Below are positions 1 to 64,000 of a DNA stretch of 64,000 bases, in pieces. Under the pieces are notes generated by a model. It searched no databases and had not been told where the DNA came from. It saw nothing but the letters and a program-made list of their open reading frames with translations. This DNA comes from Eledone cirrhosa (lineage: Eukaryota): assembly GCA_964016885.1 (NCBI GenBank), contig OZ024753.1:2294001-2358000 (forward strand), given 5' to 3'. The position numbers and the translations under genes are program-made. Numbering within the stretch: position 1 is the stretch's first letter; every line of letters begins with the position of its first letter.

Positions 1-944
1 TCTTACATAGAAAAACAATACTAAGACAATCAGAGCCCTAGTATGTTTGTCACTTCTGTTGGACACTTAAGGATGACGGGAAATCTACCCAGGCATGTAT
101 TTTGACTGTAGTTTAATAAATATGTAACTATATGTTAGTTAAAAAAACTAAATTGCATTCACACAAGAAGCTAATCAAAGACAGAAATATTTCAAACGTA
201 TTTCGATGAGCGTTAAATAAATATACTATATGAACCTAGTAACACTATTCTTGTTACAGTGAATATTTGTTTTAGTTCTCTAGTGTAATCAGTTACTATA
301 ACAGTATAGATTTATGACTAGAAAAATGTTTGTTATAACCCTGAAGAAGAGTTTAACAAACGAAATATTGCAATGTCTACACATTTACTTATTATCTAAC
401 TTAGGCGTTGTCAGAATCAGATATTCCAGCTTATACAGATTGCGTATTTATCAACTGATATCTGCAATAAATCCTTTAACTATGTAGTTATAGCAATACG
501 AATACCAACGAATGGTAAATTACATAATAACACCATAATGTATATGAATTAATTCAATATAAACGCTTAAGTTTAGTCTTGCTGAAAAGTAATTTCGTTT
601 TATATCATATTCAAAGAATACTTAAAAGTGTAAAATCCGAAAATATAGATAACGGGCAACAGAAAAATTGGATGAAACTTGACTATATCAACATTGTGAT
701 CATTCTGTTCTGAAAACTATATACCGTCTTAAGCAAGTATAATCCTCAAATTATTTTTAGAATAAATAACATAAATATTTGCATATTCACTTGATTCTTT
801 GGTGTCTAGTCAAAAAATTATATTATTCATGCGCATACTTTTTATAAATGGAACACTAGTATATTTAGCATATCTATAACAATGTGTCCCCAATCTCTAT
901 CTTATGAATAACATGCCATTAGTATAGTAAACAAATATGTTTGC

Positions 945-1130
945 CTTCTTCTTCTTCTTCTTCTTCTTCTTCTTCTTCTCTTCTTCTTCTTCTTCTTCTT
1001 CTTCTTCTTCTTCTTCTTCTTCTTCTATAGGGTGTTATCAGAAGCGACCATGTACATATGGTCTGGCTGGACCACCATGGTAGACCAATCGAACTTATTG
1101 ATGTTATCCAACCATCTTGCTCGTGCTCTA
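945..1130 (-). mobile_element. RTE-type LINE extreme 3' fragment with (GAA)n tail
   Basis: Minus strand reads ...ARWLDNI... then the (AGA)n tract at 945-1025; shares gatgttatccaaccat with the RTE relic at 31568-32250. Confidence 0.55.
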
Positions 1131-1837
1131 CCTCTGCTTCTACTGACATTACATATAATATAACCCATGCATAATTCCTAAGCACTAATGCGTATATCTG
1201 AAGCATAGTTACAATAAAAGAGACTAATGGAAGAGAGAGACGTATGTTTCAAGTAATAGTTAGAAAATGATGCACATTAAAAAAAAAAATAGTAGTTTCT
1301 TTAACCGATACTTGACAGTTGAGGAACATAACAACATAATATAAAACTGTTTATTTCCAAAACTTATTGGAGTATCAATGATGTCGAAATCAGCAATTCA
1401 GACAACGTATATGTTTAAATAAAAAAAAAGCAAAACAATTAAATATAAATTATGAAAAAACGTGTGGAATGTTGAGCTGAAGGAAACAGTGAATCGACTT
1501 CATTCAAACTCAGACTGGCTCATTACTATGGCTGCTCACCATTCTAATTGTCATGGATACATTTCTCAGACAATAAAACTGAAACAAATCTTTAGTAAAA
1601 TAGAAAGATATAATAAAAACGGAGCTAATTATACAAAAAATAATTTAAGTATAGATTTCTAATATAGACATAAGCTCATCAAAATTGGGGAGCCGGACAG
1701 AGTGGAAAAATCAACTCCATTTCTTGATCGCTATTTTATTTTATGTATAGGAGCAAATTTTGGAATAGAATAGAAAGGATTAGAATAAGGCAAATAAAAT
1801 CAACTTATGGTATGATAGCAATAAATACCAGAGTGTA

Positions 1838-2335
1838 ATGTTCGTCAATACAACCCCTAGAAGCGAACTAGCTTACAGATTTAAAAGGGTTCTAGACACG
1901 CTCAAATTAAATATTAAGATAGTTGAAAGGCCAGGTATTCCCATAAAAACCATAGTTAGTACAATATACCCATTTCAACCCCACCCCTGTACTGATAGGA
2001 ATTGCATAGTCTGCAAGCTAAGCCCGCAAATTAACTGCGAAACTAGGAACGTAGTATATAGGATAAGATGTACTGAGAGAGAGTGTAGGAATAAGAACAT
2101 AACATACATAGGTGAAACAGCCCGTAGCATAGGAGAAAGAATGAGTGAACACTGGCGAGAACTCCAGGATGAAAAAAAACTCATCAGTATTCCACCAAAA
2201 TGCAAAAAATAGAACATAGGGACACATTAGAGAACCCAAGATAAAAGTTATATCCACATACAGAAAAGATGCAATGCTCAGACAAATCACAGAGACGACA
2301 AACATAAACGAACTCTAACCAAAATTAAACAGGTT
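1838..2335 (+). pseudogene. Penelope-like retroelement, Cys-rich linker plus GIY-YIG endonuclease fragment (frameshifted)
   Basis: ORF 1838-2212: CxxxxCxxC linker then NVVYRIRC...YIGETARSIGERMSEH; continues after frameshift as ...IKVISTYRKDAMLRQITET. Confidence 0.85.
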
Positions 2336-3117
2336 ATTATAATTATAAGAATGTGTATTCGTTGAAGTTAAAAGATTTTATAAATTTATCAATTACGGGG
2401 TAATTTAAATCAAAACCAAAATCCAATCAGAGATTAGAAAAAAGATCAAAATTGTAATTTTTTACATGAAGTTTCTAGAATTCCTATAATATTTCAGAAG
2501 AATAATCAAACGCAGACTAGCGGCACTTGCTTTTCATTAAATTAACACAAGATAAATGAACTCGTGTACAGGGGTTGACCTTCATTTTAATACAGCTAAA
2601 AGACTTGCAATTATTTGCAAGCCATTCTATACGAAAAGTAGGTTTTAATTTCGGAACATCATTTGTAAGAATAACCTGTAGGTTACAATACATTGAATCA
2701 ATATAGTAGAATAACGCTGAGAGCTTGGTAAAGCAATGACTTCTAACATAATTGACTTTCGCAATGTCAGAAACATTTCTACAATATACCAATGCCAGCT
2801 TGCTATATATGGAAAAGAATAATAGAGATTATCTGAACTGTTGGGAACGAGAATATTCATCTAAGATTCAGAGAAATGTAGCTGGTAGTTAAGTGACCAA
2901 AGTAAGACGTGAAAAGGATTTAAATGGAATGAAATATCAGTGGTTCACAGATATAACTGAAATCAAAGTATACTTGTAATAAACACGTGAGTTTGATTAA
3001 CATTTTACCGTTTATCCAATATTAATTCAGTATATATTAGCATACCGTATAAATATTTAAACAAGTGTGTGTATATGTATTTGGTTCTTGCAAATACATA
3101 AATGTATATAGACACAC

Positions 3118-3368
<251 letters not shown>

Positions 3369-3572
3369 CGCACACGCCAATACATATATATTAAAATTTT
3401 ACCGTTTACCTAATATCAATTCAGTATATATTTGCATATCGTATATATATTTACACATGTTGTTTATTATGTATGTGCATGTATCTCTCTGTGTGTATGT
3501 GTTTGTGTGTATTTGGTTCTTGCAATTACACAAATGTATACAGGCAAACATCTATCTATCTATCTATCTATC

Positions 3573-3701
<129 letters not shown>

Positions 3702-4294
3702 TAATATGTAATTCCACACATATATTGATATATTTAAAGTCACTTTATCCACTCTAACCCTTCATACTTTCCAAAACAGTTAAATATTTCTATATTTAAG
3801 CAATAAACTATTACAAAATTCTTCCTCAACCTTTCTAATACTAATTTCCTCAAATATATTTTACTTCAAACTGGAATTAAAGCAATTCACATAATTAAGG
3901 CAGCATTTCTCTATGGTTTGTTTATATTTCGTTGTTATAAGACTTCATTCAGCACAAATTAGTTTAATACCAACGTAATTCGTACCTTCTAGGTAACAAA
4001 TTATTGATGAAGTCAGAAAACCAATAAAAAGCCATGTTTCTGTGTCAATGCATTTATAAGTGTGTTTCTCTAATGTACTGGGAACATTGCATAAGTATGT
4101 ATACATAAATGTGTTTTCATCTACTTTCTATTATTGTGTATGAGAGAGAGACACAGTGTGTGTGTATGTGAGAGAGAGAATGGGGGGGGGGCAGAAAGAG
4201 AGAGGAAGGATGGAAAGAAGGAGATAGATAGATTATAAGTGTATATTTGTTTCTGTACGTCTGTGTTTGAAGACAGTACTTATGTATTGCGAAA

Positions 4295-4505
4295 ATGGTT
4301 TCTGATTTAGGCACAAGGCCAACAATTCTTTGTGAAACGGGAAGTCGATTAAATCGAAGTCAGTGTGTTACTGGTACTTTATTTTATCGACCTCGTAAGG
4401 ATGAAAGGCAAAGCTAACCGCGGCGGGATCTGAACGCAGAACATAAAGGGCCGCAACTCAATGCCCCAAAGCATGTTGTTCGAAGCTCTACCGATCCTAT
4501 CCTAC
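4295..4505 (-). mobile_element. tRNA-derived SINE family A, long variant
   Basis: Core ctggtactttattttatcgacc.cgtaaggatgaaaggcaaag shared with many copies; has gtcgattaaatcga segment. Confidence 0.85.
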
Positions 4506-5300
4506 TGGAAATCCACAACCCTTATATATGGGGAAATAATGATTATCCCCAGCAATGTCTTTATGAAAGACACGCGTCTATAATTGTTGTTCCTGAGTCT
4601 CCGTATGTTACGATGATGCGTATTCCTCTTCGCGATATAAACATACAGATGACTAAGCATTCCTCATATTTAGTATATAATGGCGGGGAACTGCATAGTT
4701 GCGTGGCTAAAACTTTTGATTCGATCCTATTTAGCAGACGACTTGACATTTTATGAATTTTATTTTTGACATGAAATCACAAAAGTTTACAGATTTTATT
4801 TCTTGTTTTAGTGTATTCCTTCCAACCTTTTATAATTGAAATATTTCACATAGAGTATATAGCTGTTCCGTAGTGTCACCGTTAACCATTATATACAGAT
4901 ATATCCATACACATCTGTATAAACATGTTAAGTATGTTGAATGCTGAAATACATTCAGAAATATATGCAAAAAATATATTTAACAACGAATACTTTCAAA
5001 TATACAAATGTACACGGAAGTATATGTTACATTGCTTTCAAAATATTTAAAGATTTAAAATACCTAACAAATGTGTTTATGTAATAAACTCAAAGTTATA
5101 CGTCTAGAGAAAACGAATATTTAACCACGGATTTTACATAAATCACCGATTAAATAAAACTACAAACACATTTTGAATTAAATATATACATAAAAGAATC
5201 ATTTTCTAAATATGGTTGTAAATAGCAGAGCAAATGAGCACATATAGTTTTTGAAAGACCTGCTATAATGATGTAATGAAGGCAACCTGTGCTTTAGTCG

Positions 5301-5386
<86 letters not shown>

Positions 5387-5478
5387 GGTATATATATATG
5401 TATGTGTATATATATATGTGTGTGTAGGTATATATATGGATGTATATATGTGTGTATATGTATATATATATATGTGTG

Positions 5479-5509
<31 letters not shown>

Positions 5510-5569
5510 GTATGTATATGTATGTATATATATATATATACATACATATACATATACATACATATATAG

Positions 5570-5846
5570 GTGAATATTATGTCTATTTTAAAAGAATATC
5601 GACTAACAATATATATATATATATATATATATTCACATACATATATATAAATATATATATATATTCACATACATATATATATATTCACATACATATATAT
5701 ATATGTATGTGAATATATATATATATGTGAATATATATATTTATATATATGTATGTGAATATATATATATATATATATATTAATATATTGTATATATATA
5801 TATATATTGTTAGTCGATATTCTTTTAAAGTAGACATAATATTCAC
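5570..5846. repeat. Imperfect palindrome: 41-bp unique arms around mirrored TA-rich repeats
   Basis: 5570-5610 is the reverse complement of 5806-5846; inner attcacatac units mirror gtatgtgaat units. Confidence 0.9.
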
Positions 5847-6520
5847 TTATATTTTTTTCATAATTTGTAGTCATATTTAATATTACTCCTTTATATATTT
5901 CAATGTAGTTATATAACTTGATAACTATTTAAGACTATTATATCAGTTAAATGTAACCGTATTCCCCATATCTATATTATATAGAGTTACGAATATTTAC
6001 ATAATGAATTTCGCATAAGAATTAGAATATCACATAACATATAAGGAATACAGGAGTCTAAAACAGGTATGGAATTTGAAAAGAAATGAAAAATATAGAC
6101 CACATGATGACGAAGCAACTTAAGCCTCAACACAATAACAAAACATAACAAACAAAAGAAACCCATTGGTCAAAGATCTGCCACACCCATTATTTACAAG
6201 ATAAAGCTATAAACCAAATATATCATCATATAGGTTGGGAAAATATTGTATAAGCCAATGGAGTCAAATAAGCGAATATGAGTCTGTGAGTTCAATATAT
6301 ATATATTAACTTACAATTAAGGACAAAATGAAAACACACACACACATAGAACAAATAACCAACCAGTAACATGTAAATAAACAAATAAATAAATGAACAT
6401 AAACACACACAGACACCCGGATGTGGCGCATGCGCAGACTGAGCACAGAACACACACACAGAAACAAAATGGCGTAGGACAGAACAAAGGAGAGGCACAG
6501 AAACAAAGAAAGGAATCCCC

Positions 6521-6565
6521 AGTCACTGAAGAGGTCACAGAGTGTGTGACGAAAGAACTATGACT
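6521..6565 (+). ncRNA. Type I hammerhead ribozyme motif in probable PLE pseudo-LTR
   Basis: AGUCA-CUGAAGA-G-GUCACA(gagug)UGUGAC-GAA-AG(aa)CU-A-UGACU; stem I 5 bp, triplet CUA. Confidence 0.8.
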
Positions 6566-6734
6566 ATATATAAACAACTATCTGGTTGTGGAACCAACCA
6601 ACCAACCAGAAATTTATAAATTTATAAATTTATTATAAATTTATTATAATAAATTGAAGTGAAAGCAACTGGTGCGTGTGTTTCTTATTGGCAACATGAC
6701 CCTCCCAAAGTATAACAATATATATATATATATA

Positions 6735-7189
6735 CGAGGTGTGTCAGAAAAGTTCCAGGACCGATGTCACAAAAGGTATATTTCAAACCCAAACTAAGAG
6801 TTTTCTCCTTCAAAGTAATCCCAAAACTGCTGAACGATGACCAGAAGGGTCGACGCATGCAAGTGTGCCAGGACATCCTCGAGTATCTTGAAACCGAACC
6901 AGACTTGCTAGGGACAATCACCACCGGTGATGACTTATGGATCTTCGAGTACGACCCGGAGGGGATCCGTTTTGAAGACGTGGGCGACATCAAAAAGGCC
7001 GTGATGACGGAACTGCGGAGGATACCGGAAGAATCCTCCCAGGAGTGCATGCAAGCGTGGCAGAAAAGTATTGAAAAGTGCATTAGACTCCAGAGGAATT
7101 ACTTTGAAGGAGAACACTCTTAGTTTGAATTTTGGGTTTGAAATAAATCTTTTGTGACATCAGTCCTGGAACTTTTCTGACCCATCTCG
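6735..7189 (+). mobile_element. Internally deleted mariner DNA transposon
   Basis: About 41-bp imperfect TIRs (cgaggtgtgtcagaaaagttccaggac... / ...gtcctggaacttttctgacccatctcg) with TA flanks; ORF has KVIPKLL, ITTGDDLWIFEYDPE, KCIRLQRNYFEG. Confidence 0.93.
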
Positions 7190-7908
7190 TATATATATAT
7201 AATCACGCGTTAATCTCTCCCTCCGCCTATGAGACTTTCTCACTTGCTATAAACGCGTCAAGGAACAGTCCTTTTTTCTGAGGGGTCTCTTGATAAGCCG
7301 TATCAATCTCACAGCGATGATGCACTTTTAAATTGCAGAAATCGGTGTACATGGATCGGTGAAACTGCATTCGGCACTTTGAAGAAAAAATAGGTATATT
7401 TTTGTCTATTATTTCCTCATATTTTGTAATTTGATACATAGCTCTGATTAAGGAGTTAATTTAATTATTTTAGTTATTTTGGGTCTTTCGGTCATCGAGC
7501 AAAACTTGTTAAGACGGACACCACACACACACACATATACATATGAATACGCGTGTGTATTTCATTATTATATTGTCTCAAACTCCCCTATGGTCGAGTT
7601 AACTACGAGTGTATTAACTGCTTTTTCTAGCAAATACGTTATTCGCTCACTGTCCACCTTACTACCCTTCTGTGACCACTGTATCATGTGTTTATCTCTC
7701 TCCCCGCCCCTCGAGAAATATTTTTATCTATTATTTCCTCATATTTTGTAATTTGATATATATATATATATATATATACGAGTTCATGCAATTGACTTAT
7801 GTTTCGTCACTATATATATATATATATATAGCGCAAGTCTTCAAAATGTTTTTAATTAAACATACTGTATATATACTATACATACATTCATATATATATA
7901 TATATTAG

Positions 7909-8132
7909 AAATATAAGCTTTCACCGTATTTTTGACTAAAGAAATTTTAGCCCTCAGAGAAATGGAAAAAGATGAGTATTGACGTACATGTACGTCAATA
8001 CTCATCTTTTTCCATTTCTCTGAGGGTTCTAAACCACACTATCAGGCTAAAATTTCTTTAGTCAAAAATAAGGTGAAAGCTTATATTTTTAATTTTCAAA
8101 CTCGCTCACTGTTTTCAAAACATACTTAACTT
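7909..8132 (+). mobile_element. Palindromic short element with 3' tail inside (TA)n
   Basis: Perfect loopless palindrome 7951-8026, outer arms 7909-7952/8045-8088, tail 8089-8132 also seen at about 22480-22515. Confidence 0.75.
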
Positions 8133-8396
8133 TATATATATATAAATATTGGAAGTCTGTGTTAGCTGTGTTAGCTGGCTGATGGCAATATATTTTGCCG
8201 TTCCTGTGACTTTTTCTCCTAGGAAAGGAAAGTGGTCTTTGATGATCTGAACTTTTCCATTGGAAGTCCCTAGGGATCTCCAATCTTTTGTGAAGTGAAA
8301 CCGTCGGTAAAAGCAAATGGAATAGGTAAATATTTAAATTATATTTTTTTATTTATTTAAAAAAATTGTTTGAATCTTGCTTGCTCCGCATATCTC

Positions 8397-8435
<39 letters not shown>

Positions 8436-8480
8436 GAGAGTAAAACAAAGAATCCTTTAATACATCAAAAGTTTTTATTA

Positions 8481-8518
8481 GCCGACAATGTTTCGTCCTA
8501 TTAAGGACTCATCAGGGC
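8481..8518 (-). ncRNA. Minimal type I hammerhead ribozyme motif
   Basis: GCC-CUGAUGA-GUCC(uuaaua)GGAC-GAA-AC(auu)GU-C-GGC; canonical GUC site. Confidence 0.88.
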
Positions 8519-9340
8519 AATCAAAACAACAAGAGGTAATTTCGGCAGATACAAGCCAGAAACTCTGAAGAATATGGAGTTTACATACACTAATGTCTTA
8601 CAAAGATATACTGTAATAAAAATGAAGATAAAAATAATAAAATTATAATAACTAAGGATGTAGATAACATTAAGAACCATATTACAAATATAGTCCAAAG
8701 TCACCAACTTAAATCTAAACAAATTTGGTTATATAGAGCAGGAATTATATATAACACAGTATAATACATTATAATAATAATATATCTATACCAACACTGA
8801 AATTCCAAATCAAAAATCAAAAGGTACAATATATAATTAGTTACAAGAATGAAATATACAGGTACTTAAGTTTCGTTGGGTTATACATATCCAGTCATTC
8901 AGCCTGTTACATACAATTAAAATGTTTAACTCCACAGGTTGGTTTAAGGATTTTAGAAAACATGCGACCATTCTTCAAGGGTAGGTAATTTCAAATTTAG
9001 CTATAAATAAACAAATCATTTAGATAACAGAGTGGCACCGATAGGTGAACAATGGCAAGTAAAAGGTATGTTAGAAGAAGCTGTCCGATTCGGCCAAATT
9101 TTTTTACCCGACTATAAGGGAATAGTTAGCAAATTTACTGAAGATACACACACACACACACACATATATATATATGTATATATATTCATATATTATGACT
9201 AAGTGATGAGCCTTGCTACTCTGGAGGTTCACCACTTAGCCATAATAAATTTACATTTAAGCTATATTTCGGTAGTGTGTGTTTTTTCCCGAGTCCGTCA
9301 ATAATACACAGATATATATATATGTATATATATATATATG

Positions 9341-9760
9341 TGTATAAATATTTCGTATCTCCAAAGAAATACAGTTTTAGGAAGCCGTAGCTATGCAAAC
9401 ACTGGGGGTGATAACGCCCTCTGGTGATGTCCAGCAGAAGCAAGGGGGACAACCGTCTATGCATTTCGGGCTTAACTGGCCTTCGTCAGGACGGTCCCTC
9501 CCACCGCTTGCGACTGCTGGACTAGAAGACAGCTGAGAATATATTCTTTTCTCGTCTGTGTAAATGAGGTGATTAATCTCATTTGCATATGAAGCTGCAT
9601 AAGTTGGCTCAACTTATAATAATATGGGCATCACCAGAGGGCGTTATCCCCCCCAGTGTTTGCATAGCTACGGCTTCCTAAAACTGTATTTCTTTGGAGA
9701 TACGAAATATTTATACATATTGTATAAAGCTATGCTTGAAGCGAAATCCTATTTCTCTTT
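9341..9760 (+). mobile_element. Inverted-repeat plus tail element (PLE-type inverted pseudo-LTR) in (TA)n
   Basis: Arms 9341-9429/9629-9717, tail 9718-9760, HHR in spacer; related 3' fragment at about 53907-54003 on the minus strand. Confidence 0.85.
9452..9495 (-). ncRNA. Minimal type I hammerhead ribozyme motif
   Basis: ACCGUC-CUGACGA-AGGC(caguuaa)GCCC-GAA-AUGCAU-A-GACGGU; 6-bp stem I, palindromic stem III. Confidence 0.85.
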
Positions 9761-9776
9761 TATATATATATATATG

Positions 9777-9872
<96 letters not shown>

Positions 9873-10472
9873 TTGTGTGTGTGTGTTTGCACTCCCTATT
9901 TCCTACTGCTTACGATTAGCAGAGTATGTAACTGTTTAAGGACCTATAAAACAAGAAATGTTGCATATATTCTTTGTATACCAGGCCGCTATCATGCACT
10001 CTGTGACATGAAAATCATGTAAAATGTTTGGAAAAGACGAAACGATGTGAGGCAGCATCTAAAGTAAAAGATATTAACAAACACACGGTAATTCATAATA
10101 TGAATAATTATTTATCAGAAAACCGATATATGGAAATGGAGAAAGCAGATCGACCACACATAAAAATGCCAAGCTCTCATAAAACCAACAATATAACATA
10201 ACTGACTTCATTTCAAATGATGATACCTATAATAACACATATAAGATAAAGTTGTATAAAGTACTGCACCGAAACGAAGGAGTCACCGCAGTAAAATATA
10301 ATGCAATAAAACAAAGATTATAACAGCACAAAAAGAACTCAACCTATATGTACATTGAAATGCAATAGAGAAATCCACACGTAGCAAGCACAAGCTTGTA
10401 CAGAATAGTACATATAATAGCATAATAGCATAATAATCAATATCTGGTAAGAAGCAGGAAAGCTAATAATAT

Positions 10473-10723
10473 TATCTATCTATCTAGAGCGGGTAAAATT
10501 CTCGAGATCCCTGGACGAGTTCCCTCCAGCGGTCTCTGTCCCTCATCATCGCTGCCATATCCTGCGTCTCTAAGAGACCAGTGTCTGTCCTTAGGGCATC
10601 AACATATGTCAACCTCGGTCTCCCTCTTGCAGGGGCTCCCACAGGAACACTGAGTCAGTGTCAACTCTGGATGTCGGTGAGCATGTCCAGTTAACCTCAG
10701 TCTCCTCTGTGCTACTCTCCAGC
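10473..10723 (-). mobile_element. RTE LINE 3' fragment with (TAGA)n tail
   Basis: Reverse complement closely matches 50600-50850 (RLRLTGHAHRHPELT, DRDRWRELV). Confidence 0.88.
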
Positions 10724-11429
10724 AGTATATTAAGTGCCGTATAATACGGAAGTTAAAACCTTCCCAAATTCAGGAATAAAAAACAATTTAAGCAAATATA
10801 GGATGAATGAAATCAAATTTGCCATGAAATATTTTCATTACAATAAGCGGTCCATAAATTCGCTAAAAACATAATTCTTTCAGTAGCCAAGACAATATTA
10901 CTACAAACACACAACTACATCACTAAATGTTGATAAAACAACAAAAAAGAAATTCAAGAACGCCGATAAAAAGAAGATATCTATTCTTACTTATCCAAAT
11001 AGAAAAAAAAAACGGCTAATATTCCAAAACGGAAAGCAAATAACTATTCACTATTTCGAAAAATAGTGTTCAGAAACGGAAAGAAGTCGTGGACGGGAAT
11101 TAGAATATGAAGCCTTTTATTCTGGAAGAGACTCTTATTGACATAAGCACTTCCACTATCTTAACATATCTGAAATTGATACCAATACAAAATTTTACCA
11201 TTATTTCTGACAACGAAAACAATATATTGAAGATACGATAGGACTAAAGACATTGGAAACTATTACCAAGAATATTTGAAAACAAAACACAGAATATAAC
11301 AAATATACACAATATGTAAGAAAAGAGTAAAATACCAACAGACGGAGTAGGAATAAGAAAAAGATATATGAATGAGAATATTTATAGATGAATAGAAAAT
11401 CTTCCATAAAAATATACGAGATACCTTGA

Positions 11430-11635
11430 GGTCTAATTTAAGCATTAGACCAGCAAATTTGGGAAAGGACAAAGTTGATTAAATCAAATCCAGTACTTGA
11501 CTGGTACATCATTGTATCGATCCCAGAAAGATAAAAGGCAAGGTTGACCTCGACTGGGTTTGAACTCAGGGTATAAAGAGCCAGAACAATGCAATGACAT
11601 TTTATCCGGTGCTCCATTAATTCTGCCAACCCACT
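11430..11635 (-). mobile_element. SINE family A, diverged
   Basis: gataaaaggcaaggttgacctcgactgggtttgaactcag and ttctgccaac head. Confidence 0.75.
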
Positions 11636-13872
11636 ACACTTATGTATTGACTAAATCTCTAGAAAAAGTAAAACACTAGAGAAAACCCCCAAAACAGAAG
11701 CAACATAATGATAATAGACATCGCTGCCTGAAAATAGAGTTCTTATATAATCAATTTAAAATTAAGTGACCACTGTTAGTGTTTAGATAACTCGATCGAA
11801 GAGTCACAGTTATTATCCTTCGTGAAATTTAAGGCATTCATTTATGTATTTGTTGATGTTCGATGGCAACTATTTGATCACACTACCTCGAAGGAATTTA
11901 GTCTGAAGCGGAATATTGTTTGATATCTCGAGGCAACTATATTTGTAGACACCCAACATGGATTCCCTATAGAAATATATGTTTCTTACTTAACATTATG
12001 AAGTTTAATGGAGGTAGAATGTTTATGAGCTGGAATATGATTTGAATAAATTGATAAAAGTTCTTATAAAAAATTGGTTTCATAAACAAGATAATGTTCT
12101 ATGAATTATTTGCGAAATAGAGGAAAAGGCTGGCTGCTTTCCGCGTTTCACGTCATAAGATAATTATTAATAAGAAAACGGATAATAATACCATCACCAT
12201 ATCGCCATCGAAAAACTAATCAGAAAGTCAATGCTGTAAAAATAATATTTCCATTGTGAATTGTGTTTGTTGACGGCAGTATGGCGACAAATGTGTTAGA
12301 GGTTTCTTAAAAGCCACTTCTTGAAAGCGATAAGAGACTCCCTCAACAGAAGATACATATAATCTGCCAAATAAATACGAAAAGAATATCATCTGGGGAG
12401 ATATTTGGCAACAATTGAATCTGTCAAGAAATGTTGTCATAAATTAAGCAATCTGAGGGGATGTCACCTATTAACCCCAAAACCAGAATCGAATTTTTAA
12501 TTAAAGTTTCCATCTTTTATTGTCTGACTATTTGTTTTACAATTCTTTCTTCAATTTTATCAAAGAATAACCGTTGTAAAGTAGGTGAAAATTACATTGA
12601 TAATATCTATGAAAGCAGTGGATTGGCAGAATTATTAGAGCGTCAGCCAAAATGTCTAGCGTTTGTTCGTGTTCTTTATCGAAGTGGTGGGGATATATTC
12701 AGCTCTTCTCTACCATAAAATAAGATGCCTTGCGCATTTGTAAGAAACCAGTATCGATAAAACGCGACTTATCTTTATAAATTAAGTTTCATAAAAAAAC
12801 GTTTTTCTTTTTTCAATTGGTGTATTTTAAGAAATGGCAAATACAGTGCCGGTAAAAGTAATTATTGATACGAGTAAGGACATTGAGTTAATATAGATAA
12901 CATAATAAGCAAGAAAACCTACAGTTGATGTAAGACCAGTCTTTTTAATGGTATCTACATTGCGCTATGATGCTGGTAACTCTGATCAACACAAAACTAT
13001 AAAGCTAGAAAAAATGCATACACCATTGTTTTATGATTTTAGATATTAGAATTTCATCATAATCTAAACATTTAAAAAAAATGTTTTCATAGGCTTGATT
13101 AAATGGACGGCACCTACAAATTGAATCATTCTGAACATTTCAATATGATATATTATCGACTGATGACATTTTTCACATCTGAGAAACAAGTTATATATTT
13201 TTTACTCAATATACACACAGATACACACGCACATATTTATATGGTTATAGAATGAAAGTAATTTACTATAAGCGTCAAGAAGATACAATCAAGAGACCTT
13301 ATCATTAGACTCGTTGGCAAACATTGCATTCTCCTCACGAAATATACAGTATTTACTTCGGGGGTAAAGTAAGCGGTTATTGCTTCCATCTATGCCCTAA
13401 ACATTCTGGGGAATTTGTTTTAAAAAACACATTTTTCCTTATCTGAAACCAAAAGTTTTAACTACTTGAATGCATATGGAAATGTTTAAGGAATTATCTC
13501 TTTGGTGGATCACTTGGGATATATATTTCAGTGGTTGTATTGACACACGCTATTGACACACGCTATTGAAACACGAGCTGCAAATCCACGTTATCGAAGT
13601 TTGTGCAGCAATGTCTTTTGTGGATGCAGAGAGGTGTTTGAACACTGCATTAGTTTTCCTAGGGGTCCATTATATTGTTTCCTTTGCTATTAGCGTTTTG
13701 TCTGTTACGTAGATTCTGTGCATGTGCATTAGTTATATATATGAAGAGAAAATACTTCTATAGCATCTGTTACTTCTCTCGAGCTACTATTCACCGATAC
13801 TTGACAAATTTAATTATACATTGTACACCCCATTTTATCTATAGAAGAAACTACCGTTAGGGGAGAGTGAGG

Positions 13873-13928
<56 letters not shown>

Positions 13929-14968
13929 AGAAAAGTAAAAGAGGGGGAGCGAAAGAGACACAGAAAGCGATGAGAAATGTATTGTAACTAACTTTTAAAT
14001 TATTCCGAGACTGATAACGTCGGAAGATTTTTACAAATTGAAGATTGGTATTCTAAATGTCTCACTGTTTTTAGTTTCTCTCAAGTAAATGACGTATTGC
14101 ATGATTCAGTATTCGATAAAATAAATAACAGTCACATCTCTGATCCAATTGAATTTATTGTTCTCTCAGCTCCAGAATGTTGGACTTAGACTAATGAAAG
14201 AAATCAATATTTGACTGGTATAAATTACAATTATCATTAAATTGCTTATACATGTTAATCAAAGGAACAAATGGTATGAATGTCAATAATTATTGAATCA
14301 GTAATAAATAAAATACTTGCTTCTTTTCTTCAATTAGAATATGGATATTTATCGAACATTTGAATAATGAATATTGCAACAAAATCTTTGTTCATGATGG
14401 CTGGTCATACATAATTTATTTTGTGGATAGCTAAAATGCGATCATTTAGTGATGGAATTTACTGAGCAAATAAGATAAATTTCTCAGCCAGGAATTGAAA
14501 TAGCATCAGAAATCTATAGTGGTAACTCTAAAGTATATATCCCTCTTTTTCCCAACAAAAAGAACAATCACAGTATACTGTACATCACAAAGTGAAATGC
14601 GATTAATAGACTGCAAATGTGACAATGTCATTTCACTCGTTTAGCAAGAGTTTGTACTTTCATCAAATCCTATGAATAGGAAATCATGAGTAATCAACAG
14701 GCTGCTTCATCTTTCATTGTTTCGAGTTCACTGTAAATGTACATATGTATTTCTTTAGTTCGTTTAATCGTCTCAGAAATGGAGTGGATGAATCCCTACT
14801 TCAATATATATAACGGTAGGTTTGATTATCATATGGTTACAAATAAATCTTCGTCTTGGAAGATAAGTTAATAAATAATATTCTGGAAAACACTGTAAAG
14901 CAAAACCAACTTCCTCTCGATGTACTCATGCTCGTCTATATTGAAATTATGACATTGAAAAATTCCTT

Positions 14969-14999
<31 letters not shown>

Positions 15000-15040
15000 A
15001 AATAAATAAGTCAAATATTTAAAATTTGGCTTCGTTTATT

Positions 15041-15095
15041 ACTGCTATATATATTTCGGTGACAGCCATCTTTGGCTGTGACCTCTTCAGGCAGT
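15041..15095 (-). ncRNA. Type I hammerhead motif, copy 1
   Basis: ACUGC-CUGAAGA-GGUcACAGCCA(aaga)UGGCUGUcACC-GAA-AUAUAUAU-A-GCAGU. Confidence 0.88.
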
Positions 15096-15225
15096 CCGAA
15101 TTGGTGTAGCAGAGACGGGTACACATGTTGTTGAGGTGTTTAGCTTCGTCAATACTCCGATATGCCCAGTTCCTGGAATCATACTGCATACTGAGGTGTC
15201 GGTGAACAACCAACATATACTCAAA

Positions 15226-15263
<38 letters not shown>

Positions 15264-15307
15264 AAGTTAAATAAAAGTCAAATGATTAAAATTTAGCTTC
15301 GTTTATT

Positions 15308-15362
15308 ACTGCTATATATATTTCAGTGACAGCCATCTTTGGCTGTGACCTCTTCAGGCAGT
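15308..15362 (-). ncRNA. Type I hammerhead motif, copy 2
   Basis: As copy 1 but with a G-U pair closing stem II. Confidence 0.8.
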
Positions 15363-15501
15363 TTGAATTAGTATGGTATAGACAAGTACATATGTTGTTT
15401 AGGTGTATGATATTGTCAATACTCTGATATGCCCAGTTCCTTGTTGGGTTGTTAATTCACTGGGGAACTGGTCATATATTTAAAATTTGGCTTCGTTTAT
15501 T

Positions 15502-15556
15502 ACTGCTATATATATTTCGGTGACAGCCATCTTTGGCTGTGACCTCTTCAGGCAGT
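15502..15556 (-). ncRNA. Type I hammerhead motif, copy 3
   Basis: Identical to copy 1. Confidence 0.88.
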
Positions 15557-16367
15557 CCGAATTGGTGTAGCAGAGACGGGTACACATGTTGTTGAGGTGT
15601 TTAGCTTCGTCAATACTCCGATATGCCCAGTTCCTGGAATCATACTGCATACTGAGGTGTTGGTATACAACCAACATAAACTCAAAATCTATATATATAT
15701 ATATATATATGATGGGCTCTAGAACAGTTTTCTTCTGTAAGATCATACATGGAGCTAGAAAAGTCACTTGCCAATATTTTAATACTATGTGATCGAACTC
15801 GAGATGAAACCATGCTTGCATCTTTCTCTCTCTCCCCTCTATCCATCTCTCTAGATCACTGTATGTGTGTGTGGCGTGTGCCTGTGGGTGTTCTATGTTT
15901 GTGTGTGTACGTATATATTATGTTAAAAGTTTTAATTCCCAGAACGTTGTTAGCGCTGTAAAACTAATAAAGAATTTAATATTTAGTCAAACATAAAGAA
16001 TGTGAAAGTACAATTGTAAAAGACTCTAAATGAGAGGAAAATGAGGGAAAGAGCAAGGATTACTAAGCAACGAAAGAAAGGGCGATGTGAGAAGGGTGAG
16101 AGTTTCTACACCCAATTCTATTCAACGAAAGCTCGTTGCTGCAGGTTTGGTTTAAATAATGACAGTATATTAACACTTAGCACTTTCTATTGTCAATCTT
16201 TTCCTTATATAATGGTATTATGCTTGAAAGGGCGGTGGATTGGCAGTATCTCTAATGCAACGGAAATGTAAATATTTCTTCCGAATTATAGTAAAAATGA
16301 GTAATAGGAATAGGACATCATACTGGAGAAACAAGAAAAAACCAGTATTATTATTTTCCCTATAATA

Positions 16368-16808
16368 GGTTGGTGGATTGGCAGTATAGTTTGAGCGTCG
16401 GACATTATACTTTGCAGCATAGAGTTACATCACTTTACGTTCTTAGTTCAAATCCCGCCGAGGTTAGCTTTGTCTTTCATCTTTGTCGATAAAATAAAGC
16501 AACAGTAATGCAATTGGGTCGATTTAATCGACTTTTCCCTCCCCCTTCTAACCGCTGGTCTTGTGGCAAAAGTAGACACAATTATTTCCCCTAAAATAGA
16601 GCGGTCGATTGGTAAAATCGTTAGAGCACCGGATGAAATGCATTACAGTATTTCATTACGTTCTGGTTTTAAATCCCATCGAGGTCAACTTTACTTTTCA
16701 TCTTTTCGAGGTCGATAAAATAAAATACCAATCAAATAGTGGTTTGATTTAAGTGAATCTCTCCTCCCCCAAATTGCATGTCTTGGGTCTAAATCAGAAC
16801 TCATTATT
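16368..16808 (+). mobile_element. Two head-to-tail SINE family A copies (about 16368-16585 and 16600-16808)
   Basis: A-box-like tggcagtatagtt, B-box-like gttcaaatcc, core gaggttagctttgtctttcatc...gtcgataaaataaa. Confidence 0.8.
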
Positions 16809-17712
16809 TTCCAGCTACTTCTGCTACACTGCCGAGGACAATTAGTTTAAAGACAATTTATTGTTTTTATAACTAACTGCAACTTTTTGAAAGCACTTAC
16901 AACATCACAGTAAACACAATAGGCATGTTTTCTAGCGAGAATTCAGTAAATTAGAGAAATTAAATAAATTCTAAAAAAATACATGAACATTCTTTAAACG
17001 AAACTCCTTCTAGTCAATTAATTCCATTCTCATTTCTGAAAATAAGAATATATAGAATACACCTTGCAAAATATATGTGCAAAAGTTATAGATAGATAGA
17101 TATTAAATGCAGTGTAAAAATGTGATATGTATAAGCGGATATGAAGTTGTGCACGAATGCGAAGATTCAATTCCATGTTTTGGAAATAAAAAACATATCG
17201 TAAAAGACGTATACTATTTAAATACATGAATACATTGTGAGAGGATAACAACCAAATCGAATTAATGTGTCACTTTCAAAGATTTATATTTCCCAGTGAA
17301 GCATGAAATTGATAAACATGAAGAAGGGCCTTTCCAATTAAGATCTTCATTACGATAGTATAGAATATTTTGTACGGGTTACATAACTGAAAGAAAAATA
17401 ACCTAATTGAACAAATTGACAGGAAGTAAAATTAATAAATTAACTGGAAAAAAAGGAAAGAAGGAACTCAAAGTGGATGGAAACGATAATTAAACCCATT
17501 AAAACCTTTGGGAATTAGTAAGAAGTAATTATACTAAATATCTATAATAGACCCATTAGTTTCTCCATGCTGTTGTAGAGATAATATAGAAATGAAGATA
17601 TATCGGTTGAATGAAGATATCGTTATTTTGTAGACCTAAATATATATGTGTGCATGTATGTTTGCATTAGCACATGCTGGTTTTGTATTTTTGTATATGT
17701 ATTATATATGCA

Positions 17713-17743
<31 letters not shown>

Positions 17744-17803
17744 TATTATATATATATACATACATGTATATATATATACATATATATATATATACACACA
17801 CAT

Positions 17804-17853
<50 letters not shown>

Positions 17854-17889
17854 ATACACACACATATATATATATTTATATATATATAT

Positions 17890-17937
<48 letters not shown>

Positions 17938-17971
17938 ATACACACACATATATATATATTTATATATATAT

Positions 17972-18040
<69 letters not shown>

Positions 18041-18256
18041 ATATACATATGTGTACGTATGTATGTATATGTTGTTCAAAGGAGAAAAATGCTTTGATTA
18101 AATATATACATCATCTGATGAGTAGATCAATACTGGAGTGAGGTTTGTAATATCGAATAGTTCCTAAAGCCAATCATCTGTGAACCATATGTAACGTTCA
18201 ATATCTAATGAAAAAAAAAAAAAATTTTAAGTCAAACTTAGTACTCTCATACATAC

Positions 18257-18390
<134 letters not shown>

Positions 18391-18407
18391 TATATATATA
18401 TATATAT

Positions 18408-18452
<45 letters not shown>

Positions 18453-18497
18453 TATATATATATATATACACACACACACATATATATATATACACAC

Positions 18498-18532
<35 letters not shown>

Positions 18533-18543
18533 TATATATATAT

Positions 18544-18596
<53 letters not shown>

Positions 18597-18602
<6 letters not shown>

Positions 18603-18837
18603 TAAACAAATAATGAATAAACAATTCCTTATATTAAACAAAAAAAGTTCATTATTTAACGATCGTTTCTAGGATATATATGTGTTAGAATTGGTATGCA
18701 TATTCAACAGATCTATGTACAAAATTATACAAAATTATACAAATTATCAAGATTAAATATACATACCAACACATATATACGCCGTCTTCAGAAATACTAC
18801 CAAGAGTTTACGGTAGTAAACTCTTGGTAGATTTATC

Positions 18838-18840
<3 letters not shown>
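18597..18840 (-). mobile_element. Compact element of about 245 bp: 5' hairpin, long-stem-II hammerhead, AT-rich tail, inside (TA)n
   Basis: Hairpin ctaccaagagtttac/gtaaactcttggtag 18797-18830; homolog at 49850-49990. Confidence 0.75.
18653..18796 (-). ncRNA. Hammerhead motif with 115-nt stem II hairpin
   Basis: UAUUU-CUGAAGA-[115 nt with UAUAUAUGUGUU/AACACAUAUAUA and GGUAUGUAUAUUUAA/UUGAAUAUGCAUACC]-GAA-ACGAUCGU-U-AAAUA. Confidence 0.72.
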
Positions 18841-18881
<41 letters not shown>

Positions 18882-18900
18882 TATATATATATATACATAT

Positions 18901-19053
18901 AGTTTTAATATAGATGAGATTCTACAGGACTAGAACTGTTTCATTCATTAGAAATCATCATATTAAATCTCATCTATATTAAAACTGTTATACTCTGCTA
19001 TGTATTGAGTACCTTACTTACTGTGGTTACCTCCGATTCAACCCGGAATAACG
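18901..19053 (+). mobile_element. Short inverted-repeat plus tail element in (TA)n
   Basis: 21-bp arms 18901-18921/18966-18986, decayed HHR-like spacer, tail with TACTC...GAGTA hairpin. Confidence 0.7.
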
Positions 19054-20367
19054 TATATATACATATATATATATATCTGTCATGCTGAATTGTAATTGCG
19101 TGCTTCATCACATAAACAGAAATGCATATACAAACACATCCGCGATGACGCGCATAAACACACACTACACACATGCATTATATACGTATATATCAGCACA
19201 TATATATCATCATATATGACTGCGTGTGCTGTGTGTATACGTAACATTGAATTTCCTGATTATTAAACTGTAAAGAAGATAACCAGAGGTAGTACAATAT
19301 TAAAATAAATAGATGAAATAACTTTAGGAATAAAAACTGTAGAAAAAAAGTTTCATGCACGAAAATTATCGGGTAATACGCAATCGAACATTCTATTCGA
19401 AATACGAGGAAATAAAATAGTGAAAAAAAGCAACTAGTTATTAGGGATAAGAGAGTAAAAAGACAAAAATAAAAAGCCCCTTATGAATGGAATGTGATAG
19501 CGTAAATGAAAATGATAGTAAAAGTATAGAGGATGATGATGATAATAATAGTAATGAAACACCAATATACAACAAAAAAAAAAAAAATGAATTAAATATC
19601 TTTCTATAGAGAATTTTTTTTACAAAAGAAAAAAATGTATCCGTTTTTACTTCTTTCGTTAAGGCTATTCTGTTTTGTTGAAATGTTCAGTCGGCTTTTC
19701 AAGGAAGACATCTAATAGTTCGTTGGATGTATCCAAACATGTATTATGTGACATCTTTGTTCATGAATGTGTTATATATATATTTGTTGGCCGACAAAAT
19801 AGGATATAAGAATTATAAAAAAAAATGTTTCAGTTAATATAAAGAATACAATACATAGAGTATACAGAATATGTACCAAATAGATTTGGTACCGCTAATA
19901 CACACACATGTATATATATATATGTATGTGTATACATATATGCATATTTACATATATATATTTACACACATACACACAGACATATACATATATCTATATA
20001 TCTATATATGGATTTAAAACCCTCGTTATTATTAGTCTATTTTATTTAGTCAAATTTACGGCGAGATCTTCTAAATCAATTGATATATATATATGCAAAG
20101 ATGATGGTGTATAAAATTGATATTTTAACTCCTACCTATGGCTAGATTTCTTGTTAAGTTGCGATAATTTTAATACATTTTCGCTTTCGTATAACTCGTC
20201 CGAATAAGTGTAATGAGACTGTTTATGACATTTTAAGTTAATTAATGAGATGTTCCATCCTTCATTGATAATGAGTAATTCAATTAAACCGAGCTGATAA
20301 TCCGAATAAGGTGAAACAATAGTTCTCGGAATTGGAGATCAAACTGTTGTCGAACTACTACCATTTT

Positions 20368-20424
<57 letters not shown>

Positions 20425-20529
20425 TATTGAAATTTCCGTTGGAAACAGAAAAGGTCATAGAAATGAAGAGTGCTCTATGTAAGTATCAGAGCAAAATTAA
20501 TGTATAAAAATCAATACGATATAATTACT

Positions 20530-20595
20530 TCATTACCAGAGGTTTCCAGAATGAGGCGAATACGAAATAAACGACTTCATTCGTTCGTCAGACGA
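20530..20595 (-). ncRNA. Type I hammerhead motif, medium-length stem II
   Basis: UCGU-CUGACGA-AC GAAUGA...UCAUUC UG-GAA-ACC(ucu)GGU-A-AUGA. Confidence 0.72.
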
Positions 20596-20677
20596 GGCAA
20601 TATAAAACATGGGCAAATACTTAGAAAAACACATCAAGAAAATCAAAAAAAGATATAGATAAATGAAATAGAAATTG

Positions 20678-20739
<62 letters not shown>

Positions 20740-20844
20740 TTAATGGTAGCTTTGATGCTTCCATAGGCATGGAATCGTGTCTCGTATCCATAGTAAGTAC
20801 AGTGAATTTTTTGAAACTTTTTCTTATTTGCTAAACCTTGATTA

Positions 20845-20911
<67 letters not shown>

Positions 20912-21458
20912 CAAAATGGCTGAATGAATACGTACGTCTTTCCCTGTTACTTCCTATTCTAACTCTTTATCTTTCAATTTATTTTCTATTTCTTACGCTA
21001 TCTTCTGACGAAGGATCAGTGTCCGATATCTTAAGACTCTTGTCCGGCTATTTCAAGCATTAAACTATTTCTTGAAAGTGTGGTGTCGTTTGCTTTATTT
21101 CAGATTTCAGTTTACCTTTTACACACACACACACACGCACACACATATATTTATATTTACATATATACACACACACGGACATGAACACACTCACACACAC
21201 ACATATGAACACACATACATGTACATATACATACAGGAAATGTATGTATGCCCTTTTGGATCCATTTTTCACGAGTATATCCGATTTAGTTCGTGTAGAA
21301 ATCGAAGTGATTACAGCTAACCTAATATTTATTTTTCATATCTATATTCATTTTAGGTTTTTAGCCTTTTGCATGCTTATTGAAATTTTTAAACACAAAC
21401 ACACATCCTCCAAAAGCTCGCACGTGCATACACACACACAGTGCACACACTATATATA

Positions 21459-21524
<66 letters not shown>

Positions 21525-21589
21525 AAGTGAACAGGCATTCATTCAGAGACTGAGAGAATGGAATTGGTTAAATATATTAATGATGACTT

Positions 21590-21681
<92 letters not shown>

Positions 21682-22804
21682 CATATGTATATACATACAC
21701 ACATATATTTACATGTGCATTTAGTGTATATATATATATATATATATATTATATATGTGTTTGTATATATAAATAAATATATATAAATACATATATATAT
21801 ATAACTATATGTGGGCGCGGGTGTCATGAACGTGTGGGCATGTATGTTGGAATACGTGTGGATGAGTGTGTCGACTTTTTCCTTTGCGTAAATGGAGATA
21901 CATAATTTTACATTTACAGCTGTTAATGTATAACTAACTTAAAGCTTTCGCGAAAAGGAAACATAGCATTCAACAAACAATAAAAATGCATGAATATTCT
22001 GCATCAGAACATGAATATTATTAACTTCAGAAATTCTATTTTATAAAGCTGCCGCGGTTACACATCAGTAGGCGACATAAATCAAGATTTCCTTGTAGCT
22101 TCAATTCGGATGTAATCGATGAATACATATATATTATTATAAATTTTATTCGCATTTATATGTATTCTATTTATATGCTCACTGAATCAACTGAATATAT
22201 ATGCGTTTATGTCTGTATAGATATACATTGGAAAATACGCGTAAAAATACGTTTAACGTCCATTTTTCCCACGCTAGCATGGGTCAGACGTGTAGTCCTG
22301 TTGTGAGACATGTCAGATCTGATTACTCTATCTTACTCATTCATAACTATTTCTGGTTTGGTTTCTACATCTGCATGCTCTTCCTTACGTCAACCATATT
22401 TACTGCATGGACTTGGAAGATTTATAACTATATTATTGAGTTAATTTATACATTTACTGAGGTTAGAGATTATTTCTAATTTCAAACTCTCTCACTGTTG
22501 CAAAACATACTTATTTGACAACAATAATAATTTGACAACAATAATAATTTCTTCTCGGGACAAGTGAACAGTTTTAAAGGAAAGCTAACTGGCAAACTTC
22601 AAAAACTAATTTTCTAGTTTTCCCAAACTACATTAATATGCTTATTCTAATGTAGTGGTCGCCTGAGTCATTGTCACTGAGTAATACTTCACATAGAGAT
22701 ATATTTATGTGAAAACGTCTAAATGAAATTTTGACCATTTCGATGTGGTTATTGTGACGGATTCGAGCCCACAATGCTCTCTCGTTATTATAACTAATAT
22801 TACT

Positions 22805-22990
22805 GTGGATTGACAGTATCGGTAGAGGGTCGGACGCCATGCGTTGACGCATAGACTTACGGCCCTTGCCATTCTGAGTTCAAATCTCGCCGAGGTTAAC
22901 TTTGCATTTCATCCTTACGGGGTCGATAAAATAAAGTACCAGTAATACACTGGTTAATTGCTGGCCTTGTGCCAAAAAGTAGAAACAATT
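22805..22990 (+). mobile_element. SINE family A, short young variant A2
   Basis: Full head-to-tail copy; diagnostic gacgcataga.ttacggcccttgccattctgag shared with the 63691 copy. Confidence 0.92.
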
Positions 22991-23189
22991 ATAACTAATA
23001 TTATTAATATTGATTAACAATTATTTAAGGTCCCACAACAAAGAGGTGTTCACTCTTACATATTGACAATAGTAGTTCCATAGTAAAAAAATTCATTTCA
23101 GAAACTAACAAATTATTCAGGACGAATATCACTTCCAGAAATTGTAATGTGTAACAAGTGTTGTTGAAGAGGAACAGGTGTGTATGTAT

Positions 23190-23290
23190 ATTTATATATA
23201 TATATATACATGTGTGTGCGCGTGCGTGTGTGTATATATGTATATATGTATATATATATATGTATATATATATGTATATATATGTATATA

Positions 23291-23343
<53 letters not shown>

Positions 23344-23428
23344 GTGTGTGTATATATATATATGTATATATATATGTGTATATATACGTGTATATACATA
23401 TATGTATATATATATGTATATATATATA

Positions 23429-23487
<59 letters not shown>

Positions 23488-23776
23488 CTGTGTGTATATA
23501 TATATATGTATATATATATGTGTATATATACGTGTATATACATATATGTATATATATATGTGTAAATATATGCATATATATATATGTATATATATGTATA
23601 TATATATGTATATATATATATATATATGTGTATATATATATATGTATATATATATGTATATATACGTGTGTATACATATATGTATATATATATATGTATA
23701 AATATATGCGTATATATATGTGTGTATATATATGTATATATATATATATGTATATATATATATACATATATATATG

Positions 23777-23834
<58 letters not shown>

Positions 23835-23840
23835 TATATG

Positions 23841-23932
<92 letters not shown>
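23190..23932. repeat. Long interrupted (TA)n/(TG)n microsatellite
   Basis: Direct reading. Confidence 0.97.
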
Positions 23933-23933
<1 letters not shown>

Positions 23934-24287
23934 TTTCCGTTATAAACCAACCTCCGTTATTATTCAATTTGTGAAGCATCACTTCGAATTGGATTGACAC
24001 AACTTTCTTAAGTATCTATGCATATATGGTTGCTTATGTATACATAAACATCTTGTAAGTATTAGCATTCTATGTAGCGGTGCTGCGAAAATCGATTGTC
24101 CACCAACGCTATATTATCTAACAGTCAATTAACAAGACATAAGATCTGCAATAATTTAATTATTGGACTTCTCGTAAGGTTAGCCTGTTGCTTGAGTGCT
24201 ATTGTGCGTCATGTCGCTCTCATTTTCATTGTTTCGTTATTAAACCATTCACTTCATCTGCAGAAGCATACCATTTGTTGCCTACGA

Positions 24288-24328
<41 letters not shown>

Positions 24329-24369
24329 GCAAAAATAAAAACAACAACAACAGCAACAACAATATTATT

Positions 24370-24590
24370 AAGTGTTTCTACATTTGGCACAATGCCAGCA
24401 ATTTGAAGGGGGACGGGGAAAGTCGATTAAATCGACCCCAGTGCATTACTGGTGCTTTATTTTATCGGCCTCGTAAGGATGAAAGACAAAGCTAACCTCG
24501 ACGGTATTTGAACTCACAACATAAAGGGCCATAACTTTATACCGCTAAGCATGTTATCCAAAGCCCAACCGATATTGCCAATCCACCTCA
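24370..24590 (-). mobile_element. SINE family A, long variant
   Basis: Core plus gtcgattaaatcgac palindrome. Confidence 0.88.
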
Positions 24591-25369
24591 CATAATAATA
24601 ATAATAATCAGAATAAAAATATTGATAATAATAATATGTGTATCAAATAATCAGATATGGTTATCACACAATGTACGATACGATAGATTTAATTTTCGTA
24701 GCGAATAAACCCGTGGCATAGTTTCACATGGGATTGATTGATTTAAAGACATTAAGTTTTTGTCATATATAATTCTATCGCAGATTATATTATGATGCGC
24801 ATGATCTTTCAACAGTAATGTTACCGATGTCATATATTTATTAAAATAGTCTTACGGTATGTGTGTAGCATATTTTTGCATGACGATATCTTATGTATGA
24901 AATAAAGTTTTAGACAGACATTTTTCTCTAAATCCTCTTCGCAACATACCTGATAAAATTGTATGAAATGTATCTACAAGTTAAGGATGAACATTTTGAG
25001 AGAACATACACACACACACAGACTCACACACACACACATGTACACACACAATGATATCTAGCAGCAATTCCTATCAGGTATCAAACACACATTTAATTTC
25101 TCAAGTTAATTAACGTGATCAGGGAAATGACATATTAGTTTTTGTTTATAGTCAAGGCACAATTATGGACATATGTTTGGGTCTATTTAACATCGTCAGA
25201 ATTATACAGTCAACTGAATCTGCCGATAAGAGAATATGTTGTTACACATAGAAAATAAATCAAGTATATTTGGGGGCTAAGAACAATTTGCATAGCTTAA
25301 AATATTGAAAGTTATAACTAAAAAGAAACCAACAGCATGAATATGGACAATAATGCATGTATGTATGTA

Positions 25370-25529
25370 TCTAACTCTCTAGCCACTAAGCCACGTGTCC
25401 TCAATTCTCGGACCGGGTGAACAAGACACTTTATTTCTCGCTGCTCTTTCTGTCAGGAGTTGCGACGAGTAGATAGTCCACCCCACTCGGGAAGCGAATG
25501 ACGTCTGGGATCTTGTCGATCGACCAAGG

Positions 25530-25531
<2 letters not shown>
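25370..25531 (+). mobile_element. SINE family B copy with inverted 5' head
   Basis: Body matches 63317-63532; head cgtggcttagtggctagag lies on the opposite strand at about 25375-25396. Confidence 0.65.
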
Positions 25532-25570
<39 letters not shown>

Positions 25571-25624
25571 AAAAGGTTCAGGACCCCATGAGGGTCCTGA
25601 ACTATATATATATATATTTAGATA

Positions 25625-26520
25625 AAAATTCATAGGCCAAACTGAAAAGTATCGGCATCCCGTTGACAAAGAACACAATTCATGCCCGGCTAAAGATGTC
25701 AACTGGCAACCGCTGTTTGAGGAAACGAGTAAACATCTAAGTCAAGTTATCGCAAGTGTAAAAACAGTAAAGTAATATATGAACACTTCTTTCTAAATAT
25801 TCTGATTAAATAGACCCGTACACAGAGAAAATGAACGCAATTGTTGATATCTTAACTAGGTCCTTCCTGTTCAAACTCAACTGGTAGTATGTTCATAGTA
25901 CATAAGTTACTATTCCGTTTGTTTTAGGGCTATATTATAACGTGCGTCGTTCTATGTTTTTTATGGTATTTTATAAGAGATATTTGTCTACCATTTGTAA
26001 CATGTCAATTAATCACACAAAATCCCTCTTTTTTTTTGCTCCAGTGGAGCATATCAGATTGAAGTTTACGGTGTAGATTCAGTATGACTTTAATCATGAC
26101 TGTTAAATGAGCCAAAGAGCTGAGGTATGTTTGTAATTCTTCCTTCCGATTAATATTTCTTGTAAAAAAAATAAACTCAAGACGAAAATATCTAAAAATA
26201 ATTTGCAACGTTAATGTCAACAAATTACAAAGAATATTGGGTATTCATTTTGTTTTATGTTGTAGAATTATTTACATTTCTTTAATTTTTTTTATTGTTA
26301 TTCAACCATTCTGAATAACTGTTATTCTCAAATATTTTCCGAATAACATTCATCTCTTCTTTTGTGTGCAGGACAATATGTTTAATAGGTTTGGAGACAA
26401 AGAAAAACCGGATATTCCTATTTCGTTCGATAATTGATTGTTTGTTGTTTAAAAGTCGAAACAAAATCACTTGTTTGTATAATGAACAGATACTGGATTG
26501 TTACTTTTTGTTTTTCAAAT
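25625..26520 (-). pseudogene. Heavily decayed Penelope-like element (RT thumb to 3' end)
   Basis: EEMNVIRKIFENNSYSEW resembles the PLE E...I...F..NGYP motif; remainder stop-ridden. Confidence 0.45.
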
Positions 26521-27151
26521 TTATTTTATATCTTGTTATGTGAGATTCAGTGCGTGTGTTTTATATAAGTGAACAGAATAATGCTATTATGTAATCATAT
26601 CAGGTCCGGCGAGAAAATTCCTAGCTATGAGCTAGGTCCTTTCTGACGGGGCAAGCATTTAAATTGGTGTTTGAAATGTGTATGTCTTAGTAAGATATGT
26701 GTTTCAATGTTATAAAAATTCATAAGATTGTACGAATTTTAAGAGAGATATAGTCGTAAATGCAGTTATAGATACTCTGTACGGTGCCAAGGGAGCTATA
26801 CATATAAAATATTCTTTCAAAGACAATCATACAAATAGGTTAAATGAACAATACACATATTACAAGTCTACAGAGGTAGAGGAACAATATCCCAATAATC
26901 TCATGCAAAGATAATATTAGAAGAATATTAGATATTACTATGAACTGGATTGACTCGAATAAAAAATCCACAAAGAGATGTAAAATACTGCATATATACA
27001 GATTCTATAACACATACATTGGATACTTATGTTGTGTACACACGCACATATATATGCAGGCAATCTGTTAACTTTCCCCCAGTTAACTTTATGCGATGCT
27101 CTCAAATATTATTTATAGTAATCGACTATTATTGTAAATTTCGTTTGGACG

Positions 27152-28435
<1,284 letters not shown>

Positions 28436-28554
28436 ATACTTCGATATAGAGCCTGTCCCTTTCTCCCTTTCTTTCGTTGCTTCATATTATTTTCCCTTGT
28501 TCTTCGTTCTTTTTCTTTTTTCGTTTCATTAAGATATTATTTCGTCTAACGTTG

Positions 28555-28670
28555 AGGGCGCTGCAGTGGCAATATGCTTTGCAGTATATAGTTATGTCTC
28601 CTTACGTTCTGAGTTCAAATCCCGCAGGGGTTGTCTTTGCCTTTCATGCTTACGGGGTCGAAAAAATAAA
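28555..28670 (+). mobile_element. SINE family A, 3'-truncated
   Basis: ctgagttcaaatcccgcaggggttgtctttgcctttcatgcttacggggtcga. Confidence 0.8.
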
Positions 28671-28688
28671 ATACATACATACGCACAT

Positions 28689-29293
28689 GGTGGCTGCCAA
28701 CTCGTTTTCGAGTACGGCCACTACTTATATATCCATGTAGGAGAACCCCTACCAATGCGCTGAACGAGTGTGACGTTTTAGTCCAGCCAGCGACTTGAAA
28801 ACTCTGGTACAAACACTACACTTGTGACAATTATTGACACAGTGCTGGGCCCATGGTACCATGTGACGACAAGTGCAGAGAGATCTCCAGATATAAAGCA
28901 ATGCCTGTGCCGTGAAGCTTTTATAGTGAGCAAAGGCACTGCACAAAGCCAGTCCCACTCTCTTAACCAAGATGATATTTACCAAAAAGAAGAACAAATC
29001 AACATCAGTGGATACCATCGGGGTTGCAGGTGTTATATCAGAGTTTTCGTTCTCCTAGAATTCTGCCTTGACAAAGGCTAAGGGGTCATCTCTCCCGCTG
29101 ATTTTGGATGGCCATTGACTCTTAAGAGCTCCTTTGCCCTTTGACAGGTTTTGTTTTTAGTCCTGCAGGATGTTCAAAGTCACCCTCCTCACCAGGAAAC
29201 CTTGGTGGGGTTGACAGTTTAGTCGCCAACGACCCGACCATGAGACAGGTTGTACTGGGATACATGTTTGCAGTAGCACCAACTGGTGACCTG
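28689..29293 (-). mobile_element. Internally deleted RTE LINE derivative with 12-bp flanking direct repeat
   Basis: acatacgcacat at 28677-28688 and 29294-29305; 5'UTR-like start, decayed APE motif (FW...REW), C-terminal C2H2 finger CSVCTRVFKSLAGLKRHTRSAH then stop. Confidence 0.72.
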
Positions 29294-29973
29294 ACATACG
29301 CACATACCCACGTACATACATACATATATACGATAATTGATGAATTTCAGCTGTTAAACAGTCCTAGCTATGCGATTATATTCTATATCGAACATATTGC
29401 ATATAAGGTTCATAATAGTGACACGCTGATATTTTGATTCTGAAGAAAAAAATATAGTTAATTGAATAGATTTCTGAAAACTTCATAGACATGTGTTTAA
29501 CATGAACGATCATCATAGACGTGAAACTTGGTATATTCGACACACTTTATTAACAATTTTACCATTTCTCTTTCGGAAATATAATGATTTAATTTGTTAC
29601 TTATGTCGTTTCTCTACGGAACTACACAATGTACTCTTCAACAGTGACCATTGATTTTTATGTGAACATTTTCTCTCAAACATGAAAATAACTGCAGTAA
29701 AAATTTCACTTAATTATGTTTCCGTTTCATGTGGTTGATTCTTCAATCACATCCGAGAAATTACACAGCAATATCATTGCATCAATATTTGCTCCATTGA
29801 GGAACGGAACAGTGTCAAAGAAGCTTATTTCCTGGGTGCAATGTATTAATGTATTTGATTTGGAATTCTCATTCAAATTATAAGCAATGTGAGAAGGAGA
29901 AATGTTTTCAAAATAGATATACCATTTCCTAAACTAGCTGAATCATCTCTCCAATTGGTTTATTATATCTATC

Positions 29974-30054
<81 letters not shown>

Positions 30055-30535
30055 GTCTGTGTGTATATATGTATGTATATACATATATGTAGATATATAT
30101 ATATACATACACCCATATATATATATATATATATATACAGACAGGTGCACACACAAATTTAATTGTATTGTCCAATGAATAATTTCTAATTTCCTGATGT
30201 AAATGTTGGAGGTGTGGTGGTTTGTATATGGGAGATACGTAGAGAGGGTGTGTTATTTGGTGAATGAAAGAAGGGCTCTCAATAGGTCGGTTGCATATAT
30301 TGATATATCAACATTAGCATTATGCATAGTGGATATTTTTATACTCGGCAGCATAAGGCGTCTATTATTGCTTCAGTCAGGTTCGCAACTGTCCTATTTA
30401 CGTGATGTTGATACCTTAGCCGGAAATCTGGAGAACTATTTACTGCTATTGGTATGGTCCCTTCTCTGAAACCTTAGGTAAACCTACTGGGTGTATGAGT
30501 CTTGTAATTATTACCTTCCTTATAGCAGAATTGTA

Positions 30536-30739
30536 ACGAGCTTCGAGGCGGCTGAAAAGTTCATAGCTTGCCCAAAATACTCTTATGTAATGATCAAATG
30601 AGGTTAATTTTTTAACATAGTCCCTCGAAAAAAAAACAATCCACTTATTAATGAGAAGAGTTGAAATGTATGCAAGTAAGATTTCAAAGCTCTAGCATCA
30701 ATACTTCATATCGGATGGCCCTTTCAGCACATCCTCGTA
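30536..30739. mobile_element. Decayed mariner-type MITE
   Basis: cgaggcggctgaaaagt ... ctttcagcacatcctcgta imperfect TIRs. Confidence 0.45.
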
Positions 30740-30838
30740 TAATTACCGCGTGCAAACATAATGCGAGTGAGTGAATAGAACAAATTATTGTTGGACTTGT
30801 GCCTAAATCAGAAACCATTATTATTATTATTATTATCA

Positions 30839-31025
30839 TGGTGGATTGACAGTATCGGTAGAGGGTCGGACGCCATGCTTTCCAGCATAGTTACGTCCCT
30901 TTACGATCTGAGTTCAAATCCCGCCGAGGTTGACTTTGCCTTTCATCCTTACGGGGTCGATAAAATAAAGTACCAGTAATGTACTGGGTAATTTGCTGGC
31001 CTTGTGCCTAAAGTAGAAACAATTA
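30839..31025 (+). mobile_element. SINE family A, short young variant A1
   Basis: Near-identical to the 45945, 49993 and 60029 copies; (TTA)n tail. Confidence 0.95.
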
Positions 31026-31567
31026 TCATTATTATTATTATTATTATTGCAATTAGTATTCTCTGTGGGTATTTTAAAAGTGGGATAGGAAAAATACAAT
31101 TATGTCCTTCGCAATTTAATAACTTTTAAAGAGGAATGGCTTAAGATTGTATCTGAAGGAAAAATGTTGTTTCAATTTTATTAAAAGCTGTATATTTATT
31201 AAATGTTTTGTATTTCAAGTAATATTTCGAAATTATAGAACTGTAGCTTTTCAGATACACTTAACATTTTGATGTACTCATAATTTATACAAATTTAAAA
31301 CTTTGTATACATGTACATTAAACATACATGTATGTACATGTACATACATACATATCAGATACGCAGAGAAAAGGGAAGATGGAAGGCAGAAGGAAAACTG
31401 AATTTTCAAAGCGTTTAAATTATCTAAACTATGTAACAAAGCAGATTGATTGGCATAATGAAATACATGAACATAAGTTTAAACACACGCATATCCTGAC
31501 TGATATATGCACAAAAAACATACAAACATACATAAGTATCCATCCAAACTTGTACATAAATATATAT

Positions 31568-32250
31568 CTTCTTCTTCGCACACTTATTCCTAAGGAGGGT
31601 CGTGGGGGCTCAGTCCTCAAACACTCCCTCCAGCGGGTTCTGTCACAAACAGCTGTCTACAACTGATCTAGCTGGATCTCCAAGCGTGAGCAGCCAAGCT
31701 CATGGATGTTATCCAACCATTTTTCTCGGTGTATACCCCTGGGTCTCCTGCCGATTTGTTTTGCCCGAAACATTTGTTCAGCGATTTTTACTGTGACATT
31801 CTAACCACATGTCCATAGTATCGGAGCTGTGATTCCTCAATTCAGAAAAGTAGCAGTTCTACCTGCAATGCATTACTGCACCAACTGCTGCAATTCTTGC
31901 ACTTAATTTAGCCTCCTGTCTTCCATCACTCGCGAACACGGCCCCGAGATACTTGAACTTATCTACCTGTTTCAGTGGAACTCCATTCATATGTAGAGTG
32001 CACTGCATCAAATCTATCAAGTGCAAGTCGAAGATCATTTTCTGTCTGCAAATTCGAGCCGACTGATTTCACACCTGCCAGTCATGATACCACTTCCAAC
32101 TCGGCTCCGTCTCCCACATTGAATGATTTCGATTTAGCACAATTTATTCAAAAACAAATAATCGGGCATTTGTAGAGATACATCAGGACAGCAAGAAGCT
32201 GACCATCAATCCCATACTCCTGCACAATCTTCCACAGCAGGTCCCGAGCT
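31568..32250 (-). pseudogene. RTE LINE reverse transcriptase relic with deletions and (GAA) tail
   Basis: RDLLWKIVQEYGIDGQLL, EQVDKFKYLGAVF, QLRYYGHVVRM, GRRPRG...KWLDNI, DRTRWR. Confidence 0.85.
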
Positions 32251-32254
32251 GTTG

Positions 32255-32440
32255 TCGGAAAGGCAGTGTTCGATATAGCTTGGCACCAGTAATGTCGCAA
32301 CTCATTTATACGGCTGAATTATCTGGAGCAACGTGAAATAAGGTATCTTGCTCAAGTACACAACGTATCACCCGGTCCGAGAATGGAACTCACGACCTCC
32401 CGATTGTTAGCTCAACGCTCTAACCACTAAGCTTTGCGCT
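32255..32440 (-). mobile_element. SINE family B (tRNA head plus CORE-like domain)
   Basis: gcttagtggttagagcg A-box, gagttccattctc B-box, tgtgtacttgagcaagatacctt. Confidence 0.8.
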
Positions 32441-32455
32441 TTCACACACACACGC

Positions 32456-32504
<49 letters not shown>

Positions 32505-32539
32505 TACATACATACACACATAGAGACACACACACACAT

Positions 32540-32580
<41 letters not shown>

Positions 32581-32609
32581 CATATATATATGTATGTATA
32601 TATGCATGC

Positions 32610-32644
<35 letters not shown>

Positions 32645-33194
32645 CATATACACACATACAGAGAGAGACTTATATAACACACATGTATACAAACAAATAT
32701 ACAGAAAGAGAGAGAGGGAGAGAGAATGAGATAGAGAGAGAGAGGGAGAGAGAGGGAGAAACAGAGAGAGACATGCACTTGAATGTACCCGACATATGTT
32801 AAATTATTTGTTTAAAATATTTTGTAATTTGAAATGTTTTTCATTTGTTAATGCACACCTGATTACTGTCAAGACAAACTAAACATTGTACAACATTGTG
32901 AATTATGTTACGCCTTGAAGTTATTATATACTCACACATATATACATTCAATAGATGTTAATTAAAACAGACCACTTTAAACGTTTAAAAAAATATATAT
33001 GTATTTCAATCAAACTTCGCTTTTAACGAATTACCATTTTTTAATGGTATTTGTTGACTATATTCACGTTCATTAAACGGTCACCTATAAGTGATTTCGT
33101 TGTTGATTTTTAATGCTGGCTGAGGTATTTTTGTAACATTGTCGTTATAATGTACTACTACTACTACTATTACTACTACTACTGCTACTGCTAC

Positions 33195-33225
<31 letters not shown>

Positions 33226-33984
33226 AAGTGGTAGTGATTTTGTTTAGAGGTGTGGAAGCAATGCTGCTTAAAATGGATGGTTTCGTTTTATTGTTGAATT
33301 TAATATTGTTTATCTATGGTGATGTGTATTCCGATTATGTTGCTGCTGACAAAGATATAGCAATGGCGAACATTTATCAACTTTTGTTTTCAATACTTAA
33401 CTGTAATATAGTAGATTGATTGTTAGCGTGTACTTGTATATTTATCTAAGAATATTAAATAGGTATGGCACTTAGTTTGTCTACTACGTGTCATAGTCTA
33501 ACAAATTAACAGTTAAGGCCCTAGAGACGGCAAAACGTAGACAGCCTCGCAAGTAGGAGTTAAATTCACGTTTAATGTCAACCGTTTTCTTTTATTTTCA
33601 AGTTGAAGAATAACGTTCACTAGAAATGATCCGTGTATTGTTCAACATGAATCCTATTTAATTTCATTTGCCTAGGACATGTAGTTATTAAAATATTCAC
33701 ATCTCATATAATGTCAACTTTTTGGGGACACCCTGTATATATATATGCAAGAGATGTCAACATGAATGGACCTGTTATTTTTATCTAAAGACACTTTTTC
33801 CAATTCCATCCCGCTCGTCCCCTCAATCTATTTTATTTCTCATTCTTTCTTTTGACGAAGGACTAGCATCCGAAATGTTAAGACCCTCTTCCTGCTATAT
33901 CAAGCATTAACCTAATATATATACCTTCCATATACTGTACCGATTGTGTTGTTATTTCTGTTTACCTTTTACATACATATATAT

Positions 33985-34062
<78 letters not shown>

Positions 34063-35236
34063 GGCGGATCTCGTTCATCTCCAGTTCTGTCTACAACCGT
34101 TTTTACCAGAGATAAAGATAGATGGAAGACGAAGAAACTACTCCAACACTGGATTGATACTTGATTTACCTACCTCGAATGAATCAAAACTACAGCTATA
34201 CGGGAAGACCTTCTCACACGCATAAAGATAACCTAATCTGATGGCTCAGCGTGATGAGGTCAGTCGCCCCATACCAGTAATTGGAGTAGGCTGGATTTTG
34301 TTTTACTGGGAGGGTTATGCTAGGATTTTGAAGGACTTGCTAAAATGTCTGACTTGTGAGGTGTATGTAGGGTGAATCGAGTTGTATTTGCTTGAATGCG
34401 TGGAGTTCGTAGGTTTGTGTTTAGATTGGTTTACATTCTATTTGAGGCAAGTGACGGGCTTTTATGTAACAGTATTTAGTACAGTGTGGGATATATCTAA
34501 AGACAATCACTACTGTGGAATATTACTGTAAGGAATACCATTTATTCCACCTTAAGTGTGTATATTTTTTCCTGAGTATTATTTGTATTAAATATGTGTA
34601 GAAAACACTATGTGTTTCTCTCTAACGATAAATTACATTTTTTCTCTATCTAAATATATCTTGAATTTGAATTATTGAAGCTAATTTCTACTCAGCTTAT
34701 TTAATGAGAAACATGGTTATCAGACATATTAAATATGTCTTGATACTCTAAGATTGTGTACAGCTGCTCCAAATTTATTAAATTGTCGAGCTGATTCAAT
34801 TGTGACTAAAATTTCGTTTCTCTTTCAAGCCGATGAGACGTCCAGTCCTATTTATATCTGCACTCGTCGTTAAGCTTTAATTGACACCATGCGGTCATTC
34901 AGACTCTCATCTCTCAACGGATATAAAGGTATTTTGTACAGCGTGGGTCATATCTAAAGACAATTCCTCTGATGAGTAGTTCTTCATCTTTTGTTGGCTT
35001 TTACAGGAATCGATAATCAATAATCGATAATAGATTACTTGGATCGATTTCCACCACTTGCCTAACATTCTCTTGGAACTACGAAACAGTACTGTCAGGA
35101 ATATCATTAATTATTCCACCTTAAGTATTTATACGTTTTCCGGAATGTTATTTGTATTAAATATGTGTACAAAATATTATGTGTATCTCAAATGATATAC
35201 GACTTTCTCTCTCTTTAAATGTATCTTTTAACTTTG

Positions 35237-35280
<44 letters not shown>

Positions 35281-35284
<4 letters not shown>

Positions 35285-35389
35285 AAAGAAAGTGTGGTAA
35301 GAAACCAGGTGGACCATAACGCACCAGAGTACTCCGTTCGGATCTAGCTGTCGGAACAGCCGGAGCTCAGCCGTCGGGGTCCTGTCTCT

Positions 35390-35394
<5 letters not shown>
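35281..35394 (-). mobile_element. One-armed deleted relative of the 49514/62699 hairpin element
   Basis: Shares ggaccccgacggctgagctc arm and gagtact.tggtgcgttatggtccacctgg tail; flanked by (TA)n. Confidence 0.85.
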
Positions 35395-35440
<46 letters not shown>

Positions 35441-36206
35441 CACGCAGGCGCGCACTCACATGTTTACGAGCCAAAAGCACGTTCTATTAAAATGCTAATA
35501 TGTATGGTATGTCTGTGTGAATTTTAAAGAAAAGAGAACAGAATTTTCAGCTACACCAAATGAAGCAGAAAAATGTATCCACACTTGTGACAGAGAGAAG
35601 AACAAATAGGAAAATAAGCAGGCAATGCTTGTTTGAAAACAAGATACATAATAATAAGAATAAATGTATCCGGACGCACATTCACATACACGATACTATT
35701 GTCAATTCAGTTAGGACCTGAACCTTATACATTTCTCCACATATGAGCAATGTTTTTATTTTTGTATTTGTTTAACAAGGCAAACAAATATACAAGAAGA
35801 AACCCTATGAAGAATTCAAATGAAAAGATGCAAGCGTATAAGATATGATAGATCGGAATAAGAATAGAGAACAGGCTGTTATACATAAACTGTATAGAAT
35901 GAGAAATGGTGTGGATGAGATTGTAAACAAGATATAATAGTAATAAACAGAAATAAGAAAGTAGTATGTGTGTGAATAGAAACGAAGAAGGTTTTGAGTT
36001 TTAGAAAGTGTACGTGAGATATAGGGAATGATTGTATGTTTGCGTGAGTATATATGTGTATATAAGAGACTGAATAAGAGATTAAGCGGAAGAGAGAGGA
36101 AGATAGCAAGAGAGAGAGAGAGAGAGAGGGGGGAAGGGAGAGAGAGTTGTAGAGAGAGAGAGAGAGAGAGAGAGAGAATAGATTTTGAAATGTATTCTCA
36201 TTTAAT

Positions 36207-36311
36207 AATTGTTTCTACTTTAGGCACAAGGCCAGCAATTATCCAGTGCATTACTGGTACTTTATTTTATCGACCCCGTAAGGATGAAAGGCAAAGTCAA
36301 CCTCGGCGGAA
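36207..36311 (-). mobile_element. SINE family A, 5'-truncated
   Basis: Matches the 3' half of the young variant. Confidence 0.9.
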
Positions 36312-37777
36312 TAATGGGATCTAAATCTGGCAAAAAACCAGCAATTTTGGTGGCAAGGGATACTGCAATATATCGGACCATTACTTGACTGGTTATATAT
36401 TTTAATGAACCCGTAACGACGAAATAAGATATTAGCGAGTTTCTGTTCGAATTTAACAATAAGTCGGCTGTTGATTCGGTAGACCTACATCTTAATAGGC
36501 GTGACTATTCCATTCTGTTTGCAGATATAGTATATTTAGGACTGCATTATTTAATGTTTGAGACAGAAAGATATAAATAGAAAGTAGAGAGATACTATGT
36601 ATAAACTGAAAGGTGAAAAGACCGAGAAGAATAGCGTGAAACGAAATGTGAGATTATTTGTTAGAAAATGGAAATAATTACAAGTAGAAAGTATCAGGTG
36701 TGTGTGTTGCTATAGAGAGATAGCTTTTTCCTCAGACAAAGAATAATATATATTCTCTTTTCAACCGGAAAAACAGATACTCTAGTATTTCATTGGAACG
36801 GTTACAGTTTTATATATCACTTATGTACGTATGGACCCGTAACTCTCGGTGGAATTTGTAGTAGTGCCATTGTGAGCTATAGCGTTTCATTGGAACTTTA
36901 AATCTGGCGAAGTCGATCATCTCTTCTCCCCTCCTGAACACGGCTGATTTTCCTCGAACTCAAAAGGTTAAAAAGCAAGGTTGACCTCGATGTTATTTGA
37001 ACTCGGAATGCAGAGAGCCGGAACGAATATCATAAAGCATTCCATTCTACGTTTTAATGACTTTGCAAATTCACTTTCTGTAGCGAAAATACAGTTGAAG
37101 AGAAATTACTGCTTTAGGAAACGAGATTTTTAATGTATTGACTAGAATTTTTAATGTATTCTCTAGAATCTAGAGTATAGATAAATGAAATTCCAACATG
37201 TATTTAGAAATAGTTAAATCAAACCAACATTCTTAAAGTGATGAACTGAAAATAATGTCTAATCAATTGAAATTAGAGGTAAAATAACATAAGCAGTAAT
37301 AAAAGTTATTCTCTAAAGAGGGCAAAGCGAAGGACTCCAGAATTTCAATTAATTAAAAATTAGATTATGATATGCAATGCCAGAGGTGAGTCATATATTG
37401 TGACAAATCAAAATATCCGTTCAATGCTGCTAAGATATAAGCACGACTAAAAGCTTGAATCTTTGATGTGAACAAATTTCACTGATTAGACAAATTGAAA
37501 TAATGATAGTAGAATATTTTCGAAGGATGTCTTCAATATGAGAAACTTCAAGTTAATTTCCAGTTCCCCCTCTTAAGATGGAGAACCAATAAAGTTTTTT
37601 AACAAAATTAAATTATATATTTAAAACAAACATACTAGCAATAATAAAAATTAGCGTTACATTTTCTTTGGAAGATGTAACAGAAAAATTAGATGAAAAT
37701 AAATCAAAATGATAATATAGTGAAATGAACAACAACCCTATACAATAAACGTAGTAAACAACCTTCATGCACACACA

Positions 37778-37832
<55 letters not shown>

Positions 37833-38637
37833 CTGCGTTTGTATATTGAATCATATACGAAAATGTTTGTGAAAATAAACATGTTTATAGTTTTGTATGT
37901 ATTTTAGAAGTAGTTATATTCACCACTGGTATTTAGCAACCAAGGGAGAGGCCCATAACGGCCGTTATTCATTCCTTCGAGATCGATAAAATAATGTACA
38001 AGTCAGAAAGCATGAAAGGAAAAGTTGACCTCGGAAGGATCTGAACTCACAGAGCCACAACGAATACCACAAAGAATTGTGTCCGACTTTCTAACATTTC
38101 TGCCAATTCGCCGCTATTTTGTAACTATTATGCTTAAAATGGGACTGACTAAACATACAAAAATCATTATATGAAAAAGATATGACAAAAAATATTAAAA
38201 ATTTCATAGACGTATTTCTATTCAGTAAAGTATCTATATATTACATAAAAATGTTCAACTGATGTCATAAATCTTACTAAAATATTCTTAAAATAACCGC
38301 ACCTATAATATAGCAGATGTATGAAAAAGAAAGGATGAAATTCGATGTTCATATTTAGTACAAAATATCGTCTAAATATAGTCATATAGAATATGGTTTC
38401 AAATGTAATCGAATAAAGTAATTACACTATATAATGTTACATCTGATATATGATTACAGGAATTTAATGATAGGATTACTACAATAGCATACGGAGAATT
38501 GTAATCGTTAGACGAGGAATCAATTAACCATTGTTAAAGTATGCTAGATATAGTTTCCTGTTCAGCTAACGTCTGCATTGATATGTGCTAAATTCTACGC
38601 ATACAAACACACCCAAATCCACACACGTACATGTTAT

Positions 38638-38691
<54 letters not shown>

Positions 38692-38727
38692 TAGAACTAT
38701 ATATATATATATATAGAACTATATGTA

Positions 38728-38763
<36 letters not shown>

Positions 38764-39136
38764 TGTATGTATATATACAGACACGTAGATACACAAAGTA
38801 ATGTAGCGCGCTGTATTTCTTCAATATGTAACCTATAACAATCCGGATTACCTTATATATCTTTTATTCAACTTATGTACTAAGTGCAGTATTTTGGTTC
38901 GTTTAATTAACTTTTATATATTATACATAATGCACTCAGGACTGGGTGGGTAAGAAATAATCCCAAGAGTTCGAATGCATTGATTGGCATCACAGCTAAG
39001 TAATGTTTTTGTCACTGCTTCGCTTCGGCCTAAATATCGTAAGTAGGGAAACAGTGTGAAAGTCTATAGGAATGATCGAACCTCTAAACCAAAGTTCCAA
39101 CTTTGTCACTTATTATATTACATTATATCAGACTGA

Positions 39137-39302
39137 AGGGCGTTGGATTGACAGTATATTTAGAGGGTTGGAGGCCGGTTTTCAGCATAGATTTACGGTC
39201 CTTTACGCTTTGAGGTCAAATCCTACTTACTGGGTCAATAAAATAAAGCACCTGTAATGCACTGGGATAATTGCTAGTTTTATGCCCAAAGTACAAGCAA
39301 TT
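39137..39302 (+). mobile_element. SINE family A, diverged with internal deletion
   Basis: ggattgacagtat head and tgtaatgcactgggataattgct tail. Confidence 0.75.
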
Positions 39303-39561
39303 ATATCAGCATGAAAATTAGGTTAAGGAGATATACAATTAAGGAATATTTAGTCACTCGGTAGATAGGGGTCCGAGTTTGTCAACGTCATCGCAGTGGG
39401 CCTTGGAAACTGGTCACTGATCTCTGACCTTAATCAGGCAAAGGCCAACCACCTGACACCAACACATACTAAAAAAGAACGACTTTGTAGAGTATACGTT
39501 CGAACAACAGATTCCGATATGCGAAACTAAAGTAAATGTCTGCAAATAATAGTTGATATAA

Positions 39562-39645
39562 TCGGGTAAACTGCTCCTGTGTTGGGTAAACTGCTACTGT
39601 GTCGGGTAAACTGCTCCTGTGTCGGGTAAACTGCTCCTGTGTTGG
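39562..39645. repeat. 20-bp minisatellite, 4 copies
   Basis: t(c/t)gggtaaactgct(c/a)ctgtg repeated four times. Confidence 0.95.
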
Positions 39646-39769
39646 GACATGTATATTTCAGATTTCAAAGTGTTCTATCTGTGCGATCAACTAAAAAGCT
39701 TGCTCATAAAATTTACGTTTAAGTGACCGAATATTCCATAGACACGTGTATCACAATCGCCAGTGTGAT

Positions 39770-40198
39770 CCAGCATGATGCATCTTACGACAAGGTATAC
39801 ATACACACAAACCAGTGAGCAGGCACGAACAATATATGACTATAAGATACCCACGTGTTTACACAGAAGCAACGCACATCTAACAACTTTATCCCTTCGG
39901 TACACACACAACCACACCCCTGACAACCCCTATACCCTCCTGTTCGGACCCCACCCCCAAGGGATGACCTTTCGCTTACCACCCAACCTGTCAATCTCCT
40001 CGCAACACGCATTCCCTAACTTCTTTTCCTAATTTTCGCGCACTACCTTCATACATCTATCTGTTCTCTCCTCATCCGTACTTTCTTGATGAATGACTTT
40101 TGCTCGAAACGTCGAACCTTCGTCCATTTCCCCCAAGCGTTAACCTAATATAACTGTGTATTTTTGCATCCCTGTGTTGTTTTGCTTCCTTTATTAAC

Positions 40199-40200
<2 letters not shown>
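39770..40200 (+). mobile_element. Probable PLE pseudo-LTR relic with decayed HHR (40083-40116)
   Basis: ttcTTGATGA...ctcGAAACGTCgaa then caagcgttaacctaata tail, shared with 33840-33970 and 21000-21120. Confidence 0.55.
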
Positions 40201-40255
<55 letters not shown>

Positions 40256-41178
40256 CTGTATATTTATATATAGTTATATACAAACATATATACACACACA
40301 TACATACCATTTTAGCCTCGTTCATATAGAATTAAGTAAGTATGAAATACAGATCCAGTTAGATAAACATACGCATCAAGTCTAATATATTTTATTTATC
40401 AGTTTTTATATTTTCTATTGTATATAGATATATATTATTCATTTATATACTATACATTTATATTGTTACTTATAATAGTCTATATAATGTAATAGTATAT
40501 TTCATAATTATTGGACAGCTATCAAGAAGTAATTCATCTTAAATATATATTGCATTTTGTTTCATTTAGTTTATGTATTGAACATGTTTAGTTTATTCAT
40601 AATTCTTTTCATCTATAAGTGTGAATATTATATAGATATTAAGTTAATACTTATATTTTTGTATTAAAAATAATTTCTATTCACTAGTGATATTTTCTAA
40701 TTAAGCCAGTAAATTGCACACGCAATCGAAACTGAAGATAAACAAACACTATGATAATATTGAGAATAACATAGCTTCTTTTTGTAAAAATATAAATGAA
40801 GACAATAAATATGTTATAATTACTTTTCCTTTCATAGATGAATATTAAATTAGTTTTTTTTTATGATTTATACATTTAATCTGACCAGTAATGTAGAAAA
40901 TGGAAAATAACTTATAATCATATATTCATAATAACAATTATCTTGCTTGGTGTATTTAAATGATTCCTGAAATTATATGTAGTTTATTAGTTACTTTATT
41001 GAAATATACGGTCTTGTGAATACAAATAAAAGTTCTTAAATGCATGCATATATCTCATTTGGTGTCCTTATTGCACACAGACATTTAATAAGTTATATTT
41101 ACGAAAGAAAAAAGACGTTTTGTCTTTCTTTTAATTAGTATATACATATATTCGTATATGCACACGTACACACACACA

Positions 41179-41219
<41 letters not shown>

Positions 41220-41254
41220 AAAAATTGAACAGGGACAGAACAGAGAGGCAGTAC

Positions 41255-41290
<36 letters not shown>

Positions 41291-41295
<5 letters not shown>

Positions 41296-41364
41296 CTACT
41301 ATATCATGTGTTAAACTAATATATTGATGCATTGTACTGAACCGTTTTCCTGTGTTGTTTATCC

Positions 41365-41427
<63 letters not shown>

Positions 41428-41469
41428 TATACATGCATATATATATATGTATGTATATATATATATACA

Positions 41470-41507
<38 letters not shown>

Positions 41508-41594
41508 CATATATATATACGGATAGACAACACAGGAAAACGGTTCAGTACAATGCAGCAATATATTAGTTTAACACATGATATAGTAGGTGTA
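41291..41594. repeat. About 76-bp inverted arms around a (TA)n spacer
   Basis: 41291-41366 is the reverse complement of 41519-41594 with 2 mismatches seen. Confidence 0.92.
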
Positions 41595-41889
41595 TATATA
41601 TATGTGTGTGCATTTATACTTATAACCGTGAAGATGTAATCGATCTGAAGTTTCCTACTTAGGATATGGTTAAGGAAAGACTATATCATATTATGAAATA
41701 TAAAAAAATAACTCAATGGACAGTGCATCATAATAAAACTATCGACATAAACAATCTTATTGTATGACAATTCGTATCTTTATTCTATTTAACCTTTTCT
41801 CCTTCTCCTCTACGCTTCCTCTAGTTCCCTATTCTTAGAGCCTACACACATTTATTTTAAGAGTTAAACTACTACCTGTGTCCATGCCT

Positions 41890-42620
41890 TATTTCCACAT
41901 AAGAGTATCTAGTCAACGGTAAATAGGTACAACCTTATCATTGTTCCTCTTGGCAGTCTTGGCGTCCAGTTATGGCACGCTGGACAAACCTCATCTATCG
42001 GTATCTTTTATATCCGTTTGATACTTGTTATATTTTCTATGATACGGGGATACAAGCAATTTTATCTCAGGCGTAACTTCCGACTACAAAACGTAAGACG
42101 TTCAAGCGAGGCTCCAACCTAACTGATAACAGCGAGACACGGTGGCTTATTTACAATAGTCCACCAAGTCCATTTCTTTAATCTCCAAAGAGGTGTTCAC
42201 CACAACAGTATCAAATCTGATCATTCAACAAACTAAATACCTGATATCTTCAACTTAGCTTTGTGACATTCGATATTCTCAGCTCAACATTAACACTCTC
42301 GTTGAAGATCATGTACTCGAATGTTGTCGATTCTCTGTGCAACCCAATCCGAGAAGCTAAAAGTAATTCTTGAGTTTAATATTGAATAACATTAATTGAA
42401 TGTCAGTGCTATGGCTTCAGGAAAGTCTAGATCGGCATGAGTGATAACTGGTAATCGCTGTGATTTCTTCCACCTTATAGTAACTCATGGGCTTTCCTGG
42501 CTATTGATGATGGCTTGATGCATCGTATAGCTGAAGTCTATGAAGAACAGATAAGCCGCAAGAATATCTAAAATTTGTTGAATTGCTGAAATTAGTTCTT
42601 CACAATTCTGTATGTTCGAA
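41890..42620 (-). pseudogene. Old RTE LINE reverse transcriptase relic
   Basis: DILAAYLFFIDFSYTM, ADLDFPEAIAL (decayed DLDFADDIAL), IGLH...EYMIFN, VEDIRYL. Confidence 0.7.
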
Positions 42621-42758
42621 AAACATCGAGCACTTTACTTCAGAGAATAAAACAAAGATAATGAAATTAGGCAATTTTTTGGTCACGAAACCTTCAATTA
42701 TTCCTCTCAGAACTCCACTCTCCTGTTCTCCACTGAGAAGATCTAATTAGATCGAAAA

Positions 42759-42831
42759 ATATGGTTTACTTTCATCTGCCCCGCCCCCTCTCTTTCTCTC
42801 TCGCTCTCTCTCTCTCTGTGCGTGTATATAT

Positions 42832-42883
<52 letters not shown>

Positions 42884-42897
42884 ATGTATATATACAC

Positions 42898-42935
<38 letters not shown>

Positions 42936-42964
42936 GGGGCGGGGCAGATGAAAGTAAACCATAT
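42759..42964. repeat. Inverted duplication across a (TA)n tract
   Basis: atatggtttactttcatctgccccgcccc(ct)n mirrored by (ga)n ggggcggggcagatgaaagtaaaccatat. Confidence 0.93.
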
Positions 42965-43593
42965 ATAGATATATAGATATATGTATGTATATATGAAAAA
43001 AAAATATATATACATATATATATACGTATTATTATAGGACTTCCGCTTAATTTGAAATATTTATTTCCCTGTCTGAAGATAAATATAAATAATAGAAATG
43101 TTGTGTCTGTTACATATTAAGCTATGATAAAACATAAGAAAAAAACTCTATCTAAACTTTCGCCATCACTCTTTTGTAAACTAATCAAAATTGATTAGAT
43201 ACGTCGAACAGTCGTAAAGGTTGACCTATTCTTTGTACACTTTGATAGGTTTGTCCTATAGAATACTATAGTGTCAGACACAAACATTGCTAACGTGTTA
43301 TGAATTTATAACAGATTATATTTCCGATTTCGTTCCATAGTTTATCAGTCAATTGTCTTACAAATAATATGACCGCTGTGTGTATAATAGATTATATTTC
43401 CGATTTCCTTCCATATTTTAGTGTTACATACGAAGACCGTAGCAGATTAATGCAGATGAATCTACTTATCATATGCTTTCTATCCCACTCTGTATCTCTC
43501 TTTCGTTCTCTCTTTCTCCCTGTTTCTCTCTCTTTCCTGATCTCTCTCTTCCTCTGTTTCTCTCCCTCTTATTTTCTCTACTCAGACACAACT

Positions 43594-43710
<117 letters not shown>

Positions 43711-44337
43711 TACTTATTCCTCCGGTAATAAAATGTACTATTAAAAACCATCTTATTCAGCTTGTAGTAGCGTTGCATTCAATCTATCTTTAAACTTCGG
43801 GCCAACCTCGCACTATCTGTTTAGTGAAATGATTAGATATGCCATAATACCGTATCAAGGTGGCAATGAATCAAGTATTCTGTATCGGACTTTGCTTTGA
43901 CATCAAACAGAAGAAGCCGCAAAATAAAGGTCATAGTTTTGCTTCTGACTTGCATCAATAGATTTGCCCGAATGACACAAGCAACAAGAAATTATTAACG
44001 ACATTTAATATACGTATGTAATTATTTATGACTCTTCTTATTTTGATTAATGTCATTGTTGTTGTTCTCGATATTGATTTTGTTGCTGTTGATGTTTTTT
44101 TTGTTGTTGTTGATGAGGTTTTTGTTGTTTTTGTTGATGATGTTTTTGTTGTTTTGGTACGCATAAAAAAATCAATATTGGTATTCCATACTTCTCTAAT
44201 GCAATAGAAGAAGAAGAAGAAGAAGAAGAAGTAGAAGTTAAAAAATTAGTAAGCACATGAACAAAAGAGCAAAACAAGAGGCTAACATGAAATACATTAT
44301 GTGCGATTATTACACAGTCCTAGCAAAGTAAGAGAAT

Positions 44338-44578
44338 ATCTAAACACCCAAACATTGAACATACTTTATACATACCCAAACATTGAACATGCTTCATATA
44401 TCTAAACACCCAAACAGTGAACATACTCCATATATATATATACACTATCTACACACCCAAATACAGAACATAGTCTATATATGTACAAACTCAAACACTG
44501 AACATGCTCCACATATCCATATACCCAAACACTGACATACTCTGTATATCTACACACCCAAACACTGAAATGCTCCAA
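44338..44578. repeat. Degenerate minisatellite, unit about 30 bp
   Basis: Repeated acacccaaaca(t/c)tgaacat(a/g)ct. Confidence 0.85.
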
Positions 44579-45944
44579 ATATTGACCAGACAACAAAATA
44601 GTTTTTCAGATGATTTAGACTAAAAACTAGAAATAATACGAAAAATAACACAAGTTCCAATACACTAGTCATCTTCGTTATAGCATTCAGCTTCTTGTCC
44701 ACAACGATGAAGCATCTATCGCTTTCGACGATGGGCATCCAGCTGTACGATCAGTGGAACGCCAGACGTGTACCCGTAGTGTAGTTAGGTCTTAAGTTCA
44801 ATCCTTCTGACGGGTTTCTACACACACCATTTCTGTTTAGCTCATTTCATTCACAATGGTTGAAACGATCTGTATGTTTGACAAATGCACTTGACCAGAA
44901 CATCTGTCACTAATGTCGCCCAACACTCAAACGCTCCTGCCAGTCCACAACACTATCTATAACAATGAATTACATATCAACCCAGATAAATTGACAATGG
45001 GATGAGCGGCAACTATTAAGATATAATTATAAAAGTCAGGAGCAAACAGATTGTATACTGATAGAGATCTCGTTCACAAAATATAGCACAAGTGGTGCAG
45101 TACCAGAAAGCATCAGACTTCGTGAGTCATGGGCGGTAAATAGGCAGAAGTGGATGTGTACGAGCATATGTATCTACCAGTAACGCCTGATGGAATGGTA
45201 GGGTCACCTGTAATAACAAATGGCGTTTCTTAGGTATTTCTTAAACCTGAGAGAGCCTATCAATTCTCCAGATCTGAACACAGTCAATTTCTTTTAGAGA
45301 AGGAGTGAGAGGAAGCGAGAAAGCCTAATAGAGACAGAATCGACATCAGTACATGACTGGTACGTTTTTATCGAACTTGAGAGTAAAACAGCGCTAATAA
45401 TAGTTGAGGCATTGGTTGTGATAAAGAAGACAATGCGCGAGGCCGTACAAACTATAGCTAGGCTCAAGCATCGAGGGTAGAAAGTATTCTTTCAAAATTA
45501 CAATTCACGCAACACATGCTCTAAACATTTCTTCCCAATGATATAATACTACCACATGTAACACATACTGTTCACAATAAAGACTATAAATTCCTAAATA
45601 GTCGACACTTGATTCTGTAATGCGCCAAACATATAAACAACAATTCTTGTAATTTATAGTCTATAAATGTGCTATTCGATAATTTAACACATCTTTATGC
45701 AACATCCTTATACAACACATTCACAGAGTGAATGCTACCCGACACTAAAACATATAATACAAATCATACAGCGTACAGCAATCACACATACTATAAAGAC
45801 TATATAACATATTTCACAGCATATTATCGACAGAATCTGTAATCGACACAAAAAAGAATGACATGAACAAGAACTAGAAAAGGAAGGATAAGAAGGAGGA
45901 GGAGGAAACGAGATGAAGACAAAATATATATATTATTAATAATA

Positions 45945-46130
45945 AGGTGGATTGGCAGTATCGGTAGAGGGTCGGACGCCATGTTTTACAGCATAATTAC
46001 GTCCCTTTACGATCTGAGTTCAAATCCCGCCGAGGTTGACTTTGCCTTTCATCCTTACGGGGTCGATAAAATAAAGTACCAGTAATGCACTGAGTAATTG
46101 CTGGCCTTGTGCCTAAAGTAGAAACAATTA
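45945..46130 (+). mobile_element. SINE family A, young variant A1
   Basis: Full-length, near-identical to other A1 copies. Confidence 0.95.
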
Positions 46131-46519
46131 TTAATAATAAGGATTTCTAATTTAGGAGCAAGGCAAGCAATCTGTTAGATGGGAAAATTGTTTATATAGA
46201 CACAAGTTCTTTTTTTTTAACAAGAAAATACTTCCTGGAGATATAAAAATATTTCCAAACCTAAAGATCATCCATAAATTCTGCCAAGACACAAAATAAG
46301 TATGACATTAGAAAACTATATTGAGAAGAACCAAATGAACTAAAAGTTGTATGCTCCGAAACCAGCCAGGTGTAAATACAAATGTTGAAAAATAACACTG
46401 AAACGAAATGACAAATAAACAAGTGTATTGTAATTTGACTAACTAATAAATGTACTGTAATTTGACTAAATAACATAAATACATTTTTAATTTTTGTCAA
46501 AGCTCAGTAATTAGTAACG

Positions 46520-46860
46520 GAACTATGGGCATCCGTTTCCATACCATTTTCAGATACTGGAGCAATTTAATACACAACGCGGATGTCAGATATCAAAACC
46601 TTTTCAATTCAGATGGTAAATTCATAAAGAGTGTTGTATTCTACTTTTTTCCTCAGCCATTCGTGCGGAAACTATAGCAGTTGAAGTGCATCACGTTTGA
46701 ACTGTGGCTTTGGAGTGTTGTGGTGGCATGCGCTGACGTTGAAATCGTTATGGATTTGGGCACCACGGAATATTACACATATGAAAAAGATACTTCGAAG
46801 TACCGTCAGCCGGATGTGACCGAGTTGCTCTTAGAGTGACGAAACCGATCAGCATGGAAT
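46520..46860 (+). mobile_element. Possible decayed PLE 3' end with HHR relic (46813-46855)
   Basis: GHPFPYHFQILEQ...QISKPF resembles a GIY-YIG C-terminus; stem GUUGCUC(uua)GAGUGAC followed by GAAACCGAUC. Confidence 0.4.
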
Positions 46861-48042
46861 GCCTCAGAGTATGAGCGTTGCTCTGTATGACGTTATGTTG
46901 AACAGCAGCTGGTGTACTTAGGGTAGATACAGCTACACACATAGAGTCTCGAGAAGATCATCACCTTCCTTTTTTCCCTGATGAGGGTGGGTTAGTTTAT
47001 TTTATATGATGAAAGAGATTTTATTGTGGACGAGAATGCAAGAGCTCAAGGAATACTTTTATCTCTTTGGCCAAGTCCTCAACATTTCAACATTTCCTTT
47101 TGTGTGTGGCATGAATGTAAGGAAGAAGGTACTAGGTAGTAGTTAATTAGATAAAAAGATAAAAAGGTGGATAAAGGTGCATGGCTCGGAGAAATGTTTT
47201 TAATTTCAACTTTCGCTTTTACGGAAGTAAAAATAACTCTGAAAAGGCAATTGACTTGGCAGCAAAGCAGTTCTGGATCTGTAGAGTTACATGATTAGAC
47301 GCATCTGGCTGTTCTCTAATTGGAAAATCTCATTTTATTTCTTTTGTATTCTGTAGTTCCCCAAGTCTGAATTTTCACATAAACTGTTCTGTGTGAACGC
47401 TCACCGCTTTTGTAAGTTTTCAGTGTAATTCCTTCTCATCCGCCAACCTTGTGGCAAATAAAAGATCTAATTTGTATTTTTTTTTTTTTTTTCCATTTTA
47501 TGATGTGACTTTTGCTTTCACTGATATTGTTATTCTGTCTTTGCTCTCCGACACCAGCTGAATCATAAAAATAAATCATGGAAATATTCAAAGACTAACG
47601 CATTTCTATGGCTATAGGTCAACGTATTATATCTTTGCGAAACGAAATTATTGGAATTGATATAAAAATAGAAAATACGAACGGTTCAAGATATCTGCTT
47701 TGACAGTTTACGAATATTATGTGTATGAAAGACTGTGTGTGTTGTTATGTCGATATGCGTTAGTGGATGTCAACGAAAGAATGCATGTATACTGATATGA
47801 CAGATCATATTTTGTAGGAACTGCGTACATCAGTATTAGGTGTTTTCAGTAGGAAATTATCCATATTAATATTTTGGTTTGAGTATTTGCACACTTCATA
47901 TATCAAATTATATATATTCACAAATACACGAAATTAAATATATAGACACACCCATAAAGAAATTGAAAATATATTCCTATAGAATAAATGCAAACGCGAT
48001 ATAGCAAAGCAAGCTCAACAGTATCTATAAATATGCATAGAT

Positions 48043-48275
48043 TGCGTGGCTTAGTAGTTATAGTGTTCAGTTCACGGTCGTAAGATCGTGAATACATTCC
48101 CTAACCGGACGTGTCTTTGAGCAAGATGCTTCCTTCATGTTGCTCCATTTCACTCAGCTTTCCAGAATGAGTTATAAACGTAATTTAAGGCCTCACTTTG
48201 TCCACATCGTGCCTGGTTGAATCTCTCTGAGAAGTAGATTACGGGTGCATATGACTGCGAAGAGCTCAGCCATTG
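48043..48275 (+). mobile_element. SINE family B, diverged
   Basis: gcgtggcttagtagtta head; gtgtctttgagcaagatgctt CORE-like segment. Confidence 0.72.
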
Positions 48276-48607
48276 ATTGAAGTGATGGAATTTCAAAAAC
48301 ACTTACGCACAACCACATTCATATATATTCATATATATATATATGAATATACATTCATATATATATATATGAATATACATTCATATATATATATATATAT
48401 ATATGAATGTGCTTTTGCTTGTGTGTATATGCATATATATATATATATATATATATTTATTAAAATAACAGATTAAAGTTTAAGCAAAGAATCGCTGCTT
48501 TCACCCTTAACGGGATCTTCTGAAACTAACCCTTCTTATATATTTGATATATATTTATCCTTATCGAGCCCTCTTGGGATTTTAGTCTTTAAATTTATTA
48601 TTATTAT

Positions 48608-48663
<56 letters not shown>

Positions 48664-48814
48664 CAATTATAGTATTTGGGTTGTGCCGGAAAGTGGTCGT
48701 TAAATAATTTGAAGAAGATCCTAGGTACTGGTGTTGAGACCATCCTGTTAGGGAAGGGGGGGGGGGTTACCAAATTATCTACATGCACCTATTTCTGTTA
48801 TATATATATATATA

Positions 48815-48876
<62 letters not shown>

Positions 48877-49350
48877 TATATATATATATATATATTTATT
48901 TATATATGTATGTATGTATTTATGTATGTATTTCGACTAAATTTCAGTTGAAACTTGTCTAGAGCACCAAAGCCTAGCTACTCATAAGAGAACTACTGAA
49001 TAGATGAATACGCTGAACATCTTCATGGTTTTAATTAACGACGGGATATCATCTTAATTAGCATATATATATTTAATCATCTCATTCTTCAAACAGATTC
49101 TATTGAGACTTATAATAATATCGTTCATTATCTTTCAAGTAGTTCGTCTGATGTATGAACAGTTTTGTAAAGAGTAATTCTTATTCATTGTTACACTTAT
49201 TAATTACCGCATTCTTCAAGTGCAGTTTCAATGTATTGAGTCTATTAAGTCCTCTTCATTCAATATTCAAAGTTACGTCATTGGAGAGAAAGTATTTGTA
49301 AATAACTTATTAATTCCTTGTCTCTATGCTACCTACCTAGATATTATCAT

Positions 49351-49393
<43 letters not shown>

Positions 49394-49454
49394 ATATATA
49401 TATATATTTGTATATATATATATATATATATATTTGTATATATATATATATTTG

Positions 49455-49513
<59 letters not shown>

Positions 49514-49517
<4 letters not shown>

Positions 49518-49717
49518 AACGAGTAGGACCCCGACGGCTGAGCTCAAGCCGTTTCGACGGCTAATTCTGGACGAGCCGTAATTAGAATTAGCCGTCGAAA
49601 CGGCTTGAGCTCAGCCGTCGGGGTCCTACTCGTTCCTATTACTCACTCTACTACCCTAAGTATTGAGTACTTTGGTGCGCTATGGTCCACTTAGTTCCTT
49701 ACCACATTTCCTTCGTT
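49514..49717 (+). mobile_element. Hairpin plus tail element in (TA)n
   Basis: About 55-bp perfect arms around a 15-nt loop ggacgagccgtaatt, then tail of about 78 bp; second copy at 62699. Confidence 0.92.
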
Positions 49718-49849
49718 ATATATATATATATATATTTATATATTTATATATATATATATTTATTTATTCATATATATATATATATATATATTTATATATT
49801 TATATATATATATTTATATATATTTATTTATTCATATATATATATATAC

Positions 49850-49990
49850 AGATAAATCCACCAATCTGAAGACGGCGGGTAGAGAAGGCGTATGTATATT
49901 TTCTTACTTTGATAATTTGTAATATATTTTACAAAGATCACTAATAGAATGAACATATGGAGAACTACCCTCCAGAAACGGTCGTAAAAA
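49850..49990 (+). ncRNA. Hammerhead motif with 102-nt stem II hairpin; stem I damaged
   Basis: CUGAAGA-CGGcGGGUAG...UUUGUAA/UUACAAA...CUACCCuCCA-GAA-ACGGUCGU-A; homologous to 18653-18840. Confidence 0.62.
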
Positions 49991-49992
49991 AT

Positions 49993-50175
49993 AATTGTTT
50001 ATACTTTAGGCACAAGGCCAGCAAATACCCAGTGCATTACTGGTACTTTATTTTATCGACCCCGTAAGGATGAAAGGCAAAGGCAACCACGGCGGGATTT
50101 GAACTCAGATCGTAAAGGGACGTAACTATGCTGGAAAGCATGGCGTCCGACCCTCTACCGATACTGCCAATCCAT
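49993..50175 (-). mobile_element. SINE family A, young variant A1
   Basis: Full-length copy. Confidence 0.95.
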
Positions 50176-50251
50176 AGTGAGTTTTACTACGAATTACCCG
50201 TATTTTGTTTAATTTCATTGTTTTCATTATTTGTATTATATATATATATAT

Positions 50252-50856
50252 AAGAAGCCAGAGAAGATCACTATTGTAGGCGGAAGCAGCTAGAATTGGT
50301 TGAGGACTTCCTGTATTTGGGAGCAAAGATTGGGAACACGGAAGATGATGTGGTCGAGAGGAGGAGCAAACCCTGAGATCGGTGTGGAAGTCGGACCTTC
50401 GTAAAGACCTGAAGATCCGTCTCTTCGTTGCTATAGTGGAGTCTGTGCTGCTGTACGGGTCTGAGACTTGGACACTGACCAAGAACCTCGCTCAGATGGT
50501 GGATGGGTGCTACACGAGAATGTTTAGGATGGCTATAAATATTAATCAGTATACACTGAGTATGAAGAACTCAGAGCTGTACAGGAGCCTCCCAAAAGTC
50601 AGCTCGAGAGTGGCACAGAAGAGACTGAGGTTAGCTGGACATGCTCACCGACAACCAGAGTTGACATTGCACTCAGTGTTTTTGTGGGAGCCCCCCTGCA
50701 TGGACACACTGGAATAGGAAGACCGAGGTTAAAATATGTTGATGTCTTAAGGACAGACACTGGTCTCTTGGAGACGCAGGACATGGTAGCGATAATGAGG
50801 GACAGAGACCGCTGGAGAGAACTCGTCCATGGATCTCGGAAATTTTACTCGCCCTC
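50252..50856 (+). pseudogene. RTE LINE, 5'-truncated C-terminal RT region
   Basis: VEDFLYLG; LKIRLFVAIVESVLLYGSETWTLT; RLRLAGH; GRPRLKYVDVL; DRDRWRELV. Confidence 0.93.
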
Positions 50857-50909
50857 CCGTCCCAGTAATGCACTGGGATAATTGCTGGCCTTGTGCCAAA
50901 AGTAGAAAC

Positions 50910-50970
<61 letters not shown>

Positions 50971-51010
50971 ATATATTAATAAATGGAAACTATATTTATA
51001 AAACCATAAT

Positions 51011-51076
51011 TATTTTATTATATATATTTCAAGGGCGACCAAGGTAAATTATGGTGCGCTTTCATCAGATAAAATA
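51011..51076 (-). ncRNA. Type I hammerhead motif
   Basis: UAUUUUAU-CUGAUGA-AAGCGcACCA...UGGUCGCccUU-GAA-AUAUAUAU-A-AUAAAAUA; 8-bp stem I. Confidence 0.82.
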
Positions 51077-51431
51077 CAAATTTGTTTTATAAATAAATAT
51101 TGACATACCCGGAAAAAAGACAACGACACGGTTGAAGTTCGCTGGATAGTGGAGATACTTGAGGGTGTTACAAATTTGGGAGTGCGTATGCAAATGAGTG
51201 TCGGAAAAATTGAAAAAAAAAACAACGGTTTATTTAAATTAAACTGTTGGAAGAAAATAAATGTAATAGGGAGATAGACAAGATAGATGTAAAAAGGAGA
51301 TAGACAAAAACTTGAGAGAGAGAGAGAGATAAAGAGAATAGAAAGAGAAAGAGAGAGATAGAAGAAAAAGAGAAAAGATATAACATTGAGAGAGAGTGAA
51401 GGAAAGAACAAATAATATATATAACTTCTGA

Positions 51432-51464
<33 letters not shown>

Positions 51465-51518
51465 ATATATATATGTATATATATAATATATGTATATATA
51501 TGTATATATATATATATG

Positions 51519-51550
<32 letters not shown>

Positions 51551-52498
51551 TAAGTATGTATACGTGCATACATATATGTGTACAGACGTACAGTAGTATG
51601 TATATATATACATACATGCACACATATATATATATATATATATATGTACGTATGGGTTTACCGAATATTTATTATAATGCGCAGCCTAATTTGCATATCG
51701 AGTGAGTTAGTCGGCCGGGCGCACCGCAAACGATAAATGGAAAAGAATGAAACGAAATTTCATTTAAACGCGTATGCGTACATATAGGACGTCAATTCGT
51801 GTCTGGGAATGAGCAGTGATAGAAGACATAGCTACCTAGGTGACCGGCAATACACGAGAGGATCACTTAATCTGCACACTACCTCATGTCATAGCGATCT
51901 CGCAAGTAAAGGAAACAACAAATATGGTTTTAATCGTTACCGATGATCAATGAAATCACAACATTTAACAGTTGTGATATATCTTTAGTTCTATTAATGT
52001 CCTCTGCATGGGATTTATCATAGTGAATGAAGCGTGCATAAAACTGCATTGAATTTTCAGATAGAACATATTTCTTCTGTGCATCCCCAATCTGATGGCG
52101 AGTCGCCAGAAGGCCTTCAGAGGTACCCATCACTCATACACGCACGCACAGACACAGACACACACACATAACACCCCCTCCCCACAGACACACACACATA
52201 CGCACATACATTTACGTACACTCACTTATTCTCTTAATCCCATCATTATACAAGAAGAATTCATGTTCTGCCTTGGAGGTGAGCGGCAATAGAAAGGATG
52301 AAAAGGGGAAGTCAGGAGTTAGTGTTTCGCCATCCATTCATACAACAAACATACTTTCGATTATTTCCAAATGTTTCCTTCTTGAATGAGTTAACCTCTT
52401 CTTTGAGGTTACCAATTTGTTTTGTCATCGAATTATTTATTTTGTCTGTATTTTTCATTAAACTTTGCCACATCATGTAGCAAAGTTTAAAGACTTAC

Positions 52499-52589
52499 CT
52501 ACATCGTTTTAATGGATGCCAGATACCAGTCACTTTAACACCCCAAGTTTTACATCCATTATGGTGTTTGTTCAACCTTTCAGATGAAC
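52499..52589 (-). other. Candidate 91-nt host exon (unconfirmed)
   Basis: ttctccgtgctgtAG acceptor, AG|GTAAGT donor, open frame SSERLNKHHNGCKTWGVKVTGIWHPLKRC; no recognised domain. Confidence 0.25.
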
Positions 52590-53514
52590 CTACAGCACGG
52601 AGAATTTCAGAGGGTTTTCAACTAATGGTGAATTAAATAATATGTCTAGAATTCGGATGTATGTGAGAGCATGCACGAGTGTAAACCAGTTTCTTGCAAA
52701 TTAATATACAATCATTATAACAATATAGTGCTATTCCACTTAAAATATTGTCTCCCAGAAAAATAGCTGGGTAGTGCTAAGCCATTAGAAAATATAATGA
52801 ATGGTATAATATGATGGAAAATGATAACTGAAAATTGAAAAGTAAAACGTAATAAACTGGCAAATAAACAGGAAGAGGTAGAAAAGAAGTGAATAAAAAA
52901 AGAGAAGTAATATGTTAAAAATACAATTAGATATTGCAAAATTGATATATAAAAGCATAAACCTAAACTTATAATAAACATAGTTGGCTGTAAACAGTAA
53001 AAAAAAAGTATATAAAGCAAGGAAAAAAAATATTATAAAATAAATTTGAACAATGTAAAATGATATTAGATGAAGTGAAATAAATTAAATAACTAAAATA
53101 AATGAGATCCAATGATAGTAAGAATAGAAAGTAAAAAGAATATAATAAAAGAAGAAAAATAAAATGATAAAAAATAATATATATATATATAAAATAATAT
53201 ATAATATATATATATATGTGTGTCTATAAACACGTATAAATAATGTAATTAGGGAAATAATATAGTGGAAGAGAAAATATAAAAAAAACGCAATATGGAT
53301 TTATGATTTGGTTGGTATTCGGAGATGTTAGAATTGTTTCCGAATGCATTTAAAAGTGAGTTTGTTATGGTGGTCATGACGTACTCCAGATGTTTGGTTG
53401 CTGAAATCGAAAGCTGTGACGTTCCTCTAAGCCTTTAACTTTGTTTCTCCCAAGACATTTCAGTGACCATTCGAAATGTTTGGCGGTGCCCATGTCCTCT
53501 CCAAGGTATGTATC

Positions 53515-53627
<113 letters not shown>

Positions 53628-53694
53628 TAAGTATTTCCGAAAAAAAAGCAAAAGAAAAAAGAGTGATTTATGTATAATACAGAGCTATGTAATA

Positions 53695-53762
53695 TTTTAT
53701 CTGATGAGCGAACTAGACGTATGTCAATATTGTATGCAGTTCTGAAACCTTTGGTAATGGAG
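53695..53762 (+). ncRNA. Type I hammerhead motif, medium-length stem II
   Basis: UUUUAU-CUGAUGA-GcGAACU...AGUUCU-GAA-ACC(uuu)GGU-A-AUGGAG. Confidence 0.7.
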
Positions 53763-53906
53763 TCGTTATATATTGTGTTGTTTACTTTCTAATTAAATAC
53801 ATACATACACACACACAGAGATACACACACAGAGAGAGAGAGATAACACACACACATAGACACACAGAGACGGACAGACACACACACAAATATATATATA
53901 TATAAT

Positions 53907-54003
53907 AGAAATAGGATTTAGCTTCAGGCATAGCTGTATATAAATATGTATAAACATTTCGTATTTCTAGAGAAACACGATTTTAGGAAGCCGTAGCTAT
54001 GCA
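53907..54003 (-). mobile_element. 3' fragment of the 9341-9760 family
   Basis: ttttaggaagccgtagctatgca and ataggattt.gcttca.gcatagct shared. Confidence 0.8.
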
Positions 54004-54399
54004 TATATATATATACTACATTTGTGCCTTTCTCTTATAAGGCAAAGTACTAAATGCACTCCCGTATGCCTGTTATAACTATGTGTTACAAAAACAAATT
54101 TTTCACTCATATTTAAACGTTTCGTGCACTAGCCATTACCCACGCCTACTCACCAAGAATCACCAATAATCTGATTTAAAGGAAAGAAATGGTGTGGCTA
54201 TCCAATTTAAGGTCTTCCCTATTCCATTTCTGGCTTTAAACAATTCGTTTTCTTGGACTAATCGTGCCTGAATAACATGGTATGTTTCATCTGAAATTCA
54301 TTTCAACTCCATATGCCTCTCTTCTTCAATAAGACAGTTAGCACTGTCCTGGTGTACGTTTTATACACTGGTATGTGTATATATATATATATATATATA

Positions 54400-54486
54400 C
54401 AGGGTGTCCCCCAACCAACCAAAATTGTATGCATACTTCAACACCATTCTAATAAAACTATATATACATGTTTTGGGAAAACCCTG
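54400..54486. mobile_element. Tiny Tc1/mariner-type MITE
   Basis: TA|cagggtgtcccca ... tgggaaaaccctg|TA; same TIR end at about 33720-33735. Confidence 0.6.
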
Positions 54487-54589
54487 TATATATATGTGTA
54501 TATTATGTATATATATATATATAGTATATATATGTATATATATATGTATATTATATATATATAATATTGTATATGTATATATATATATG

Positions 54590-54703
<114 letters not shown>

Positions 54704-54708
54704 TGTAT

Positions 54709-54744
<36 letters not shown>

Positions 54745-56360
54745 ATATATACATTTATATATATATTTATATATATATTATCTATACTCTGCAAGCTTGT
54801 TTTCATATTAAATAATAGGGTAAATTGTAAAATCTAAACAGTCGCTATGAAGCAATCTAAGCGCTATGTTTCTATTGGTTATTTATGTTAAATGCAAATC
54901 TGTGTTGCACAAGAAAGAGACTTTCATCCTTTTATAGGTAATCGTTTCAAATATGTGTACAAAGAGACATCTAATTGTATTACAGCTTTTCATTAATTCT
55001 ACTTTACATACTAAAGAGTATTGTCAAGGTGAAAAGCCATATTTGAATAAATAGTCTTCGGGGATTTTATCAACATCATCAGAGATTTTCGGGACTACGT
55101 GCCAGAATAAATTGATGTATAGTGCGATAATTCTTCTTGCCAAATCACCCTGCAGGCATACGGTTGTAAATCAATTCGGGATAATGGTAGCTATATCTGC
55201 CACATGTTTCCTAACTTGACAAACGGTGAATGACAAAATATCAAAAAGTTACTGATGTTTCTAATATCGTTGTTTAAGCAAATATCATAAAACACCTGTG
55301 ATAAATACATCAAATATGTTTAAGATGTAAAATGATTGATTTTAGAGCTAATGAATTTTTATTTGATGAAGTGATAGATCAAATCGTATTAGCATGTCTT
55401 GGTCTAATCACAGCTAGTATATTTTGTTTGTGACATCAACTATCTTTCACATTAAGTGAAAGGAATTAATATATATATATGATTCATCTTTAGAACTGAG
55501 GAAGCCAACTGATTAATACTCTAACGCGACCTCTCCTTGACAATCCTTTACATATTCCATTTTATTGGTGATGTCAGTGTCGTATTTTATGATAAATCTC
55601 ATTTGATGGGATATGTAATGCTGGATGCTCAAATTCGTTAGACATTTCAAATGATATATGAATGAAGCAATGAGGTTATGTTGAATGAAGAAATAAAATC
55701 TAGTTTCATTCCATCTAGAGATTATGGATATAATAAATATATTGAATGTATTTTAGGGATCAGAACATTGGCAAGAAAAATGAAAGTCTATTAAATTCAA
55801 TGGCCGAGAAATGACATCTTACGAGCTCACAATTTAACAATTGATTCAATACAAGAGAACGCGAAGAGAATACATTCAAACTAGTAGCTTGCGATACCCG
55901 TATGAGAAAATGCATCTATTCTTTACTTATACTATAATACATTGAGTAATTGTTTTGTTAAGGGAGTTAATTAATGAATATATGTGTGTATATGTGAGTG
56001 TGACAATAACTAGGACTATTTATAATATTAATTATCCTGAACATATAATTGCAAAATAAAACTATTGATGGCTACCAAAATACATGGATCAGAGCAACGT
56101 ATCAGTTTTGCATCCATTATTCTGCAGATATGCTTTTCAGGAAGGGAACATCAATTGTAATACAGAACTATCAATGTCAAACGAATCACTAGATTCTGCT
56201 GTAATGTATTAAAAAAAGTGTCATTAAAAGGATATATATTTATATATATCCTTTTCGTTACACTTTTCTTTTTTTTTTCTTTTTCTTTTAATTTCTTTTT
56301 CTATCAACATTTTTGCTGAACCATCATTTGGCGTTCGCAACGAGAGAATCCACTATATAC

Positions 56361-56438
<78 letters not shown>

Positions 56439-56711
56439 CACGTTTTAATTGGATTTTCAAGGTATTAGTAGATTCATGGCTTGGGGTGATGAAGGAACAC
56501 CTCCTCTATTATCAGAACGTGTATGTACCACGCATACACAAAAAATGTTACTGATGCAGGTTTATGTATATATATATATATATATGTAGGAGGTGAGTTT
56601 TATTGTAGTACAATAAAGCAATGCAGATATCGGATAAGAAGCACTCTACAGTTTGTAGGACTGGAGTATACATAATATAAGATCAAAAGATGGTTAAAGG
56701 AGTTTCATGTA

Positions 56712-56778
56712 TTTTATTATGCGCATTTCAAAAACAAACATCATCATGCAATAATATTTGTGTTTTCATCAGATAAAA
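56712..56778 (-). ncRNA. Type I hammerhead motif (left arm)
   Basis: Exact reverse complement of 56890-56956. Confidence 0.85.
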
Positions 56779-56889
56779 CAGGAGAACATGATATGAAGGC
56801 TAAAAAACACTTGTGGATAGTGCAGGATATGTTGATTTAAAACTGCACTATCCACAAGTGTTTTTTAGCCTTCATATCATGTTCTCCTG

Positions 56890-56956
56890 TTTTATCTGAT
56901 GAAAACACAAATATTATTGCATGATGATGTTTGTTTTTGAAATGCGCATAATAAAA
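56890..56956 (+). ncRNA. Type I hammerhead motif (right arm)
   Basis: UUUUAU-CUGAUGA-AAAcACAAAUAUUAUU(gcau)GAUGAUGUUUGUuUUU-GAA-AUGCGCAU-A-AUAAAA. Confidence 0.85.
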
Positions 56957-56988
56957 TACATGGAACTCCTTTAACCATCTTTTGATCT

Positions 56989-57039
<51 letters not shown>

Positions 57040-57189
57040 GAATTTTATTTCTTGCCCTACCATACTTTCGTTTCCTAAATATATACGTATACTGATTTAG
57101 GAAACGAAATTCCCGAATAGAAATAAATACAGGATTTGAGAATTAACATGAGTAATGATACATTGTTTCATGCACAAGCCACCGAAATA

Positions 57190-57424
57190 TCGGCAGCGTG
57201 CAGACGACTGGGAGGTTAGATTCTGAGTTCTACCAGGACAAGAGAGTGGGAAACGATGTTGGTCCTCAGTTAACTGGAATAATGCTCTCAGTATCTAACT
57301 AACCGCAGAACTACACCACGTAGACTGCCTCAATGAAGGTCTTGAGCTCCTGGGAGAGGCTGAAATAACTAAAGCTATACTCTCTGAAACGAAAATAAGA
57401 GAGATACGCAGTGATATATATAAA

Positions 57425-57479
<55 letters not shown>

Positions 57480-57790
57480 AAGAAAGACTTTGGAAGGATT
57501 AACACCAAACATTTTCATAAAGAGCCGGACCAGACCTCGAACATGACGGCTCTGTGTAGTACAAACATTTCCGTCCCTCACATCTAGAGTAAGAACCAAA
57601 TACTGTAATAGAATGAGGTTCAAAAGTCTCCACCACTTAAAAAACTGCCGAAAACCCTAAGAGGTCTACATGGTGTGGAGGTATTTGTTTTCCTGAAGCA
57701 TCTCGACATTCTATTAAACAGGATCTTAGATGACGTAGTCACAGCACGAAACAAGTACAAGTCTTCCTCAATGACTGATTTCTTATGTTC
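57190..57790 (+). pseudogene. CR1/L2-group LINE 3' relic interrupted by (TA)n
   Basis: LSSWERLK*LKLYSLKRK*ERYAVIY / KTLEGLTPN...RTKYCN...LPKTLRGLHGVEVFVFLKHLD. Confidence 0.8.
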
Positions 57791-57940
57791 TGTCTCTCCT
57801 TTGTTCTGTCCTATAATATATGTTTCAACACACGTTTTCAGATAAGGAATCTTGCAAAATAAATTAAAAAAATGAAGTATACATAAACACAAACACACAC
57901 ACGCACGCACACACACACACGCACACGCACACGCACACGC

Positions 57941-57984
<44 letters not shown>

Positions 57985-59084
57985 GTATATATGTGTGTGT
58001 GTGTGTGTGTGTATAATACATGTGTACATTGTGTATGCATTGTTTATTTCTGTTCTTATAAATTCTATATATTTCAATATATACACATGTTCGCAAATTG
58101 GTGTGTATGCAAGCTTCTTTATGTATCTTAGGTAGAAAACGACGTCTATGACAACATCATGCTATTAAGAGTGTCTTACATTGGTACACATGCAGCGAAA
58201 CTTGTAATGACACTGATATTTCATTAAGTTTGGAGTAAAAAGAAATTCTCCGACAGGTTGACATTCATACGACTAAAGTGTACTGAAGCGTGCAGCAATT
58301 AACCGAAAGTTTCGTATAGGAAGAACAACGTCCTGATTAAAGTTATATAAATAATATTAGCCTAAATACACCCACATAGGTATATATAGACATTTAAACA
58401 CAGAAAATAACCCCACATATATGTAACTACGTATTTGTGTTTAATTAGATTTTAACCATTAAGTTTTCTGATGAGTGAGACCGACGTAAGATTAGTTGTA
58501 GTTTTCGCATTACAAATTTTGAAGTGAATTACTGAATTAGTGAATTAGGTTAGACATTTCTTAATGACATATTGATTTTGTATATTGGTACAAATTTATT
58601 AGGAAATCATATAGACCATGAAGCGATCCTACCATTCGGTTGGTTTTTATTTTTTCGACCCCGTCTACTTGAAAGGAAACGTTTGACCCTTAAGTATTTT
58701 AAATGAGAATTATTGTGGTCCTGATAAGAGGTAAACACGGGGAAGCTGCAGATTTTATTGCCAGGCCGAGTCTCACAGACGAATACAAATATCCTTTCCT
58801 CAATAATGTGGTAGCTGTAATGAATATAATAATTTGTAAGCTGTGTTTCTAATAACTGTGGAAAACATGATTTTATAGCTGCGATCTAATCGCCTTTTCT
58901 ATTATGTAGTAGTTTCCTGTTTTGTTTGACAGGGCTTGCGTGACGAATGTACAATTTGCCAACGTATGTATTTATAGTAATTTAATTCATAATTAGCTGA
59001 AACAGCAAATATGCAAAAGTGTCTTGATTGAGCCTACTTGTAGAAAGATCGTTTGATATTTAATGGTGGTACATATACAAGTCA

Positions 59085-59345
59085 ATGCCCTAGTGGTACG
59101 GCTGTTGGACATACGATCATAATGTTGTGGGTTCGATTCCGGGGCCGGGTTGCGCGTTGTGTTCCTGAGCAAAACACTTCATTCTACATTGTTAGTATAC
59201 TCAGTTGTAAATGAGTACCAGGAATAGCTGGGGTTTAATCCTGCGATAGACTGGCGCCTTGTCCAAGGGGAAGTCTTTAACTCTCAGTCGCTTCATGCCA
59301 TTAAACCGGGATAAGCAACGGCCTAATGAGCCTCTTATCTTAAGA
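59085..59345 (+). mobile_element. tRNA-derived CORE-like SINE with distinct 3' region
   Basis: ctagtggt A-box, ggttcgattcc B-box, ttgtgttcctgagcaaaacactt, cctgcgatagactggcg. Confidence 0.82.
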
Positions 59346-60028
59346 CATACTTTAGACATACAAGTCAGATGTTCCGTTAAAGTTGTGGGAACATTTAGCG
59401 CATCAGTCTTCTAAAGTTTCACCAATATTCCCGTATGTTGCTCCTGTTGTTGACTCTATGGAAAAAAGTTTTGTTAGTTAACAAGACTCATATCAAGGAG
59501 AGTGAGCAGTGTTTGATTGACGATAAATCGATTGAATTCCGGGATGTAGTTAATGCATGGGGTGGGAGATGAAATGTTGGGTGCTCTTACACGACTAACT
59601 AGTTAACTCGAGGCAAAACACTTAACATCTTTGCTCACCACCGTAAGCATTCATTCGGTGGGTCTCTCAATAAATGAACCGACATCTCATGGGGAGAAGT
59701 ATTTTATCTTTTCATATATTTCTTTTGTTTTTAAAAGTAAGCGTCTACCACCCGAGTTCTCCTGGCAACATTCTGCCACTTACGGCTCTATTCACATATT
59801 GCCTGATTCTACCACTTTCAATTCATATACTTTAGGAAACAAACCAATATTGTTGGTTCTGACGATCGTGTATTTAAAGGAATCACACCGCTTAACTTGT
59901 TTCTATAAGATCTCTAAGAGAGCTATTTTTTTTGGGGGGGGGGGGGAGAAAGAAGAAGAAGAAGAAGAAGAAAACAAAGAGAAAAAGAAACATAATTAGT
60001 ATTTTCAAAGCATATGTGATAAAGATAA

Positions 60029-60392
60029 TAATTGTTTCTACTTTAGGCACAAGGCCAGCAATTACCCAGTACATTACTGGTACTTTATTTTATCGACCCC
60101 GTAAGGATGAAAGGCAAAGTCAACCTCGGCGAGATTTGAACTCGGATCGTAAAGGGACGTAACTATGCTGGAAAGCATGGCGTCCGACCCTCTACCGATA
60201 CTGCCAATTCAACGCCCCAAAGATAATAATAATAATAATAATAATAATACTTGTTTCTACTTTAGGCACAAGGTCAGAAATTTGAAAGGACGGAGAATGT
60301 CGATTAAATCAACGCCAGTGCATTACTGGTACTTTATTTTATCGACCCTGTAAGGATGAAAGGCAAAGCTAACCTCGGCCCGATTTGAACTA
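60029..60392 (-). mobile_element. Two SINE family A copies (60029-60217 full A1; about 60250-60392 truncated long variant)
   Basis: Shared core sequence. Confidence 0.9.
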
Positions 60393-60825
60393 ATACAAAT
60401 CATGATCGAGTGTTTTATGGGGGCTAAATAAGTGCCACAACAATCTCACCAACCTTCATCAATCTGCAAAAATCAAAATGTCTGAGTATACACATCATAC
60501 TTGGAATTAAATGTATGAATTTAGTTGTGAGAATAAGTATTGTTCAAATGTTACTGCACTAAACTGATATTACTCGGCTGAATAACTGTTAAACATTTTG
60601 TTCTCGATTATAGCTTTTCATCATAATTGTTGAAACTCTGGATATTAATACGAATGAGAAAGCTATGTCGTTAAGTAAGGGAATTATATTTACTTCGAGA
60701 TTACTATCTTCCTTAGTCAAGCAAATGTACAGTTCGAGGACTCTATTCATCCTTAATATCTAAATTCAGACTATTCTCACTTAAAAGAGATATGTTGCGC
60801 TGATGCTTTTAACTTATAGAGATTA

Positions 60826-61483
<658 letters not shown>

Positions 61484-61490
61484 GAGAGAG

Positions 61491-61698
61491 AGAAATATAA
61501 ATCACAATTATGTCTATATTTAAGGCGCGTGGTTCAATATTCGGAGATGGTGATGCGCTGTGTCCTTGAGCAAGACATTTTATTTCACGTTGCTCCTTGT
61601 GACAGGAGTTGTGACCGGTAGAGAGTATCAGCAATGGAAAGACCAATGGAAACATTGTTTCCTTGGTCCGATTTGACGAGGTTCACCCAACTCGGCAA
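61491..61698 (+). mobile_element. SINE family B derivative with 5' flank, duplicated at 63285-63492
   Basis: About 208-bp direct repeat including the flank agaaatataaatcacaattatgtctatatttaa. Confidence 0.85.
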
Positions 61699-61742
61699 TC
61701 ATGATTTGAATATATATATATATGTATATATATATACATATG

Positions 61743-61875
<133 letters not shown>

Positions 61876-62015
61876 GTATGTATATATAAATATATAATAT
61901 ATATATATATATATATATACATATATACATGTGGGGGTATAGATTGGAAGAAATATCTCTGGGAGTGTTTCCAAAGTTTGCTAATAGTATTGACAAGAAC
62001 CATTTTCAAAGACAA

Positions 62016-62095
<80 letters not shown>

Positions 62096-62662
62096 TTGAA
62101 TATGGTTGCTGTCAATGCGTACATACGCACACAGAAGAGAAACACAAGCACTCACACACACGCCTATACACACACACACACAGTAATATATATATATATA
62201 TATATTACTGTGTGTATGTGTGTATTTATAAATATTTCGTCTAATGGAAACTCTTCAAAGAAAATCAAACATAAATATCTTTTGTACCAAACTACACTAA
62301 AAAGATCAGTAGGTACAGAATAAGTAGACTTCCAATTGTATATTCCAAATAAACTGTAGCAATATTGATGGCTGTTCTTTTGTTGATTAGATTCTTGCAG
62401 TATCGCTCTACATAGGTTTTACTTTCAGAGACATTTGTTTTTTTTATACAATATTTTTGTTTGCGTATTCATAACTTCGATAATAAGCAATAAGCAATAT
62501 TTGCAGTAAGCACAGCGAAGTCGAATATTTTTTTTTTCAAATTTCATTCTCTTATCTTGCATTAATACAACTTTACTCCTCTCTCATCGACTGATATTGT
62601 AGGATATACTCATGCACTGGCAGTTTATACAAATGTACACACACACATACACACATTGCTAA

Positions 62663-62698
<36 letters not shown>

Positions 62699-62703
<5 letters not shown>

Positions 62704-62903
62704 AACGAGTAGGACCCCAACGGCTGAGCTCAAGCCGTTTCGACGGCTAATTCTGGACTAGCCGTAATTAGAATTAGCCGTCGAAACGGCTTGAGCTCAG
62801 CCGTTGGGGTCCTACTCGTTCCTATTACCCACTCTACTACCCTAAGTATTGAGTACTTTGGTGCGTTATGGTCCACCTGGTTCCTTACCACATTTCCTTC
62901 GTT
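62699..62903 (+). mobile_element. Hairpin plus tail element, second copy
   Basis: Collinear with 49514-49717, same ends and same loop length. Confidence 0.92.
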
Positions 62904-62916
62904 ATATATATATATG

Positions 62917-62983
<67 letters not shown>

Positions 62984-63284
62984 GCGCGCGTGTGTGTGTG
63001 TAGGTATGTATGTATACACACACATAGTTTCGTGCCTGACGGCGCAGTGAGTCCACCAGGATTTTTCCATCGTCAGCTAAAATTGACTATTGGAGCGAGC
63101 ATAAACAGTGTATATAGCAGACAAATCGCATAAAAAGATTTTAATTTCGGATATAATAATGGGTCTTGATTGGATGTTAGAGGTGGTAGTATCATCTTCC
63201 TCTATTTTGCATGTGCAAATTTGTGTGGGACAAGACTTTGTTCTTGTTAGTAGCCATGGCTGAATAAACCTAAAGCAAACCTAT

Positions 63285-63532
63285 AGAAATATAAATCACA
63301 ATTATGTCTATATTTAAGGCGCGTGGTTCAATATGCGGAGATGGTGATGCGCTGTGTCCTTGAGCAAGACACTTTATTTCACGTTGCTCCTTGTGCCAGA
63401 AGTTGCGACCGGTAGATAGTATCAGCAATGGAAAGACCAATGAAAACATTGTTTCCTTGGTTCGATTTGACGAGGTCCACCCAACTCGGCAAGACAATGA
63501 CGTTTGGGATCTTGTGGATCAATTAGAGCAAG
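63285..63532 (+). mobile_element. SINE family B derivative
   Basis: tgtgtccttgagcaagacacttt; 3' end matches 25480-25531. Confidence 0.85.
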
Positions 63533-63690
63533 CGAACGATATTGATTTACAAGAAAGAATGATGAAATGATATATCAATGTTGTAAATTGATGTGTTAAT
63601 ATAGAAAATATATTAAAGAATGTCGGCTGTTTGATATTCTTAATATTTGTTGGGTTTAGCATCTGTATAGATTTGTTGTCAAAAAGGGAT

Positions 63691-63904
63691 AATTGTTTCT
63701 ACGGTAGGCACAAAGGCAGCAATTACCCAGTGCATTACTGGTACTTTAGTTTATCGACCCCGTAAGGATGAAAGGCAAAGTTAACCTTGGCGGGATTTGA
63801 ACTCAGAATGGCAAGGGCCGTAACTCTATGCGTCAAAGCATGGCGTCCGACCCTCTACCGTTACTGCCAATCCACCGCCCTCTACCGATACTGCCAATCC
63901 ACCG
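63691..63904 (-). mobile_element. SINE family A variant A2 with 27-bp tandem duplication of the head
   Basis: ccctctaccg.tactgccaatccaccg at 63851-63877 and 63878-63904. Confidence 0.9.
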
Positions 63905-64000
63905 TCAAAAAGGAATAATAAAGGCAAAAACGGGGGTAGGAAACAAATTACTGTGGAGTAAATATTTGCTGTCAACACGTAAATCAACGAGGAGATATTT

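Follow-up and report, generated by a model that had tools for sequence, protein, structure and literature searches.

A Penelope-like element of Eledone cirrhosa with a predicted hammerhead and an unusually long stem II

What is the sequence at positions 18597 to 18840 of a 64,000-nt stretch of the Eledone cirrhosa genome (contig OZ024753.1, positions 2,294,001 to 2,358,000; this whole stretch is called the window below), which an initial annotation described as a small mobile unit built around a hammerhead with a stem II hairpin of 100-115 nt? A type I hammerhead core lies on the minus strand of the locus, its two halves parted by a 115-nt hairpin insert (copy 1); the locus is composed as follows.

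18816..18840, plus strand: inverted arm, the last 25 nt of the element 3′ tail (end site +344), running outward into (TA)n; it matches the tail end of the intact terminal repeats of loci L067, L069 and L070, and that of L007, L009 and L012
18797..18815, minus strand: snap-back copy of the tail, which forms the so-called 5′ hairpin; junction private to the window locus (L001) among the loci compared
18792..18796, minus strand: 5′ arm of stem I, 5 nt remaining (7 nt from the usual start at -7)
18785..18791, minus strand: 5′ half of the core, C3 to A9, CUGAAGA
18670..18784, minus strand: stem II domain of 115 nt, with a C.A mismatch, 2 bp, a C.C mismatch and stacked helices (z of -7.3, and pair tables)
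18658..18669, minus strand: 3′ half of the core, GAAA, with the 8-nt palindromic stem III and the GUU triplet (H17 = U); predicted cut after 18658
18650..18657, minus strand: 3′ arm of stem I (paired part 18657-18653)
18597..18649, minus strand: remainder of the terminal repeat up to end site +207, followed by (TA)n

The core halves lie 115 nt apart here and 102 nt apart in a second copy of the window (copy 2), as had been claimed, and exact positions could be recovered for both. Each insert is borne out as a single long hairpin, of -40.5 kcal/mol in copy 1 (z of -7.3) and -31.0 kcal/mol in copy 2 (z of -5.3), with 0 of 300 shuffles as good in either case; z values for the whole regions are -8.6 and -3.2, respectively. 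It is equally confirmed that the basal arms are unlike in sequence yet pair in both copies. The common start GATAAATC(T/C)ACCAA is indeed present, but it is no 5′ leader: it is the 3′ tail of the element itself, read in reverse complement. Copy 1 has the two-ended inverted anatomy found in ordinary insertions of its family, and its 5′ hairpin reflects a template switch that happened once. Since this hairpin was found only at the copy 1 locus among the loci compared, copy 2 never lost it, contrary to the first description.

The window is AT-rich, with (TA)n throughout, and contains no ORF of a Penelope-like element (PLE). The hammerhead family was absent among the 150 of 265 Rfam matches listed, which were microRNA-like and lay on microsatellites. 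Two other structures were noticed in the window: a short-stem hammerhead-shaped motif of another PLE-type family, with an 11-nt stem II region (8484-8515, minus strand), and an inverted repeat of about 200 nt at 42756-42967, with G+C-richer outer arms around simple repeats, where the top Rfam matches fall below the gathering score.

Further copies exist in great number. In the 3.0 Gb genome searched (1,796 contigs), the exact pattern of both core halves separated by a gap of 93-135 nt gave 11,180 matches and its reversed control gave 0, which excludes a chance origin of the motif. The same pattern with a gap of 6-92 nt gave 265 matches (reversed control, 1), and the first 100 of these listed were mostly deletion variants, plus two other families. 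DNA searches returned 37 matches with copy 1 (30 candidates scored) and 45 with copy 2 (40 of 731 candidates scored).

Copy 1 shares 92-94% identity with the terminal repeats of elements whose 813-aa ORFs are intact (family A). It is a fragment of the terminal repeat of a Penelope-like element that is young and autonomous and has Hydra-clade motifs. The parent consists of a hammerhead-bearing terminal repeat, a 502-nt leader, the 813-aa ORF, a long repeat-rich 3′ region and a second repeat. The ORF, whose length is counted from its first Met (a codon 502 nt past the usual 5′ boundary), encodes, to judge by its motifs, a reverse transcriptase (RT) followed by a C-terminal GIY-YIG domain. The hammerhead motif lies in sense to the ORF, 440 nt upstream of full ORFs (3 loci) or downstream of them, and five tandem units spaced 6.64-6.66 kb define a unit of about 6.65 kb. 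A search with the RT region yielded 46,673 candidates, of which the 128 scored were all 96-100% identical, with many open frames near 830 codons. Homologs of the element protein number 120, at 31-48% identity; a Pfam search with a 690-aa copy gave no significant match. The leader (L070:2119-2625) contains 10 upstream ATGs, 4 before the predicted cut and 6 after, so translation may need splicing or another start.

The ORF carries RWR (a variant of RWK), SDKT, YRDD, CNCRNKANC (CxCx5C), VYKC..YIG, CRLC (CxxC) and CNH (CxH). Compared by eye with section 11 and the Fig. S7 alignment text of PMC8557442, these resemble the C-terminal GIY-YIG, RW(K/R), DKT, CxCx5C linker and CxxC/CxH of Hydra-clade EN+ PLEs, including Hydra-1_Obim, so that the assignment, which rests on motifs rather than on a tree, would place the element in that clade. 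Insertion into (TA)n, an inverted 5′-truncated partner, tandem units and extra bases flanking stem II agree with what is described there for Hydra-clade PLEs. Some features differ: the unit of about 6.65 kb exceeds their usual length of less than about 3 kb, a tendency and not a strict criterion in PMC8557442, and the two end sites are 137 nt apart here, as against a tail of 30-40 bp in those elements. ORF pieces of a second family, B, are about 57-84% identical to family A.

How do the short pieces arise? We picked 30 arms by a pattern in their 3′ part, blind to their 5′ ends, and counted positions from C3. Half of them end at +205..210 and half at +344..346, in (TA)n; these ends fall outside the long arm, about 70 and 210 nt to the 3′ side of the predicted cut. 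At the other side, 15 start at -9..-5 (10 exactly at -7) and 4 beyond -60, and none of the 30 starts at the predicted cut (+134; range +130..140). Paired arms point outward. Given these starts and ends, the short pieces are likely to be by-products of two internal RT starts on uncleaved RNA, formed when the 5′ end of the element RNA is copied. Across the genome, copies break 2,861 times at -8 and 499 times at -6; the former count is inflated, since 6 of 30 loci sampled are junctions with a SINE-like element, and others of this set show stuttered jumps at the same base.

The arrangement suggests a route in which the endonuclease would cut both strands in (TA)n, reverse transcription would begin internally at two sites, one per strand, both cDNA copies would run to the 5′ terminus of the RNA, which would coincide with the first base of stem I and probably with the transcription start, and the two copies would be joined head to head. 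In such a route cleavage by the hammerhead would not be needed for copying. A PLE of the anole behaves comparably: both strands are cut in AT-rich DNA, there are two internal RT starts, the template is uncleaved RNA and the ribozyme is assisted by protein (PMC11167929). That element, PAc (a Poseidon PLE of Anolis carolinensis), shares with ours the two RT start sites, on both strands, the AT-rich targets and the uncleaved template, but it belongs to another clade, and its ORF begins inside the ribozyme and its RT starts lie in the ORF, whereas here all of this falls in a non-coding leader. With its thousands of copies, intact ORFs and several subfamilies, this young family offers a sharp genomic record for the role of PLE hammerheads. 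The record points to an RNA 5′ end that is fixed at stem I, to equal use of the two RT starts and to RNA that is copied uncleaved.

The initial annotation had instead proposed a non-autonomous ribozyme element, that is, a separate retrozyme- or SINE-like unit borrowing PLE enzymes. Short copies without an ORF are common (26 of the 30 arms start downstream of -60), and non-autonomous PLE derivatives with hammerheads have been described (10.64898/2026.07.22.740005). Nevertheless, the identity of copy 1 to the repeats of ORF-bearing elements makes it a fragment of these and not an element of its own. Junctions vary from locus to locus, the hairpin junction of the window being unique among the loci compared, and we saw by eye a single same-strand pair less than 500 nt apart among the first 100 matches listed of the 11,180, which argues against short tandem arrays. 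The head-to-tail short monomers without a linked ORF that define retrozymes were not found for this family among those 100 matches, and we regard an independent unit as highly improbable.

The sharp 5′ boundary 7 nt ahead of the core admits another reading than a transcription start. It could be the poly(A) cut of an upstream transcript, with the hairpin protecting the downstream piece, which would then be copied; intact copies of A and B keep an AATAAA about 9 nt ahead of the boundary, and a CA on it. The two families also have an initiator-like TCATT on the boundary and a CCAAT-like box about 80 nt upstream. Moreover, G is in excess at -8 (22 of 100 listed copies; at -6, 4 of 100), as a copied cap would give, some of these G coming from the other arm. 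These features favour a start, and we judge a poly(A) cut rather unlikely. A cap-derived G at -6 had been considered too and was discarded as an artefact of the query.

Copy 2 belongs to family B and is built as follows.

49849..49864, minus strand: inverted end of the 3′ tail, the reverse complement of the family-B end in loci L042, L046 and L049
49866..49986, plus strand: hammerhead core and 102-nt stem II domain (core 49866-49872, 3′ core 49975-49986), with one change in the stem III palindrome
49996..50174, minus strand: nested insertion within the 3′ arm of stem I, bounds approximate
50175..50237, plus strand: rest of the terminal repeat to the proximal end site, then (TA)n

It is 93-95% identical to copies in family-B loci, two of which adjoin ORF fragments. 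Copy 2 had been said to have lost most of stem I; its 3′ arm is in fact disrupted, but by an insertion of about 180 nt, which is also present at that site in 3 further loci among 30 family-B loci. The inserted sequence resembles a SINE. SINE-like elements recur at the ATTATT/AATAAT of stem I, in either arm, in 8 of 30 family-B loci and in 6 of 30 loci of the set broken at -8 (L038, L039, L041, L043, L046, L048, L060, L242 and L245-L249), and microhomology with their tail is the likely cause. A near-perfect, G+C-richer inverted repeat adjoins copy 2 (window 49515-49630); it is part of another repeat, also present beside loci L017, L028 and L045.

We collected 130 motifs and parsed 126 of them (96 of family A and 30 of family B). 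The type I core (C3-A9, G12-A14, A15.1-U16.1 and H17) is present, although the search pattern fixes part of it; N7 and H17 vary among allowed bases only, H17 being U or A. Stem III is the 8-nt palindrome ACGATCGT in 122 of the 126 motifs, lying in the terminal repeat in sense to the ORF. Stem I has 5 bp in copy 1 and at least 7 bp in intact copies, with 90.5% of cells paired, and is destroyed in copy 2. The stem II domain, 99-116 nt in nearly all copies, opens with a C.A mismatch (122/126) followed by two pairs and a C.C mismatch (119/126), beyond which come helices of 6-11, 7-11, 3 and 4-7 bp. Its base beside the core is accordingly C.A, then G-Y/A-U and G-C, instead of the usual G-C. The terminal loop of stem II is not near the core; internal loops could serve a contact between stems I and II. 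GT..AG-like motifs are kept within stem II in A and B, and an intron there was considered; no GT-AG joint was found in assembled contigs, which show presence only.

Does this hammerhead cut? In both families the predicted ground state of the monomer pairs the two core halves with each other (P of 0.72-0.99). Relative to the predicted ensemble, the ribozyme fold is unfavourable by 5.4-5.9 kcal/mol with a stem I of 5-7 bp, or by 2.9 for family B when stem I has 14 bp. Given a weak stem III and this mutual pairing of the core halves, a single ribozyme is predicted to be off. Cleavage, after nt 142, would require either dimerization through the 8-nt palindrome or the aid of the element protein. 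These modelled energies fit a dimeric or protein-assisted ribozyme, and equally a dead one. If cutting did occur, the capped end would be lost together with the long hairpin, and we propose that expression would be damped as a result. The long arm would most likely be a stable scaffold or a protein-binding handle governing the cleavage switch.

Alternatively, the hammerhead may no longer cut, its structure being kept for protein binding, for protection of the RNA 5′ end or for overlapping promoter signals. The C.A at the base of stem II, the predicted pairing between core halves and the absence of arms starting at the cut site (0/30) all suit this reading, as does the low or absent unaided activity of other PLE hammerheads. 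Yet extra unpaired bases flanking stem II are common in the Hydra hammerheads of PMC8557442 (File S2), and the core, the palindrome and stem I are kept across A, B and the more distant family D, with one C-G/U-A change in stem I. The constancy of the core gives no independent test here, since search patterns partly fix it. We hold loss of cleavage to be possible but doubtful, and continue with a ribozyme that would be switched on by dimerization or protein.

The initial annotation further placed the long arm under structural selection, and signs of this are visible. In family A (93 motifs, 3 of the 96 being dropped for register errors), pair variants present in at least 5 copies, a threshold of our choosing, keep pairing in 10 of 11 cases, compared with 12 of 36 rare types (Fisher p 0.0012). 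In the basal part of stem II 95.7% of cells pair, against 26-55% in slid controls. Across 12 subfamily representatives, 4 of 7 basal pairs are changed on both sides, a count of doubly changed pairs that 17 of 500 shuffles reach; only in-register helices were counted, family B pairs 33-116 and 68-86 being left out for a MAFFT misalignment of the middle helix. The first pair is G-C, G-U or A-U depending on the subfamily, and double changes are A-U/G-C within family A and U-A/G-C and G-C/C-G between A and B. Of the 10 common variants that keep pairing, however, 7 are single A/G changes, such as could stem from editing or transition bias. The counts come from related copies with few independent events, in a sample leaning to top BLAST hits, and most double changes trace to the one split between A and B; the apical helices are invariant and for that reason uninformative. 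From these alignments, we consider that the long stem II is probably kept paired by selection.

The arm could also have arisen by fold-back copying, its covariation being mutational, through A-to-I editing or transitions copied into DNA. Fold-backs are readily made by this element family, A/G changes dominate the common pair-keeping variants, and private changes in family B comprise 11 A>G and 1 T>C (p 0.007, one of four comparisons). In contrast, family A has no A>G excess (9 against 15 T>C), true double changes of three kinds occur, the closing geometry recurs in family D, and shorter-gap variants are rare (265, which include other families, against 11,180). A purely mutational origin therefore seems improbable to us, and selection on pairing stays the preferred reading.

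Is the arm nonetheless a substrate of ADAR, as the initial annotation wondered? Heavy editing of Penelope repeats in a lizard and high editing in octopus have been reported (PMC5625713). In run X4 (88 million letters, kind of library unrecorded, another sample of the same organism) five places of the motif show A>G, at 18-40% of depth, compared with less than 0.02% in run X1; two of them are core positions, A11.1 and A15.1. Over 1 kb, A>G places number 18 in X4, 10 in X1 and 8 in X2, and T>C places 13 in all three. If X4 is RNA, as its size suggests, the pattern would fit sense-strand A-to-I editing, though alleles or expressed variant copies may account for it too. We thus have a hint from one run, set against private genomic changes that are mixed (9 to 15 in family A). 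Because editing of Penelope repeats and in octopus is already published, editing alone would be ordinary and only an effect on cleavage would be new. One may imagine that stem II was repeatedly lengthened until it became an A-to-I substrate, editing of A11.1 closing the C.A and editing of A15.1 damaging the core, so that an editing-switched ribozyme would set the output of a retroelement of more than 11,000 copies; we think such a switch quite unlikely.

A trend towards longer stems II seems to run through this genome, A and B being its extreme, since hammerhead-shaped motifs across the loci collected have inserts of 12 to 116 nt and family D, a distant relative (33-41% aa identity over the N-terminal part), shows the same closing geometry on an arm of 63 nt, whose fold is weaker (z of -2.2). 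Inserts of 13, 28 and 31 nt lie downstream of other Hydra-like ORFs, a linkage by position only. Short- and long-armed relatives within one genome would allow a direct test of the role of the arm and of the effect of editing on the ribozyme. Family D is Hydra-like, counts 2,241 candidates and has 5′ ends clustering about 31 nt before the core (L075, L182-L201, L223). Single motifs with stem II domains of 88, 48 and 50 nt belong to other families (L080:236-355, L088 near 893 and L043 near 1966). A candidate family C, matched by the long-gap pattern, was dropped because its hammerhead is of the ordinary short-stem type: it has a CCGAUGA/CUGAUGA core, an 8-bp stem II and, about 40 nt upstream, a second core half, CUGAAGA (1,802 candidates; L072, L162-L181).

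Overall, we are fairly confident that the window locus is a fragment of an abundant protein-coding PLE with Hydra motifs, likely a by-product from the 5′ end of uncleaved RNA, that bears a predicted type I hammerhead whose stem II of 99-116 nt is likely kept paired by selection. The element is of a known kind, with an unusually long, probably selected stem II that we did not find described in the literature searched. That stem II is far longer than usual, as first noted, is clear from File S2 of PMC8557442, where Hydra hammerheads have stems II of 3-7 bp with loops of 3-10 nt (7 bp and 8 nt in Hydra-1_Obim), similar flanking bases occur beside stem II in Hydra and PLE-X motifs, and the longest stem II domain of the table, about 53 nt, is that of a spike-moss PLE-X. 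With minimal PLE hammerheads (PMC4209133) ours shares type I, a short helix I, an unpaired base after A9, a palindromic helix III and a predicted dimer, as well as mostly single dispersed motifs of truncated PLEs and opposite-strand pairs 100-700 bp apart. Helices II called larger than usual in that paper have 7-8 bp; here there are about 35-45 bp in several helices, and an extra A precedes G12. No PLE hammerhead with a long stem II was found in the literature searched, and Repbase/Dfam entries and the supplements of PMC4209133, which lay outside this search, may include the family. Core-only searches in PMC8557442 used a spacer of 7-17 nt. When a descriptor restricts stem II to a short length, it can overlook a family of over 11,000 motifs, a point that matters for PLEs reported to lack hammerheads.

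Non-LTR retrozymes are akin to our copies in having type I hammerheads within short non-coding repeats related to PLE terminal repeats (PMC7229834; 10.64898/2026.07.22.740005). They form head-to-tail arrays of monomers of about 300 nt, whereas the copies described here are solitary or head to head and belong to an autonomous family. Separately, tandem arrays of short-stem hammerheads, retrozyme-like in appearance, occur with periods of 472 nt (L032:6203-7619 onward) and 310 nt (L057:2981-2051).
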